DNA of 64,000 nt. Origin: Eledone cirrhosa. Its lineage: Eukaryota. Positions 1-64,000 of the stretch are shown here, piece by piece; the first letter of the stretch is position 1, and each line of letters begins with the position of its first letter. The translations under genes were made by a program, and so were the position numbers. The notes beneath the pieces were generated by a model. The model had not been told where the DNA came from. It saw only the letters and a list, made by a program, of their open reading frames with translations, and made no database searches. The DNA lies in the NCBI GenBank assembly GCA_964016885.1, contig OZ024745.1, positions 66,588,001 to 66,652,000 of the forward strand, read 5' to 3'.

Positions 1-289
1 TGGCGTTTCTCAATTGTATAATGCGTCCTGTTGCAACGGATTGATTTTCTTATTGGTAATTGTCACAGTACAGCTAAAGATCAAAATCGCTCCCCGCTAT
101 ATATTTTTTTATTTATGGACCCGTAATTTCTGATGGAGTTATAAAGGCACCATATGTCAATATGGCATTTTTGGAGGCATTCTTAAACCTGGCGGAGTCC
201 ATCTCCTCTCCAGATATCAACAAAAATTTAGAGTGAGAAAAGGAAGTGAGAAATGAGAAAGAGATATAGAGGAAAAATCCTTGCGAGTA

Positions 290-415
290 CTAGACAGGTA
301 CTTTTTTTATCGACCTCGAAAAGATGAAAAGCAAAACTGACCTCCGTGTGCCAGAACGAATACCGCAAAGCATTGTGCTCGAAGTTCTAACGACTATGCC
401 AATCCACAGCCTTCT
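290..415 (-). mobile_element. tRNA-derived SINE, diverged
   Basis: GGTACTTTTTTTATCGACCTCGAAAAGATGAAAAGCAAA is the reverse complement of the family core. Confidence 0.65.
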
Positions 416-2247
416 CCGATATTACATGTTCATCAAATAACATTTCATGGTTGTCTTTCATACCTTTCTTAAACAGAATTAATCATTAATATAATGATTT
501 TATCACATCACTATATTTGTTATTTTACTTTATTATGATTCCCTAGCATACTATATTAAATACGTTAGTGACTACTTTGCTATTTGTTCTTTCTGCAGTG
601 GGAAACTCTCTCTATCAGCCCTATTATTTCCCATATTGGTGTTTGATTTCACGAATATATTACCATATTGTCAATTATAAACTGCTTCGTGAAGGCTGTT
701 TTATGTGACTAACATTCCTGCGAGAGTATAAGCGATCGTTAAATGGATATGGGATCAAACGTGATGCAATTATACATGGTCATTTAAATATTTTGGACTT
801 TATTAGTTTATCCATCTTTCGAGTAATTAAATTCCTTAATCATCATAAAAATATGCAAATATTATTAGATCTCAGGATATGAACATTCGCTGAATTAATA
901 TTTAAGATTTCGAATTTAATTACAGAATTTTCTCATACACAAGTGTTTAAATTGTGAGCGTCCGTTATCATGTTAACCGAGTCTTCACACTCTAATCTCC
1001 AGGTATATAACTGTATATTTACAGTTATATATTAACAGATCATATCGTTTTCATAGGAAATGGCGTACCAGGTAATTACAAGAAGAGTATGCATATAGCT
1101 GCATATAATCTGATATTTAAGGTTAAGAATTTCGCGTTACACCCACGGCATTCTAGGTTCAACCCAACTGCATGATACATGCAGGTGATTGATAATTTTA
1201 TGATTGGCTGGGCTGATGTCTGTCATTTTGGGTTGTTAGTATATTATAGATATGTACCACAAAATATAACGGCATAAACACTAAAGCAAAAACGAACTCC
1301 TCAATATAGAATATAACTTGGATCACAATTCCACACCACTTCCTACGTCACTCATAAAATCCACAAAGACGTCCTCTCAAACACCAAATTGATTAACTCC
1401 AGAAGAGATATTCTGAATCTATAAGCTTAATCTTGACGTCATCAGCGTTAATTTCAGAAGTACGACTGGAAGATGGAACCGACACAGAACCCCCTACATG
1501 CATCATGCTGGGCCTTGTGAAAGAGACAATAATTTCAAGGGTAGATTTATCCAGTTCGAACAATCCTTTATGGAAAAGAGCCGGGGAAAATTCAATTTAC
1601 TTCTCCCGTTTCATCTGCAAGCTTAATGGCTAGCAATACCATTCCCATCATAAGATGTACCCTAGACAGGGCACTACTTTACCGTCCCCCGAAGCACTAC
1701 TGGGAGCTTTGACTTAGCGAGGGGTTGCACATATCACAGCAATCTGCAACATCTATCAACAAAAAATTCAACCTACAATTGTGCTGTCACCTTATAAACA
1801 CCGTGGTAATCTAGCTAAAGCTTCCGTCACCAAACAAATCGCAAGAAGCAGCCTAGCTCCACCAAGCCTTCCGTATGTGCAGTGAGCATATCACTAACCC
1901 TTAAACCGGCATAGCAATACAACTTCTGCCTCCAGTGTATAGACCAGATAAACGTCTCTGAGTATCTTTATATCAGCCTCACACAAGCAGAGAATTAGCA
2001 GAATGAAACATGCATTAGTTCTGTGGCGATATCAGTTAGCCAAAACACTGCTTTCAGTCAACTACCTGTCAAATTGTTGGAGCAAATGATCCAGCGCATC
2101 ATCCGCCCTGTTGCCTGCGTTTATTGCATGGTTTAAACATGCTGCGTTACCATAATGGATATCGGAGCACGTATTCTTAAAAAGACAATCCACAAGCATC
2201 ACCATTTCCGAGAAAGAGAGAGAAAGTGCTAGAGAGAGTAAAAGAGG

Positions 2248-2287
<40 letters not shown>

Positions 2288-2439
2288 GGATGAGAGAGGG
2301 ATGAGTGAGAGAGAAAGCTGACATAATTATCGCAATTTATTCAAAATGGCACTCTAAAGTCAGTGCATATTCAGTACACACACAGACACATATCTGGTAA
2401 CCTAATGCCGCGTCCTCGTCAGCAGAGTTCTTCAAAACA

Positions 2440-3040
2440 CAATAGAACCCTCTGTGTTCGGAGAGCGTGAGGCCGCCTGTGAGACGTGGGACCGGCTGGG
2501 ACTTAGCCCAGTAGATGTCCCTCCTCCTTCTCCCCCTGCTGACGTCAAGTCCTCCCAAAGCACTTGGGATACCATCCAGTGCAACCTGGCTTCATACAGG
2601 CTCACGCGCCAGCTCGACCAGCACCGCCTTGCCGGTTTTCGTGCGGCCTCCAAACCCCACAGTGGTGCCTGGCTCCGTGCCCTGCCCTCCTCCACTGGCA
2701 CGCAGCTAGACAACAATATCCTGCGCATCAGCGTTTCCATCAATGTCGCTGCGGTTCCACCCGCTTTCCTCTCCCCAAAGTACCGGCCGCTTTCCATGCC
2801 ATGCTGCCCTCAACGAGGTCATAAAGAATGGCTTGGACGCTGCAGGCTTCCCTTCCTACCTCGAGCCGGTGGGGCTGGACCGAGGGGACGGCAAAAGGCC
2901 AGATGGCATGACCATTTTCACATTCCGCGGTGGCAAACCCCTCATCTGGGATGCCACTTGCACCCACACTTTCTGCAGCCGCAACCTGGTGCAGTCTGCG
3001 GCTAACCCAGGTTCTACTGGACGTCGGGCTGTTGAGGCCA
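2440..3040 (+). mobile_element. CRE-clade non-LTR retrotransposon fragment (C-terminal restriction-like endonuclease region)
   Basis: GC-rich island encoding HSGAWLRALP..GTQLDN..LRISV and, in another frame, HAALNEVIK..L....LEP.GLDRGDGKRPDGMT...GKPLIWDATC, typical of the CRE PD-(D/E)xK domain. Confidence 0.8.
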
Positions 3041-3592
3041 AACTCCAGTCAAGGGCATACGGGGTGCCTTTGTCCTTCAAGTCCCACACGAGGTCCGCCA
3101 GCCTAGTAGAGTGCCTCTTACTCCGTTATGGTCTTCCGCGGGCGTGGAGACCGCCGTGAGTGCCGGGTTGTGGTTGGAAGACTGGTTTGCGAGGGGCCCA
3201 TCGTGCTCCTATGGACGGTCATTCTGCTGCCGCGGTTGACGGTCCAGGTTTCCCATCTTCACCACATTGGTTTTGGCCATGTTAGGTGCTGTGGAGAAGG
3301 AAAACTTCACCGTGTGGCGGTTGAAAATCTTGTGGTATCTGTTCTATGGCGGGAAGCACTCGTCTAACGCTCGGAAAAAAAGGCTTGGTATATATGCAGC
3401 AATATACCAGGCCTCTTTTTCTGAGCGTTAGACGAGTGCTTCCCGCCATCGAACAGATACCACAAGATTTACAACCGCCACACGGTGAAGTTTTCCTTCT
3501 CCACAGCACCTAACATGGCCAAAACCAACGCGGTGAAGATGGGAAACCCCGACCGTCAACCGCGGCGGCAGAATGACCGTCCATCGGAGCAC
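3040..3592 (-). mobile_element. Second, GC-rich PLE fragment with a 390-bp fold-back
   Basis: 3203-3592 is an imperfect palindrome whose arms encode LDECFPPSNRYHKIYNRHTVKFSFSTAPN (compare KHFPSSHKYSKILNSKSIRLSYSTAPN in the large PLE). Minus strand 3110->3040 encodes STRLADLVWDLKDKGTPYALDWSL (compare TTLANKTWQLRERNQQFTLKWDIL). Confidence 0.75.
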
Positions 3593-4034
3593 CCGGTTTC
3601 CACTGACTTTCAATATACCTCTACCACAGTGACATACTCCAGTATGGCCGGTCCAAGTATCCCCATGCATGTGTATCTTTTCAATAGAGAGTCCATACTC
3701 TCCACGTATTCCATCTTGTAACACATATTATATATTCTGTATATCTCATGCTTCTCCTGTGTACTATCTCATACGCATACACGTTCCTCATTCTTCTTTT
3801 TTATATATCTCTATGTGACGTTATATCTATACTTTTAATATATTGCACGTTTATTTTTATATATGTGTATATACGTATGTGTATATATAGATTTATATAT
3901 ATATGTGTAGATATATGTGTGTGTATAAATGTATGTGCATGGTTATATTGTTTATATATGTGTATGCTTATAACAAGATGCATCATTTCATGTATGACCC
4001 ATTCTATGGCCCATTGTGTATCTTTATATGACTT

Positions 4035-4073
<39 letters not shown>

Positions 4074-4210
4074 CTTTGTAGGCTTGCGTGGGCCTGTATG
4101 TGAATAAGAGCAATTTTGTAAGAGTGTATATGAGCCAGTGTGTGTGTGTGTACAAGCACCAAATGTAGCGAAAGGGCTTGTTTGTGTGTATATATGTATG
4201 TCTATATATA

Positions 4211-4241
<31 letters not shown>

Positions 4242-4272
4242 GTGTGGGTGTGTGTGTATGTATGTGCGTATG

Positions 4273-4368
<96 letters not shown>

Positions 4369-4972
4369 TGAGCGAATCTGTATCTGTGCCTGTATATGGG
4401 CATGCAGGCAGGCGTCTGTGTATGCATATGTCTATGTTTTTTTTTATTTGCTCTCCTTAAGTGTGTGTGTATAGCGGGAGTCTATGCGTACGGATGTTGT
4501 CATCTATGTGATTCTCTGTGTGTGTGTGCGTGTGTGTATATGTGTGTGTGTGAGTACGCGCATGGATGTGTGAAATACCTAACCCAGTAGTAGTAATTCA
4601 TCGAAGTGTGACAGAAGGGAACAGCTATGGTCAGTAGAACTCACACCTGTTGGTCAGATGTATGATGACGTAGAAAAGCAGCAGCCAATAACAGGACGCG
4701 CGAAAAGGATGCTTTTGACGCAAATACCCCAGTGAAGGAATTTGCTCGGAAATCATTGGACGTGTCCGTCGAACCTGCAGATCGAGAATCAGACAGATCC
4801 ACACAATGATCGTGTCTCGAGCTGTCCGCCGGCGAAACAATTGTAACACACAATAAATTGAGTTCAGATGCATCCCTGATTTTTCGTTTTATATTATATC
4901 ACACTTTGCTCTTTAAGAGCATAGAGTGCTCAACCGGCATACCACCTATGGAAGCACCTTAGCTACCATCAG

Positions 4973-5003
<31 letters not shown>

Positions 5004-5344
5004 CGTGTGTGTGCACATGTGAGTGTGCATGTATATGATTACATATATAAACAATGTGACACATGTTTAAACTCTTAATTTAATTGGTGATTGAAAAAAT
5101 ATTGTTTCTCTATTGTACGATTGGTGCAACGTTATGAGCATACTGAGAGTTGCCACCGCACTACTAAAGATCAGAATCATTCTCCTCTCCATTTTCATAA
5201 ATGTTAATACATTTATGCTTCATGAACGTCTCTGATGCCTTTCTTGATCAGAAACCTTATTTAAGTTAATGATTTTATCTAATTAATCTGGGTGATATTT
5301 TTATCAAGTGACATTTCTTAGCTCACCAAATTATATTATTAGTT

Positions 5345-5456
5345 TTGAATCCCGCTGAGGTTTACTTTGCCTTTCATCTTTACGGGGTCGATAAAATAAA
5401 GTACCAGTAATGCACTGGTTAATTGCTGGCCTTGTGCCTAAAGTAGAAACAATTAT
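5345..5456 (+). mobile_element. tRNA-derived SINE (3' part)
   Basis: Core AATCCCGCTGAGG..ACTTTGCCTTTCATC.TTACGGGGTCGATAAAATAAAGTACCAGT...GCTGGCCTTGTGCC.AAAGTAGAAAC. Confidence 0.8.
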
Positions 5457-5991
5457 TAGTTTTCCATGCAGCAGGCGTCCTTGATTATTTTTCGCGAATA
5501 ATCCTTATATTATTGATTACTTTTATGAAATTATTACCATATTTTAATTATAAAGCGGTTCGTAAAGTTACCTGCATTCGATCAGATCTCCTCTATGAGT
5601 ATAATTAATCATTTACTAGATATGTTATCAAATATGATATAATTATAAAAAAGGAATTTAAATAGGAGGAACATTTTTACGTTATTAATATTTCTAATCA
5701 AGAAATGATTGAATATTTTTCTTTTGACTAATAAATTAAATCTATCCAATAATTAAATTTATCATACCAGATAAAGATCTCCAAACATTACACTAAATGG
5801 TACAGTTTATGTTGTGTTATATCTGAGACATGCTTTCGACAAATCTGGTGGTGCTATTCTTCCCCCAACCCATATTGAATGTAATGGTTTTCGTTCTGCT
5901 ACGTTCTACTAATTTTTAATATTTACTGAAAAAAGGAAATTTATACATACCTACGTACACACATATACACACAGACACACACTCTCTCGCA

Positions 5992-6077
<86 letters not shown>

Positions 6078-6094
6078 CGCACACACACACACAT

Positions 6095-6144
<50 letters not shown>

Positions 6145-6150
6145 ACTAGA

Positions 6151-6259
6151 AGGTAACTAAATAAAGTTGACCAGAACTTCAAAAATAGATATCTTATAAT
6201 ATGATTAATATTATAAGGTATCTATTTTTGAAGTTCTGGTCAACTTTATTTAGTTACCT
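6151..6259. repeat. Fold-back (~52-bp arms) between (TA)n tracts
   Basis: AGGTAACTAAATAAAGTTGACCAGAACTTCAAAAATAGAT... followed by its reverse complement. (TA)n ends at ~6138 and resumes at ~6475. Confidence 0.9.
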
Positions 6260-6471
6260 ACCTAATATGTGTGGTTACACACTTGTAAAAATTATCTCCT
6301 GTGATTATTCATGTTTATTTATATGTTAATCAATTTCTAGTTATTATAAAATGCTCGGACCTATTCGTTAGAATCTTAGAGCTTATTTTGCGGGTGATAT
6401 GGCGCATGTCTTTCTGGCATGACACCCATAATTTTAATTTTGATAAAATTCATTTTGATTTATCTTAATTT

Positions 6472-6660
<189 letters not shown>

Positions 6661-7180
6661 CTGAAGTAAAAGTTAAGTGGAAATAGCCAAGAGTAAGAGC
6701 ACTCGTGTGTATGAATATATATATATATATATATATATACGTACACACGCAGACAAATATATCTATATATTTTACAATTAGAAGGCCTGATCAGCGTCTT
6801 CCGCTCATGATAGTAATGTCGCAAGTTCAATACTTGCTGGCGCGTTCATTTTACTTGAGGAAGCATTTTACTTTAGTTCAGCTGTCTAAACATTGTTGTA
6901 CATATTATTAAAAAATCCGTCCTTGTTATATACTCTGTCGCGCAAAATTTTCAGGAAAACTAAAATTAGATTAATGTCTATAGATCAACCACTAGCAGTT
7001 TCGCTCCTCGAGCAACTGGGACACTCGGGCGAGGTCCAACACGTTCATACACGATGAAATTCTAACATATTTACACGACAAATGCTGTGAGACGCGTACG
7101 TATTGGTAAAAAAACAAAAAAATAAAATTGTGAAAATCTGGCTTTGTTGGATTTGATTCACTAATATATTATCTGAGCAA

Positions 7181-7249
<69 letters not shown>

Positions 7250-7280
7250 TCTTTATATATATATATATATATACATGAAC

Positions 7281-7320
<40 letters not shown>

Positions 7321-10300
7321 TTGTTTGCGTTTACGTGTGGGTGTAATAAAAGAAGTGAATAATTTATATTTAAGAATATTTCAAAACTTTACTTTTTAAA
7401 TATCCATTAGCGATGGAAATATTAATTTATTTACGTTGATTGATCTTGTATTTATATAGTATTTTTCTTTAAATAATGCCTCTCTGCTATTTCTTTATTT
7501 ACGTTTTATTTCCGCGATTATTTTATTATTATGTTTATGATACATTTTATTGCCATCGAAGCTTACAGCTTGATATCAATGTTTTATGATACTGTATCAA
7601 CCCCAGATTCTTTTGATGAGAGATTTTTGATGACGTATACTATCACGTAATAAAATCAGTCTGTGCTTTTAACAACCACAAATGTATAAATTTTTATCGG
7701 CGAGAACTACCAAATTGTGCCGAATACCCACGTCTATTATACCATTGTGGTCATCTAACTGATCTAAATGTTCTGAAAATTGTTATTACCTCTTATTGGA
7801 AATTCCTCTTGAAGTGGAACTTTCTTGAATAGAAGATTACGTACGATTATGTAATTTGTTGAACGAAAGCACATTTATGGAAACGAGTAATAGAAATTCA
7901 ATAATTTAATAAATGAACGAAAACGTAACACATTCTTATTGGTATCATTATAGTACTCTATATTTATACATGTATAGCCATTAAATGTTTATTACAACAC
8001 AATATACTGAGAAAATCAGAAGAAATTACGTGTTAACTGGATTTCCCAGAACCTTGTCTGTATGGAAAACATTGAAATGACTAGAGTAAAGACACAATAC
8101 TGTACCGACGGATAGATAGTGATAAACGCTTGGCTAAATTCACACGGAGACGTTTGGTATTGCTCAGAGGAGCATAGCATGGGGTAAGGAGTGTGGTTAA
8201 CAAGTGCAATGTTGTAGGGAACATAGCTAAGTATTTATCTAGGAACAAACGAAAAATTGAAAATAGACAAAGTTTGAAAAAAAGAAAGAAACAATGGGAA
8301 GTATAAGGAAAGCTATTGAAGACTTGCAAGTCATAGTTTTTACTTTCATATTCATATACTAAACATGCATATACCCACCTAGGTAAACTGCTACTCACGC
8401 CATCTCTTACCGAGCGTAGAGGTAAATTTCGAATGTTCATGGTTGTCAATAATTACCCCAAGAAAATTACCAGCAAATTTTAGAACAAGATAATGAGTTT
8501 CATTAATTTTTATGCAAATATTATCTTGACATGCACCTGAACACACCATCAGTGATGTGGCCAACATGTCTCGGACTTTCGAATTTAGCCACCCTCAAAA
8601 GAGCCACCCAACCGGAATTGATCAGCTTCAGTTTGTATTCAGATAGCAACACCCCGGTTACCTCTGCACCATCCATTGTTCACCCCTCCTCGACCACATC
8701 CCCTCTTGAGCAACGTCTATAACTTCGAACGCTAACTCGATATCTCATCTTTTACTGGCTCCTCTGATGCCCAACAATATGTCCTGAGGGTCTAACCTGC
8801 AAACCTCTGTATCAGTAGCCTCACACCTGCCTGTGCGCCCGTGGTTTAGATGTACTTCCCTCAGCTACAATACGCCATTCACTTTTTAATGTAACGCTCT
8901 CCGAAAATGGAGAGTTCAAATATTAATATACATCGACTTAGTGATGTTATGGTCTCTTGAATTCAGCATTAAACTAGATCCTTATGTAGAGATATCTACA
9001 TATAGAAATAGAGGAAATTTTGTTAAAAGCTAAAAGTAAAAATGAAATATGTTACAATTGACAGTAGCAGTACTACTTGTTTTCCTTAAGAAACACTTTC
9101 AAAATCTATATATCCCTTAAACTATGCTGGAGGAAGAAATATACCGTCGGAGAATCACCACAGGAATTATCGAATTTTCTCGTCATATATTTAAACTTAT
9201 TTGATTTAGCGGTGTAAACGAATGACACCTCTACTGCCAAGAACTATCGTGTATATAATAACACGTAATAGACATTTGAAACATGACTCAACTGAAACTG
9301 TTAACAACTTAGAGAATTGAATGAAATGCATACCGTTAGGAACAATTCCAAAAATTAATAGGTGGATACAGAAACATCAAAGCAAAAATTCATTTCCCTC
9401 GTGTCAAAACATTAGTGAACTTACTTCTGAACTGAAAGTAATATATTATATTTTTAAATATAATTATCTTTAGTCGGAAATTTATCAATACCTATTTTAT
9501 ACAACACTATCGTTCACTCTTTTACTGATTTCAACCATTCTGTGGTGGCAGTGTTGTGGCAGTTCTGGGACACTTCCATGAAAATGTCATTCTAAGGTTT
9601 ACATCGTATATAATTGCAAGTGTAAATGGAATTCATATTTTTGGAATTCCTTTTAGTTGAACATTAATCCGTCCTATTCCATTTTGCTTTCTTATTTGAT
9701 ACAATTTATTGCTTAAGTAGTGAGGAACTGACAAATGTTTCAATATTTGTATTTGTTGTTTCAGCGCGAATTACGTGATTTTAAACAGTTTGGAACAGTT
9801 TACTCCACTATGACGAATGTAATACTTAATGGTCAAATTTATGCTAGTTCTAATGTACAATTATATTTAATGCCATTAGGCAAATGAATAGATAAAAAAG
9901 TACACATAGGCTCAGAAGAGAATATTATTCTAATTACGAAGAACCTTAATTTTATTGAAAGGATTTCAAAACGTTGCTTAGAAATTATTCCAATTTCTTT
10001 AATTTCTGAGAATAGCACAATATGATGTATCGAATGTACACTGAATTTCAGTAAGCATCGTACATTTAGTTTATTGTGGGGATTCTAAGATAATTTTGTC
10101 TAGTTTAATTCAATTTTATGCATTTTATGAACTGTACCACATTGGTTGATAGGTTTATAACTATAGCGCCTATCAATGTCTTAATAGAATCAAGTAATGC
10201 GAGTGACAGGATAGTGACTGTACAATTTGTGTGGAGTAAATACGACAAGGTACTGTTACTTATGACCTGCTTATTGTGTTTCCGTACCGATGCATACATC

Positions 10301-10330
10301 CTGCGGCGAAATACACGGACGCACACATTA

Positions 10331-10437
10331 TCCGCCGAGGTTAACTTTGCCTTTCATCCTTACGGGGTCGATAAAATAAAGTACCAGTAATGTACTGCAT
10401 AATTGCTGGCCTTGTACCTAAAATAGAAACAATTATT
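10331..10437 (+). mobile_element. tRNA-derived SINE (3' part)
   Basis: Same core as 5345-5456. Confidence 0.8.
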
Positions 10438-10483
10438 AAACCCTCACACACTTATATACAGAAGTATGCACATATTCGCACCC

Positions 10484-10549
<66 letters not shown>

Positions 10550-11785
10550 GGGTGTACACAATTAACAGCTCAATTGAAGGTCCATACATAAAATTATTTG
10601 TGCAATTCCTTTTGAAAATCACCAATTAGATTAGACACATCGGAAGGAATTAGTATGTTTAAATAATTAATTTTAATTAATTTTAAATAATAAAGACATT
10701 GTGTAAAATATATTGTATTGTTGCTAAATATGTCCTAATCATTTGTGACCATCGTATTGATTACTCTACAAATAAAGAATATTTGACTGAATATTCAAAT
10801 GGTTATAAAATAACTTTGAGACTAAAACTGAATGTTCTCAAAGGTCATCAGCCTTATTACTATTACCTCAGATATACTTTCATAATCACTCATTCCCGAA
10901 ACACAGAACTGCGCTAATTCATCATATTAGCCAGTAAATATATTTTGGTGTACTTCAGATTTTTATCAATTGTGTATATTTAGAAATAACGAAATGACAT
11001 TTTTTTTCTGGAAAAATAAATTTGCAAATTCATATTTTGTGTATTTAATTGTATTTAATTTTTATGAACTTCTAAAATCCTTTAATATTTTATTAAACCA
11101 ATTTGTCTAGTTTTCGACAGCATTTCTTTTCTGTATTTATTAGAATATTTTCCCAGAAGATTTCGATGAATTTCTTTTCCTAGTGAGATTAGTAAACTTT
11201 TTTTATCGGAAACGCTATATAAAAATAAGTTTTGAATCAATGAACTTCAATAAATATTTTTAAATTGAAAAGAAAATTGAATTTTTGTTTTGTACTGAAA
11301 TAGATGAAGCTCAGAACTAGTTCTTTTACTTTTAGGTTATAATTTAAGGATGTAGCTATTGCAATATTTTCGCAGAAGTCTGGAATCGTAAGATTTTAGT
11401 TCAACGTGAAAAAAGTTTGAATATATTAGAAAAAGATTACTTAGACTTCTTTGATGAATGGAAGTGTCGGCCTTCAAAATCTATACTATATGTTCACTGA
11501 CTAGAAAATATCAGTAAGCCAGTATGCTAAATGATTGTTGTGGTTGTGATATGTAATCCATTTAGTTATGTTTGCAGCTTCAGCAACAGAACACACTCAA
11601 CAGTGGGGGATATATTCCAGATATCATATAATGTATACATGTATCACATGATTGTGTTTCGAACATCATCGAAAGCTACATTAGACACAACCCGACTAAA
11701 ATCTCCGACTGGAAAACCTGTATGTCTTTAATATGAAATATAACTTAGAAAAACATTTGAATAAGTATTAGTATATTTTTATAAG

Positions 11786-11845
<60 letters not shown>

Positions 11846-11853
<8 letters not shown>

Positions 11854-12264
11854 AAATAAAATAAATAAGTCAAATGTTTAAAATTTGGCTTCGTTTATTA
11901 CTGCTATATATATTTGGGTGACAGCCATCTTTGGCTGTGACCTCTTCAGGCAGTCCGAATTAGTGTGGTAGAGAAGAGTACACATGCTGTTGAGGTGTAT
12001 AACCTTCTCTACCACACTAATTCGGTGTACTAGAGGTGTATACTCGTCTCTACCACACTAATTTGGACTGCCTGAAGAGGTCACAGCCAAAGATGGCTGT
12101 CACCGAAATATATATAGCAGTAATAAACGAAGCCAAATTTTAAACGTTTGACTTATTTATTTTATTTTATTTTACAGTACTCCGGAGTAACCAAACCAAC
12201 CTGCGCACTTCGTCGAGTGCTCCAATCTGCATACTGAGGTGTTGGTATACAACCAACATATACT

Positions 12265-12270
<6 letters not shown>
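11846..12270 (+). mobile_element. Fold-back non-autonomous element in (TA)n carrying a hammerhead
   Basis: Inverted arms at ~11846-11990 and ~12030-12174, a ~95-bp unique tail, and (TA)n on both sides. Confidence 0.8.
12067..12121 (+). ncRNA. Minimal type I hammerhead ribozyme
   Basis: ACTGC-CTGAAGA-G GTCACAGCCA AAGA TGGCTGTCAC C-GAAA-TATATA-TA^GCAGT. The mirror copy at 11900-11954 (minus) has GAAA>CAAA. Confidence 0.85.
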
Positions 12271-12328
<58 letters not shown>

Positions 12329-13940
12329 AAGGATACTATTTATGGTTATGTATATACTAAAACCTTTTATAGTTATATATATATTATACCCTAAATAGTG
12401 AAAGACAGTAATTTATTACTACCTTATTACCAGTAAGATAAATAGCTCAATGTAACAACATCAGTTGTTTTACAGAGCAGTTATATAGAGAATACATGAA
12501 ACAAAGTTCTGTTTAAATCATTTATCTGCTTACAATTGTTTCTTCCAAACCGAGGTTTGGAGTCTTCGGAGCAATTATTCAGTGATTTTTAACATACTTG
12601 ACCTCCTTTTGAACGCAAGAGACATATAGAAACATATGTATATATTGACCCACAGTGGGTTGACAGCCATTATAATAATATAGCATGATAATTTACATAC
12701 AACGATTACAGTCGTATTAAGGGACAAAATTAAAATTAAAATAAAACATAGGCAGTCCACTAAGATAATGCAAAAGGAAAGCTACAATCAGAAATTATTT
12801 TAGAGCGAGTATTATTATGTCCTTACATATAACGTATTGATACAAATAATTAACCAAGATTCAACTTTTTTATAAATATCATTTGAAATAATGAGTTCTT
12901 GCAGAATTAAAAAAATAACACATCTGTTTATATCGCTTTTATAAATATACGTACAATGTTTCGGTGATTATAAAGAAATCCCGATGTCCGTTTTAATCTT
13001 AGTTGTTTACTCACCTGGCTTCAAACAATTGCTAATTCTTAAACTACAATGTTATGGTAGTTTCCATCGTTGTATTCTAATGTCCTGTATTCCGATCAGT
13101 TAAGTCCTTTCAATGCTTTTGCCATTGTATGAGAAAATATATTGTTAGAGACATGTGCGAACAGTCTCAAAATACTTGTTTTTCAAGTATACGGAAAGTC
13201 ACATCCTTTTCCTAGTGAAAAGTAATCAATACTAAGCTGCATGGGTGACTATTATGATTCTCAGTACAGACTTGTACAGTGTCTATTGTCAAACATATGT
13301 AATTTAGAAGACGCACATCTATCTAAGTTGATACCGGTTTAAGTAATAACCGGACAATCATATTGAAATTAAGAGGTCTAATGGGTATTGTGTTGAACAA
13401 ACGATCGTATGGTCATACGTTGAGTAACATGCATCATTTCGTGTTGCTTTTCAACATTGGAGTAAAAGTTTTAATCATTAAAACAACAAGTAAATCTCCG
13501 ACGTATTACCACGTGATAGAACGCCAGGTAAACCTGCAAAGGTGTGAGGTGTGAATTGCATCCCATTTCAGTCTGCTTGACTCTTGTTATTATTTTCTTT
13601 GGATTTATTTTAATGATTGTTCATGCCTATGGGTGAGTAGAATTAAATTTACGTTTTGTTAGGTAAAGATTGGTAGATATCTATCTTACACTGCTATTCT
13701 ACCAAAGGCATAACATTTTATAAATATGATATACAAAGTTTAATCATTTATACATCAAAGGAATGGTTGTTTGTATGGATCTATGCACACGCACACACAC
13801 ATACACATACAAACGCACAAAAAAAAATATATATATATGAAAGACGTAAAATAAGAAAATTATAGTAATTAGCTTACTTACGTAAATTTTTGTATAAGTT
13901 CACTGAGTCCGCGCATCGCCAGATATCTTAGCTGAGAATG

Positions 13941-14023
13941 ACTCCCTGATGAAGAAAAGGTTTCTCCATGATCTACATTTGGAGACTATGTATATTCCCT
14001 TTCAGAAACTAATTAGTTGGAGT
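13941..14023 (+). ncRNA. Type I hammerhead ribozyme inside an inverted-repeat element
   Basis: ACTCC-CTGATGA-(AGAAAAGG...TCTCCA/TGGAGA...CCCTTTCA)-GAAA-CTAATTAG-TT^GGAGT, with a palindromic stem III loop. Enclosed by ~45-bp inverted arms at ~13835-13880 and ~14031-14080. Confidence 0.75.
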
Positions 14024-14180
14024 GAAATTTAAGTAAGTAAGCTAATTACTATAATTTTCTTATTTTACGTTTTTCATATAATTGTTCTGCATCTCCTTGC
14101 ATTGAACCACAAAGTTACTAAGACAAAACCTATATATTTGCTTGCATAGGTATACATCTGTATATATATGTTGGTAGATA

Positions 14181-14226
<46 letters not shown>

Positions 14227-14268
14227 AATGATTAATAACAGGTAGACATCATAAAAAGGTAATTTATT

Positions 14269-14391
14269 CCATGTGCTTACAAATGTTTCCACGGTGGTAA
14301 TACAGCCTAGTTATGCTATGTGCAAATTTACAACTATTTGCAGAACTCAAATATCAAATGCTGTGACCACTGTATCCTCAGAGCAGAATGG
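14269..14391 (-). ncRNA. Type I hammerhead ribozyme with long stem II insertion, in the PLE pLTR
   Basis: UGCU-CUGAGGA-U ACAGUGGU...~85 nt...ACCACCGU G-GAAA-CAUUUG-UA^AGCA. Stem I UGCU/AGCA is extended by CCAU/AUGG. HHRs in PLE pLTRs are established. Confidence 0.7.
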
Positions 14392-14906
14392 TTTAAATGT
14401 ACAATGTAAATACCCTTAAGTGGGGTTATTGGAGAAGATAGAGTAGAAAAGGAAGAGAGAAAAGTAAGGGAGAGGGAGAGAGAGAGAAAGATATGCAGGT
14501 GTTGGAGAAATAGGAGAGAGTGGTTTGTAGATATCTTAATCAAAATGTTATGGCAGGGGTTTTATTATACTGGTTACTTTTAGAGAGATGAATTGATAGT
14601 CAAGGTTGGAATTATTTATTGCCCGAGAGGGCAGGTTCATAGATGTGGAGAGGGAGGGAGGTAGGCCAAAGGCGAGAGAGAGAGAGAGTGGAATGGATGT
14701 AGAGATAGAGAGATAGAGAGGGGACAGACGAAGTCTATGTGGTGGGTGAACTTAGGGTTCGTAACTTAGGGTTCGGAACTTAGGGTTCGTAATCTGCGAA
14801 TTGCACTGAGTTACCATTTATAGTGATAAGCAGTGTATTGTCTTGTAGTGTGGGGGAAGAGAAGGTGGTTAGCTAGAAAGAGATGTTATAGTTACGGGTT
14901 CGAATG

Positions 14907-16947
14907 TTAAGTTATTTTATAGCGAGAGAATTTAGCTTTTAGTTTGTGGTTGCAGTATAATGATCGTTCGATTCTATCGTTAAGTAGTTTGTTTTTGGAT
15001 TTTAATATGTAAAAGAGTTCAAGGTTACACAACCTACAGTACTTCAATCCACTCCGGTATGCACTTGCGCTGGAAAGTATATCCCATTTTAAGGTGAACT
15101 GTTGGTTGCGTTCACGGAGTTTCCAGGTCTTGTTGGGGAGCGTGGTCACAAAACGGTGATCAGGATGTTTGATTGAGAATCGATGACGGTACCAGCGAGA
15201 TTTAAACGAGGTGGTGGTAGATCCGATATAATACCATTTCTGGTCGTTCGATTCAACCGTGCATTGGTAAACAATGTTGGACTTTAGGCATTCATTCTTC
15301 AATGGACATCTTTCAGGTAGATGGCAGTTACATTCTTTGTTGTGGGTAGCGGGTATACCATGGATAGGTTGTGATAGTAGTACAGGTGGGTTGTGTAATA
15401 CCCGTCTCCCATTTAGTGGTTGGGAGGCAGATATTACGGTCTGCCCATCTGTTATCAAAATATTTTGTTTTGTAGTGTTGTTTAATTGCTTTAAGTTAAG
15501 TTTTTTTATGTATGCTTCAAGGTTTGGTGCGGTGGAGTATGATAGTCTAATAGATTTAGAGTTCAGAATTTTACTGTATTTATGGGAACTAGGGAAATGT
15601 TTGTTGATTAACTTAAAGAATGAAAGAGATAGTTTTGTACTAATCGAGGCATTAAAAATAGGATTATACCAGATATACTTTCTACAACGTGATTTATTTG
15701 GTGGTGATTTACTATTATTAGTATGTCTGGTGGTACTGTGTGTGTGCGCTTATATTTTAGTCCCCCGGGTACGTATTCCTTGATTTCGTGTAGAGCTATG
15801 TGTGTTATGGAGCTTCCTATCAATGTATTCTATTGTATCCCGGTGGTCGGCATTCCTTAATGCATTATTATAGTATTCAGCGTGTTCACTAAAAATATCA
15901 GAGTTAGACGATAGGCGAGAGATTCTAAGAGAAATACTCCGGGGAACCGATTTGATCAGGGAGAGTGGGTGGTTTGAGTTAAAGTTGATATACGTAAGGT
16001 TCTCATTCATCTTGTGGAAGGGTCGTATCTGTCCGGTATTTAAATTAAGAGTTACGTCCAGAAAGTTTACTACTTTAAGATGGTATTCGTATGTTATTTT
16101 TAGACCCAGTTCACTAAAAGATTTTCTAATATTTTTCCATAGCCTTTCAAGATTTTGGTTATTCAAGTTATTAACTAATAAGAGTCCGTCATCTCTGTAT
16201 ATCCCCCCCCCCACTGTAGATTACTAAATTTATTATGTAGTATGTGCGCTATGTAAATTCCCACAAGATCCGTGACCTCCGCTGAGTCGTTGGAACCCAT
16301 GGTAATGTCGAAGTTTGTGGGTCTGTCCTTACGTTCCCAGTAGCAGTTATCAAACTTAATAATAGTTTTTCTAGCCTCGAGAATAATATTAATTTCGTCC
16401 TCCGTTAGGTCGGATTTGACTTTAGCAAACGATAGGGCCTTACGTAAAGTGCTTGGTGAGATTGAAGAGTAGTATTCGTCTATGTCAAATTGTATAAACT
16501 TAGATTTATTCTTATTCTTAACGTTATTAAACCAGCGAATTGCTTCGCTCGTGTTGCCCCATAATTTAATTTCAACTTTCTTTTTCACTTGACTTATTAC
16601 TCTGTCAAGTATATGTTTGCTAATTTTTCCTATGTCTGATTTAGAAGGGCATATAAGTCTAATCTTAGGGTTAGAGTCAAAATGTACCTGATGGTCCTTC
16701 AGGTTGAAGGTGGGGGTAGCGGGTATAATCGGCTCGGTTCTATCGTCTATCTTGAGATTCTTCACCACTTTGTATGCCTCGTTGTTAATATTTGCTAGCG
16801 TAGTTTCATTTGTTTTTCTATATTTTTTGTGTAGTTCGTTGCGTATGAAGTTATTGTACGTATCGATATCCATGGTATACACGTTAGAGGTCTTGTCAGC
16901 TTTCACAACAATACCATTGGTATTTTGCAGTCTTCGGAGTAGTGCTT
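14907..16947 (-). pseudogene. PLE RT-GIY-YIG polyprotein (5'-truncated; one frameshift, one premature stop)
   Basis: RT motifs FIQFDIDEYYSSI, FDITMGSNDSAEV, IYRDDGL and VNFLDVTLNL. Linker WYNPIFN...KHFPSSHKYSKI. CNCx5C, NIVY...YYIG (GIY-YIG), KSRWYRH and CRLC. Frameshift at the poly-C near 16203-16212; in-frame TAA at 15750-15752. Confidence 0.9.
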
Positions 16948-16950
16948 TTA

Positions 16951-17587
16951 GACTATCATACTCCACCGCACCAAACCTTGAAGCATACATAAAAAAAACT
17001 TAACTTAAAGCAATTAAACAACACTACAAAACAAAATATTTTGGTAACAGATGGGCAGAACGTAATATCTGCCTCCCAACCACTAAATGGGAGACGGGTA
17101 TTACACAACCCACCTGTACTGCTGTCACAACCATGGTATACCCGCTACCCACAACAAAGAATGTAACTGCCATCTACCTGAAAGATGTCCATTGAAGAAT
17201 GAATGCCTAAAGTCCAACATTGTTTACCAATGCACGGTTGAATCGAACAACCAGAAATGGTATTATATCGGATCTACCACCACCTCGTTTAAATCTCGCT
17301 GGTACCGTCATCGATTCTCAATCAAACATCCTGATCACCGTTTTGTGACCACGCTCGCCAACAAGACCTGGCAACTCCGTGAACGCAACCAACAGTTCAC
17401 CTTAAAATGGGATATACTTTCCAGCGAAAGTGCATACCGGAGTGGATTGAAGTACTGTAGGTTGTGTAACCTTGAACTCTTTTACATATTAAAATCCAAA
17501 AACAAACTACTTAACGATAGAATCGAACGATCATTATACTGCAACCACAAACTAAAAGCTAAATTCTCTCGCTATAAAATAACTTAA
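16951..17587 (+). pseudogene. Inverted second copy of the PLE linker + GIY-YIG endonuclease domain
   Basis: ORF 17087-17587 is almost identical to the C-terminus of the 14907-15458 product. The upstream part has indels. Confidence 0.88.
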
Positions 17588-18080
17588 CATTCGAACCCGT
17601 AACTATAACATCGCTTTCTAGCTAACCACCTTCTCTTCCCCCACACTACAAGACAATACACTGCTTATCACTATAAATGGTAACTCAGTTCAATTCGCAG
17701 ATTACTACTACGAACCCTAAGTTCACCCACCACATAGACTTCGTCTGTCCCCTCTCTATCTCTCTCTCTCTACATCCATTCCACTCTCTCTCTCTCTCGC
17801 CTTTGGCCTACCTCCCTCCCTCTCCACATCTATGAACCTGCCCTCTGAGGCAATAAATAATTCCGACCTTGACTATCAACGCATCTCTCTAAAAGTAACC
17901 AGTATAATAAAACCCCTACCATAACATTTTGATTAAGATATCTACAAACCACTCTCTTCTATTTCTCCAACCCCTGCATATCTTTCTCTCTCTCTCCCTC
18001 TCCCCTACTTTTCTCTCTTCCTTTTCTACTCTATCTTCTCCAATAACCCCACTTAAGGGTATTTACATTGTACATTTTAA

Positions 18081-18203
18081 CCATTCTGCTCTGAGGATAC
18101 AGTGGTCACAGCATTTGATATTTGAGTTCTGCAAATAGTTGTAAATTTGCACATAGCATAACTAGGCTGTATTACCACCGTGGAAACATTTGTATGCACA
18201 TGG
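18081..18203 (+). ncRNA. Hammerhead ribozyme in the inverted pLTR copy (stem I mismatch next to the cleavage site)
   Basis: TGCT-CTGAGGA (18091-18097)...GAAA (18183-18186)-CATTTG-TA-TGCA. An A>T change relative to the left copy breaks the first stem I pair. Confidence 0.6.
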
Positions 18204-18390
18204 AATAAATTACCTTTTTATGATGTCTACCTGTTAATATTCATTCTTTATATACACTCCAGAATACAGAAGGATCAGGAACTAAGTTTCTTCAACAATT
18301 CTTCCATAACTCGTAGAGTAACATCTCACCGTCCGTCAACCATATCCAGTGTAGTAATTAACCATTACTACATCTAGGATAATCCTATAC

Positions 18391-18424
<34 letters not shown>

Positions 18425-18514
18425 GTGTGTATATACATACATATATATAGATATATTGTTAGGTAATTCAAAAGGAAAATCAAAAGAAAAAAGAGTGCTC
18501 TATGTATAGAACAT

Positions 18515-18584
18515 CTCTGTCTGACGACCGATCCACACGTATATATTATTATCGTCTGTAATCCAGAAACCTTTGGTAATGGAG
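18515..18584 (+). ncRNA. Degenerate type I hammerhead
   Basis: CTCTGT-CTGACGA-...-GAAA-CCTTTGG-TA^ATGGAG. Stems I and III are plausible; stem II pairs poorly. Confidence 0.45.
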
Positions 18585-18618
18585 TAGCTATATTTTGTGT
18601 TGTCCATTCTCTAATTAT

Positions 18619-18668
<50 letters not shown>

Positions 18669-18886
18669 TTCTTTATTTACCATAAAGGCATAAAAAGAAG
18701 GGACAAATACAAAGGGGGAGTTTACATACAATCGAGTAAAAAGGGTATAAAATGAAAATAATCGAAAACAACCTCAAAAGGGAGGGGACGTGATGGGGGT
18801 TGCACCTCCCCCCCCCCGAAAAAGTGTGCAATCCTTTGCCCGGGGAGCACATGGAGAAGGTGCTCCCCTCTCCTTCATTTCTTTAC

Positions 18887-21800
18887 CTACAGGATGGTAT
18901 ACAGAGAAGGCCCATTTACACGAGCCATTCTCGCCACTATCACCCACCTTTCATAAAACTGGCTGTGGCCATGCACCTCTCTCTCCATTCTTATCCTTCT
19001 TCCGAAGTGATATCGGAAGAAGTAGACCAGACTATGGCCAGAGAGGAAGTTGCCTGACCTCAGACCTTTCAATCGTGTCCACCAAACAACCTCTTTCAAC
19101 ATTGCTATTACGCACAGAAAAACCACCTTTGCTTCCTTTGTGAAGAGGGGAGGCGGTTTGATTGTCACCACGGACTCGGCGGTTAATCGAATCGGCGCCA
19201 CCCGCGACAGCAGTCGTTTGGCGTAGCCCGACAGACCAGCCACGCCCGGATATTGCACCAATGCGTGCGCAACGGTTTCTTCGTGACGCACGCATCTAGG
19301 GCAAAACTTTTTCGAGGGATCCCTGCCCGGGCGCCCGTGTCTGTAGAGCCTCTCTCGAACGGGTAGAGCCCCCCGGTAGCACTGCCAGGCTAGTGACTTC
19401 TGGAAGTTGTCCATTGGTCCCAGGCCGAAAGTCCTACCGAACAGGCTGGCCAGTTCGTCCTCTTCCATGTCCAGCGATTCTCCAAGGGTGTCATCGCCCC
19501 TGCTAGCCACCAGCCCTCTATAGAATGATGAGGTGGATTCTCCACCGATGGCCTGGCCCGCTTGCCAGAGAGCCCTGAGCGCCTGAGCACACTCAGTGTG
19601 CCAGTCTCCCAGTTTTCCGGATCTTTGCTTGACCCAGGACTGCAGCTCGGTGAGCGAGACGAGTCTCGGAAAGGCTCGTTTCACGAACGGATCCCACACC
19701 GGTTGACTAGTGAGGAATACCTGTAGGTGCCGTAGCCTTAATGCGTGCCTACGCATCATCAACCATGGCATCCCCAGCCCTCCTTTCGAAGGTTGTTGGC
19801 AGCAGATGGATCTTCTCACCATAGGAGGGCGCTTCTTCCAAAGAAATTGGAAGAGTATGCGTTCCATGGTGGTGAGTGTTTCCTTAGGGCAAGGCACGAC
19901 AGTCAGGCGGTAGTAAGTGACGGACGCTATGTAAATGTTCGCCACCTCCGCCCGGCCTTTTAGGGACAGCTTACACTTGGCCCATTTCTGGGTTAGTGCA
20001 AACACCTTGTTCGTAACCTTGTCCCAGTTCTTTTCCACCTGGAGGTCCGGTCCAAACCAGACCCCAAGCAACTTTACCGGGCCCTCCGTCCAGTCTCCGA
20101 CAACACCATCGGGAGGCATCGGTCTGCCTCTCCACGTTCCGAGTTGCAGCCCGATGGATTTTTCCCGGTTCAGTTTCGCTCCTGACAACCTTTCGTAATC
20201 CTCCAGTAAGGTACCGATCGCCTCGATCTCCGAGTCGGTCGATACCATTACTGTTACGTCATCGGCGTAGGCCGACATCGCTTTGCTCAATCCTGGTTCC
20301 AGCGGGATACCCTGCAATAACTCCAACTTCCTCAGTAAAGGCTCGAGAGTCAATACGTACAGAAGGTAGGAGAGAGGGCACCCCTGTCGAATGGATCGTG
20401 TGATTTCGAACGGCTTCGAAAGGTAGCCGTTCACCTTGATCCTAGAACAGATGTGGTTGCTATGTAAGGCAGTGATCCAGCCTCGGAAAACAGGACCGAA
20501 CCCAGCCGCCGCTAGCACCGCATCCAGGTAACCATGGTCGACCCTATCCAAGTTGTTCAGGGCCCCACCGAAGCCGGGTTTGTTGCCAACCCTCTCTATG
20601 ATGTATCGCATGAGGTGGAGGTTATCGTGAATGGACCTGGATGGGATAGCACATGTCTGCGCATCTCCCACCAGGCTACCCACGACAAGCGCCAACCTCT
20701 TTGCTAACACCTTGGCCAAAATCTTTAACTCTGTGTTTGGCAGGGTTATTGGCCGAAAATTATTTATACTATCCCCCTTGTTCTCGTCCTTCCTCACCAG
20801 CGAGACTACACCCTTGGCTACAGAACAAGGAATTCTCCCGTTCTGCTGCCAATTGCAGTAGACCGCTTCGAGGAGTTCGGAGAAGACCGGCATTGCTAAA
20901 TAAAGTTCGTAGGGTATACCATCGAGACCTGGAGATTTGCGTCTGCTGCATTGGCTCAGCGCATCCCCGATCTCATCAGCCGAGATTGGTCCCTCGCAGG
21001 ACTCTGCCTCTTCGCTCGAGAGACGCGGCAGGTCGTCGAGGTATGGACCGAAATCCACGTCCCCGCCCGGACCCTCCCCTGCCCCGAATAATCGGGCAAA
21101 GTGCCTTTGAAAGGCCTCGCACATCTGCTTAGGCTCCCGGATCACCCGTCCATCCTCGTCTTGCAACGACCGGATGGTGGTTTGATTTCCACTCTTAGCT
21201 TCTGTCACGCGGGCCCAGCCAACGGCTTTGGCCCCCTCATTACCTAGAGCACGTATTTTACTTCGAATGACGCAGCCTTCGTGCTTTGCATCGAAAAACT
21301 GGTTCAAGGCCGTCCTCGATGCCAGTACTCTGGCCACATCTTCGCTCTTGATTGCCTCTTCTAATTTACCTGTTAATTCTTTCTCGTTTCTATTCCTATC
21401 GGCAGCTAACATCTTGCTATAACTTATTGATTTTGTTCTAATCTCTCTTTTGAGAGATGCCCACCATCGGTTGTTGACGATTGCACCCGTCAACCTCTCC
21501 TTAACTAATCTGCTAATCCGGTTTCTGTAAGTCTCTTTTGCCGGTAAAGACAAAATAAGTTGCCAGTAATCGGGACCCTGTTTATGTGTTTTCTCGAGAT
21601 TGACTACGCAGGTCACTAATTTGTGATCCGTATAGCCAACCGTGAGCATTTCTGGACAGCTTAATATGTCCCTATCCTTACTTCTAACTAAGAATCTATC
21701 TAAGTACGATCTAGATTGACCACTGTGGTTCGTCCAAGTCCAGGTAGGCACAGTTGGAAAATCTAGTCGATATCTATCGACCAAGTTAAAACGGTCGAGG

Positions 21801-22303
21801 TACCCCTTGAGGCTGTTACACCCCCCTCTATTAGGACATGCTCCTGCATAGTCCCAACGTGCATCTAGGATGTCATTCCAATCCCCCGCTAGAAGCAGGG
21901 AACGCGACGTTCCCAGAAAAGTCTCCAAACGCTGGAAGAAGTTGGGCCGTTCAGCTCCGAAATGGGAGTAGACGGCGACCAGTCTCAAGGCCGCACCTTC
22001 ATTACTGCCAACGTCTAGCACCAACAAACGACCCTCCGGGTCCGAGTGAACAACCTATACGGCAAGACCCAGGTGTTTTTGCAGCAGTACGACAACTCCA
22101 CCCCCACCTCCAGGTTGACAGAGAGATGCATGCACCACAAAGTCATCGAAGGTAGGGGCCAGCTGCAACACGACGCTGATCCGAGTCTCACAGATAACCA
22201 TTACATTTATACCACATGACCCGAGGTCATTTAGAAGCTTTGCTTGCTTCCAAGTTGAGCCCAGGCCACGTGCATTCAAACATCCTACTCTTAATACATC
22301 CAT
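18887..22303 (-). pseudogene. LINE ORF2 (AP endonuclease + reverse transcriptase), interrupted
   Basis: ORFs 22055-22303 and 18887-22027 share a frame and are split by one TAG. APE motifs: LNARGL, CET, AGDWN, SYLDRF, TDH. RT motifs: KSPGLDG, FRPITL, RQGCPLS, YADD. Motif A reads NLDRVDH, so the usual xxKAFD is missing. Confidence 0.92.
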
Positions 22304-22336
22304 GTGGGCGGCAAAGCCAAAGGAGAGTGTAGAGAC

Positions 22337-24038
22337 CTACCTTTCTGCTTCCCGGGGTTCGGGTTGCACGACTTCCATGGGGTCGGGGGTGTTGGGTGAA
22401 GGGATGTCTTGTGGTGGTGTGGGGTCGTCAGTGTGTGGTGGGGTTGGGGTGTTTGGAGTTGTGTTGGGGAGCGGAAGGGGAGGGGGAAAGCTTTTTAGTA
22501 GGACGCGGTTTATGGGTTTGACAGAGGGTGGTCCTACGTCCCCCTTAAAATCCTTTTTTAGTTTTTGGTAGAGGTTCATTGGGATCTTTATTAATTTTAG
22601 ATGTGGGTAGTTTTCTGAAGAAACAAAGTTTACACCTTCGGTTTGTACCGAAGGATTATTGTTTATGAGTTCATTTAATTTATTATTGTTTCTGTTGATG
22701 TAAGTATAGTGTAATGTCTTTTTTTCGGATGGTGTGAGTGTTTCGAAGAGGGGAGGGGCAGGTTTGGTTTTGTTTGTTGCTGGAGGGGTGTTTAGTGTTT
22801 TGTTGGATTGTGTTGACATTTGGGTGGGGGTTGTTTGGCCTTGTGTGTTTTGCACATGTTTTCTTTTTTTCCTTTTAATCTGTCTGAAGGACTCCGTTTC
22901 TTCCTCCGAATTCGTTGGGTTATCTTCAGTGTTGGAGGGAAGAGGTATGTTTGCTGGTAATGTTTCCGTGTTTGTTTTCTTTGTGGAGGAGATGGATGTC
23001 ACTATGTTAGAGTGTTGTGTGTTGTGGCTGCGGTGGTTGTGTTGTTTTATTGAGTGAGGGGTTGGGTGGGCCTGTATTTTGTTTTGGGGTAATGTGTTGT
23101 GACTGTTTGTGTTGTGGTGGTGGTGTAGTTTTACTGAGGGACGGGTTGGGTGGGACTGAGTTTTGTTGTTTGTTTATCTGTTGTGGTGGTGGTGGTGGAG
23201 CTGGTGTTGGTAGCAGGGTTTTCTTTTTGTTGAGTTGGGGACAAGCTGCCTTCAGGTGCCCTCTGCCTGCACAGATATGACAGGACGGCCTTCTCCCCTC
23301 CACGCTAATGTTTATATAACCGTGGCCCTCTAATAGGATTCTGTCGGGTATTTGGGCGATGCGTTCAGGCTTTATTTGCACTACAAGTTCTATACCTGTT
23401 CCACTGAACGCATTGCCTGTGGTTTTCCCAATGGAAATCACGTTGTCATTCGCTGGATCGATGAAGCCAGCTATGAGCCAGCAGTAGTCCACATCTGGCA
23501 TCATTGCATCCAGCCATATGCGTTGAGTTCTGTTACCCATATAAGATGGATAAAAGGTAAAAATTTTCGAACGAATCGGTGACAAAGCACATTTTTTTGC
23601 CGCCGATTCGTTCTTCATAATAATCGCTAGGCTTCCATACAGTCTGTCTTTTCTTATGAAAGTGGTTTCATTAAGTACTTCTGTAAGTACTGTTTTGATT
23701 TCTATTTGAGTTGGCTGTTCAGGTTTTTTAGAAATGTTGTTGATGGTGCGGAAAACGACCGTTCGACTTTCAATGTCTTTGGTGAGTTCTTGAGGCATTT
23801 TTACCGATAAAATACCATTTTCTCCTTCAGTTATATATTGTTTGGAGTCTGTAATTCTTTGTGCCACATCTGAAATATTTTCAGGTATATATGTCAAAGA
23901 TTTCTTTGTTGTTTGTGCAAATGAAATATTATTGGTGTTGACTTTGTCGTCTGCTTTGCTTTCTGTTATGATGTTGTTTTCAAATGTTATTTTTGTGTTT
24001 GTCGTGTCTTTGTTTGTGGTATTAATATTGTCATGCAA
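22337..24038 (-). pseudogene. LINE ORF1 (gag-like, zinc knuckle), frameshifted near 23005
   Basis: CHICAGRGHLKAAC (CX2CX4HX4C) followed by a Pro/Thr/Gln-rich tail that continues in another frame (22337-23002), directly upstream of ORF2. Confidence 0.8.
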
Positions 24039-24478
24039 TTTTTCAAATTTTTTTTTTTCGTTGTTGGAATCAATGTCCAGATTTGTGTTTTCGTCATTTT
24101 TCTACGCAGATTCGTCTGTTTTTATTTTATTTTTTCTTTCCTTCTCTATGACGTTAGTTGGGAAGAAAGGGGGGACTAAAGCATGCGAGCTTACAACTCT
24201 TACCGATGTCCCTCACCACTATTTTCGTTAGCTTCGTTTAACATTTCTGTCAGACGATTGAAATTTTCTATGCCACAAAATTTTTAAAAACAGGTTTTTC
24301 ACCCCTAGGAGGGGTAAAGATGAGCTGACCCACTGCCTGACAGTTCAGACGGGGGGGGGCAAGCTACACAATAGTATCAAAATTAAAATTGAACTTACAA
24401 AATTTCCGCAATAAATTTGAACAAAACTTCTGCGCGAAGTGAATTACATCTACGCTGTAGAACAGACGACAGCTGGAT

Positions 24479-24557
<79 letters not shown>

Positions 24558-24559
24558 TA

Positions 24560-24730
24560 CAAATGGCTTCTAGAGGACTAGAACTGTTTCATTTGAAGGA
24601 AATCATCAGTAAAGCCCTTCGAATGAAACAGTTCTAGTGCTGAGAAGCCATTTCTATAATAAACATTTATACCTTGCTATGTATTGAGTACCTTACTTGC
24701 TGTGGTTACCCACGATTGAACCCATGATAC
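24560..24730. mobile_element. Short fold-back HHR element, family A copy 1
   Basis: Minus strand 24565-24616: GGCTTTA-CTGATGA-TTTCCTTCAAAT-GAAA-CAG TTCTAGTC CTC-TA-GAAGCC. The tail TATTGAGTACCTTACTT.CTGTGGTTACCC is shared with 57490-57535. Confidence 0.7.
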
Positions 24731-24767
24731 ACACACACACGCACACACACACACTCACACACACACT

Positions 24768-24826
<59 letters not shown>

Positions 24827-24834
<8 letters not shown>

Positions 24835-25039
24835 TTATAAGCTTTCACCGTATTTTAGACTAAAGAAATTTCTAGCCTGATGGTGGGGTTTATAACCGTC
24901 GGAGAAATGGAAAAAGATGAGTGTAGCCGTACATGTACGACAACACTCATCTTTATCCATTTCTCCGAGGGTTATAAACCCCAATATCAGGCTAGAAATT
25001 TCTTAGTCTAAAATACGGTGAAAGCTTATAATTTCTAAT
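24827..25039. repeat. ~105-bp-arm palindrome between (TA)n tracts
   Basis: ATTAGAAATTATAAGCTTTCACCGTATTTTAGAC... mirrored about GTACATGTAC near 24930-24940. Confidence 0.9.
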
Positions 25040-25087
25040 GTCTAATTTCAAACTCGCGCACCGTTTCAAAAACATACATGTTTACGT

Positions 25088-25132
<45 letters not shown>

Positions 25133-26171
25133 CTAAGACGCACCTGTACAATTAAAATGAAACACTTCGAACGAACAACCCTCTTTGTCAGGCAACCTCT
25201 GGGCAACGCAATTTCGTACACATGGGTGAGGTTGCATAGTATTGAACCTATGTTGTACGATGTCCTGAGCAGGACGCCAGAAACATGCATATGATCAAAA
25301 CAACAAACAATCCGCCTAAAACAACGGACTGTTTTCGACTAGGATATCAAGAGAAGTACGTAAACAAATAAGAATAAATAATGTTAAAACTAGAAACATG
25401 ACAGAATACTTTGCAGTGACGTTGTGAGAATTGTAACGCAAGAACGAAAATATAATTTAGGCTTTCGTCAAAGAGTGGAAGGGTAAGTATAAGAGTGATT
25501 TGTCGCACTAGTAAGCAAGCAGTTAGTTAATCAATAAGATGCTCGTAGTGTTAGAGTAATTAGAGTATTTACATTCTTTTACATCATAACTATTTCACGA
25601 GGCCTTCTGGTATTATGCTGGTGTAGTACAACTTCATACGGTGTAGATTCATCACACAAGATTCTTTAACCTCATTAAACTTCAGCCCAATATCCATGTT
25701 CTGTTGCGAATAACAGGTGTTTGATTTCATAACTATTACACGGGAATGCTTTCGCGGTCTTGTCCACGGGGGGGCATTACCACCACGCATTGTTCCCACA
25801 GCCCAATCATCCCACCTCCCTCCATTCTTCTATGACGCTAGAGTCCTCGGCATGCCCTACCTTTTCCGTCGTTTTTTTTCTTTTCTTTATATTTTCCTAT
25901 TTTATATTCCCTTATTTCTTGTAATATAATTTTTTTTCTATTAAATTGTATTTACATGATTTATTCCATAAACAAAGAATTTTACCAATTATAGATTGCA
26001 GGCAGGTTTGCAAGATTTTAACCCAAATTCCTGACCAATTGGCGAGATACAGTTCTAGATCTCAGCTCTGTATTTCGCAAAAGTAATGAAACTCTAAATA
26101 TTTGTATAAGATTGTATAAGTAAGTGACGTGGTTTTGCAGATGATACGTGTATTTATATATACATGTATTC

Positions 26172-26299
<128 letters not shown>

Positions 26300-26329
26300 C
26301 ATATATATATACATATCATATATAAATAA

Positions 26330-26364
<35 letters not shown>

Positions 26365-26744
26365 AATTCACACATACACATACATATATATTTATGAGTG
26401 TGTGTAAGTCTGTATGTGTATGTGTGTGTGAGTCGATTCGAGACATTTGATTTTATTCTGTTATAGCCTGTTGTATTGAAAATTTTCTTCTATTGTTACA
26501 TAATTATCTATTTTATGTAAACTGTATATTTCCAAAAGCGACCTTACAAAACAATGAATTGAACAAATTGATTTTGTCACCTTGACAACATCATCAGTAG
26601 GTGAAACAAATCGTATATTTTATGTTGAAGTTTCGGGATTCTAATTGTAGAAATGTCTGCGATATGATTGTAATATGTTCTAGTATTACAGTTCAACTTC
26701 AAACACCTTGCTTTTGCATCGAACTAATAATTTCAAATGGCGCC

Positions 26745-26880
26745 ATCGAATTGGCAGAATAGTTAGAACATCGGATAGAATGTTTTGCGATATTCGATTC
26801 GGTTCTCTGTTCTCTGAGTTCAAATCCCACCAAGGTCACCTTTGTCGATAAAATATTATCAGTCAAGTACTGGGACTGAT
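26745..26880 (+). mobile_element. tRNA-derived SINE, diverged
   Basis: A-box-like TGGCAGAATAGTTAGA, B-box GAGTTCAAATCCC, partial core. Confidence 0.65.
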
Positions 26881-28594
26881 TCTCACTCTGTGTCTCTTTA
26901 TCACTTCCAATCTCTCACTCTCAATTCTTCCCTGGAAGGAATCTACTGTATTCAGATCTGGGGATGAGATGCGCACCACCAGTTTGAAAAGTGCTCTACA
27001 AACTCCGTCGATAATTGCATACACGTAGCAAAGGTCTATACATATATACATACATACGTATTTGTGTATTTATATATACATACGTATATGTTTGCATAGG
27101 TATCCTTTTTTGATTTATATATTAATACAATAATTGTTTCTACTTTTGGCACAAGGCCAGAAATTACCCAGTGTATTACTGGTACTTTATTTTATATATT
27201 AATACAATAATATAATTCAATCGAATTCGAAGTAGTGTATGGTAATTTATATTCACTGAGGTAAATCATTTGGCGAATGCGTGCTACATTTAATATAATC
27301 AAAGTAAGAAGAAAAACTAATAATACATGATTCATCTCAAAATATATCCAATTTAATATAAAGGTATTTTAAGTCACCATATGTTCACATAGTAATCATA
27401 CATTCGATCCTGTTGGAGACAAACTCATAACTTAAACGCATGCACCTAGATTATAAAGAGATAAGACGTGAGGAAAAATCTAAAGCGGGTCACTACAGGG
27501 ATGAAACCCACGATGTTAGCACATCGCTCTTTTCCATTAAGGTTACCGATCTTCAGTTGATTTGACTTCAGTAATTAGCAAGTAGATAGGACACACACAT
27601 AGGTAACTATGTAGAAATGTATAATAGATATAGTAACAGAAATGAGTAATTATAATACAGTTGTCGCAGTGTCTGAAATAGTGTATCTTCAATATAACGA
27701 CATTTTGTTAAAATAGAAAATTTGAAATGGCAGAAATGTTAGTTTCTTATTTTTATCCAATTTCTCAGTTCAAATAATATAGAGTTTAACATTGCTTTTC
27801 AATGCTGCTATTTATAAATAAACAACGATGCATTAGTCAGGTTTCAATTGATTATTCTTCCACATTGTAAAGCTATGGTCTTGTGCCAATATGGGAAATC
27901 AATTTTAAATATTTCTCATGAATCATTTAGATGTCTAGTCACCTAAATTATCGAAAATCTTTAACGGAAAATTAGTGACCGATTAATTAGGTGAGGTTTG
28001 AATTCGTAAGTGAATATCAGTGAAAATGTCTAAAATATGGAATTGATTAAAAGTATACGAACAAAATGACATCAATCGATTTGAAACTAATTGCAAGATA
28101 AATCGGATTTCTAAAGATATGATTTTCAATTGTTATTGATTGAGATATGTTCTTAATGAAAACAAATTATGGAATGTTGTATATATTCTATCAGTCTCCC
28201 TATAGGAAAATTGCATAGTTCTATGAGAATCTAAAATATTTTATTTATTATTAGTTGTGTTAAATTAAGCAATAGTTTTACACATTGATGTGGAAATACA
28301 TAATCTCTCTTGACAATGTCTATATGACGGGGCCAATAATCACATAATATGATAATTGTACGAAATAATAAGCACTTTCCGGTTGCGAACTATATTATAA
28401 TTCGATACAACTACTTTCAATCGTAAATCAACTGATATGAATTGAAAACACTGAATACCAACATATTTTTGAGATATTGTAGATATATTTTTATTATCGT
28501 TACCATTTTCATTCTGTTATTTATTTTGCCACTTGATTAGTGTTTTGTTATAACCTATACTATGTTGTCAAGCCGCAAAGCTGTATTTGAAGAA

Positions 28595-28641
<47 letters not shown>

Positions 28642-28652
28642 TATATTGAAGA

Positions 28653-28714
<62 letters not shown>

Positions 28715-30571
28715 TTATGGTCTTTGATAAGTAGCCGATAGTATCAACAGTCGTGACTGAGCAAAATTATGATCAAATGCATCCCAGACAAGACCATACT
28801 TTCGTATTAAAACGTACATAAGAATTCACTATTTATTCCTTCCTTTTTATCACGATGGTAGGTAACCTATCCTTTGATGAGGTTTTGGCTGCTGTTTCTA
28901 GTAGGTTGATCGATTATATTACTGATTTTGTTTCATTTGCTTTCTGTTAGATTGTTTAATTCCTCTTTATAATTCTGTTGGGGATTTTCATTGATTTACA
29001 TCGAATGTAATATAACCAAACGAAAATAAATGTTAACAACATTAATATTTAAAACCAATGAATAGATAAATTGATTTTGAGTGGCATTTAAAAAATTCAA
29101 TCAGATAGAAGAAATAAAAAAAAAATCGCGACGTCTTTCATTCTATCTCTTTGGTTCGACCGTGTTATTTATAACATAGCTACTTTAGATGATGAATTGA
29201 AAGACATTTATAAGGCAATAAATATTTATTTTTAAATCTTGTGGGCTGATATCTTCAGTGGCTACTTTATACACATGATGTTTTCTAATCAAACGTTTTA
29301 AAATACCGTTCTGGTTACCACAATTGCCATCACAATCTCTTTCTTGACATTTTAATTTTGTTGTTGCATCAAACAATCTTCAGCCACAACTTCTGCACAC
29401 ATAAATAAAATATGCACAACAGACACACAAACACACATACTCAAACACACATACATACATATTTCTTCTTTCTCTCTTTCGTCTCTCATTCTTTTTCTCT
29501 ATTTTTCCTTTCTCACTTTCTGTTTCTTTTAATTTTCTCTTTCTCGTCCCAATAATTTGTCCTATTCTAGACTTTGTATTAAATGACACTTCCTCTTAAT
29601 AATTTTTCTAGATTTATAATGAGCTAATATTTACAAATCAAAACGAAAAAAGAAAAAACTTTTAAAGAAACCACTAAGAGTATTTACGAAAGTGTCAAAT
29701 TCTATATAGGATTTTAAAAATACCCGATAAAATAAAATGAAAATATATTTGCAAAAACTTATTGTTTTGAATTTAAATCAACTTTATTTTTTTAACAAAT
29801 ATACTATTTTCGGAGGACCTAGTAATTTAGTATTTGAAATTTAATATAGTATGAAAAATTGCCGTCTTTAAATTTAATGCGGTTACACAAAATAGGATAT
29901 TTTAATATCATATATCGCCAACCAGATGCTATTTTGTCATTCGAAATTCTATTAATGCTAGTGAAGCATTCGTATATTTATCTGTCTCAGAAGATTTAAC
30001 TTGATGAAATGGAGTTCAGTTTTTTTATGTTAGTATGTTAACGTTTATATATGTAATTGAAGAGCACATAGCAAGTAACAGTGTTTATTTTATCGACCCA
30101 GGATAGATAGAAAGGAAAATCGACATCAGAGTTTTTTTAATATAAACACACAAGAAAAATCTTCCAACACGCCAATAATTCTGCTGTTCCACTGTAGAAA
30201 AAAATGCATGTATTTATTAGAACGAATTCGAGCATTTCAAACCAAAGGATTGCATTACGTCTGCGAAATGAGGATAAACTCAATAGGACACTACCAGTGG
30301 CATATTCAAAAGCTAATAAATAAATATATTGAGATCTATACATATTTCATATAAAATTATTATTAGTGTTAACATTTACAGATGTAATCTTTATTGGGTT
30401 ATTGATTATTCATTATTATTTGTTGATATTTTGAATGTGAAATTGGACAATTATTGATTGTTTATTGATTTTTATTTAGTTTTTGTTTTCACGTTTTATT
30501 GTTGCTAAAGTGTGTTGCAATTTCAGATAATATCGATAGAAATCTACATAGACGTAATCAAAAACGGCAGA

Positions 30572-30602
<31 letters not shown>

Positions 30603-30638
30603 CGCTCTCTCTCATAGATGTATATATGCATATAACAT

Positions 30639-30680
<42 letters not shown>

Positions 30681-30799
30681 CAGAAGTCTAATGAGTGGGC
30701 CCGATCGATAGAGCTCGAACCATGAGCTAATCAATAATGAAACGCACGGCACACCTGAATAAACGTAATGACAATTTGACACATCGTCCATACTTATTA

Positions 30800-30852
<53 letters not shown>

Positions 30853-31960
30853 TGTGTGTGTATGTGTGTGTGTGTGTGTGCGTGTCTGTGTGTGTGTGTG
30901 TGTGTGTCAGTGACTTTCTTTAGCCGTTGCTCGCACCAACCAGAGGTATATGGTCTTTAAAGCGATGAAATACCAATGAAGGCTGGAAGATCACTGATGA
31001 AGGACTAAATTTATTCATATATATATATATATACACTCCGCATGAAATGTAACGTTTCAAATATTCCCTGGGGAAGTTGTCTACACCAGAACGGTCGAAT
31101 GTATTTAGGAAAAAAGTAATGGGATTACGCACTGGTTATGTATTTCAACAAAGAGTAAAGGTGAAAAATGTTTTACATGAACTCTGACTATGTAGAGTCT
31201 TCTAATATTGCGAATGGTACGAAAATCAGTTGACTTGAACTATCTTCGTCTTGAAATTACGAAGATAGTTCAAGTCAAAAAGTCCCTTCTCACCTGCGAA
31301 AACCTTTTGCTATTATGCTGCACAACTGCGATCTTGCCGACCCTCTCGCACTGTGGAACAACCACCGTGAAAGTCTAGCTGAGGACATCCTCCAATGCAC
31401 ACGCAGACGCGCTCATTTGTCTTGAAAACAGTGTCCTGGAGATTGGTGGTAGGCCTCTAAGTTACTACAGCTTACCTGCTCCTGACAGGAGTGTCCAGAG
31501 GTCAACGTCTACAGAGCTTCTCCGCGAGACAAGCTACGAAATCACTGATTCTCCCATGGTCAATTGTATGTAGGATGCTCTAGGGTGAGCTCGCCAAACA
31601 ATCTCTTCATCTTTGTTCCGGAGGGCCGAACAAAGAATATTGTATACTCTGAGGCTCTAATAATGTTAATTAAATATTTTCTGTTACTTGGAATTTCCAT
31701 TATGGTTGTACAAATTATTGTTTGTTAAACAATTTGTTCTCTGATCAGCCTTTATTGTTGTAACTATAAATTTTCTTTAACGTACTGGCTGCTGAACTGG
31801 GGAATCCTAAAACTATTCAAACCCAACATCAGAGCACGTTACCCCCCCCCCCCCCCTTCATCGCTCACTTGAGAGGACGTGCGGTATCTTTACACTGGAG
31901 TGTAAGGGGGATTCCTCATGATTCGAGCTCTATCGATCAGGCACGCTCATTAGACTTCTG
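30681..31960. mobile_element. Segment bounded by 46-bp inverted repeats, with (TA)n outside both ends
   Basis: CAGAAGTCTAATGAGTGGGCCCGATCGATAGAGCTCGAACCATGAG (30681-30726) versus its near reverse complement at 31915-31960. Confidence 0.6.
31280..31665 (+). mobile_element. Internally deleted Helitron Rep-helicase remnant
   Basis: Encodes FAIMLHNCDLADPLALWNNHRESLAEDIL (Rep-Hel linker) joined to FSHGQLYVGCSRVSSPNNLFIFVPEGRTKNIVYSEAL (Pif1-like helicase C-terminus). Confidence 0.85.
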
Positions 31961-31977
31961 ATATATATATATATATA

Positions 31978-32064
<87 letters not shown>

Positions 32065-32070
<6 letters not shown>

Positions 32071-33063
32071 AGATGAGATCGAAAATGCAACTGGAGTCTT
32101 ATTTTTTTTTAAATATATATATTTATTTGGTTCCTTTACCGGTTTCGCAGTTCTTCTGCTTTTCAAAAGCAATGTTGAGATGTAGGGTCTGTGGATTTTC
32201 TCACATCTGAATGTTACTTGTTTTATATGGAAAGAAGTGGCTCGAAACGCCAGGTTTTTAGAGAAGTAATTTGATTGGTTGGTCAATAATTATAATAAAT
32301 TTCGCGCGAGTTCGCGTTACAAAGTTCTTCAAACAGGGGGGGGGGGCTCAGGTTGTATTTTCCTATATGAGTATTTGAATTTCTTTTTACTTAAAAAAGG
32401 GGCTCACGAAGGTTTTTTTTAAATAAACGTAATTTGGTTTGTTTTAAATGAAATTAAATTTCGTGCCCGTATTTGGAAATTTATTCTGTAGTCTCTTTAG
32501 AGAATTTTATGACAAGCAAAAGAGAAATGGGATGGGAGAATTGTTCTGGTTCAGTGAATATGGTTAGTTCGCTGGGGTGTCAGAATTCAGATTTTCTATT
32601 GAAATAAAGAAAGTAAAGATATGTATGTTTATTTGTGTGCTTGTGTGTGTGTGTGTTGTGTGTGTGTGTTTGAATTTCTTTTTTACTTAAAAAAAGGGGC
32701 TCACAAAAGCTTTTTTTTTATAAACGTAATTTGATTGGTTATAAATGAAATTATGGCTGTCACGTGAACAAGTTTTCATTAAATTTCGCGCCCGTATTTG
32801 GAAATCTATTCTGTAGCCTTTTTAGAGAATTTTATGACAAGCAAAAGATAATGGTCAAGCGAAATGGGATGGGAGAATTGTTCTGGTTCAGTGAATATGG
32901 TTAGTTCGCTGGGGTGTCAGAATTCAGATTTTCTATTGAAATAAAGAAAGTAAAGATATGTATGTTTATGTTTGTGCTTGTGTGTTGTGTGTGTGTGTTT
33001 GAATTTCTTTTTACTTAAAAAAAAAAAAAGACTCCAGTTGCATTTTTGATTTCATCTTTTTTT
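32065..33063. mobile_element. MITE-like element with 36-bp terminal inverted repeats and an internal ~300-330-bp direct duplication
   Basis: AAAAAAAGATGAGATCGAAAATGCAACTGGAGTCTT versus AAGACTCCAGTTGCATTTTTGATTTCATCTTTTTTT. 32374-32668 is repeated at 32669-32997. Confidence 0.6.
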
Positions 33064-33125
33064 CTTTATACTTTCACTCGTGTAGGACACCTCGGTTATT
33101 TTTCATTTTGTAAAAAAAACCTCAC

Positions 33126-33177
<52 letters not shown>

Positions 33178-33389
33178 GATGGCTGTCGCCTCGATATCGT
33201 ATCGCGTATGGCCATTGCACGATATACCATTATTATTAATTATTAATTAATTCTATCATGCAATGCTTGTGCGGAAAGACTGTGCACTGAGCTAATCCCA
33301 CTCTCTGAGCGACAGTAGTTATAACCCGAAAAGAAGAAAAGATCCACATCATCGGTAACTACTGAGCCGCAGATTTTATATCGGAGTTA

Positions 33390-33510
33390 TCCCAGTTTCC
33401 TGAGTTGCCTTCTCCTAGAACAATGCCCTGATAAAGGCTAGGGTTCCTTCAATCCCAGTCGTTTAACCGCGCGATCGGGTGTCCAGCCCGACTATTTCTA
33501 CGATCACGCA
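33390..33510 (-). mobile_element. Possible RTE-type LINE 5' UTR remnant
   Basis: Minus strand AGCCTT...CTAGGAGAAGGCAACTC resembles a motif I recall from RTE 5' regions. No coding support. Confidence 0.35.
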
Positions 33511-33779
33511 TATACATACATTCCCATGTATATACACATATACATATACATATGTACATGTTTATATACATATTTACACACTTTTGGATTGCCGTTGACT
33601 CTTATGAGTTCTTCCGCCCTTTGTCAGGTTTTGTTTTTTGTCCTGCAGGGTGTCCATATTCGATTGCCATATTTGATTGCGAAGTTCTACTTGCATATAT
33701 TCACTTATGTAAAATGCAGCCTATGGCATTTTAGACTCTACCATTTGTTGACATATAATCAGCACTAAATTCCATTTCG

Positions 33780-34003
33780 TATAGCAACTTTAGAAAGCAA
33801 CTGGAATGTTTCGATCTTATTAGATCTCGTAAAAAAAAATATTCCCTCAGCAAGCTGTCGAGACTAAAGCAGTTTACTCAGAATATGGGAGTCAAGAAAG
33901 AGAGAGAACATTTGATATATTGAAGATTTTCTCCGCTTTGAATGCGAGGTTCTACTTGCATATATATATACACTTATGTTGAAAACAGCCTATGACATTT
34001 TAT

Positions 34004-34039
<36 letters not shown>

Positions 34040-34041
34040 GC

Positions 34042-34136
<95 letters not shown>

Positions 34137-34382
34137 AAATGCCATAGCCTGTATTCAACATAAGTGTATATAATATGCAAGTAGAACCTCGCATTCAAAG
34201 CGGAGAAAATCTTCAATACACTGAGATACTATTGAAAATATATATATCAAATGTTCTCTCTCTTTCTTGACTCACATGTTCTGAGTAAACTGCTTTAGTC
34301 TGGACAGCTTGGTGAGGGAATATTTTTTTTGACGAGATCTAATAAGATCGAAACATTCCAGTTGATTTCTAAAGTTGCTATA
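33780..34382. repeat. Long fold-back (~225-bp arms) around a (TA)/(TG) microsatellite
   Basis: 33780-34005 is mirrored by 34133-34382, with a ~25-bp indel. It contains a decayed HHR-like core, TTGACGA-GATCT AATA AGATC-GAAA. Confidence 0.88.
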
Positions 34383-35099
34383 AATACAAGTGTCCACTCC
34401 ACTGCATTATCTAAAAGTCGCTAAAACCAACTTAGATCAGTTCAGTTTATAAGAGTTCTTTTCCTTGCTTACTTCTACCGATCTGACATTGCACTACGGG
34501 AGTTTCGGTCAAGAGAGTATTGACCCAGTTCAATGAAATTTTCCACTCCCCGACAGCATTTACAATGTGTGAATCACTCTTTACCAATCTCATTCTTCCT
34601 CTGTCTCAGCCTCTCCCATCGCCCCATCTCTCTCTGTCTCCCCCCCCCCCTCTATGTATATATATATATATATAAGCAAAAAGTAAGCCAAAACAACAAA
34701 ACGAACAACACAGTTTAATGAGAAAATATATTAGTGTAAAGTGTCTTTATGTTTTGGACGCTGGTCCTCTATCAGAAAATAGAATGATAAATAAAAGACG
34801 AACTAGAAAGCTAGAGATAGTGAAGGGGAAAGAACAGATATCTTTTTTTTTATGTTTATGATATTGAATCTCTCAGCGCTCTTATTTAGATAATAGCATT
34901 GTGTTTTTCATTGAATTATTTCTAAATCATATGAAATATTTCTTGTAATTCTGAGTGGATGTATTGTAGCATGACATTTATCACATTCCAAATTTCTGTT
35001 GACAAATTGTTTTATCTTCTATTTTATGATTTGTGTATTTTCTATAAACGCTATTTACATTGCAACTAAATATCAAGTGTTCGGTCAGTCTTAGTATTT

Positions 35100-35480
35100 A
35101 CACCATAAGCCATCAGGAAGTGTGGCGTGTTGTCGGTCCCAAAATAGACTGTTGCTGACATGACATACCACAGTGGAATAATTTGATGATATCCATACAT
35201 TTGTTTGAGCATCCATAACTATTATTCGAGGTCTATAAGCCCTCAATTCCTACACTGTCAAACGCCTTTGCAATGTCGAAGAATTCGACGAAATATAAGA
35301 CTCATTTTTCGATAGCCTTTTCCAGAACCAGTCTCATAGCATACGCAATCCATATTGTATTTCCTGAAGAATTTGCTCAGATGCATTCTGGAGACACCTA
35401 AGCGGAATTTTCCCTAGAAACCACTTCACGATTGAGAGTTGGAGAAATTCCTGGGATTTCCCTGTCTGTCACTAACATCC
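35100..35480 (-). mobile_element. Decayed LINE RT fragment (RTE-like)
   Basis: Minus strand encodes YAMRLVLEKAIE and FFDIAKAFDSV (RT motif A). Confidence 0.6.
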
Positions 35481-36660
35481 TTCAACTGTGGCAACAGCCC
35501 CAACATTGCAACTATTCTCTAAAGCATTCGAAAACTCTATACTACGATTCCCTGTCACCGCATTAGTACATTTTCACGGGAATGCAGTCAATACAACCTC
35601 CCCTCCATAATTGCTGGAAAATCAGAACTGACCCCTTCGAGAAATTACAAAATGGCCAGCACCTCACAAGGAATTGTATGGGATCGGAATAATAATTTAC
35701 TAAAATTATATTACCGTTCTTTGTAGAGATGTGAGCAATTCTTACTCTTTATGGGTACACAGCAATCTTCTGTGAGCTATAAAACACTCTCAGTCTGAGA
35801 TAGATGGATGACACATTGAGAGAATCAGCAACAACATGAATTTGGCAAAGTATTAACCTGGAATAAGTACACATAGTATATTATGGTAGCGTAAATCTAT
35901 TAGTATATTCAACTCCAAGTAGTAGTTCTAGTTGAGTGCTTATTTTAAAGTCAAGTGAGAATATTTCCTTTCACTTCCCGTCTCATTTTGGACAATAATG
36001 CAGGTGTACAGAAACTTATTTTCAAGTTACTGATAGACACACGAGGACAGAGCATACTACAAGTAGCATGTCATATGTCTGAAATTTGTCTGATTTTTCC
36101 CTACGTGTTTTACTGGACAAACTCACTAAAGATTCTATGCCAATTTCGAGTTGTTACAAAACTGATTGTTGAATATGCACTTATTTACATAACTGGTTCT
36201 AATAGTTTGGCACTGGTGAAACCAGCACAGGTTTCAGTATATATCGATAGATTTGATATATCTTTTATTAATTGATTTGAGTTATCAATTGGTTGATATT
36301 TGTTGTATGGGCTTTATGGATAGTCATGATTGCTTTCTTTGATTATTGCCACCATACTTCAAATTCTGAATGCGTATACTCTGTTTCTGGAATTAAATTC
36401 ATTTAGCATTGAGTAATATATTGTGTGGCACGGTGTTGCAATGCTATAGGTGCTCGAAGCATCTTTTACTAATATGATTTCGTAAATCTATTAGTATATG
36501 CACACACAAACATACACAAACACACACGCACACACGTACACACTCATATATATATATGGTGTGTGTGGATACAATATATATACATATACACACACACAAA
36601 CACACACACACATACACACACACACGCACACACGCACGCACACACACACGCACACACATG

Positions 36661-36723
<63 letters not shown>

Positions 36724-37275
36724 TTATGATAAGAGTTGAAATTCTTTAAAAAATACGAAAATCTCATGGCCAAAAGGCTGTTGGAATCAGGATACGATTC
36801 AATATGAAGTTTTTAACAAGCTTCATTCACTTGCTATCTCATAATTAAATTGTCCATAAATTTACATTAACTCAAGAAAACCACCTCCTTGCTGTCAAAA
36901 ATCTAAATTATATTATCTGCTATATGAACTAGAATCACGACGGTGCTCCATTACAACTTATGACTAAAAACTTTAAGTAAATAGCATGTACTTTAGCTTC
37001 TAGCCATTGAAAGATATCTCCTTGTTCGGAAGACATATTATATGCAACCCAACGCAAAGACTTGAATATTTCAGTCTATTCTTTTAAATCTTGTTGAATC
37101 TGAAGTGTGCTAACAGGATACGATATGTACAAATGACTATCATTATCACATGTATATAGAAAGAAATACATAATGTATTGTCTCATTCTTCTCCTATTGC
37201 TGTCTGTAATTTAGTCTGTTGACAACCCCCACCGCCTCCGCGCACACACTCTCTCTCTCTTTCTCTCTCTTTCTT

Positions 37276-37314
<39 letters not shown>

Positions 37315-37329
37315 GTATACATATACATA

Positions 37330-37376
<47 letters not shown>

Positions 37377-37799
37377 GTGGAAAGGTACGCCCATATATAC
37401 ATACAAACTTAAAACTTATGTATAAACATTGCTAGAATATTTGGGGAATATAAAATAGCTGTGATTTAAAACGCTACGTTACTGCAATTGACTAATGATG
37501 ACTGGGAATGAGAAATTACACTTTTAACTTTAAATATTTAATCCGGTATTCTTTCAAATGAAAATATACAAGTGTGATAAAATCAGAGGAACATATCATA
37601 TATTCTTTGCAGGGTTAAATGTTTTATTGTTTGTTAAAGCGATCGTTGTTGAAGAAAGTAGATGGCACATTGAAAATGAATGTCTTATAATACATTTAAA
37701 GAGTATCAGTCACCAATTTAATTTCTTACATTATTATTAACATTTCGTTTGTCACACAGTGTAGAAAATGCACCGGAGTATTTTGTCATCAGTCAAGTA

Positions 37800-38420
37800 A
37801 CAACAAGTAACTCAGACAGATGATAATTTCCTCACAAATGTACCGGCCTAGCAAGGTTGGTTTTTATATGGCACCAATACAGCAGGATAATCCCAACCAC
37901 TTTAAGATGTTTTGGAATTTCAGAGGAATTTATTCTCCTGCCCCGATCACAAATGGTATCACTTGCACTCTATTCTCTCGCATTCCAAACAATCTTGCCA
38001 TCTCCACTTTCAATTCGGAGTACTTGAAGATATTTTCAACCAATTTACTCGCGATATTCATGTCATTTGGTATGGCTACGTCTATGTTCCAAGAGTATTT
38101 GTCTTTCTTGTTCAATACGACACAATCCAGTCGGTTATGCTCGATTATACTATCAGTCTGGAAATCATAATCCTAAAATATCCTTGCTTTTCCATACTTC
38201 TGCATTACTTTACAAGGTACATGCTCTTACCAATACTTCATTATTACTTCCTATTGGTATTTACGACATAACAGCTACTGAAGGTACAAGCAGACTTTAT
38301 CATGACAGAGGTTAGTGTTCTTTTTGCGCAAAGCTCTCACATCCTCTTGCCAAGTGGGTTACATTTCCCACAATCTTTCCAAGGAGTCTGCATTTCTGCG
38401 TGTCCGCTCCGATATTATAG
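37800..38420 (-). mobile_element. R4/Dong-like RLE retrotransposon 3' fragment
   Basis: DYDFQTDSIIEHNRLDCVVLNKKDKYSWNIDVAIPND...KYSELKVEMARLF...VIPFVIGA matches the restriction-like endonuclease domain pattern. Confidence 0.75.
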
Positions 38421-41400
38421 CCTAAAACAAAATCAACGCATTAGCAATTCAAACTGAAAATATAGAGATATCATATGAAAGCCAGTAAAGCTATCTAGTT
38501 TACACAGAAAAAGATTCTGCCACTTCAATACCCCAAATTCACCTATTATCTTCCTTTTTTTCATATACATTGTGATGCCGACAGAATGGCTTTCGTTACC
38601 AACGGAACGGAAGAATTTGGAAGACGAGTAGGTGGTCCCCCTTTACATACATGCGACTTTAGTTAATTCAATAAAGAATACATATAAATTATTTAGTATA
38701 TGTATGTTTTTACTAAAATTATACTCAGTAGTGAATATATAATGTCTGTATTGTTAAAGTAGATTTTGTATTCAATTTACGAATGAGAAAGATTAACAGT
38801 TTACTGTCAAGCAGAATTATTGTCAGAGCATGTTGAGTGACTAGATATTGCTGTCTTTTTGCTCCAATTCGGATGTATATACTTTAATAATGTATATACT
38901 TTAATAATATTTTCTAGAGTGACTATATACCAGCCAGTAGACTGGAGGCTGTAAATATCGTTATCCATAACTATCTTAATCGGTGCATTTTACACCTAAC
39001 ATGTGTGAGTACTGAAGTCGTAGCTAGTCATATTTCCATCTGTGCTGATTATGTCAGCTTTAGCTAATTTTGTCCGAAGCTAATGTCTTATGTTGCTGTC
39101 TGCTTTCAGATAGTACTATATGTGCCATATCAATTATTTGTGCGTTTTAAATTAGTTAAGCTAAATAATACTATACATATATTATTGATTTGATTCCTAA
39201 CAAACTGGAAGTTAATCACTTCCGAATCGATTAACTGGGGGGGGGGGGCACTGTCGTTCATAAATTAAACAACAAAAACCACAGTAGAAGCAACAATAAC
39301 AACAACGACATTTCTTTAAATAGCACTGCCGCAATATTGTTATTTAGATTATGTTTTAAAAGTTGTTAGATAAATATTGATACCTCTAAATTTCCGTCCC
39401 ATAACCTACCTCATATCTCTCCAGCCCTCTTATTTAATTTGTTAAAAAATTCTTTATCTATCAACATTATGTACTTTTTGTAACTTGATATAATGAACAA
39501 CTCTTCAAACTAACTACTCTACCACATTTGCATTCCTCTATAATTTAAGATAGACGCTTCTTATTGTTCATTGTTAATTTATTTAAATTACCATACTATC
39601 GATCTTTAAGTTTGATGAACGAGCAAACGTTTTCACCGTATCTTATGAATATTGCAGATTAAATAAAGTAATATTTCCTATCGTATACCTAACAATAATA
39701 TGAAGCATTTTAAGATTTAATATAATGCACCTGATCATCATATAGCTTGTATATCTAACCTTGATCTTAAGTTATGTTGTATTTTCAAGCATTTTAATCT
39801 TAACTATTAATAATTGTCATGAATTAGATTTTCGCTTCTTTTCGGGTTTTTTTCATCAACACAGAAGATTTTATTTAAGAATGTGTAGACGTGATAACGC
39901 CGAAAATTCAATGATATTTAAAATGTTCTTATAGGAAATCCGTATAATATTATATAATCTTATTAATGGATTAAAATCAAATATCTCTTTACTCTAAACT
40001 TTATTCCAAATTACATATAAAAATGTTATCTTTCTATATACAGTAAACATAAAATTTTGATTCTTAATTGGTACAGTCTGAAGAAACAGATTGCGGCCAT
40101 GACCCTCACAGACCCTCACAAATTAATGAGATCACTACAGTTAAGGTTCTTGTTCGATAATTGAAATTTAATAGCTACTGGAAAGCTTGCATTGGGATTA
40201 AAGTTTAGGGAAATGATGACTGAATATAAATAATTGGAGTAGTGGTCTGAGTATGGCTGAGGAAAATTATGTATGATGAGCGGAGGAGTGTTGAATGAGC
40301 CAAAGTGCCTAAATAATGTAACGGAAGGTCAGACATGTCCACGAAAGGGTCACTGCATATGGGGGTGGAAGCAGAGCGAGTATTTGTGTGAGTGTGTGAG
40401 TGCGTGAGACAGAGAGAGAGACTAAGAAGACGTGTCTCAAGCTGGAGCGTGTTGGTGAAGGATGTCACACAACTCATTCTAGTGGGCTTTCTTTGCATCA
40501 CCACCAAACGTGGGAGTAGTAACCCTGTGTGAGATTTACATGAGCTTTGATAAGGGATTTTTACTTGTTTGAAGAAGAAGAATATTCTGAACGAGAAGAA
40601 GAAATCATCTCTTTGTGATGTAAACATTGCTACGTTGAGGGTACGTATTAGCCAGAGAAATTATTAATGATTAGACTTAGCTTTCATTGATGGTTACCCT
40701 GGGATTGTTTGTTGAGTAGTGTTAATGTTTAGGTTTATTATATTGTTTTCTTGATATATGTATTAAATATGTTGTGGTATTGTTGGAAAGGTTTGGTATG
40801 AAACCTTGGATCGTATGTGAATAATGTGTTGGTGCATGGCGGTAGGTGGAAGAGTTAAAGGTTCTTTGAAGTGGGTATTGTCGGAGGAGACGGAAGGTAG
40901 ATTGATGGTGAATAGGTGGAGTATTGGAATGGACAAAACTGAATATTAGTTTACTCCAGAGGTAAAAAGACATGTGGGCCAGAGAAAGCTGCATCCACAC
41001 GCTGTGAAGGTACAATCGGAGAGGAAGTCACGTACCCAAGAGACTCGAGATTTGCATTCGAGAGGCCGTCAAACGCTTTATTGATTACAGGTTTAACGAC
41101 CTTATATTCTAAAGTTGTACTGATGGTCATTAGTAGGGAGATGGATTAAAGCTGATGGAGATGATTCCTAATTGCTATTCCCAACAACTTTAGAATAGAG
41201 TAAGGTGATAGTTGGTAGAGAATTGCTATTATTTGAAGAAGAACATAAAGCAATACACCCAAAAGGTCGGGATATATTCTTGTTGAATAAGAGAAAGATT
41301 GAAACGTTTTTCGAGGACATACACAATGTCTTCTTACAATGGAGTCAACAAATGACCTTCTAAATGTCATTTGAACTGCTAAAAATATCAACTAAATACT

Positions 41401-41814
41401 TTTCACATATAGAAAGAAATTGAATAAAATAGTCCTAGATAAGCTATGCATACAAGAATGTAATATTCACTAGAGAAATACCCTCGACTATTGCTCTGAT
41501 CAATAGTGGCCTGGTGCTTAACAATTACATTTCCTCCTTAACACATACCAGTATGGTAACGATAATAGATGCTCTTTCACACAGAATTGTATCAATTTGA
41601 TATATTTTGGTATTTTCCCTGATACATATGATATAAAAACTAAATATTTCCATCATATTTTAAGTAGACTTACGTATTTAAGTAAAATATTTTACAAAGT
41701 ATTTTTTACAAGTGTATAAACAAATTTATGTATCTCTCACATAATATATGTTTTAATATCCATTATCTATCAATCTATACATCTGTATATCACTCTCTTC
41801 TATCTATTTACCTT

Positions 41815-41925
<111 letters not shown>

Positions 41926-42517
41926 AGCGTGTGTATGTCTGCGTTTGTGTGTGCGTTATTAAAGGATACGTCTCTTGTACAAGTCTATACACTAATAACT
42001 TTGTCAAATAAAGAAAGGAAGCAATACAAATAATTCAAAATTTACTCATCTCCGAATGTATTTAGAATACTATTTTGAGTAACGTACACTTACAATTGAA
42101 ATCATTCAGTTGGGAAATATGCAATATATATCCCAAAAGATATTTCTTTCATTTTCCCGATTCCTTTTAGCTCAGACAAGAAAAAGTAAATAGTTGAAAA
42201 TGTTAATGAAGCGTAGCTAATTTTAGAGGATTGTGTATATTTGCGACTATGAAAATCATTAATTCCATGCTCTTCTCTACATTATTTTAAACTCTATATT
42301 GGACTTTTACATTACCCATGAGTATTTTTCTTCAATATGCCAATCACTGCTGTTAATTTTCGAATGTTTAAGAAAAAATATTTCAAAAGGAAATCTAGTA
42401 TATATATATATATCGAAAGTTATGTATTATAGTATTAGTTAAATTTGACGTTGCAGCTGATACATGTATGTATGTGTGTGTGACTGTGTGTGTGTATGTG
42501 TGTGTGTGTGTGTGTCT

Positions 42518-42607
<90 letters not shown>

Positions 42608-43679
42608 ATGCGAGCGAGTGTGAGAGAGAGAGAGTATGTGCGTGTGTAAAAGTGTGTATGTGCATGTATATGTATGTTTGACAATGTAGGCAATAACAAT
42701 AAATTTTGATATTATTTATTTCCGAATGTGTAAATAAAGTGATATAGTTAGTGAAGTTCCAACTTTTGTTTACTTCGTAGAAATCCATTTCCAGACGTGG
42801 TATGATATATTGTTGTGTAACTTCGCAAAATCTTACTGATATTTATTTTCTCAGGTCTAGTAGGTAAATGTTAAATTTAGCCCTAGTAACTAAATGTTAT
42901 AAAGCATTTAATCTGGCACTGTATGATTTATGCAAATTCACCGCTCTCTATAGACGTTTAATTATTTACAGTCCAACAAAGAATTTCGAAATTGGCAATA
43001 TGTCTCTTTCAAAGCCATTTTCCGTTGAGTATACATACGTTCCTAAGGTATTTGCACACAACTATACGACTCTATATTTCATTTGCTTTCTGCAATGCAA
43101 AGTAGATTTCATTTAATATATAAAACCCATTTTATATCATATGTACAATAAATCCCCTTCCACATACTAAAGAATAAATAGATAACTAATTAAATGTGAA
43201 TAACCAGAAGAATTTATATTTACATAGCAAACAGTAACTGAATAAACATTTGACATATTTCTGTTCCTGATTAACTTATGTGAATTACCTGTGATGAGTA
43301 TAATAGTTAAACGTAAGCTTCTCACATCGAGTTTTTCAGTTGAAACTTAGCTCTTTGTTTTAATTATAAATAACATTAGAAATAACATTCCAATAAATAT
43401 CTGAGATGGATTATGTCACATTTAACACAATGTATATCTTACTAATTAGGTACGTTGATTCTGTGCAGGCCATATACTGTACCATTAGATTATTTATGGT
43501 ATTTAATTTCGTATAGCATCCTTATCGCATCAAATCCTACAACACTCTCAAGCACATACATAAAGATACACACACACACAGACATACTCACCACACACAC
43601 GCACGTATATATATATATATGTGTATGTGTGTATCTATATATGTATCTATATATGTCTGTGTGTCTGTATATATATATA

Positions 43680-43711
<32 letters not shown>

Positions 43712-43984
43712 AAAGGATTCGACAATTTCAATCTCCGTGATGAATAGTGAAAAATAAATCGAATCATTTCCTTATTCATATGCCGAGAGCAAGAAATAGT
43801 TGAAACGTAATGTTGACTCTTAGATTATGGGTAAGACAGTTATGTACTTGCCCACAACCACCCCTACAATAACAATTAAAGGCTTTACTTTTTGGATGGC
43901 AAATAAAATTATAGAATCTTAAATGTATTCATCCTTGCTGACAGCAGAACAGCACCACATTTTCTCGGATTATTTCTATTCGTA

Positions 43985-44125
43985 TTAGAGTTACGGCCCT
44001 TGCCATTCTGAGTTCAAATCCCGCCGAGGTTAACTTTGCTTTCATCCTTACGAGGTCGATAAAATAAAGTACCAGTAATACACTGGGCAATTGCTGGCCT
44101 TGTGCCAAAAGTAGAAACAATTATT
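43985..44125 (+). mobile_element. tRNA-derived SINE
   Basis: B-box CTGAGTTCAAATCCCGCCGAGG plus family core. Confidence 0.85.
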
Positions 44126-45979
44126 TCTATTCTTATTGACACATACTAATATATATATATGATTCTCATGTGTCCAATACCTTTCCACCTCCGCAATGTG
44201 GTTGAGTGGAAAGACTGGCTATAGCATCTTGTTGGCTCTAAGCTAACGTTTCATCATTTCGTGTGTTAATGTTGCAGAGGCCGAGGCGAAACTACATCGG
44301 TCGTCATCGGAATTCTGACGGAAGTAGTGGAAGGAGATGCAGCAACAGTAGTCATACTCATCATCTAAACTAAAGCTACTCAGCTTCATACTGCGTTGGT
44401 GTCTGCAGCTATATTTCAATTTTAGGTATTTCCATCTAGGCATACAGCAAATAGACTTTCTGCCCTAAAGTATCTGCCCAAGAGACTCATATTCTGATCC
44501 ACATTTGAGAATTATCAAATTCTGTAATTTTGTGATCTAACCAGCTGTTGTACACTACATCCTCGTACTGGTTGGTAAAGTTGACAAAGAGCTGCATGGG
44601 TACACAGCTTGTTATTTTTGAATTTTCATCTCTCTGCCCCAAATACTGCATCATTAGCTTGTTGGTAGGCGTTGAATAAACGTGCCCTTCCTAGCACTTT
44701 GCCTTATCCTGAGTTTTAAACAACATGCCCTGTCCCGGTGGATGGAGAACATATTTTGCCTTTCATCTATTTGAGGTCTCTCTAAATCCACTTTTGAGGA
44801 GATATGGAAGCCCGCACTGCCATTTGAGAAACAGCAGTATTCCCTTTACCTCTTTTCCTGGTATTACATATATAAAATCCTCGAGGAAGAAAGACATTCT
44901 CTCTTCCGCCGTGCTCCTTGGCCCTCCTTCTTTCATCCTCTCTCTTCTGCCTTTCCACCGCGCTCTCTATCTGTCGCTCACTTTCACTCACTTAAGTATG
45001 TACTTTCATATATCACGAAACATTGATTGTATCTGCATTTGGAGGTAATGTTCTCGTTACTGTTTATACTGCGTTAATCATTTGGATTAATATATTCAAC
45101 ACTACCAGCAAAAGACGTCGAAACATTTGGGGAGAGTATGTGCTCTAAAGGACTCTCCATGAACAAAACTGGTCAAAACAATGACCGTAAAAAAGGCTCC
45201 TGTGAATTTCGTGATGTGACGATATATCATTTTCTCGCACTCTCGCTGTTTGATAAGAGATTGAATAGTGGATGTATCTTCCTATCCCACATAACACTGC
45301 ACTGACAACATTTTATCCGCCGTTTAATTGTTGTCTACATTCACTATATTGTTGTTTCCGTTGGCAAAGAAGAGCTAGAATAATCATTTTCAACACTCAT
45401 TTTTTTTTTTTTCTCCCGTTATGTTATTTGGTAAAATGTGTTCTTTTTGTTGCTGCGATTTCCTGATTGTTTTTAGTCATGCTGTTTAAATTATTCAAAA
45501 TAATGTTAATTTTTGTCAGACATTCAGTATTTTTTCTTGTTATGAAATACCTATATTGTGCTAAAAAATTGATTTTTTAAAAATTCTGTTTACTGTCTTT
45601 TGTGATTTAGCGAACGTTATTTTTTATTTATGCATTTATTTATTATTTTTATTGTATTGTTTTTTTCTACATTCTGACTTGTAAATTACCTTGTTGGTAA
45701 TTTACAAGTCGCAATGTCTTTTGCAAATAATGTGTTTTCCTCGGATTTGAAAATATCTATTCCAATCTTTATGTGGAAGCTTCCTACAAAAAGGTAGATT
45801 TACATGTATTTTCTACCGGTGGATATCCGGTTGTGAGATCGGAACAAAGGTCAATAAAATTGCACGAAAAGCAGATAATGCTGCTATTGCTACTTATATC
45901 AATGGTAATATATTACATTTAACCTAGCGTACATCAATATACTTGTATAATTATAAAGTATATATAGAGTAAGAGCAAT

Positions 45980-46185
45980 GGGTTGGCAGTATGGAGGGAC
46001 AACATGCTCTGGGGCATACAGTTACAGCCCTTTACGATCTGATTTCAAATCCCGTCGGGGTTAGGTTTGACTTTCATCATTATGCGGTCGATAAAATAAA
46101 GTACCAATAACTACTGGGTTCGATTTAATTGACTTACCCCTTCCCTTCAAATTGTTGATCTTTTGCCAAATATAGAAAGCATAAT
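45980..46185 (+). mobile_element. tRNA-derived SINE, diverged
   Basis: TTCAAATCCCGTCGGGG...GTCGATAAAATAAAGTACC. Confidence 0.7.
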
Positions 46186-47584
46186 TATAGGTGTCTTATA
46201 ACGAAATTCAACCCATGTATTTCCATTAATTATTTTATGATTTCTCAGCTAGAAGCAAGTGTAACAAATCTGATCTTCGTTAGTTTTATATTCAGAACTT
46301 AGAGTAGCAAACAGACATTGAAAAGCAGTTTTATGGATTTTCGTATTTTGTGGATCTTAGAAAATTTGAAAAGTAAATAATACTGATTTCTAAATAAATC
46401 CCACCTTCAAGTATCGGAGGTATAGTTGATTAAATCTGCCCCCAGCATATGCTCCTAATTTAGTTTATCAAGTCCGAAAGAATGGTTGGATAATTAATTA
46501 CATTTCTGTATTCTTTATGCATAAAAATGTTTAGCACCTGAATATTCTAACAGGACTTTCTAAAACACGTGTAATCTAGTGAAATTGTGAACATTCGTTT
46601 CCTAAAAGGAAAATATGTATTTTAAATATATCATGTGGAGTCGTTTTAAAATATGTTATACAATAATATTCATGTATTTTGTTTAACGTTGCTTTAATAC
46701 ATTTGGATATATATAAGGTGATATTGCATTTTAGAAACTCTTTACATTGAATGTAATGCAATTTTATTCTCCATTACTGTTAATTTAGAATGATTAGTGT
46801 TGTTGTCACAGGTTATTCTCTACATTCTAACTATTCGGAAATATAATACTCTAGTTTGTTTTGGAATATTTGTATTATGATGGGTATAGTAATGACTGCT
46901 TAACACGTTAACGACCCAACTACAAAATCCTTCTACGTAAAATTTAGAAGTCAAGAAAATACATAGATGGTTGTTATTTTTGTATAGTAGACGTAATGTC
47001 TCAACCTAAAACTTTCTGGGTATATTTAAATCCTCTCGTTAAAACGCAATATAACCTTCATTTGAAACAATAAAGATTTCCTAATTGTGTCAAGGTAATC
47101 GTTATTATCAATTAAATAAACTTTGTGCTGTTACTTATTTTGTTAATTGCTGATGGATGTAAAACACACTGAAACCCATAGAGAATCTGAAATCAGAACA
47201 GATGTAACAAAGTACTAGAAGATATTCATTTAATCTGCCATTCTAATTCCTCTCCAATACCATTTACTTTCTTGAATGACGTTTTTGACTTTGCAGTATT
47301 TTACCAATGATTGAACCCAATTCACCAGCTTAATAATGATGAGGATTGCCTCCTCAGGCACTGGTCCAAGAGTTTCCCCAAAGAGCAGTGATTGATTTAA
47401 CCAATTTAATGTATCTAATTCATTGATATCTAAAGAATGAAACAAACAAAACAGAATGAATGCAAATTGAACTCTGGTGGGATTTGTGCTCAGCATATAT
47501 TGAATCTTAATGTCTCAAATCTTCGTTAAATTTTTATTAAAGAGATTTAATGTATTTAGGCCGTCATTATTTCGCCTCTGTTAG

Positions 47585-47780
47585 GGCGGTAGATTGGCTG
47601 TATCGTTAGAGCGTTGGACAATATGCTTTACGGCATATAATTCCGTCATTTCACGTTATAAGTTCAAATGCCACCGAGGATAACTTTGATTTTCATTCTT
47701 ACGGGATCGATAAAATAAAGTACCAGTCACGTCCTGTGGTCGATATTGTTGGCCTTATGCTTAAAATAGAAAACATTATT
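47585..47780 (+). mobile_element. tRNA-derived SINE, near full length
   Basis: GGCGGTAGATTGGCTGTATCGTTAGAGCG head, B-box AGTTCAAATGCC, family core. Confidence 0.75.
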
Positions 47781-49159
47781 TCGCTTCTTCTACACTGCTA
47801 CACAAATACTATTATCTTCCTCTTACTACTACTACTAATAATAATGGATTCTGAATCAGGCAAAAGGCCAACAATTTTAGGGGAAGGAAAAAGTCGATTA
47901 AATCGACCCCAGTGTATTACTGGATGAAACACCATTTTCGTAACTTTCATTCAGAGGCTGAAAAAAATGCCTAATGTGATTTTCGTAAGGATGAAAGGCC
48001 TGCTGGGACACTGTGCCATTGATAAGATTTCTTTTTAAATAGAAACTATATTAGGAGATATGAAAGAGGATTGTAAACGTAAATATGCAGAAAATTATAA
48101 AACACAATTTATTTGAATAATCAGGCAAGTAGTTGATACGTGCTCGTTGTGTAGGTGCGTAAATTCTGGAAACAGTATTTCGGTTTTTTATGCGTTATGT
48201 GGGTACTTAATTTGCACCAAATATCATATATCATCTCAGAACTAGTCTAATAATGTTAACATTAATTCGGGTAGAAATATCCAGTAGATAATTAGTGTAT
48301 ATGTGAGTGTGAGTGTGTGTATCCAATTATGTATTGATATGTTTTTAGTGAAGAAGAACGAAAAGTACGAGAATTAATAAATAATTGAATACATGGTGAT
48401 AGATTTCTGTCTGTAAGAAAATGTTAGATGTAAATAGATTGTTAAAGTGTTGCTTCGTTAGCTTTCACAACCATCATCCAATTCTACCTTCAATAAATCC
48501 TGCGGCTAATCATTACTTTTCATAGAGAAATTATGTCTTCAGCACTCTGCATATAAAATTATAAAAGTAAAAACAAAGAACTTCCAAAACAGTATATTGT
48601 CCTTTTTTTAAATATTTGATGAGGGACAGATATGTACAATATTGTATTAATTAAAGTATATGTCGGTAGTAACTTTTCTTAACGTATACGCAATTAAATA
48701 CAAAATTATATGAAAGCAATAAAATCCCGACAGCAGGTTATACGCAGACTCAAATTCATGTCAATTCCTGATCTTTAGTTTTACACAATGTCACTTACTT
48801 GGAGTAATGTGTATTTGTATATCTTTCTTTATATACTGTTTTGACTGACTTATGCAAAGTTTTAAATGACTATTTATATTTTGACTGACTACCTTGGTTT
48901 AAAGGAGCGACTATACAATGTAATGCAAGACTACATTATTCGTAAATAACAATGTGGTCATGGCCGAAATAACCTGGAGGAAGCAAAACTGCAACCATGG
49001 ATCTAGATACAAGGCTGGAGTTTCTTTAATCTGGGGTCACACCTTCAAACAAAAATACAGAAGAACACCTAAAAATGTTTATTTCCCAGAAGTCAAGGAT
49101 TGTGAAATCTCACTCTATTCTCAAAAGATTTCATGTATCATTTCTAGTCGGCTTGATGT

Positions 49160-49275
49160 GTCATCCCGGGTTCAATCGGGGGTAACCACATGGCTTCCTG
49201 ATGATTTCTCCCGAATGAAACAGTTCTAGTCCTGAAACAGTTCTAGTCCTGTAGAAGCCTTTCTATATTAAATAT
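49160..49275 (+). mobile_element. HHR element, family A copy 2 (rearranged)
   Basis: 49192-49259: GGCTTC-CTGATGA-TTTCTCCCGAAT-GAAA-CAG TTCTAGTC CTG-TA-GAAGCC with a 17-bp internal tandem duplication. Preceded by the inverted family tail (GGGTTCAATCGGGGGTAACCACA). Confidence 0.7.
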
Positions 49276-49616
49276 ATATTTTCTATTTTCTATCCTCTGT
49301 TTTTGTTAATCAACCTCCTGTTCTCTTATATATCTAATTCTGCAATTAATACCTGATGACATTACATAGGTCCTGAAGCTGGGCCATTGAAATATGTAGA
49401 GCGTTTTCATGTTATTAAAATTAAAGGTTTTTAATGAATATTTCACTACGTTCATGCACTAACTACTGGATGGATGGTTTGCATAACGTTGTGTGCTTTA
49501 ATTTATTGCATCTTCATTTACTAACTGGAATCACCTGTTCCATCTATTGGAAAACAACGTAACATAAATGGTATATATATATATAAACACACATCTATCA
49601 ATATATATATATATAT

Positions 49617-49655
<39 letters not shown>

Positions 49656-49738
49656 TGATTGCAATATAATCCAATAAACACAATTTTGTAACATCTGTCT
49701 TAACGTTTAATTTAAACACACGCACACACACACACGCG

Positions 49739-49773
<35 letters not shown>

Positions 49774-49805
49774 ATACACACATACACACACACACACACA
49801 CACAC

Positions 49806-49855
<50 letters not shown>

Positions 49856-50161
49856 GTTACAAAATTGTATTTATTGGATTATATTTCAGTGACACATGTA
49901 TAGATCTGTTATGCCTCTCTATCTCATGCAATACCAACTTACACCGGTATGATATCAAATATTAACCTAATTATTGGAGTGAGATTTTATGTCCCTGACA
50001 GATGAGTCCATATTTGCGAAAGTCCTGGGAACATATGTCTGGCTACTTGTTTTTTCTTTATTAATCTCTCTTGCGTTATCAACTTACATATTAGTATGTT
50101 CTGTAATATTAGGTTGTGTTGATTAATCTAAGAGCTGACAGTTAATGTATCCAGTCTATTT

Positions 50162-50244
<83 letters not shown>

Positions 50245-50532
50245 TTAATAAATGCATATATACATATAAATAAATATATATATATATATTTATATATTCA
50301 TATATAATATATATACATGTTTATAAATACATATGTACATATATATAAATATATATGTTTAAATATAATATATATTTATATATATGTATATATATATATA
50401 TGTGTGTGTTTGTGTGTCTGTGTGTGTGTGTGTGTTGATAAATATTTATTCGAATATAATGTATAGATATGTAATAAAAGTAAAAGAATATTTGGTTCGC
50501 TTCAATTTAAATATGTAAATATATAAATAAAT

Positions 50533-50671
50533 ATAAGTTGAAAAAAATGAAAACGAAATTTCATTTCTCACTCTTAGTATGGCACTTACTTAAATGTAAG
50601 TATGTATGTATACGTACATACATATATGTATACAGACGTACAGTAGCATGCATATATATATATATATACAC

Positions 50672-50702
<31 letters not shown>

Positions 50703-51172
50703 CACATATGCATACAGGTACACATACATATATGCACGCATCAGTTTAGCCGACGTTTATTATAACGCCTGCTTTGTTCGTTTGTTTATCAACAAATCAA
50801 ACAGCCTGAATTTATGCCATACGGTGTTAAGGCAACCACGTCACCTTTTTGTTCAACACTGACACAGGAACGATGTACTAGTTTCAAGCTTGTTAGCTAT
50901 CATCAGCACCGTTTACCCATCTGCCAGATAGTTGAACGTTCGAAAGTATATACTTTCCTTATGAAAATTAACGGCTGAGCAGCCTAATTTGCATATTGAG
51001 TGAGTTAAATCGGTCAGGCATACCGAAAACGATAAGTTGAAAAAAATGAAAACGAAATTTCATTTCTCACTCTTAGTATGGCACTTACTTAAATGTAAGT
51101 ATGTATGTATACGTACATACATATATGTATACAGACGTACAGTAGCATGCATATATATATATATATATACAC

Positions 51173-51203
<31 letters not shown>

Positions 51204-51673
51204 CACATATGCATACAGGTACACATACATATATGCACGCATCAGTTTAGCCGACGTTTATTATAACGCCTGCTTTGTTCGTTTGTTTATCAACAAATCA
51301 AACAGCCTGAATTTATGCCATACGGTGTTAAGGCAACCACGTCACCTTTTTGTTCAACACTGACACAGGAACGATGTACTAGTTTCAAGCTTGTTAGCTA
51401 TCATCAGCACCGTTTACCCATCTGCCAGATAGTTGAACGTTCGAAAGTATATACTTTCCTTATGAAAATTAACGGCTGAGCAGCCTAATTTGCATATTGA
51501 GTGAGTTAAATCGGTCAGGCATACCGAAAACGATAAGTTGAAAAAAATGAAAACGAAATTTCATTTCTCACTCTTAGTATGGCACTTACTTAAATGTAAG
51601 TATGTATGTATACGTACATACATATATGTATACAGACGTACAGTAGCATGCATATATATATATATATATACAC

Positions 51674-51704
<31 letters not shown>

Positions 51705-52172
51705 CACATATGCATACAGGTACACATACATATATGCACGCATCAGTTTAGCCGACGTTTATTATAACGCCTGCTTTGTTCGTTTGTTTATCAACAAATC
51801 AAACAGCCTGAATTTATGCCATACGGTGTTAAGGCAACCACGTCACCTTTTTGTTCAACACTGACACAGGAACGATGTACTAGTTTCAAGCTTGTTAGCT
51901 ATCATCAGCACCGTTTACCCATCTGCCAGATAGTTGAACGTTCGAAAGTATATACTTTCCTTATGAAAATTAACGGCTGAGCAGCCTAATTTGCATATTG
52001 AGTGAGTTAAATCGGTCAGGCATACCGAAAACGATAAGTTGAAAAAAATGAAAACGAAATTTCATTTCTCACTCTTAGTATGGCACTTACTTAAATGTAA
52101 GTATGTATGTATACGTACATACATATATGTATACAGACGTACAGTAGCATGCATATATATATATATATACAC

Positions 52173-52203
<31 letters not shown>

Positions 52204-52671
52204 CACATATGCATACAGGTACACATACATATATGCACGCATCAGTTTAGCCGACGTTTATTATAACGCCTGCTTTGTTCGTTTGTTTATCAACAAATCA
52301 AACAGCCTGAATTTATGCCATACGGTGTTAAGGCAACCACGTCACCTTTTTGTTCAACACTGACACAGGAACGATGTACTAGTTTCAAGCTTGTTAGCTA
52401 TCATCAGCACCGTTTACCCATCTGCCAGATAGTTGAACGTTCGAAAGTATATACTTTCCTTATGAAAATTAACGGCTGAGCAGCCTAATTTGCATATTGA
52501 GTGAGTTAAATCGGTCAGGCATACCGAAAACGATAAGTTGAAAAAAATGAAAACGAAATTTCATTTCTCACTCTTAGTATGGCACTTACTTAAATGTAAG
52601 TATGTATGTATACGTACATACATATATGTATACAGACGTACAGTAGCATGCATATATATATATATATACAC

Positions 52672-52702
<31 letters not shown>

Positions 52703-53170
52703 CACATATGCATACAGGTACACATACATATATGCACGCATCAGTTTAGCCGACGTTTATTATAACGCCTGCTTTGTTCGTTTGTTTATCAACAAATCAA
52801 ACAGCCTGAATTTATGCCATACGGTGTTAAGGCAACCACGTCACCTTTTTGTTCAACACTGACACAGGAACGATGTACTAGTTTCAAGCTTGTTAGCTAT
52901 CATCAGCACCGTTTACCCATCTGCCAGATAGTTGAACGTTCGAAAGTATATACTTTCCTTATGAAAATTAACGGCTGAGCAGCCTAATTTGCATATTGAG
53001 TGAGTTAAATCGGTCAGGCATACCGAAAACGATAAGTTGAAAAAAATGAAAACGAAATTTCATTTCTCACTCTTAGTATGGCACTTACTTAAATGTAAGT
53101 ATGTATGTATACGTACATACATATATGTATACAAACGTACAGTAGCATGCATATATATATATATATACAC

Positions 53171-53201
<31 letters not shown>

Positions 53202-53669
53202 CACATATGCATACAGGTACACATACATATATGCACGCATCAGTTTAGCCGACGTTTATTATAACGCCTGCTTTGTTCGTTTGTTTATCAACAAATCAAA
53301 CAGCCTGAATTTATGCCATACGGTGTTAAGGCAACCACGTCACCTTTTTGTTCAACACTGACACAGGAACGATGTACTAGTTTCAAGCTTGTTAGCTATC
53401 ATCAGCACCGTTTACCCATCTGCCAGATAGTTGAACGTTCGAAAGTATATACTTTCCTTATGAAAATTAACGGCTGAGCAGCCTAATTTGCATATTGAGT
53501 GAGTTAAATCGGTCAGGCATACCGAAAACGATAAGTTGAAAAAAATGAAAACGAAATTTCATTTCTCACTCTTAGTATGGCACTTACTTAAATGTAAGTA
53601 TGTATGTATACGTACATACATATATGTATACAGACGTACAGTAGCATGCATATATATATATATATACAC

Positions 53670-53700
<31 letters not shown>

Positions 53701-54170
53701 CACATATGCATACAGGTACACATACATATATGCACGCATCAGTTTAGCCGACGTTTATTATAACGCCTGCTTTGTTCGTTTGTTTATCAACAAATCAAAC
53801 AGCCTGAATTTATGCCATACGGTGTTAAGGCAACCACGTCACCTTTTTGTTCAACACTGACACAGGAACGATGTACTAGTTTCAAGCTTGTTAGCTATCA
53901 TCAGCACCGTTTACCCATCTGCCAGATAGTTGAACGTTCGAAAGTATATACTTTCCTTATGAAAATTAACGGCTGAGCAGCCTAATTTGCATATTGAGTG
54001 AGTTAAATCGGTCAGGCATACCGAAAACGATAAGTTGAAAAAAATGAAAACGAAATTTCATTTCTCACTCTTAGTATGGCACTTACTTAAATGTAAGTAT
54101 GTATGTATACGTACATACATATATGTATACAGACGTACAGTAGCATGCATATATATATATATATATACAC

Positions 54171-54211
<41 letters not shown>

Positions 54212-54671
54212 CATACAGGTACACATACATATATGCACGCATCAGTTTAGCCGACGTTTATTATAACGCCTGCTTTGTTCGTTTGTTTATCAACAAATCA
54301 AACAGCCTGAATTTATGCCATACGGTGTTAAGGCAACCACGTCACCTTTTTGTTCAACACTGACACAGGAACGATGTACTAGTTTCAAGCTTGTTAGCTA
54401 TCATCAGCACCGTTTACCCATCTGCCAGATAGTTGAACGTTCGAAAGTATATACTTTCCTTATGAAAATTAACGGCTGAGCAGCCTAATTTGCATATTGA
54501 GTGAGTTAAATCGGTCAGGCATACCGAAAACGATAAGTTGAAAAAAATGAAAACGAAATTTCATTTCTCACTCTTAGTATGGCACTTACTTAAATGTAAG
54601 TATGTATGTATACGTACATACATATATGTATACAGACGTACAGTAGCATGCATATATATATATATATACAC

Positions 54672-54702
<31 letters not shown>

Positions 54703-55170
54703 CACATATGCATACAGGTACACATACATATATGCACGCATCAGTTTAGCCGACGTTTATTATAACGCCTGCTTTGTTCGTTTGTTTATCAACAAATCAA
54801 ACAGCCTGAATTTATGCCATACGGTGTTAAGGCAACCACGTCACCTTTTTGTTCAACACTGACACAGGAACGATGTACTAGTTTCAAGCTTGTTAGCTAT
54901 CATCAGCACCGTTTACCCATCTGCCAGATAGTTGAACGTTCGAAAGTATATACTTTCCTTATGAAAATTAACGGCTGAGCAGCCTAATTTGCATATTGAG
55001 TGAGTTAAATCGGTCAGGCATACCGAAAACGATAAGTTGAAAAAAATGAAAACGAAATTTCATTTCTCACTCTTAGTATGGCACTTACTTAAATGTAAGT
55101 ATGTATGTATACGTACATACATATATGTATACAGACGTACAGTAGCATGCATATATATATATATATACAC

Positions 55171-55201
<31 letters not shown>

Positions 55202-55671
55202 CACACATATGCATACAGGTACACATACATATATGCACGCATCAGTTTAGCCGACGTTTATTATAACACCTGCTTTGTTCGTTTGTTTATCAACAAATCA
55301 AACAGCCTGAATTTATGCCATACGGTGTTAAGGCAACCACGTCACCTTTTTGTTCAACACTGACACAGGAACGATGTACTAGTTTCAAGCTTGTTAGCTA
55401 TCATCAGCACCGTTTACCCATCTGCCAGATAGTTGAACGTTCGAAAGTATATACTTTCCTTATGAAAATTAACGGCTGAGCAGCCTAATTTGCATATTGA
55501 GTGAGTTAAATCGGTCAGGCATACCGAAAACGATAAGTTGAAAAAAATGAAAACGAAATTTCATTTCTCACTCTTAGTATGGCACTTACTTAAATGTAAG
55601 TATGTATGTATACGTACATACATATATGTATACAGACGTACAGTAGCATGCATATATATATATATATACAC

Positions 55672-55702
<31 letters not shown>

Positions 55703-56170
55703 CACATATGCATACAGGTACACATACATATATGCACGCATCAGTTTAGCCGACGTTTATTATAACGCCTGCTTTGTTCGTTTGTTTATCAACAAATCAA
55801 ACAGCCTGAATTTATGCCATACGGTGTTAAGGCAACCACGTCACCTTTTTGTTCAACACTGACACAGGAACGATGTACTAGTTTCAAGCTTGTTAGCTAT
55901 CATCAGCACCGTTTACCCATCTGCCAGATAGTTGAACGTTCGAAAGTATATACTTTCCTTATGAAAATTAACGGCTGAGCAGCCTAATTTGCATATTGAG
56001 TGAGTTAAATCGGTCAGGCATACCGAAAACGATAAGTTGAAAAAAATGAAAACGAAATTTCATTTCTCACTCTTAGTATGGCACTTACTTAAATGTAAGT
56101 ATGTATGTATACGTACATACATATATGTATACAGACGTACAGTAGCATGCATATATATATATATATACAC

Positions 56171-56201
<31 letters not shown>

Positions 56202-56204
56202 CAC

Positions 56205-56235
<31 letters not shown>

Positions 56236-56684
56236 CACATATGCATACAGGTACACATACATATATGCACGCATCAGTTTAGCCGACGTTTATTATAACG
56301 CCTGCTTTGTTCGTTTGTTTATCAACAAATCAAACAGCCTGAATTTATGCCATACGGTGTTAAGGCAACCACGTCACCTTTTTATTCAACACTGACACAG
56401 GAACGATGTACTAGTTTCAAGCTTGTTAGCTATCATCAGCACCGTTTACCCATCTGCCAGATAGTTGAACGTTCGAAAGTATATACTTTCCTTATGAAAA
56501 TTAACGGCTGAGCAGCCTAATTTGCATATTGAGTGAGTTAAATCGGTCAGGCATACCGAAAACGATAAGTTGAAAAAAATGAAAACGAAATTTCATTTCT
56601 CACTCTTAGTATGGCACTTACTTAAATGTAAGTATGTATGTATACGTACATACATATATGTATACAGACGTACAGTAGCATGTG

Positions 56685-56720
<36 letters not shown>

Positions 56721-56803
56721 TGTGTATATATATATATATATGCATGCTACTGTACGTCTGTATACATATATGTATGTACGTATACATACATACTTACATT
56801 TAA
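50533..56803 (-). repeat. Tandem array of ~500-bp hammerhead-containing units (12 full + 1 partial), retrozyme-like, ending in a fold-back
   Basis: The unit marker TTGAAAAAAATGAAAACG recurs at 50538, 51037, 51538, 52039, 52538, 53037, 53536, 54035, 54538, 55037, 55538, 56037 and 56570. Units are nearly identical apart from the length of an internal TA/CA microsatellite and a few substitutions. Each full unit has one HHR motif on the minus strand. Confidence 0.95.
50869..50913 (-). ncRNA. Minimal type I hammerhead ribozyme (first of 12 identical copies in the array)
   Basis: Minus strand reads AACGGUG-CUGAUGA-U AGCU AACA AGCU U-GAAA-CUAG-UA^CAUCGUU: 7-bp stem I with one G.U pair, intact core, 4-bp stem II, palindromic stem III, GUA cleavage triplet. 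Other 45-nt copies start at 51370, 51871, 52370, 52869, 53368, 53867, 54370, 54869, 55370, 55869 and 56402. Confidence 0.9.
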
Positions 56804-57039
56804 ATAAATATATATATATATATATGTTTGTGTGTGTCTACGTGTGTGTGTGTAAATGTGCGCGTGTGTGTGAATGTGTGTTTGTTTGTATGTCTATATA
56901 CTATCTTCTTCCCTGTCCGTAGTAGTAGGAGTAGCAGCAGCAACACCAGTAGCAGTAATAAAGCTCGATATTTTGCAGCAAACATATTTATGTATTTCTC
57001 CGTTAATCTGTTTGTCCGGATTTTCCATCCTCACACAAA

Positions 57040-57175
57040 TAATTGTTTCTACTTTAGGCACAAGGCAAGCAATTATCCAGTGCATTCCTGGTACTTTATT
57101 TTATCGACCCCGTAAGGATGAAAGGCAAAGTCAACCTCGGCGGGATTTGAACTCAGATCGTAAAGGGGCGTAACT
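57040..57175 (-). mobile_element. tRNA-derived SINE
   Basis: Reverse complement of the family core, including GGGATTTGAACTCAG. Confidence 0.85.
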
Positions 57176-57308
57176 TCCTCACACAAATAATACTACACAT
57201 ACACACACACACGCACGCACACTCGACATGATCAATTAAATCTAGACTTTTCTCCAGAATTACCTCATTCTACAGACAAAATAAAGAAATAAAACACACG
57301 CACACACA

Positions 57309-57344
<36 letters not shown>

Positions 57345-57354
57345 TTATTTATTA

Positions 57355-57540
57355 AGGAAAAGAGACTTCTACAGGACTAACACTGTTTCATTCCGGAGAA
57401 ATCATCAGGAAGTCCTGATTATTTCTCCGGAATGAAACACCTCTAGTCCTGTAGCAGCCTTTCTACATTAAATATTTATACTCTGCTTTGTATTGAGTAC
57501 CTTACTTACTGTGGTTACCCCCGATTCAACCCGAGATAAA
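57355..57540. mobile_element. Short fold-back HHR element, family A copy 3
   Basis: Minus strand 57364-57414: GACTTC-CTGATGA-TTTCTCCGGAAT-GAAA-CAG TGTTAGTC CTG-TA^GAAGTC. A decayed mirror copy follows. Flanked by (TA)n. Confidence 0.78.
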
Positions 57541-57596
<56 letters not shown>

Positions 57597-57624
57597 TTAC
57601 ATATATACATACATACATATATAT

Positions 57625-57730
57625 ATAGGAAAATGTATGACCCTGACGGCAGAGCTCAAGCCGTTTCGACGGCTATTTCTGGACGTCGAAACGGCTTGAG
57701 CTCTAGCGTCGTGGTCATACATTTTCCTAT
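57625..57730. repeat. Fold-back (~45-bp arms) next to (TA)n
   Basis: ATAGGAAAATGTATGACC...AGAGCTCAAGCCGTTTCGACG / CGTCGAAACGGCTTGAGCTCT...GGTCATACATTTTCCTAT. Confidence 0.88.
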
Positions 57731-58553
57731 TACCCACTCTACTACCCTAAGTATTGAGTACTCTGGTGCGTTATTGGTCCATCTGGTTCCTTACCACAAC
57801 TCCTTCGTTATATATATTTATATATATATATATATATAGGCGTATATGTTTATATACTGCACGAGCTATTCTATGATAACTACCATTAGTTCTGAATTTA
57901 GTCAACTATCAACTCTCTACACACCATACTCTAACCCAAGGTTCTGAAAAGGTTTTCACGCCTAAGTGAGATTTTGTTTTACATTGCCTCTCCGCTCTCA
58001 CTAATATTTAATTAAATAATTTAATTATTAGCCCTATTACACCCAAACAAATTGATCATCTTATTTCTTTTACGCAATTAGTTATTCTTTACCCATTTAT
58101 TTATTTATAATTTAATACTTTTATATTGCGTAAGTTCTTATATTTTATCCATAATATATTTCTCTCAAACACATATTTTACATAGCTCAACATTTATATA
58201 TTACTATTTAGTTTTAATATTCATCACCTTACTACCATGCAATGACCTCCACCTAATCAACAGGGTTTTCTTCGCTTTCCACCAATAACATACATTTGTC
58301 TTTCAACATCATTAATTTAAATACGTCTATCCATTTCCTCCACAACTAATTACTCTACCTACTACGCGTTTCTATCAGCTCTACCCATTAAGCATATTAC
58401 TTTATTTAATTAGTTTTATTACTCACTCTCTGAATATGGATCATAACATTTTTATTCAATACTATACTATACTCTTCTCCAATTTTCTCTATACTTTGCT
58501 AATATTACTGGCATGCAGTAATACATTAAGCGAATTAGCTAGCGCGAATGTGT

Positions 58554-58586
<33 letters not shown>

Positions 58587-59039
58587 GGGGGGGGGGGTGT
58601 CTGTCTGTGTGTGTATGTGTGTATATATATATATACACATTTATTTATATATATACATACACACACACAGACACATACGCACGCACACACACACACATAC
58701 ACACACACACCCACGCACACACACGCACACACACAAACACACACACACACACATAGTTGAACAAAGAAAACAAAAAACAAACACAGGGATGCAAACATAC
58801 AAAGTCTTATTAGGATCACGCTTAGAAGGAAATGGATAAGGTTTCCACGCTTCGGACGGATGCCCTTCGTCAAAAAATGGATTGTTCGGATAGGGAGAGA
58901 ACAGGTATGTACATGAAAGTTTGGAAAAGGTTGTTAAGAAGGTGGAAGGCATTCGTGGTCGGGTACCGAAGTGGACGGTCTATGTGTGATATGGATGTGG
59001 TTGAATGTGTGCCGATGGAAAGAAAATTGGTTGGTACGC

Positions 59040-59222
59040 ATGGCAGTATCGGTAGAGGGTCTGCCGCCATGGTTTGTAGCAAAGAGTTACGGCCCTCTAT
59101 GGTCTGAGTTCAAATCCCGCGAGGGTAACTTTGCCTTTCATCCTTACGGGGTCGATAAAATAAAATAGCAGTAATACACTGGAATAATTGCTGGCCTTGT
59201 GCCCAAAATAGAAACAATTATT
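59040..59222 (+). mobile_element. tRNA-derived SINE
   Basis: TGGCAGTATCGGTAGAG head, CTGAGTTCAAATCCC B-box, family core. Confidence 0.85.
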
Positions 59223-62200
59223 ACTTCTACTTGTCTGTATGTGTACACGTACAATTCTCTGATAGTATTTGCACACTGGTCTTTGTATGTCTGTGCGTTA
59301 TTTTTTTTTTGTGCATGCGTGTGCATGTGAGTGTGTGTGTACGTGTGTGACTTGTGGTATTGTTTCTGTGTATGTGAGTGTGTACGTTTGTGTTTGTGCA
59401 TGGATGTATTTTCACGTGTGTGACTGGGAAGTGTGTGTGTATGCGTGTATCCACATGTGTTTGTGATTTTCTGTATTGCGGAATGTGTGTGAAAGTAAGT
59501 ATGTATGGGTATGTCTGTGTACGCATATCTGAATATGCACGTGTAGTCCGTAGATATAATCTGTATTACAGTTTATTATACGAGACACATGGTTGTTAAC
59601 GCACCACTGATTTATTAATCTTTTACATATGACATTTAAATGTTATGTGAATCTAAATGTCTATATTTTGAACACAATTATATTTTATTATAAATTTTAT
59701 AATTCGATTTATCGTAAAAGGATTTTAATTCCATAACATAACCTACATGTCTTCTAAAAACGAATGGATATGATATATACGATACATATTATGATAAATT
59801 GCTAGAGGTAAATATTTAATCACTTGCAAATATCAACTATTATCTCAGAAATGTGTGATGTTGATAATGTTGTTGATATCATGCTTCACTAGAAACAGCT
59901 TTCAAAGAACTCATGTTATTTTTCAATGCACTAAAATGTTCAAGCAATGTGCTTTATTATATAGGAAACTCATCGTTTATGCTGTATCGATTACTGTGTG
60001 AATATGGGTCATATTTTTGAAAATAGTAAATATATTTGCTAATTTGATTTAAGAAATTTAAACTTGTATCTTCTAAGAAATAAATTAAAGACATTTTTTT
60101 AAAAATGGTAGTTAGCTTCGATACTTTTATATAATGTGTTAGGAATTTAAATACTGATTCTATGAAGGTTAAATCAAATGTTTGAAATTGTTGTTCACAG
60201 ATCCCATCATGAGTTATGGGTTAGGAAAATGCATGTGTGACTTCATATCTATAAATATAGTCTTATTATATAGTGATAAACTCACAAACTTATTTGACAT
60301 GGTAACATATATTATGAATTGTTTCTGTCTTTCGTAATGTCAGTAGTATCAGAAAGAAATGTATAAAGGCTATAGGTAAGGAGTATCTAGTCACGAAATT
60401 GTCTAGCCTGAAGTTTATGTACTAACATTCTTTATTGATTGATGGCGAGAAGGATTTACATTTCAGTATGTGTCCACTGGGGTGGGGGAAGAGTTCTAAA
60501 ACATAAAGACACTTCTGATAATGAAGTACGTTACATTTAAGCTTCCCTGGAGACGCAAAACTACTTTTATATTGTTAATAACTTTGTAGAATGATATAAA
60601 AGGAACACAATCTTGCCTCGTGATTAATTTATCAGTTGAGTTTTAATAAGAATCTGTCAATATGTTACTGCTTTATACATGGCGATACTGTACTGCAGAT
60701 ATACATTAAATTAGATGTGGAACAATAAGTAGTATTATGAGTCTTTTGAATTAAATACTTCAAATGCTTTTAAATAGGATTTAGATTTATGATCTCTAGA
60801 GTTAATTTGTGAAATGTTGATCTAATTGCTTCTGATCAGCATTGGTTTGAGATTATAGTTAATCATGTTTATTGATCCATGCAACGGTCACCGATGAGAC
60901 TTCAGGCGTCCTCGGACCCTGGACAGCTGAGCTATTCCGCAAACTCTGAACGTCGGCAGCCCGTCTGAGAAAGGGACCCCGCGAGGTGGGGTGGCTCTTA
61001 TAGCGGGTGTCATTAGCCATTGTCCGCGGGAAATGTCTTTGCAGTTTTGTCCGCGGGACGCAATCGAAACACTACCCCGACCTCGGCGTAGTGTCTGACA
61101 CGCTCTTCATTTTGTTCCGTTGCCTTTTAGTCCTTGCTCTTTCCCTCCTTTTCGTCTCATGTATGGCATTAATGGTCCTTTCCTTTACCGTCTGATACAG
61201 TTAGGTATGTCCTTCTTTACCCATTTCCACTTTTTTTCATTACTTAATGTTTTAAATATTTCCATCACTGTATAACTTCTGTCTGTAAAATATAGTTGAC
61301 ATAATACATTTATGTATAGCAGATAACAAAATAAAATACGCGTTTAGAGGAGGTATAGAATAAATTATAAACAACAAGAAATAAACTAAGAAAAATCAAT
61401 AATGAGAATAAAGAGATATTTATACCGGTTTGTAAACATCTATTAATTTTCAAATAAAGCTTGATCAGCCAGAGTTGCCACACAAAGTTTATATTTTAGC
61501 CAATATCCCGATTGAATTGTAGAATTGTTCATGGGGTTGAAATATGAATCCTTAATGTTTCTTTCTTGCAATTATAATTCTAAAATTATTATTTAAGCAG
61601 TTGATTAGTTATGAAACATATATTGATATGTTCATTGCTATCATATTCTATTGTTTGTATGCTGCGTAGAACAGGTCTCTCTCTAACAAAAACCGGATAC
61701 TAAGTCTCAATTTCATTTGTTTCAATAGATCTTTTGTTTCAATAATCTATCGATGTCTAACAATTATTGAAGCAGTTCAATTTATGCCACCACAGGACAT
61801 TATTGAAGGAATAAACGTATACTCAACCCTTCGCAGCCTAATGTATCAATAAGATTTAAGTATTAATAGGCATTATGAGGGAAATGCTTTGAAAATATTC
61901 TTGATGTTCACACATATGCCTATAACACCCACCCTCTAAAATATATATTCACTGATATGTTATCGCTGAACTTCAATGTGTAAAATCGTATCAAATCGTA
62001 CCAATATTGTGAATCTTATTCAGAAACTAAAGAATAGGAAACTTAAGCAACATTTCTTTCCTCTACACAATACAAGTTTATCGATGGATAGTTTCTCTCA
62101 TTAGAATATCTTTCAAATTAACAGCTACTGAAAATAGGAACGTCAATATTTGTGTGGAAATATCAATCGTCTATTACAGTAAACCGTAGTAGAATACGCA

Positions 62201-63328
62201 CTCTCAAATGAAGCACACATCAATGATTCTATATTTAAATACATTAGCTAAACTTTCTCACCTTTCATCAATGCTTTTACTCAACTCTAAAAGGATTCTC
62301 TCAGCAAGCAAGATGAATAAATAACTGCGACCCTCAAACGATTAAACACATCCTAAAACCTCCAACTGTTAATTCCCAAATAGATAACAGCGTCATCAAA
62401 ATGCATGCCATGCACGAGGAGCAACTTCTCATAAATGAACAAAAAGGTCATTAATGCATGCGAAATATTGGTTATTTCCCTTCTAGCAATATTTTCAAAA
62501 TAATTTCTACATTTAAACATGTCAAATGTGGCTATTCATCCAAACACTTTATTTCTAAAACAATTAGAAGAATGAGGTTATTGCTTATAACTCATCAAAC
62601 AGAATTTATTCCCTGTGGAGAAATAGGATATATGTGTTGTTTTTACTCATTTACTACCCTTGCTACAAATAAACAATGCTTGTAATATATCTCTTATCCA
62701 AATTATTGAAATTGAAATTGAAGGAAAGGAAGAGCCTCTATATGCTGACAGAAATGAAATTCAACCAGCTAATAGCTTTAAAATACATTTCTGAGGTCTA
62801 CTGATTAAAACTAATAATATTTTCATATCATGGACAAGGGTTGATATTACGTAATATTTAAGAGATTGTTACGAAAGGAATAGTGGGAAATCTCAATCCA
62901 CATAGCGAACACATGTTCATGAAGCCAAATATATTTGCATAAAGATGTAAGAAAATAATAAACTGCTTTTATAGCAAATTCTATACTTATCAATTGCATA
63001 GACTTCCGTTTGGACTTACCAACACAGTAGCATTTATTCAATGAATTCTGGACAATATAATGTCAACATTTTTGCATCCGGATGATGATATATTTGTGTA
63101 TTGATTTCTATATAATAGGTCGGAATACAAGTTCATGAATGGTTATAAAACATCTAAAGATGTGTATTCATTTTATAGCTCACCACAAACAAACCATTAG
63201 TTATGTACAAAGCAAACGATAACAAATTCACACCAACCGTAGTGCCATTATCTTGCTAGAAAAAATATGAACTCCAAAGACGTATTTTTAATAATTTCTT
63301 TACAAATGAAGGTGACCCTAACACATAG

Positions 63329-63404
<76 letters not shown>

Positions 63405-63432
63405 GATCTATCTATCTATCTACCTCTCTCAC

Positions 63433-63481
<49 letters not shown>

Positions 63482-63764
63482 AGCGTGTTTATATATACAG
63501 TTATATACTTATGTGCATATGTTAATACACACACACACGGTTCTGTATATATATATATATATTTATTTATTTATTTAGGTTTATTGGTTCACCACTGGAT
63601 AGAACTGCTCATTCCGTATGGTCAACCTCGATGTAATATTATGGAGAGCACTCAACGTAATGCAACTCACCCGTGTTCGTTTGCCTAGTTGGTGGTGCGA
63701 GTACGGAGTTAATTATTATAAAATAACAGGAGGCTGGACTGGTTAATTTCTTTAAATGTTTATT

Positions 63765-63822
63765 ATACTATGATCATTTCAATGACCGGGTTCAGTATAA
63801 ATCCGGTGACATCATCAGGTAT
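63765..63822 (-). ncRNA. Minimal type I hammerhead ribozyme
   Basis: AUAC-CUGAUGA-UGUCACCGG...CCGGUCAUU-GAAA-UGAUCA-UA^GUAU, with a palindromic stem III loop (UGAUCA). Confidence 0.75.
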
Positions 63823-64000
63823 TCGAAATATAACAAAGGAATATAACAGATAAAATCCATGGGGCTGAAAATCAGAGACAAGAGGACGACCGACTATTTA
63901 GCAGCTTCTACCTCGGTCTGCCGCCCTCTTGTCTCTGATTTTCAGTTCCATGGATTTTATCTGTTATATTCCTTTGTTATATTTTGAATACCTGATGATA
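63811..64000. repeat. Fold-back (~75-bp arms) running to the window edge
   Basis: ATCATCAGGTATTCGAAATATAACAAAGG...CAGAGACAAGAGG mirrored by CCTCTTGTCTCTG...GAATACCTGATGAT. Confidence 0.9.

Follow-up and report, generated by a model that had tools for sequence, protein, structure and literature searches.

The tandem array at 50533..56803, on the minus strand of the window analysed here (64,000 nucleotides of Eledone cirrhosa contig OZ024745.1), is, on the evidence of its copies and ends, one young insertion of a genome-wide and very abundant family of non-LTR retrozymes. The usual features of retrozymes are present: the tandem units are non-coding, each has one type I hammerhead, and the family is dispersed and high-copy. 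In the full model, which is probably correct, the array is a young non-autonomous Penelope-like element (PLE) of the non-LTR retrozyme kind whose movement would be driven by a PLE. The preliminary description had proposed a retrozyme of recent origin mobilised by a Penelope-like reverse transcriptase (RT). These three points are supported jointly by the genome-wide family, selection on the catalytic core, a variant private to this locus in all 12 units, fixed internal ends with a tail and inversions, and fusions with an intact PLE. As a circRNA locus it does not stand out, since the family has thousands of such insertions.

TRF reports 50533-56745 as a tandem repeat with a period of 499, 12.4 copies and 98% identity. 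The array had been described as 12 tandem units throughout 50533..56803. It does carry 12 hammerheads, but these lie in 11 full cut-to-cut monomers of 499-533 nt plus two partial ones, and the tandem part reaches only to ~56682, since ~56683-56803 is an inverted arm. With unit positions numbered from the ribozyme cut, the main arm (50533..56682, minus strand) runs from about position 226 of its first unit to position 343 of its last, the long end B. The inverted 5' arm (56683..56803, plus strand) covers unit positions ~170-285 and ends at the short end A, and the two arms overlap by 3 nt at the inversion point. The 58 nt from fixed end A (q285) to fixed end B (q343) make up a 'tail' that every unit contains and that is terminal here at 50533..50590 (minus strand). 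A long hairpin domain containing (AT)n, found in the last unit at 50591..50740 (minus strand), is the main source of unit length variation and has end A at its 3' foot. As had been noted, the units differ almost only in this microsatellite; the 11 full monomers show 3 differing positions outside it. The unit also lacks a credible open reading frame. Those of at least 40 aa measure 47-72 aa and derive mostly from the microsatellite, which rules out a protein-coding role. A candidate 12-bp target-site duplication has its left copy at 56801..56812, where it overlaps the element end by microhomology, and its right copy at 50524..50535 (both minus strand). It sits in AT-rich flanks, and its 12-mer occurs at 4 further places in the window and is weak evidence alone; at other loci (TA)n makes duplications unreadable.

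All 12 predicted minus-strand hammerheads were recovered as identical motifs, with core starts at 56439, 55906, 55407, 54906, 54407, 53904, 53405, 52906, 52407, 51908, 51407 and 50906. The first ribozyme (45 nt, 56402..56446) would be cut at 56409/56408 and the last (50869..50913) at 50876/50875, a site already predicted. The spacings between cut sites, in transcript order, are 533, 499, 501, 499, 503, 499, 499, 499, 499, 501 and 501 nt, identical to those first given, which were listed in reverse. The motif has three helices with helix I open in 12/12 copies: a 7-bp stem I, CUGAUGA, a 4-bp stem II on a U.U pair, GAAA, a palindromic stem III and a GUA cut triplet. It had been called minimal, but its helix sizes fit the canonical metazoan type I layout (PMC4209133) instead. 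The type I core (C3 U4 G5 A6 N7 G8 A9, G12 A13 A14, A15.1-U16.1, H17) is present in 12/12 copies and is also kept in 28 independently picked loci. The G10.1-C11.1 pair that closes stem II is absent, with U.U in 28/28 loci; stem II of the axolotl ribozyme HHR_Amex2 likewise starts from U.U, and that ribozyme is active, with better cutting in the dimer (PMC7229834). A search of the array against Rfam, which had been called for, gave no family at the gathering score. With permissive settings there were 112 rows, most of them miRNA matches caused by the microsatellite, and the only hammerhead model among them was HH9 (18.5 bits vs a cut-off of 52, E 0.27).

Among 28 loci picked regardless of the ribozyme, the 11 core bases vary in 1/308 cells vs 597/7108 elsewhere, counts that treat related copies as independent; tested by position, p is only 0.037. 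By these counts the catalytic core is under purifying selection, and it is kept in related copies elsewhere, as had been expected. N7, the free position of the core, is C in 15 loci and T in 13, and a G.U pair in stem I has become A-U in 6/28 loci. Both-sided covariation was found in 10/93 RNA pairs and in 0/500 shuffles. The monomer is strongly self-paired (z -10.7 whole, z -4.9 without the microsatellite). Its lowest-energy fold is inactive (-9.5 vs -7.4 kcal/mol), and the stem III duplex of the dimer is worth -4.8 kcal/mol. A minus-strand transcript would, as predicted from the motif, be cut into ~500-nt monomers.

The 39-nt motif occurs in 10,198 exact copies in the 3.0 Gb genome and the reversed control in 0, therefore the motif is not a product of chance. 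The family is a large repeat class of its host, which annotation would probably call simple repeat or unknown. Its arms stop at either of two fixed sites, 285 (A) or 343 (B) nt beyond the ribozyme cut, and mostly end in (TA)n. Junctions of the A end with (TA) number 1,498 genome-wide and those of the B end, in its main variant, 363, with 0 for either control. End anatomy was read in 28 loci (the window, the 7 best matches and, from contig 1, the first 20 clusters of the motif). Inverted pairs are present at 18 of these, and in 17 of the 18 an A end is paired with a B end; the junctions were read by eye, two B arms among the 17 are interrupted or clipped, and the remaining inverted-pair locus is unclear. 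At loci picked by their A end, the opposite-strand terminus is B in 24/39 and A in 0/39 (39 of 40 loci, with L147 left out), and the terminus patterns miss some ends, such that L024, L058, L061 and L067 show one end only. The family shows two fixed 3' ends with a tail, variable 5' truncation and an adjacent inverted copy, all signs of PLE-type insertion. The A/B end anatomy, as read from these junctions, is the Penelope 'tail' signature. Insertion by a PLE is accordingly read from the junctions as almost certain, and a PLE of the Hydra clade would very probably be responsible.

The identity of this helper is suggested by two loci. At L071 and L074 (2 of 64 loci; 2/28 vs 0/36 A-picked loci mapped) the unit is fused directly, with no TA run, to one PLE family, PLE-B, and each fusion retains outer ends of which one is short and the other long. 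Both could alternatively have arisen when DNA between two adjacent (TA)n insertions was deleted. PLE-B is intact and young and has an 821-aa ORF; among the matches listed, 57 are identical (100%) across 160 aa, and its intact frames measure 818-823 aa. By motif reading it has a C-terminal GIY-YIG, DKT, a CxCX5C linker, a hammerhead and a (TA)n target. DKT and CxCX5C are found in both PLE-A and PLE-B, with RWK in PLE-A and RWT in PLE-B. The PLE-B protein resembles published Hydra proteins by eye, and its clade placement rests on motifs; a Pfam search of the intact PLE proteins gave no RT or GIY-YIG match. PLE-B is, by a modest preference, the best candidate for the helper, and it may be one of several. 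Neither family is a sequence parent of the unit. PLE-A, a Hydra family of which the window contains a broken copy, has no sequence similarity to it, and PLE-B has none in 23 loci; kinship of the unit with PLE pLTRs was compared for these two families. At L055, 1/38 PLE-A loci, a diverged retrozyme arm lies head to head, with an ambiguous joint inside the TA run.

In the proposed mechanism, tandem units would likely be transcribed on the minus strand, and two hammerheads would likely pair via the palindromic stem III and release ~500-nt monomers. These would, on a somewhat favourable estimate, then be ligated into circles. As the junctions are read, a protein with RT and GIY-YIG domains would nick the two strands of a target that is (TA)n or AT-rich. 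On one strand cDNA would be primed at the internal RNA site 285 nt past the cut, on the other at the site 343 nt past it. The RT would pass the ligated cut site repeatedly, for ~12.2 rounds in the main arm, the other strand would yield the ~120-nt arm, and the two cDNAs would be joined head to head. It is also possible, as a more tentative extension, that the family is a currently active viroid-like RNA circle, unrelated in sequence to the helper that would recognise its structure and copy it by rolling-circle target-primed reverse transcription into two-headed insertions; one strand would always be primed at the short site and the other at the long site, and the heads could carry different RNAs (retrozyme, PLE-B and a third family). 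If true, these insertions would be direct genomic evidence for the movement of animal retrozymes, would explain why Penelope tails lie at one end only, and would possibly represent the first cephalopod retrozyme.

Which RNA serves as the template is addressed by the arms. Those with A ends run through the cut site in 20/39 and stop at it in 0/39, which rules out linear cut monomers. The variant of the window is present in the 12 units of this array and at no other place in the 3 Gb. Divergence is 0.3% within arms vs 2.8% between loci; opposite arms differ by 1.3%, above the within-arm level, partly from unrelated nearby copies. Read-through of the cut site and an array-private variant favour a circular template. 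An unlikely alternative is that no circle was involved and that a PLE copied a multimeric transcript left uncut after its synthesis from an older array, the ribozyme having some other or late role. Such a transcript likewise predicts arms across the cut site, and L021 and L022, which have one haplotype in common, fit it. Studies of the Poseidon PLE of the green anole showed that two internal starts define the tail and that both strands are extended, that ribozyme mutants of the reconstituted element did not lower insertion, that no reads ended at the cut, and that the template was mainly RNA left uncut (PMC11167929). Further points against the main model are that only 1/9 Xenopus retrozyme dimers were cleaved in vitro (bioRxiv 10.64898/2026.07.22.740005), the U.U pair and inactive lowest-energy fold of the unit, its lack of similarity to PLE-A and PLE-B, and the rarity of the fusions. 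However, the assembly has no source array with the variant of the window, although an unassembled haplotype could carry one, and a multimer cannot itself spread a new variant to all units. It also leaves purifying selection on the catalytic bases unexplained; this selection argues that cutting matters in vivo, contrary to what one autonomous PLE showed in vitro.

A private variant in all 12 units is also accounted for if a short PLE-type insertion of 1-2 units expanded in place into a satellite by unequal crossover or slippage, as is favoured in the discussion of the vertebrate preprint (bioRxiv 10.64898/2026.07.22.740005). This is improbable. Multi-unit arrays are present at many very young dispersed loci, the units here are separated by only 3 substitutions, and at L022, L061 and L073 each of the two arms of a single insertion is multi-unit, with variants common to both. 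That the assembly created the array, or that it is a plain satellite whose motif arose by chance, is hardly credible: the units are near-identical, nothing spans the stretch in four runs (21,430, 0, 2 and 10 contigs) out of six with this DNA, which represent 4 studies and 4 organism codes and include no RNA, a neutral outcome as to expression, and Rfam gives no match at threshold, but the ends are precise family-wide, a candidate duplication flanks both ends, units carry specific substitutions, and the 10,198 copies, core conservation and covariation all stand against it, although the number of units could be off by a few.

Animal retrozymes are an already described family, as the parts of two papers that were available make clear (PMC7229834; bioRxiv 10.64898/2026.07.22.740005). 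The Eledone unit is like the metazoan non-LTR retrozymes in its non-coding tandem units, single type I hammerhead, low GC, thousands of copies and highly paired monomer (PMC7229834). It differs in being ~460-540 nt with an internal (AT)n hairpin vs 150-450 bp, and its circles are predicted, whereas circles were demonstrated for the metazoan elements. In the available sections of that paper, PLEs are named only as candidate helpers, with no analysis of tails, inversions or fusions. Vertebrate retrozymes also co-occur with PLEs, and the unit falls within their 51-972 bp. Their link to PLEs, in the part of the preprint available, is pLTR similarity and co-distribution in 35 genomes with no molluscs (bioRxiv 10.64898/2026.07.22.740005), whereas here it is insertion ends and fusions, the unit being dissimilar in sequence to both PLE-A and PLE-B. 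Hydra-clade PLEs share (TA)n targets, hammerheads, tandem and inverted insertions and a tail at one end, but they encode a protein, unlike this array, and their tail is 30-40 bp vs 58 nt (PMC8557442). The supplement of that paper lists Hydra-1_Obim from Octopus bimaculoides, and in its accessible text non-autonomous head-to-tail elements (MRC1) are reported for the Chlamys clade only. The Poseidon PLE is alike in vitro in that its RT starts at two fixed internal sites downstream of the cut, in the extension of both target strands and in its AT-rich target, but it is autonomous and cleavage is dispensable, whereas the array is non-autonomous; the available text describes no start-site difference between strands, no pairing of short and long arms and no mixed-RNA insertions (PMC11167929).

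The open-access literature yielded no cephalopod retrozyme, and the supplements of PMC7229834 and of the bioRxiv preprint may list further species. The main text of a 2026 repeat annotation of Octopus vulgaris has 0 mentions of hammerhead or ribozyme (PMC13282606). The literature found, as far as its accessible parts go, suggests that others had proposed the PLE-retrozyme link without following it to the ends of insertions. The insertion ends and fusions here give unusually direct mechanistic evidence. Both the spread of retrozymes in animals and the role of hammerheads in PLEs are stated to be open in the literature. This genome supplies the two components that an assay needs, namely a ~500-nt RNA for which two starts are predicted and an intact young candidate helper protein, therefore circle, cut monomer and uncut multimer could be directly compared.

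The unit also carries an octamer of the kind found in snRNA-type promoters. In a comparison with host U1 upstream DNA (20 loci, 13 distinct upstream regions) no promoter of the unit was identified. An snRNA-type promoter like that of newt satellite 2 was rejected, since the unit has nothing else in common with the U1 regions, only 1/13 of which has the octamer. Within the family the octamer is kept in 34/35 unit copies.

The hammerhead motif and cut-site spacings claimed for the array agree with the sequence when they are re-derived. TRF places the tandem array at 50533-56745 (period 499, 98%), the cut junctions are precise in 12 of 12, and outside the (AT)n block the 11 full monomers vary at three positions only. 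The interval given in the preliminary description, 50533..56803, holds for the tandem part but not for the uppermost ~120 bases, which repeat unit positions ~170-285 in inverted orientation. The terminus of this inverted arm in the window is located at unit position ~285. A 12-bp direct repeat is present on both sides of the insertion, but this AT-rich 12-mer is also found at four further sites of the window. A search with the Rfam hammerhead model, suggested as a check, did not recognise the array motif. On the features that can be tested in sequence the array is a metazoan non-LTR retrozyme, and its candidacy as such is borne out by the family, the insertion ends and the conserved core. The element is real, young and abundant. 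No cephalopod retrozyme was found in the open-access literature; supplements of the papers may bear on this point.

The exact 39-nt motif has 10,198 copies in the 3.0-Gb genome versus 0 for the control. Related copies lacking the conserved core had been named as evidence against the proposal. In 28 independently picked loci 1 of 308 cells is variable for the 11 catalytic bases versus 8.4% outside the motif, and free or conservative variation is seen at N7, at one base of loop II and at a wobble in stem I. Because the copies are related, the position-level test is the fairer figure (0/11 core versus 77/244 other positions variable, p=0.037). In X1, a public sequencing run, the frequent near-motif variants again concern N7, loop II and stem I, among the 40 variants listed of 44. 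Outside the ribozyme the unit also has a good predicted fold, and covariation was observed for 10 of 93 pairs (0 of 500 shuffles), above slid controls, a count to be read with the relatedness of the copies in mind. The stem II closing pair is U.U and the predicted preferred fold of the monomer is inactive. Axolotl HHR_Amex2 is described as having the same U.U mismatch and cleaving, more strongly as a dimer (PMC7229834), and the array hammerhead is therefore likely to be active. For Xenopus, a preprint reports that 8 of 9 retrozyme dimers did not cleave in vitro (bioRxiv 10.64898/2026.07.22.740005).

Mapping covered the 7 best-matching loci and the 20 motif clusters that come first on contig 1. 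A further 40 loci were picked by their short (A) end junction without regard to the ribozyme, of which 39 were used in terminus counts and 36 were mapped in full. Intact arms have one of two 3' ends, A at q285 or the long end B at about q343, counted in nt from the predicted cut and nearly always within (TA)n, and the 5' ends are variable. Exact A-end junctions number 1,498 in the genome and those of the main B variant 363. Head-to-head pairs, read by eye, were found in 18 of 28 loci (the window, the 7 best matches and the 20 clusters) and combine one A and one B end in 17, with one unclear. Among the 39 A-picked loci the opposite terminus is a B end in 24 cases and an A end in none, by terminus patterns that overlook some ends. 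PMC8557442 lists a 30-40-bp tail on one side and inverted 5' copies among the features of Penelope-like elements (PLEs) and gives (TA)n as the target of Hydra-clade PLEs; PMC11167929 shows the tail to be the segment bounded by the two internal sites at which the RT starts. Since the fixed A/B ends, inverted pairs and (TA)n match these published features, the retrozyme insertion mechanism is PLE-type. Diverged subfamilies with 80-87% identity and ~440-nt units (L055:3169-3565; L119, L124, L132) have a different long end and an unchanged core; the family comprises several ages. The nearest haplotype seen to the window array, L026 (G000:C5, about 51.69 Mb), is on the same contig 15 Mb away, its main arm one substitution off.

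The preliminary description proposed rolling-circle copying by a PLE RT. The PLE-type insertion stands, given the fixed ends and inversions, and a circular RNA template is modestly favoured. A single RNA copied in repeated rounds would give a multi-unit array. The window's variant has exactly 12 occurrences in the genome, all inside this array, and units differ by 0.3% within arms versus 2.8% between loci; repeated copying of one RNA is preferred because the private 12-unit variant and the low within-arm difference then need the fewest steps. Both arms of one locus usually carry identical variants. This reading would also account for the selection on cutting. It is possible that the template was an uncut multimeric RNA whose source array is absent from this assembly, or that a shorter insertion expanded locally at a later time. 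A arms run through the cut site in 20 of 39 cases (18 exact, 2 with one altered base) and end before it in 19. Cut linear monomers are ruled out as template, as 0 of 39 A arms stop at the cut.

A 2026 preprint argues from co-distribution and pLTR (PLE terminal repeat) similarity that vertebrate retrozymes are non-autonomous PLEs (bioRxiv 10.64898/2026.07.22.740005). Insertion ends or fusions that connect a retrozyme with one specific intact PLE were not found in the open-access literature. The window holds a broken PLE of the PLE-A family at 14151-18396 (main arm -, inverted arm +) with (TA)n at both ends; intact 784-aa PLE-A frames are numerous elsewhere in the genome, and stem II of the family's own hammerhead measures about 90 nt in L083. 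No similarity was found between the retrozyme unit and this copy. At two loci, L071 and L074, the unit is joined directly to PLE-B, a candidate helper 42% identical to PLE-A. The 821-aa frame of PLE-B contains DKT and CxCX5C, and the family has at least 57 matches at 100% over 160 aa among the matches listed. It also carries a hammerhead of its own, and its two ends in (TA)n are separated by about 92 nt. The outer ends of L074 are the retrozyme long end and the PLE-B short end, past which no retrozyme remainder is present, and those of L071 are the PLE-B long end and the retrozyme short end. At L023:5225-5520 the arm of a third hammerhead family lies head to head with a retrozyme arm. The simplest reading of the PLE-B fusions is template switching inside one insertion. 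However, direct fusions occur in only 2 of 64 mapped loci, unit and PLE-B have no common sequence, and one ambiguous PLE-A neighbour lies beside a retrozyme arm; deletion between clustered neighbouring insertions is possible instead. Motifs and by-eye comparison put the PLEs, as putative members, in the Hydra clade. Pfam gave no match for RT or GIY-YIG in the intact PLE proteins, and their atlas matches are unnamed HTH_animal/GIY-YIG clusters (0.96-0.98). The main worth of the family is its mechanistic testability.

Newt satellite 2 has a snRNA-type promoter (cited in PMC2220036), whereas comparison with host U1 genes did not support one in the array unit. Upstream of the host U1 genes (L151-L170) two short motifs recur, one near -60 and one near -260, and most of these regions lack an octamer. 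An octamer-like word is present at q381-388 in 34 of 35 copies, inside the stretch of the unit that varies least. End A is within a small palindromic hairpin (q278-295), the 3' half of which resembles a splice donor; PLEs carry introns near their ends.

Several additional hammerhead families are present in the sampled loci, and PLE derivatives with hammerheads are therefore plentiful in this genome. A hammerhead related to the third family adjoins a 369-aa Hydra-like frame at L082:99-1740. In the window, hammerhead-like motifs of other families are located at 57370-57455, 12072 (+) and 63818 (-), and one of these three sites is a head-to-head inverted pair. An L1/Tx1-like LINE on the minus strand (18887-24101) encodes endonuclease, RT and zf-RVT in a 1055-aa frame, with two further frames upstream. 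A long perfect hairpin at 57630-57725, within a repeat also present near other loci, probably marks where a copy of a different (TA)n-targeting family is inverted.
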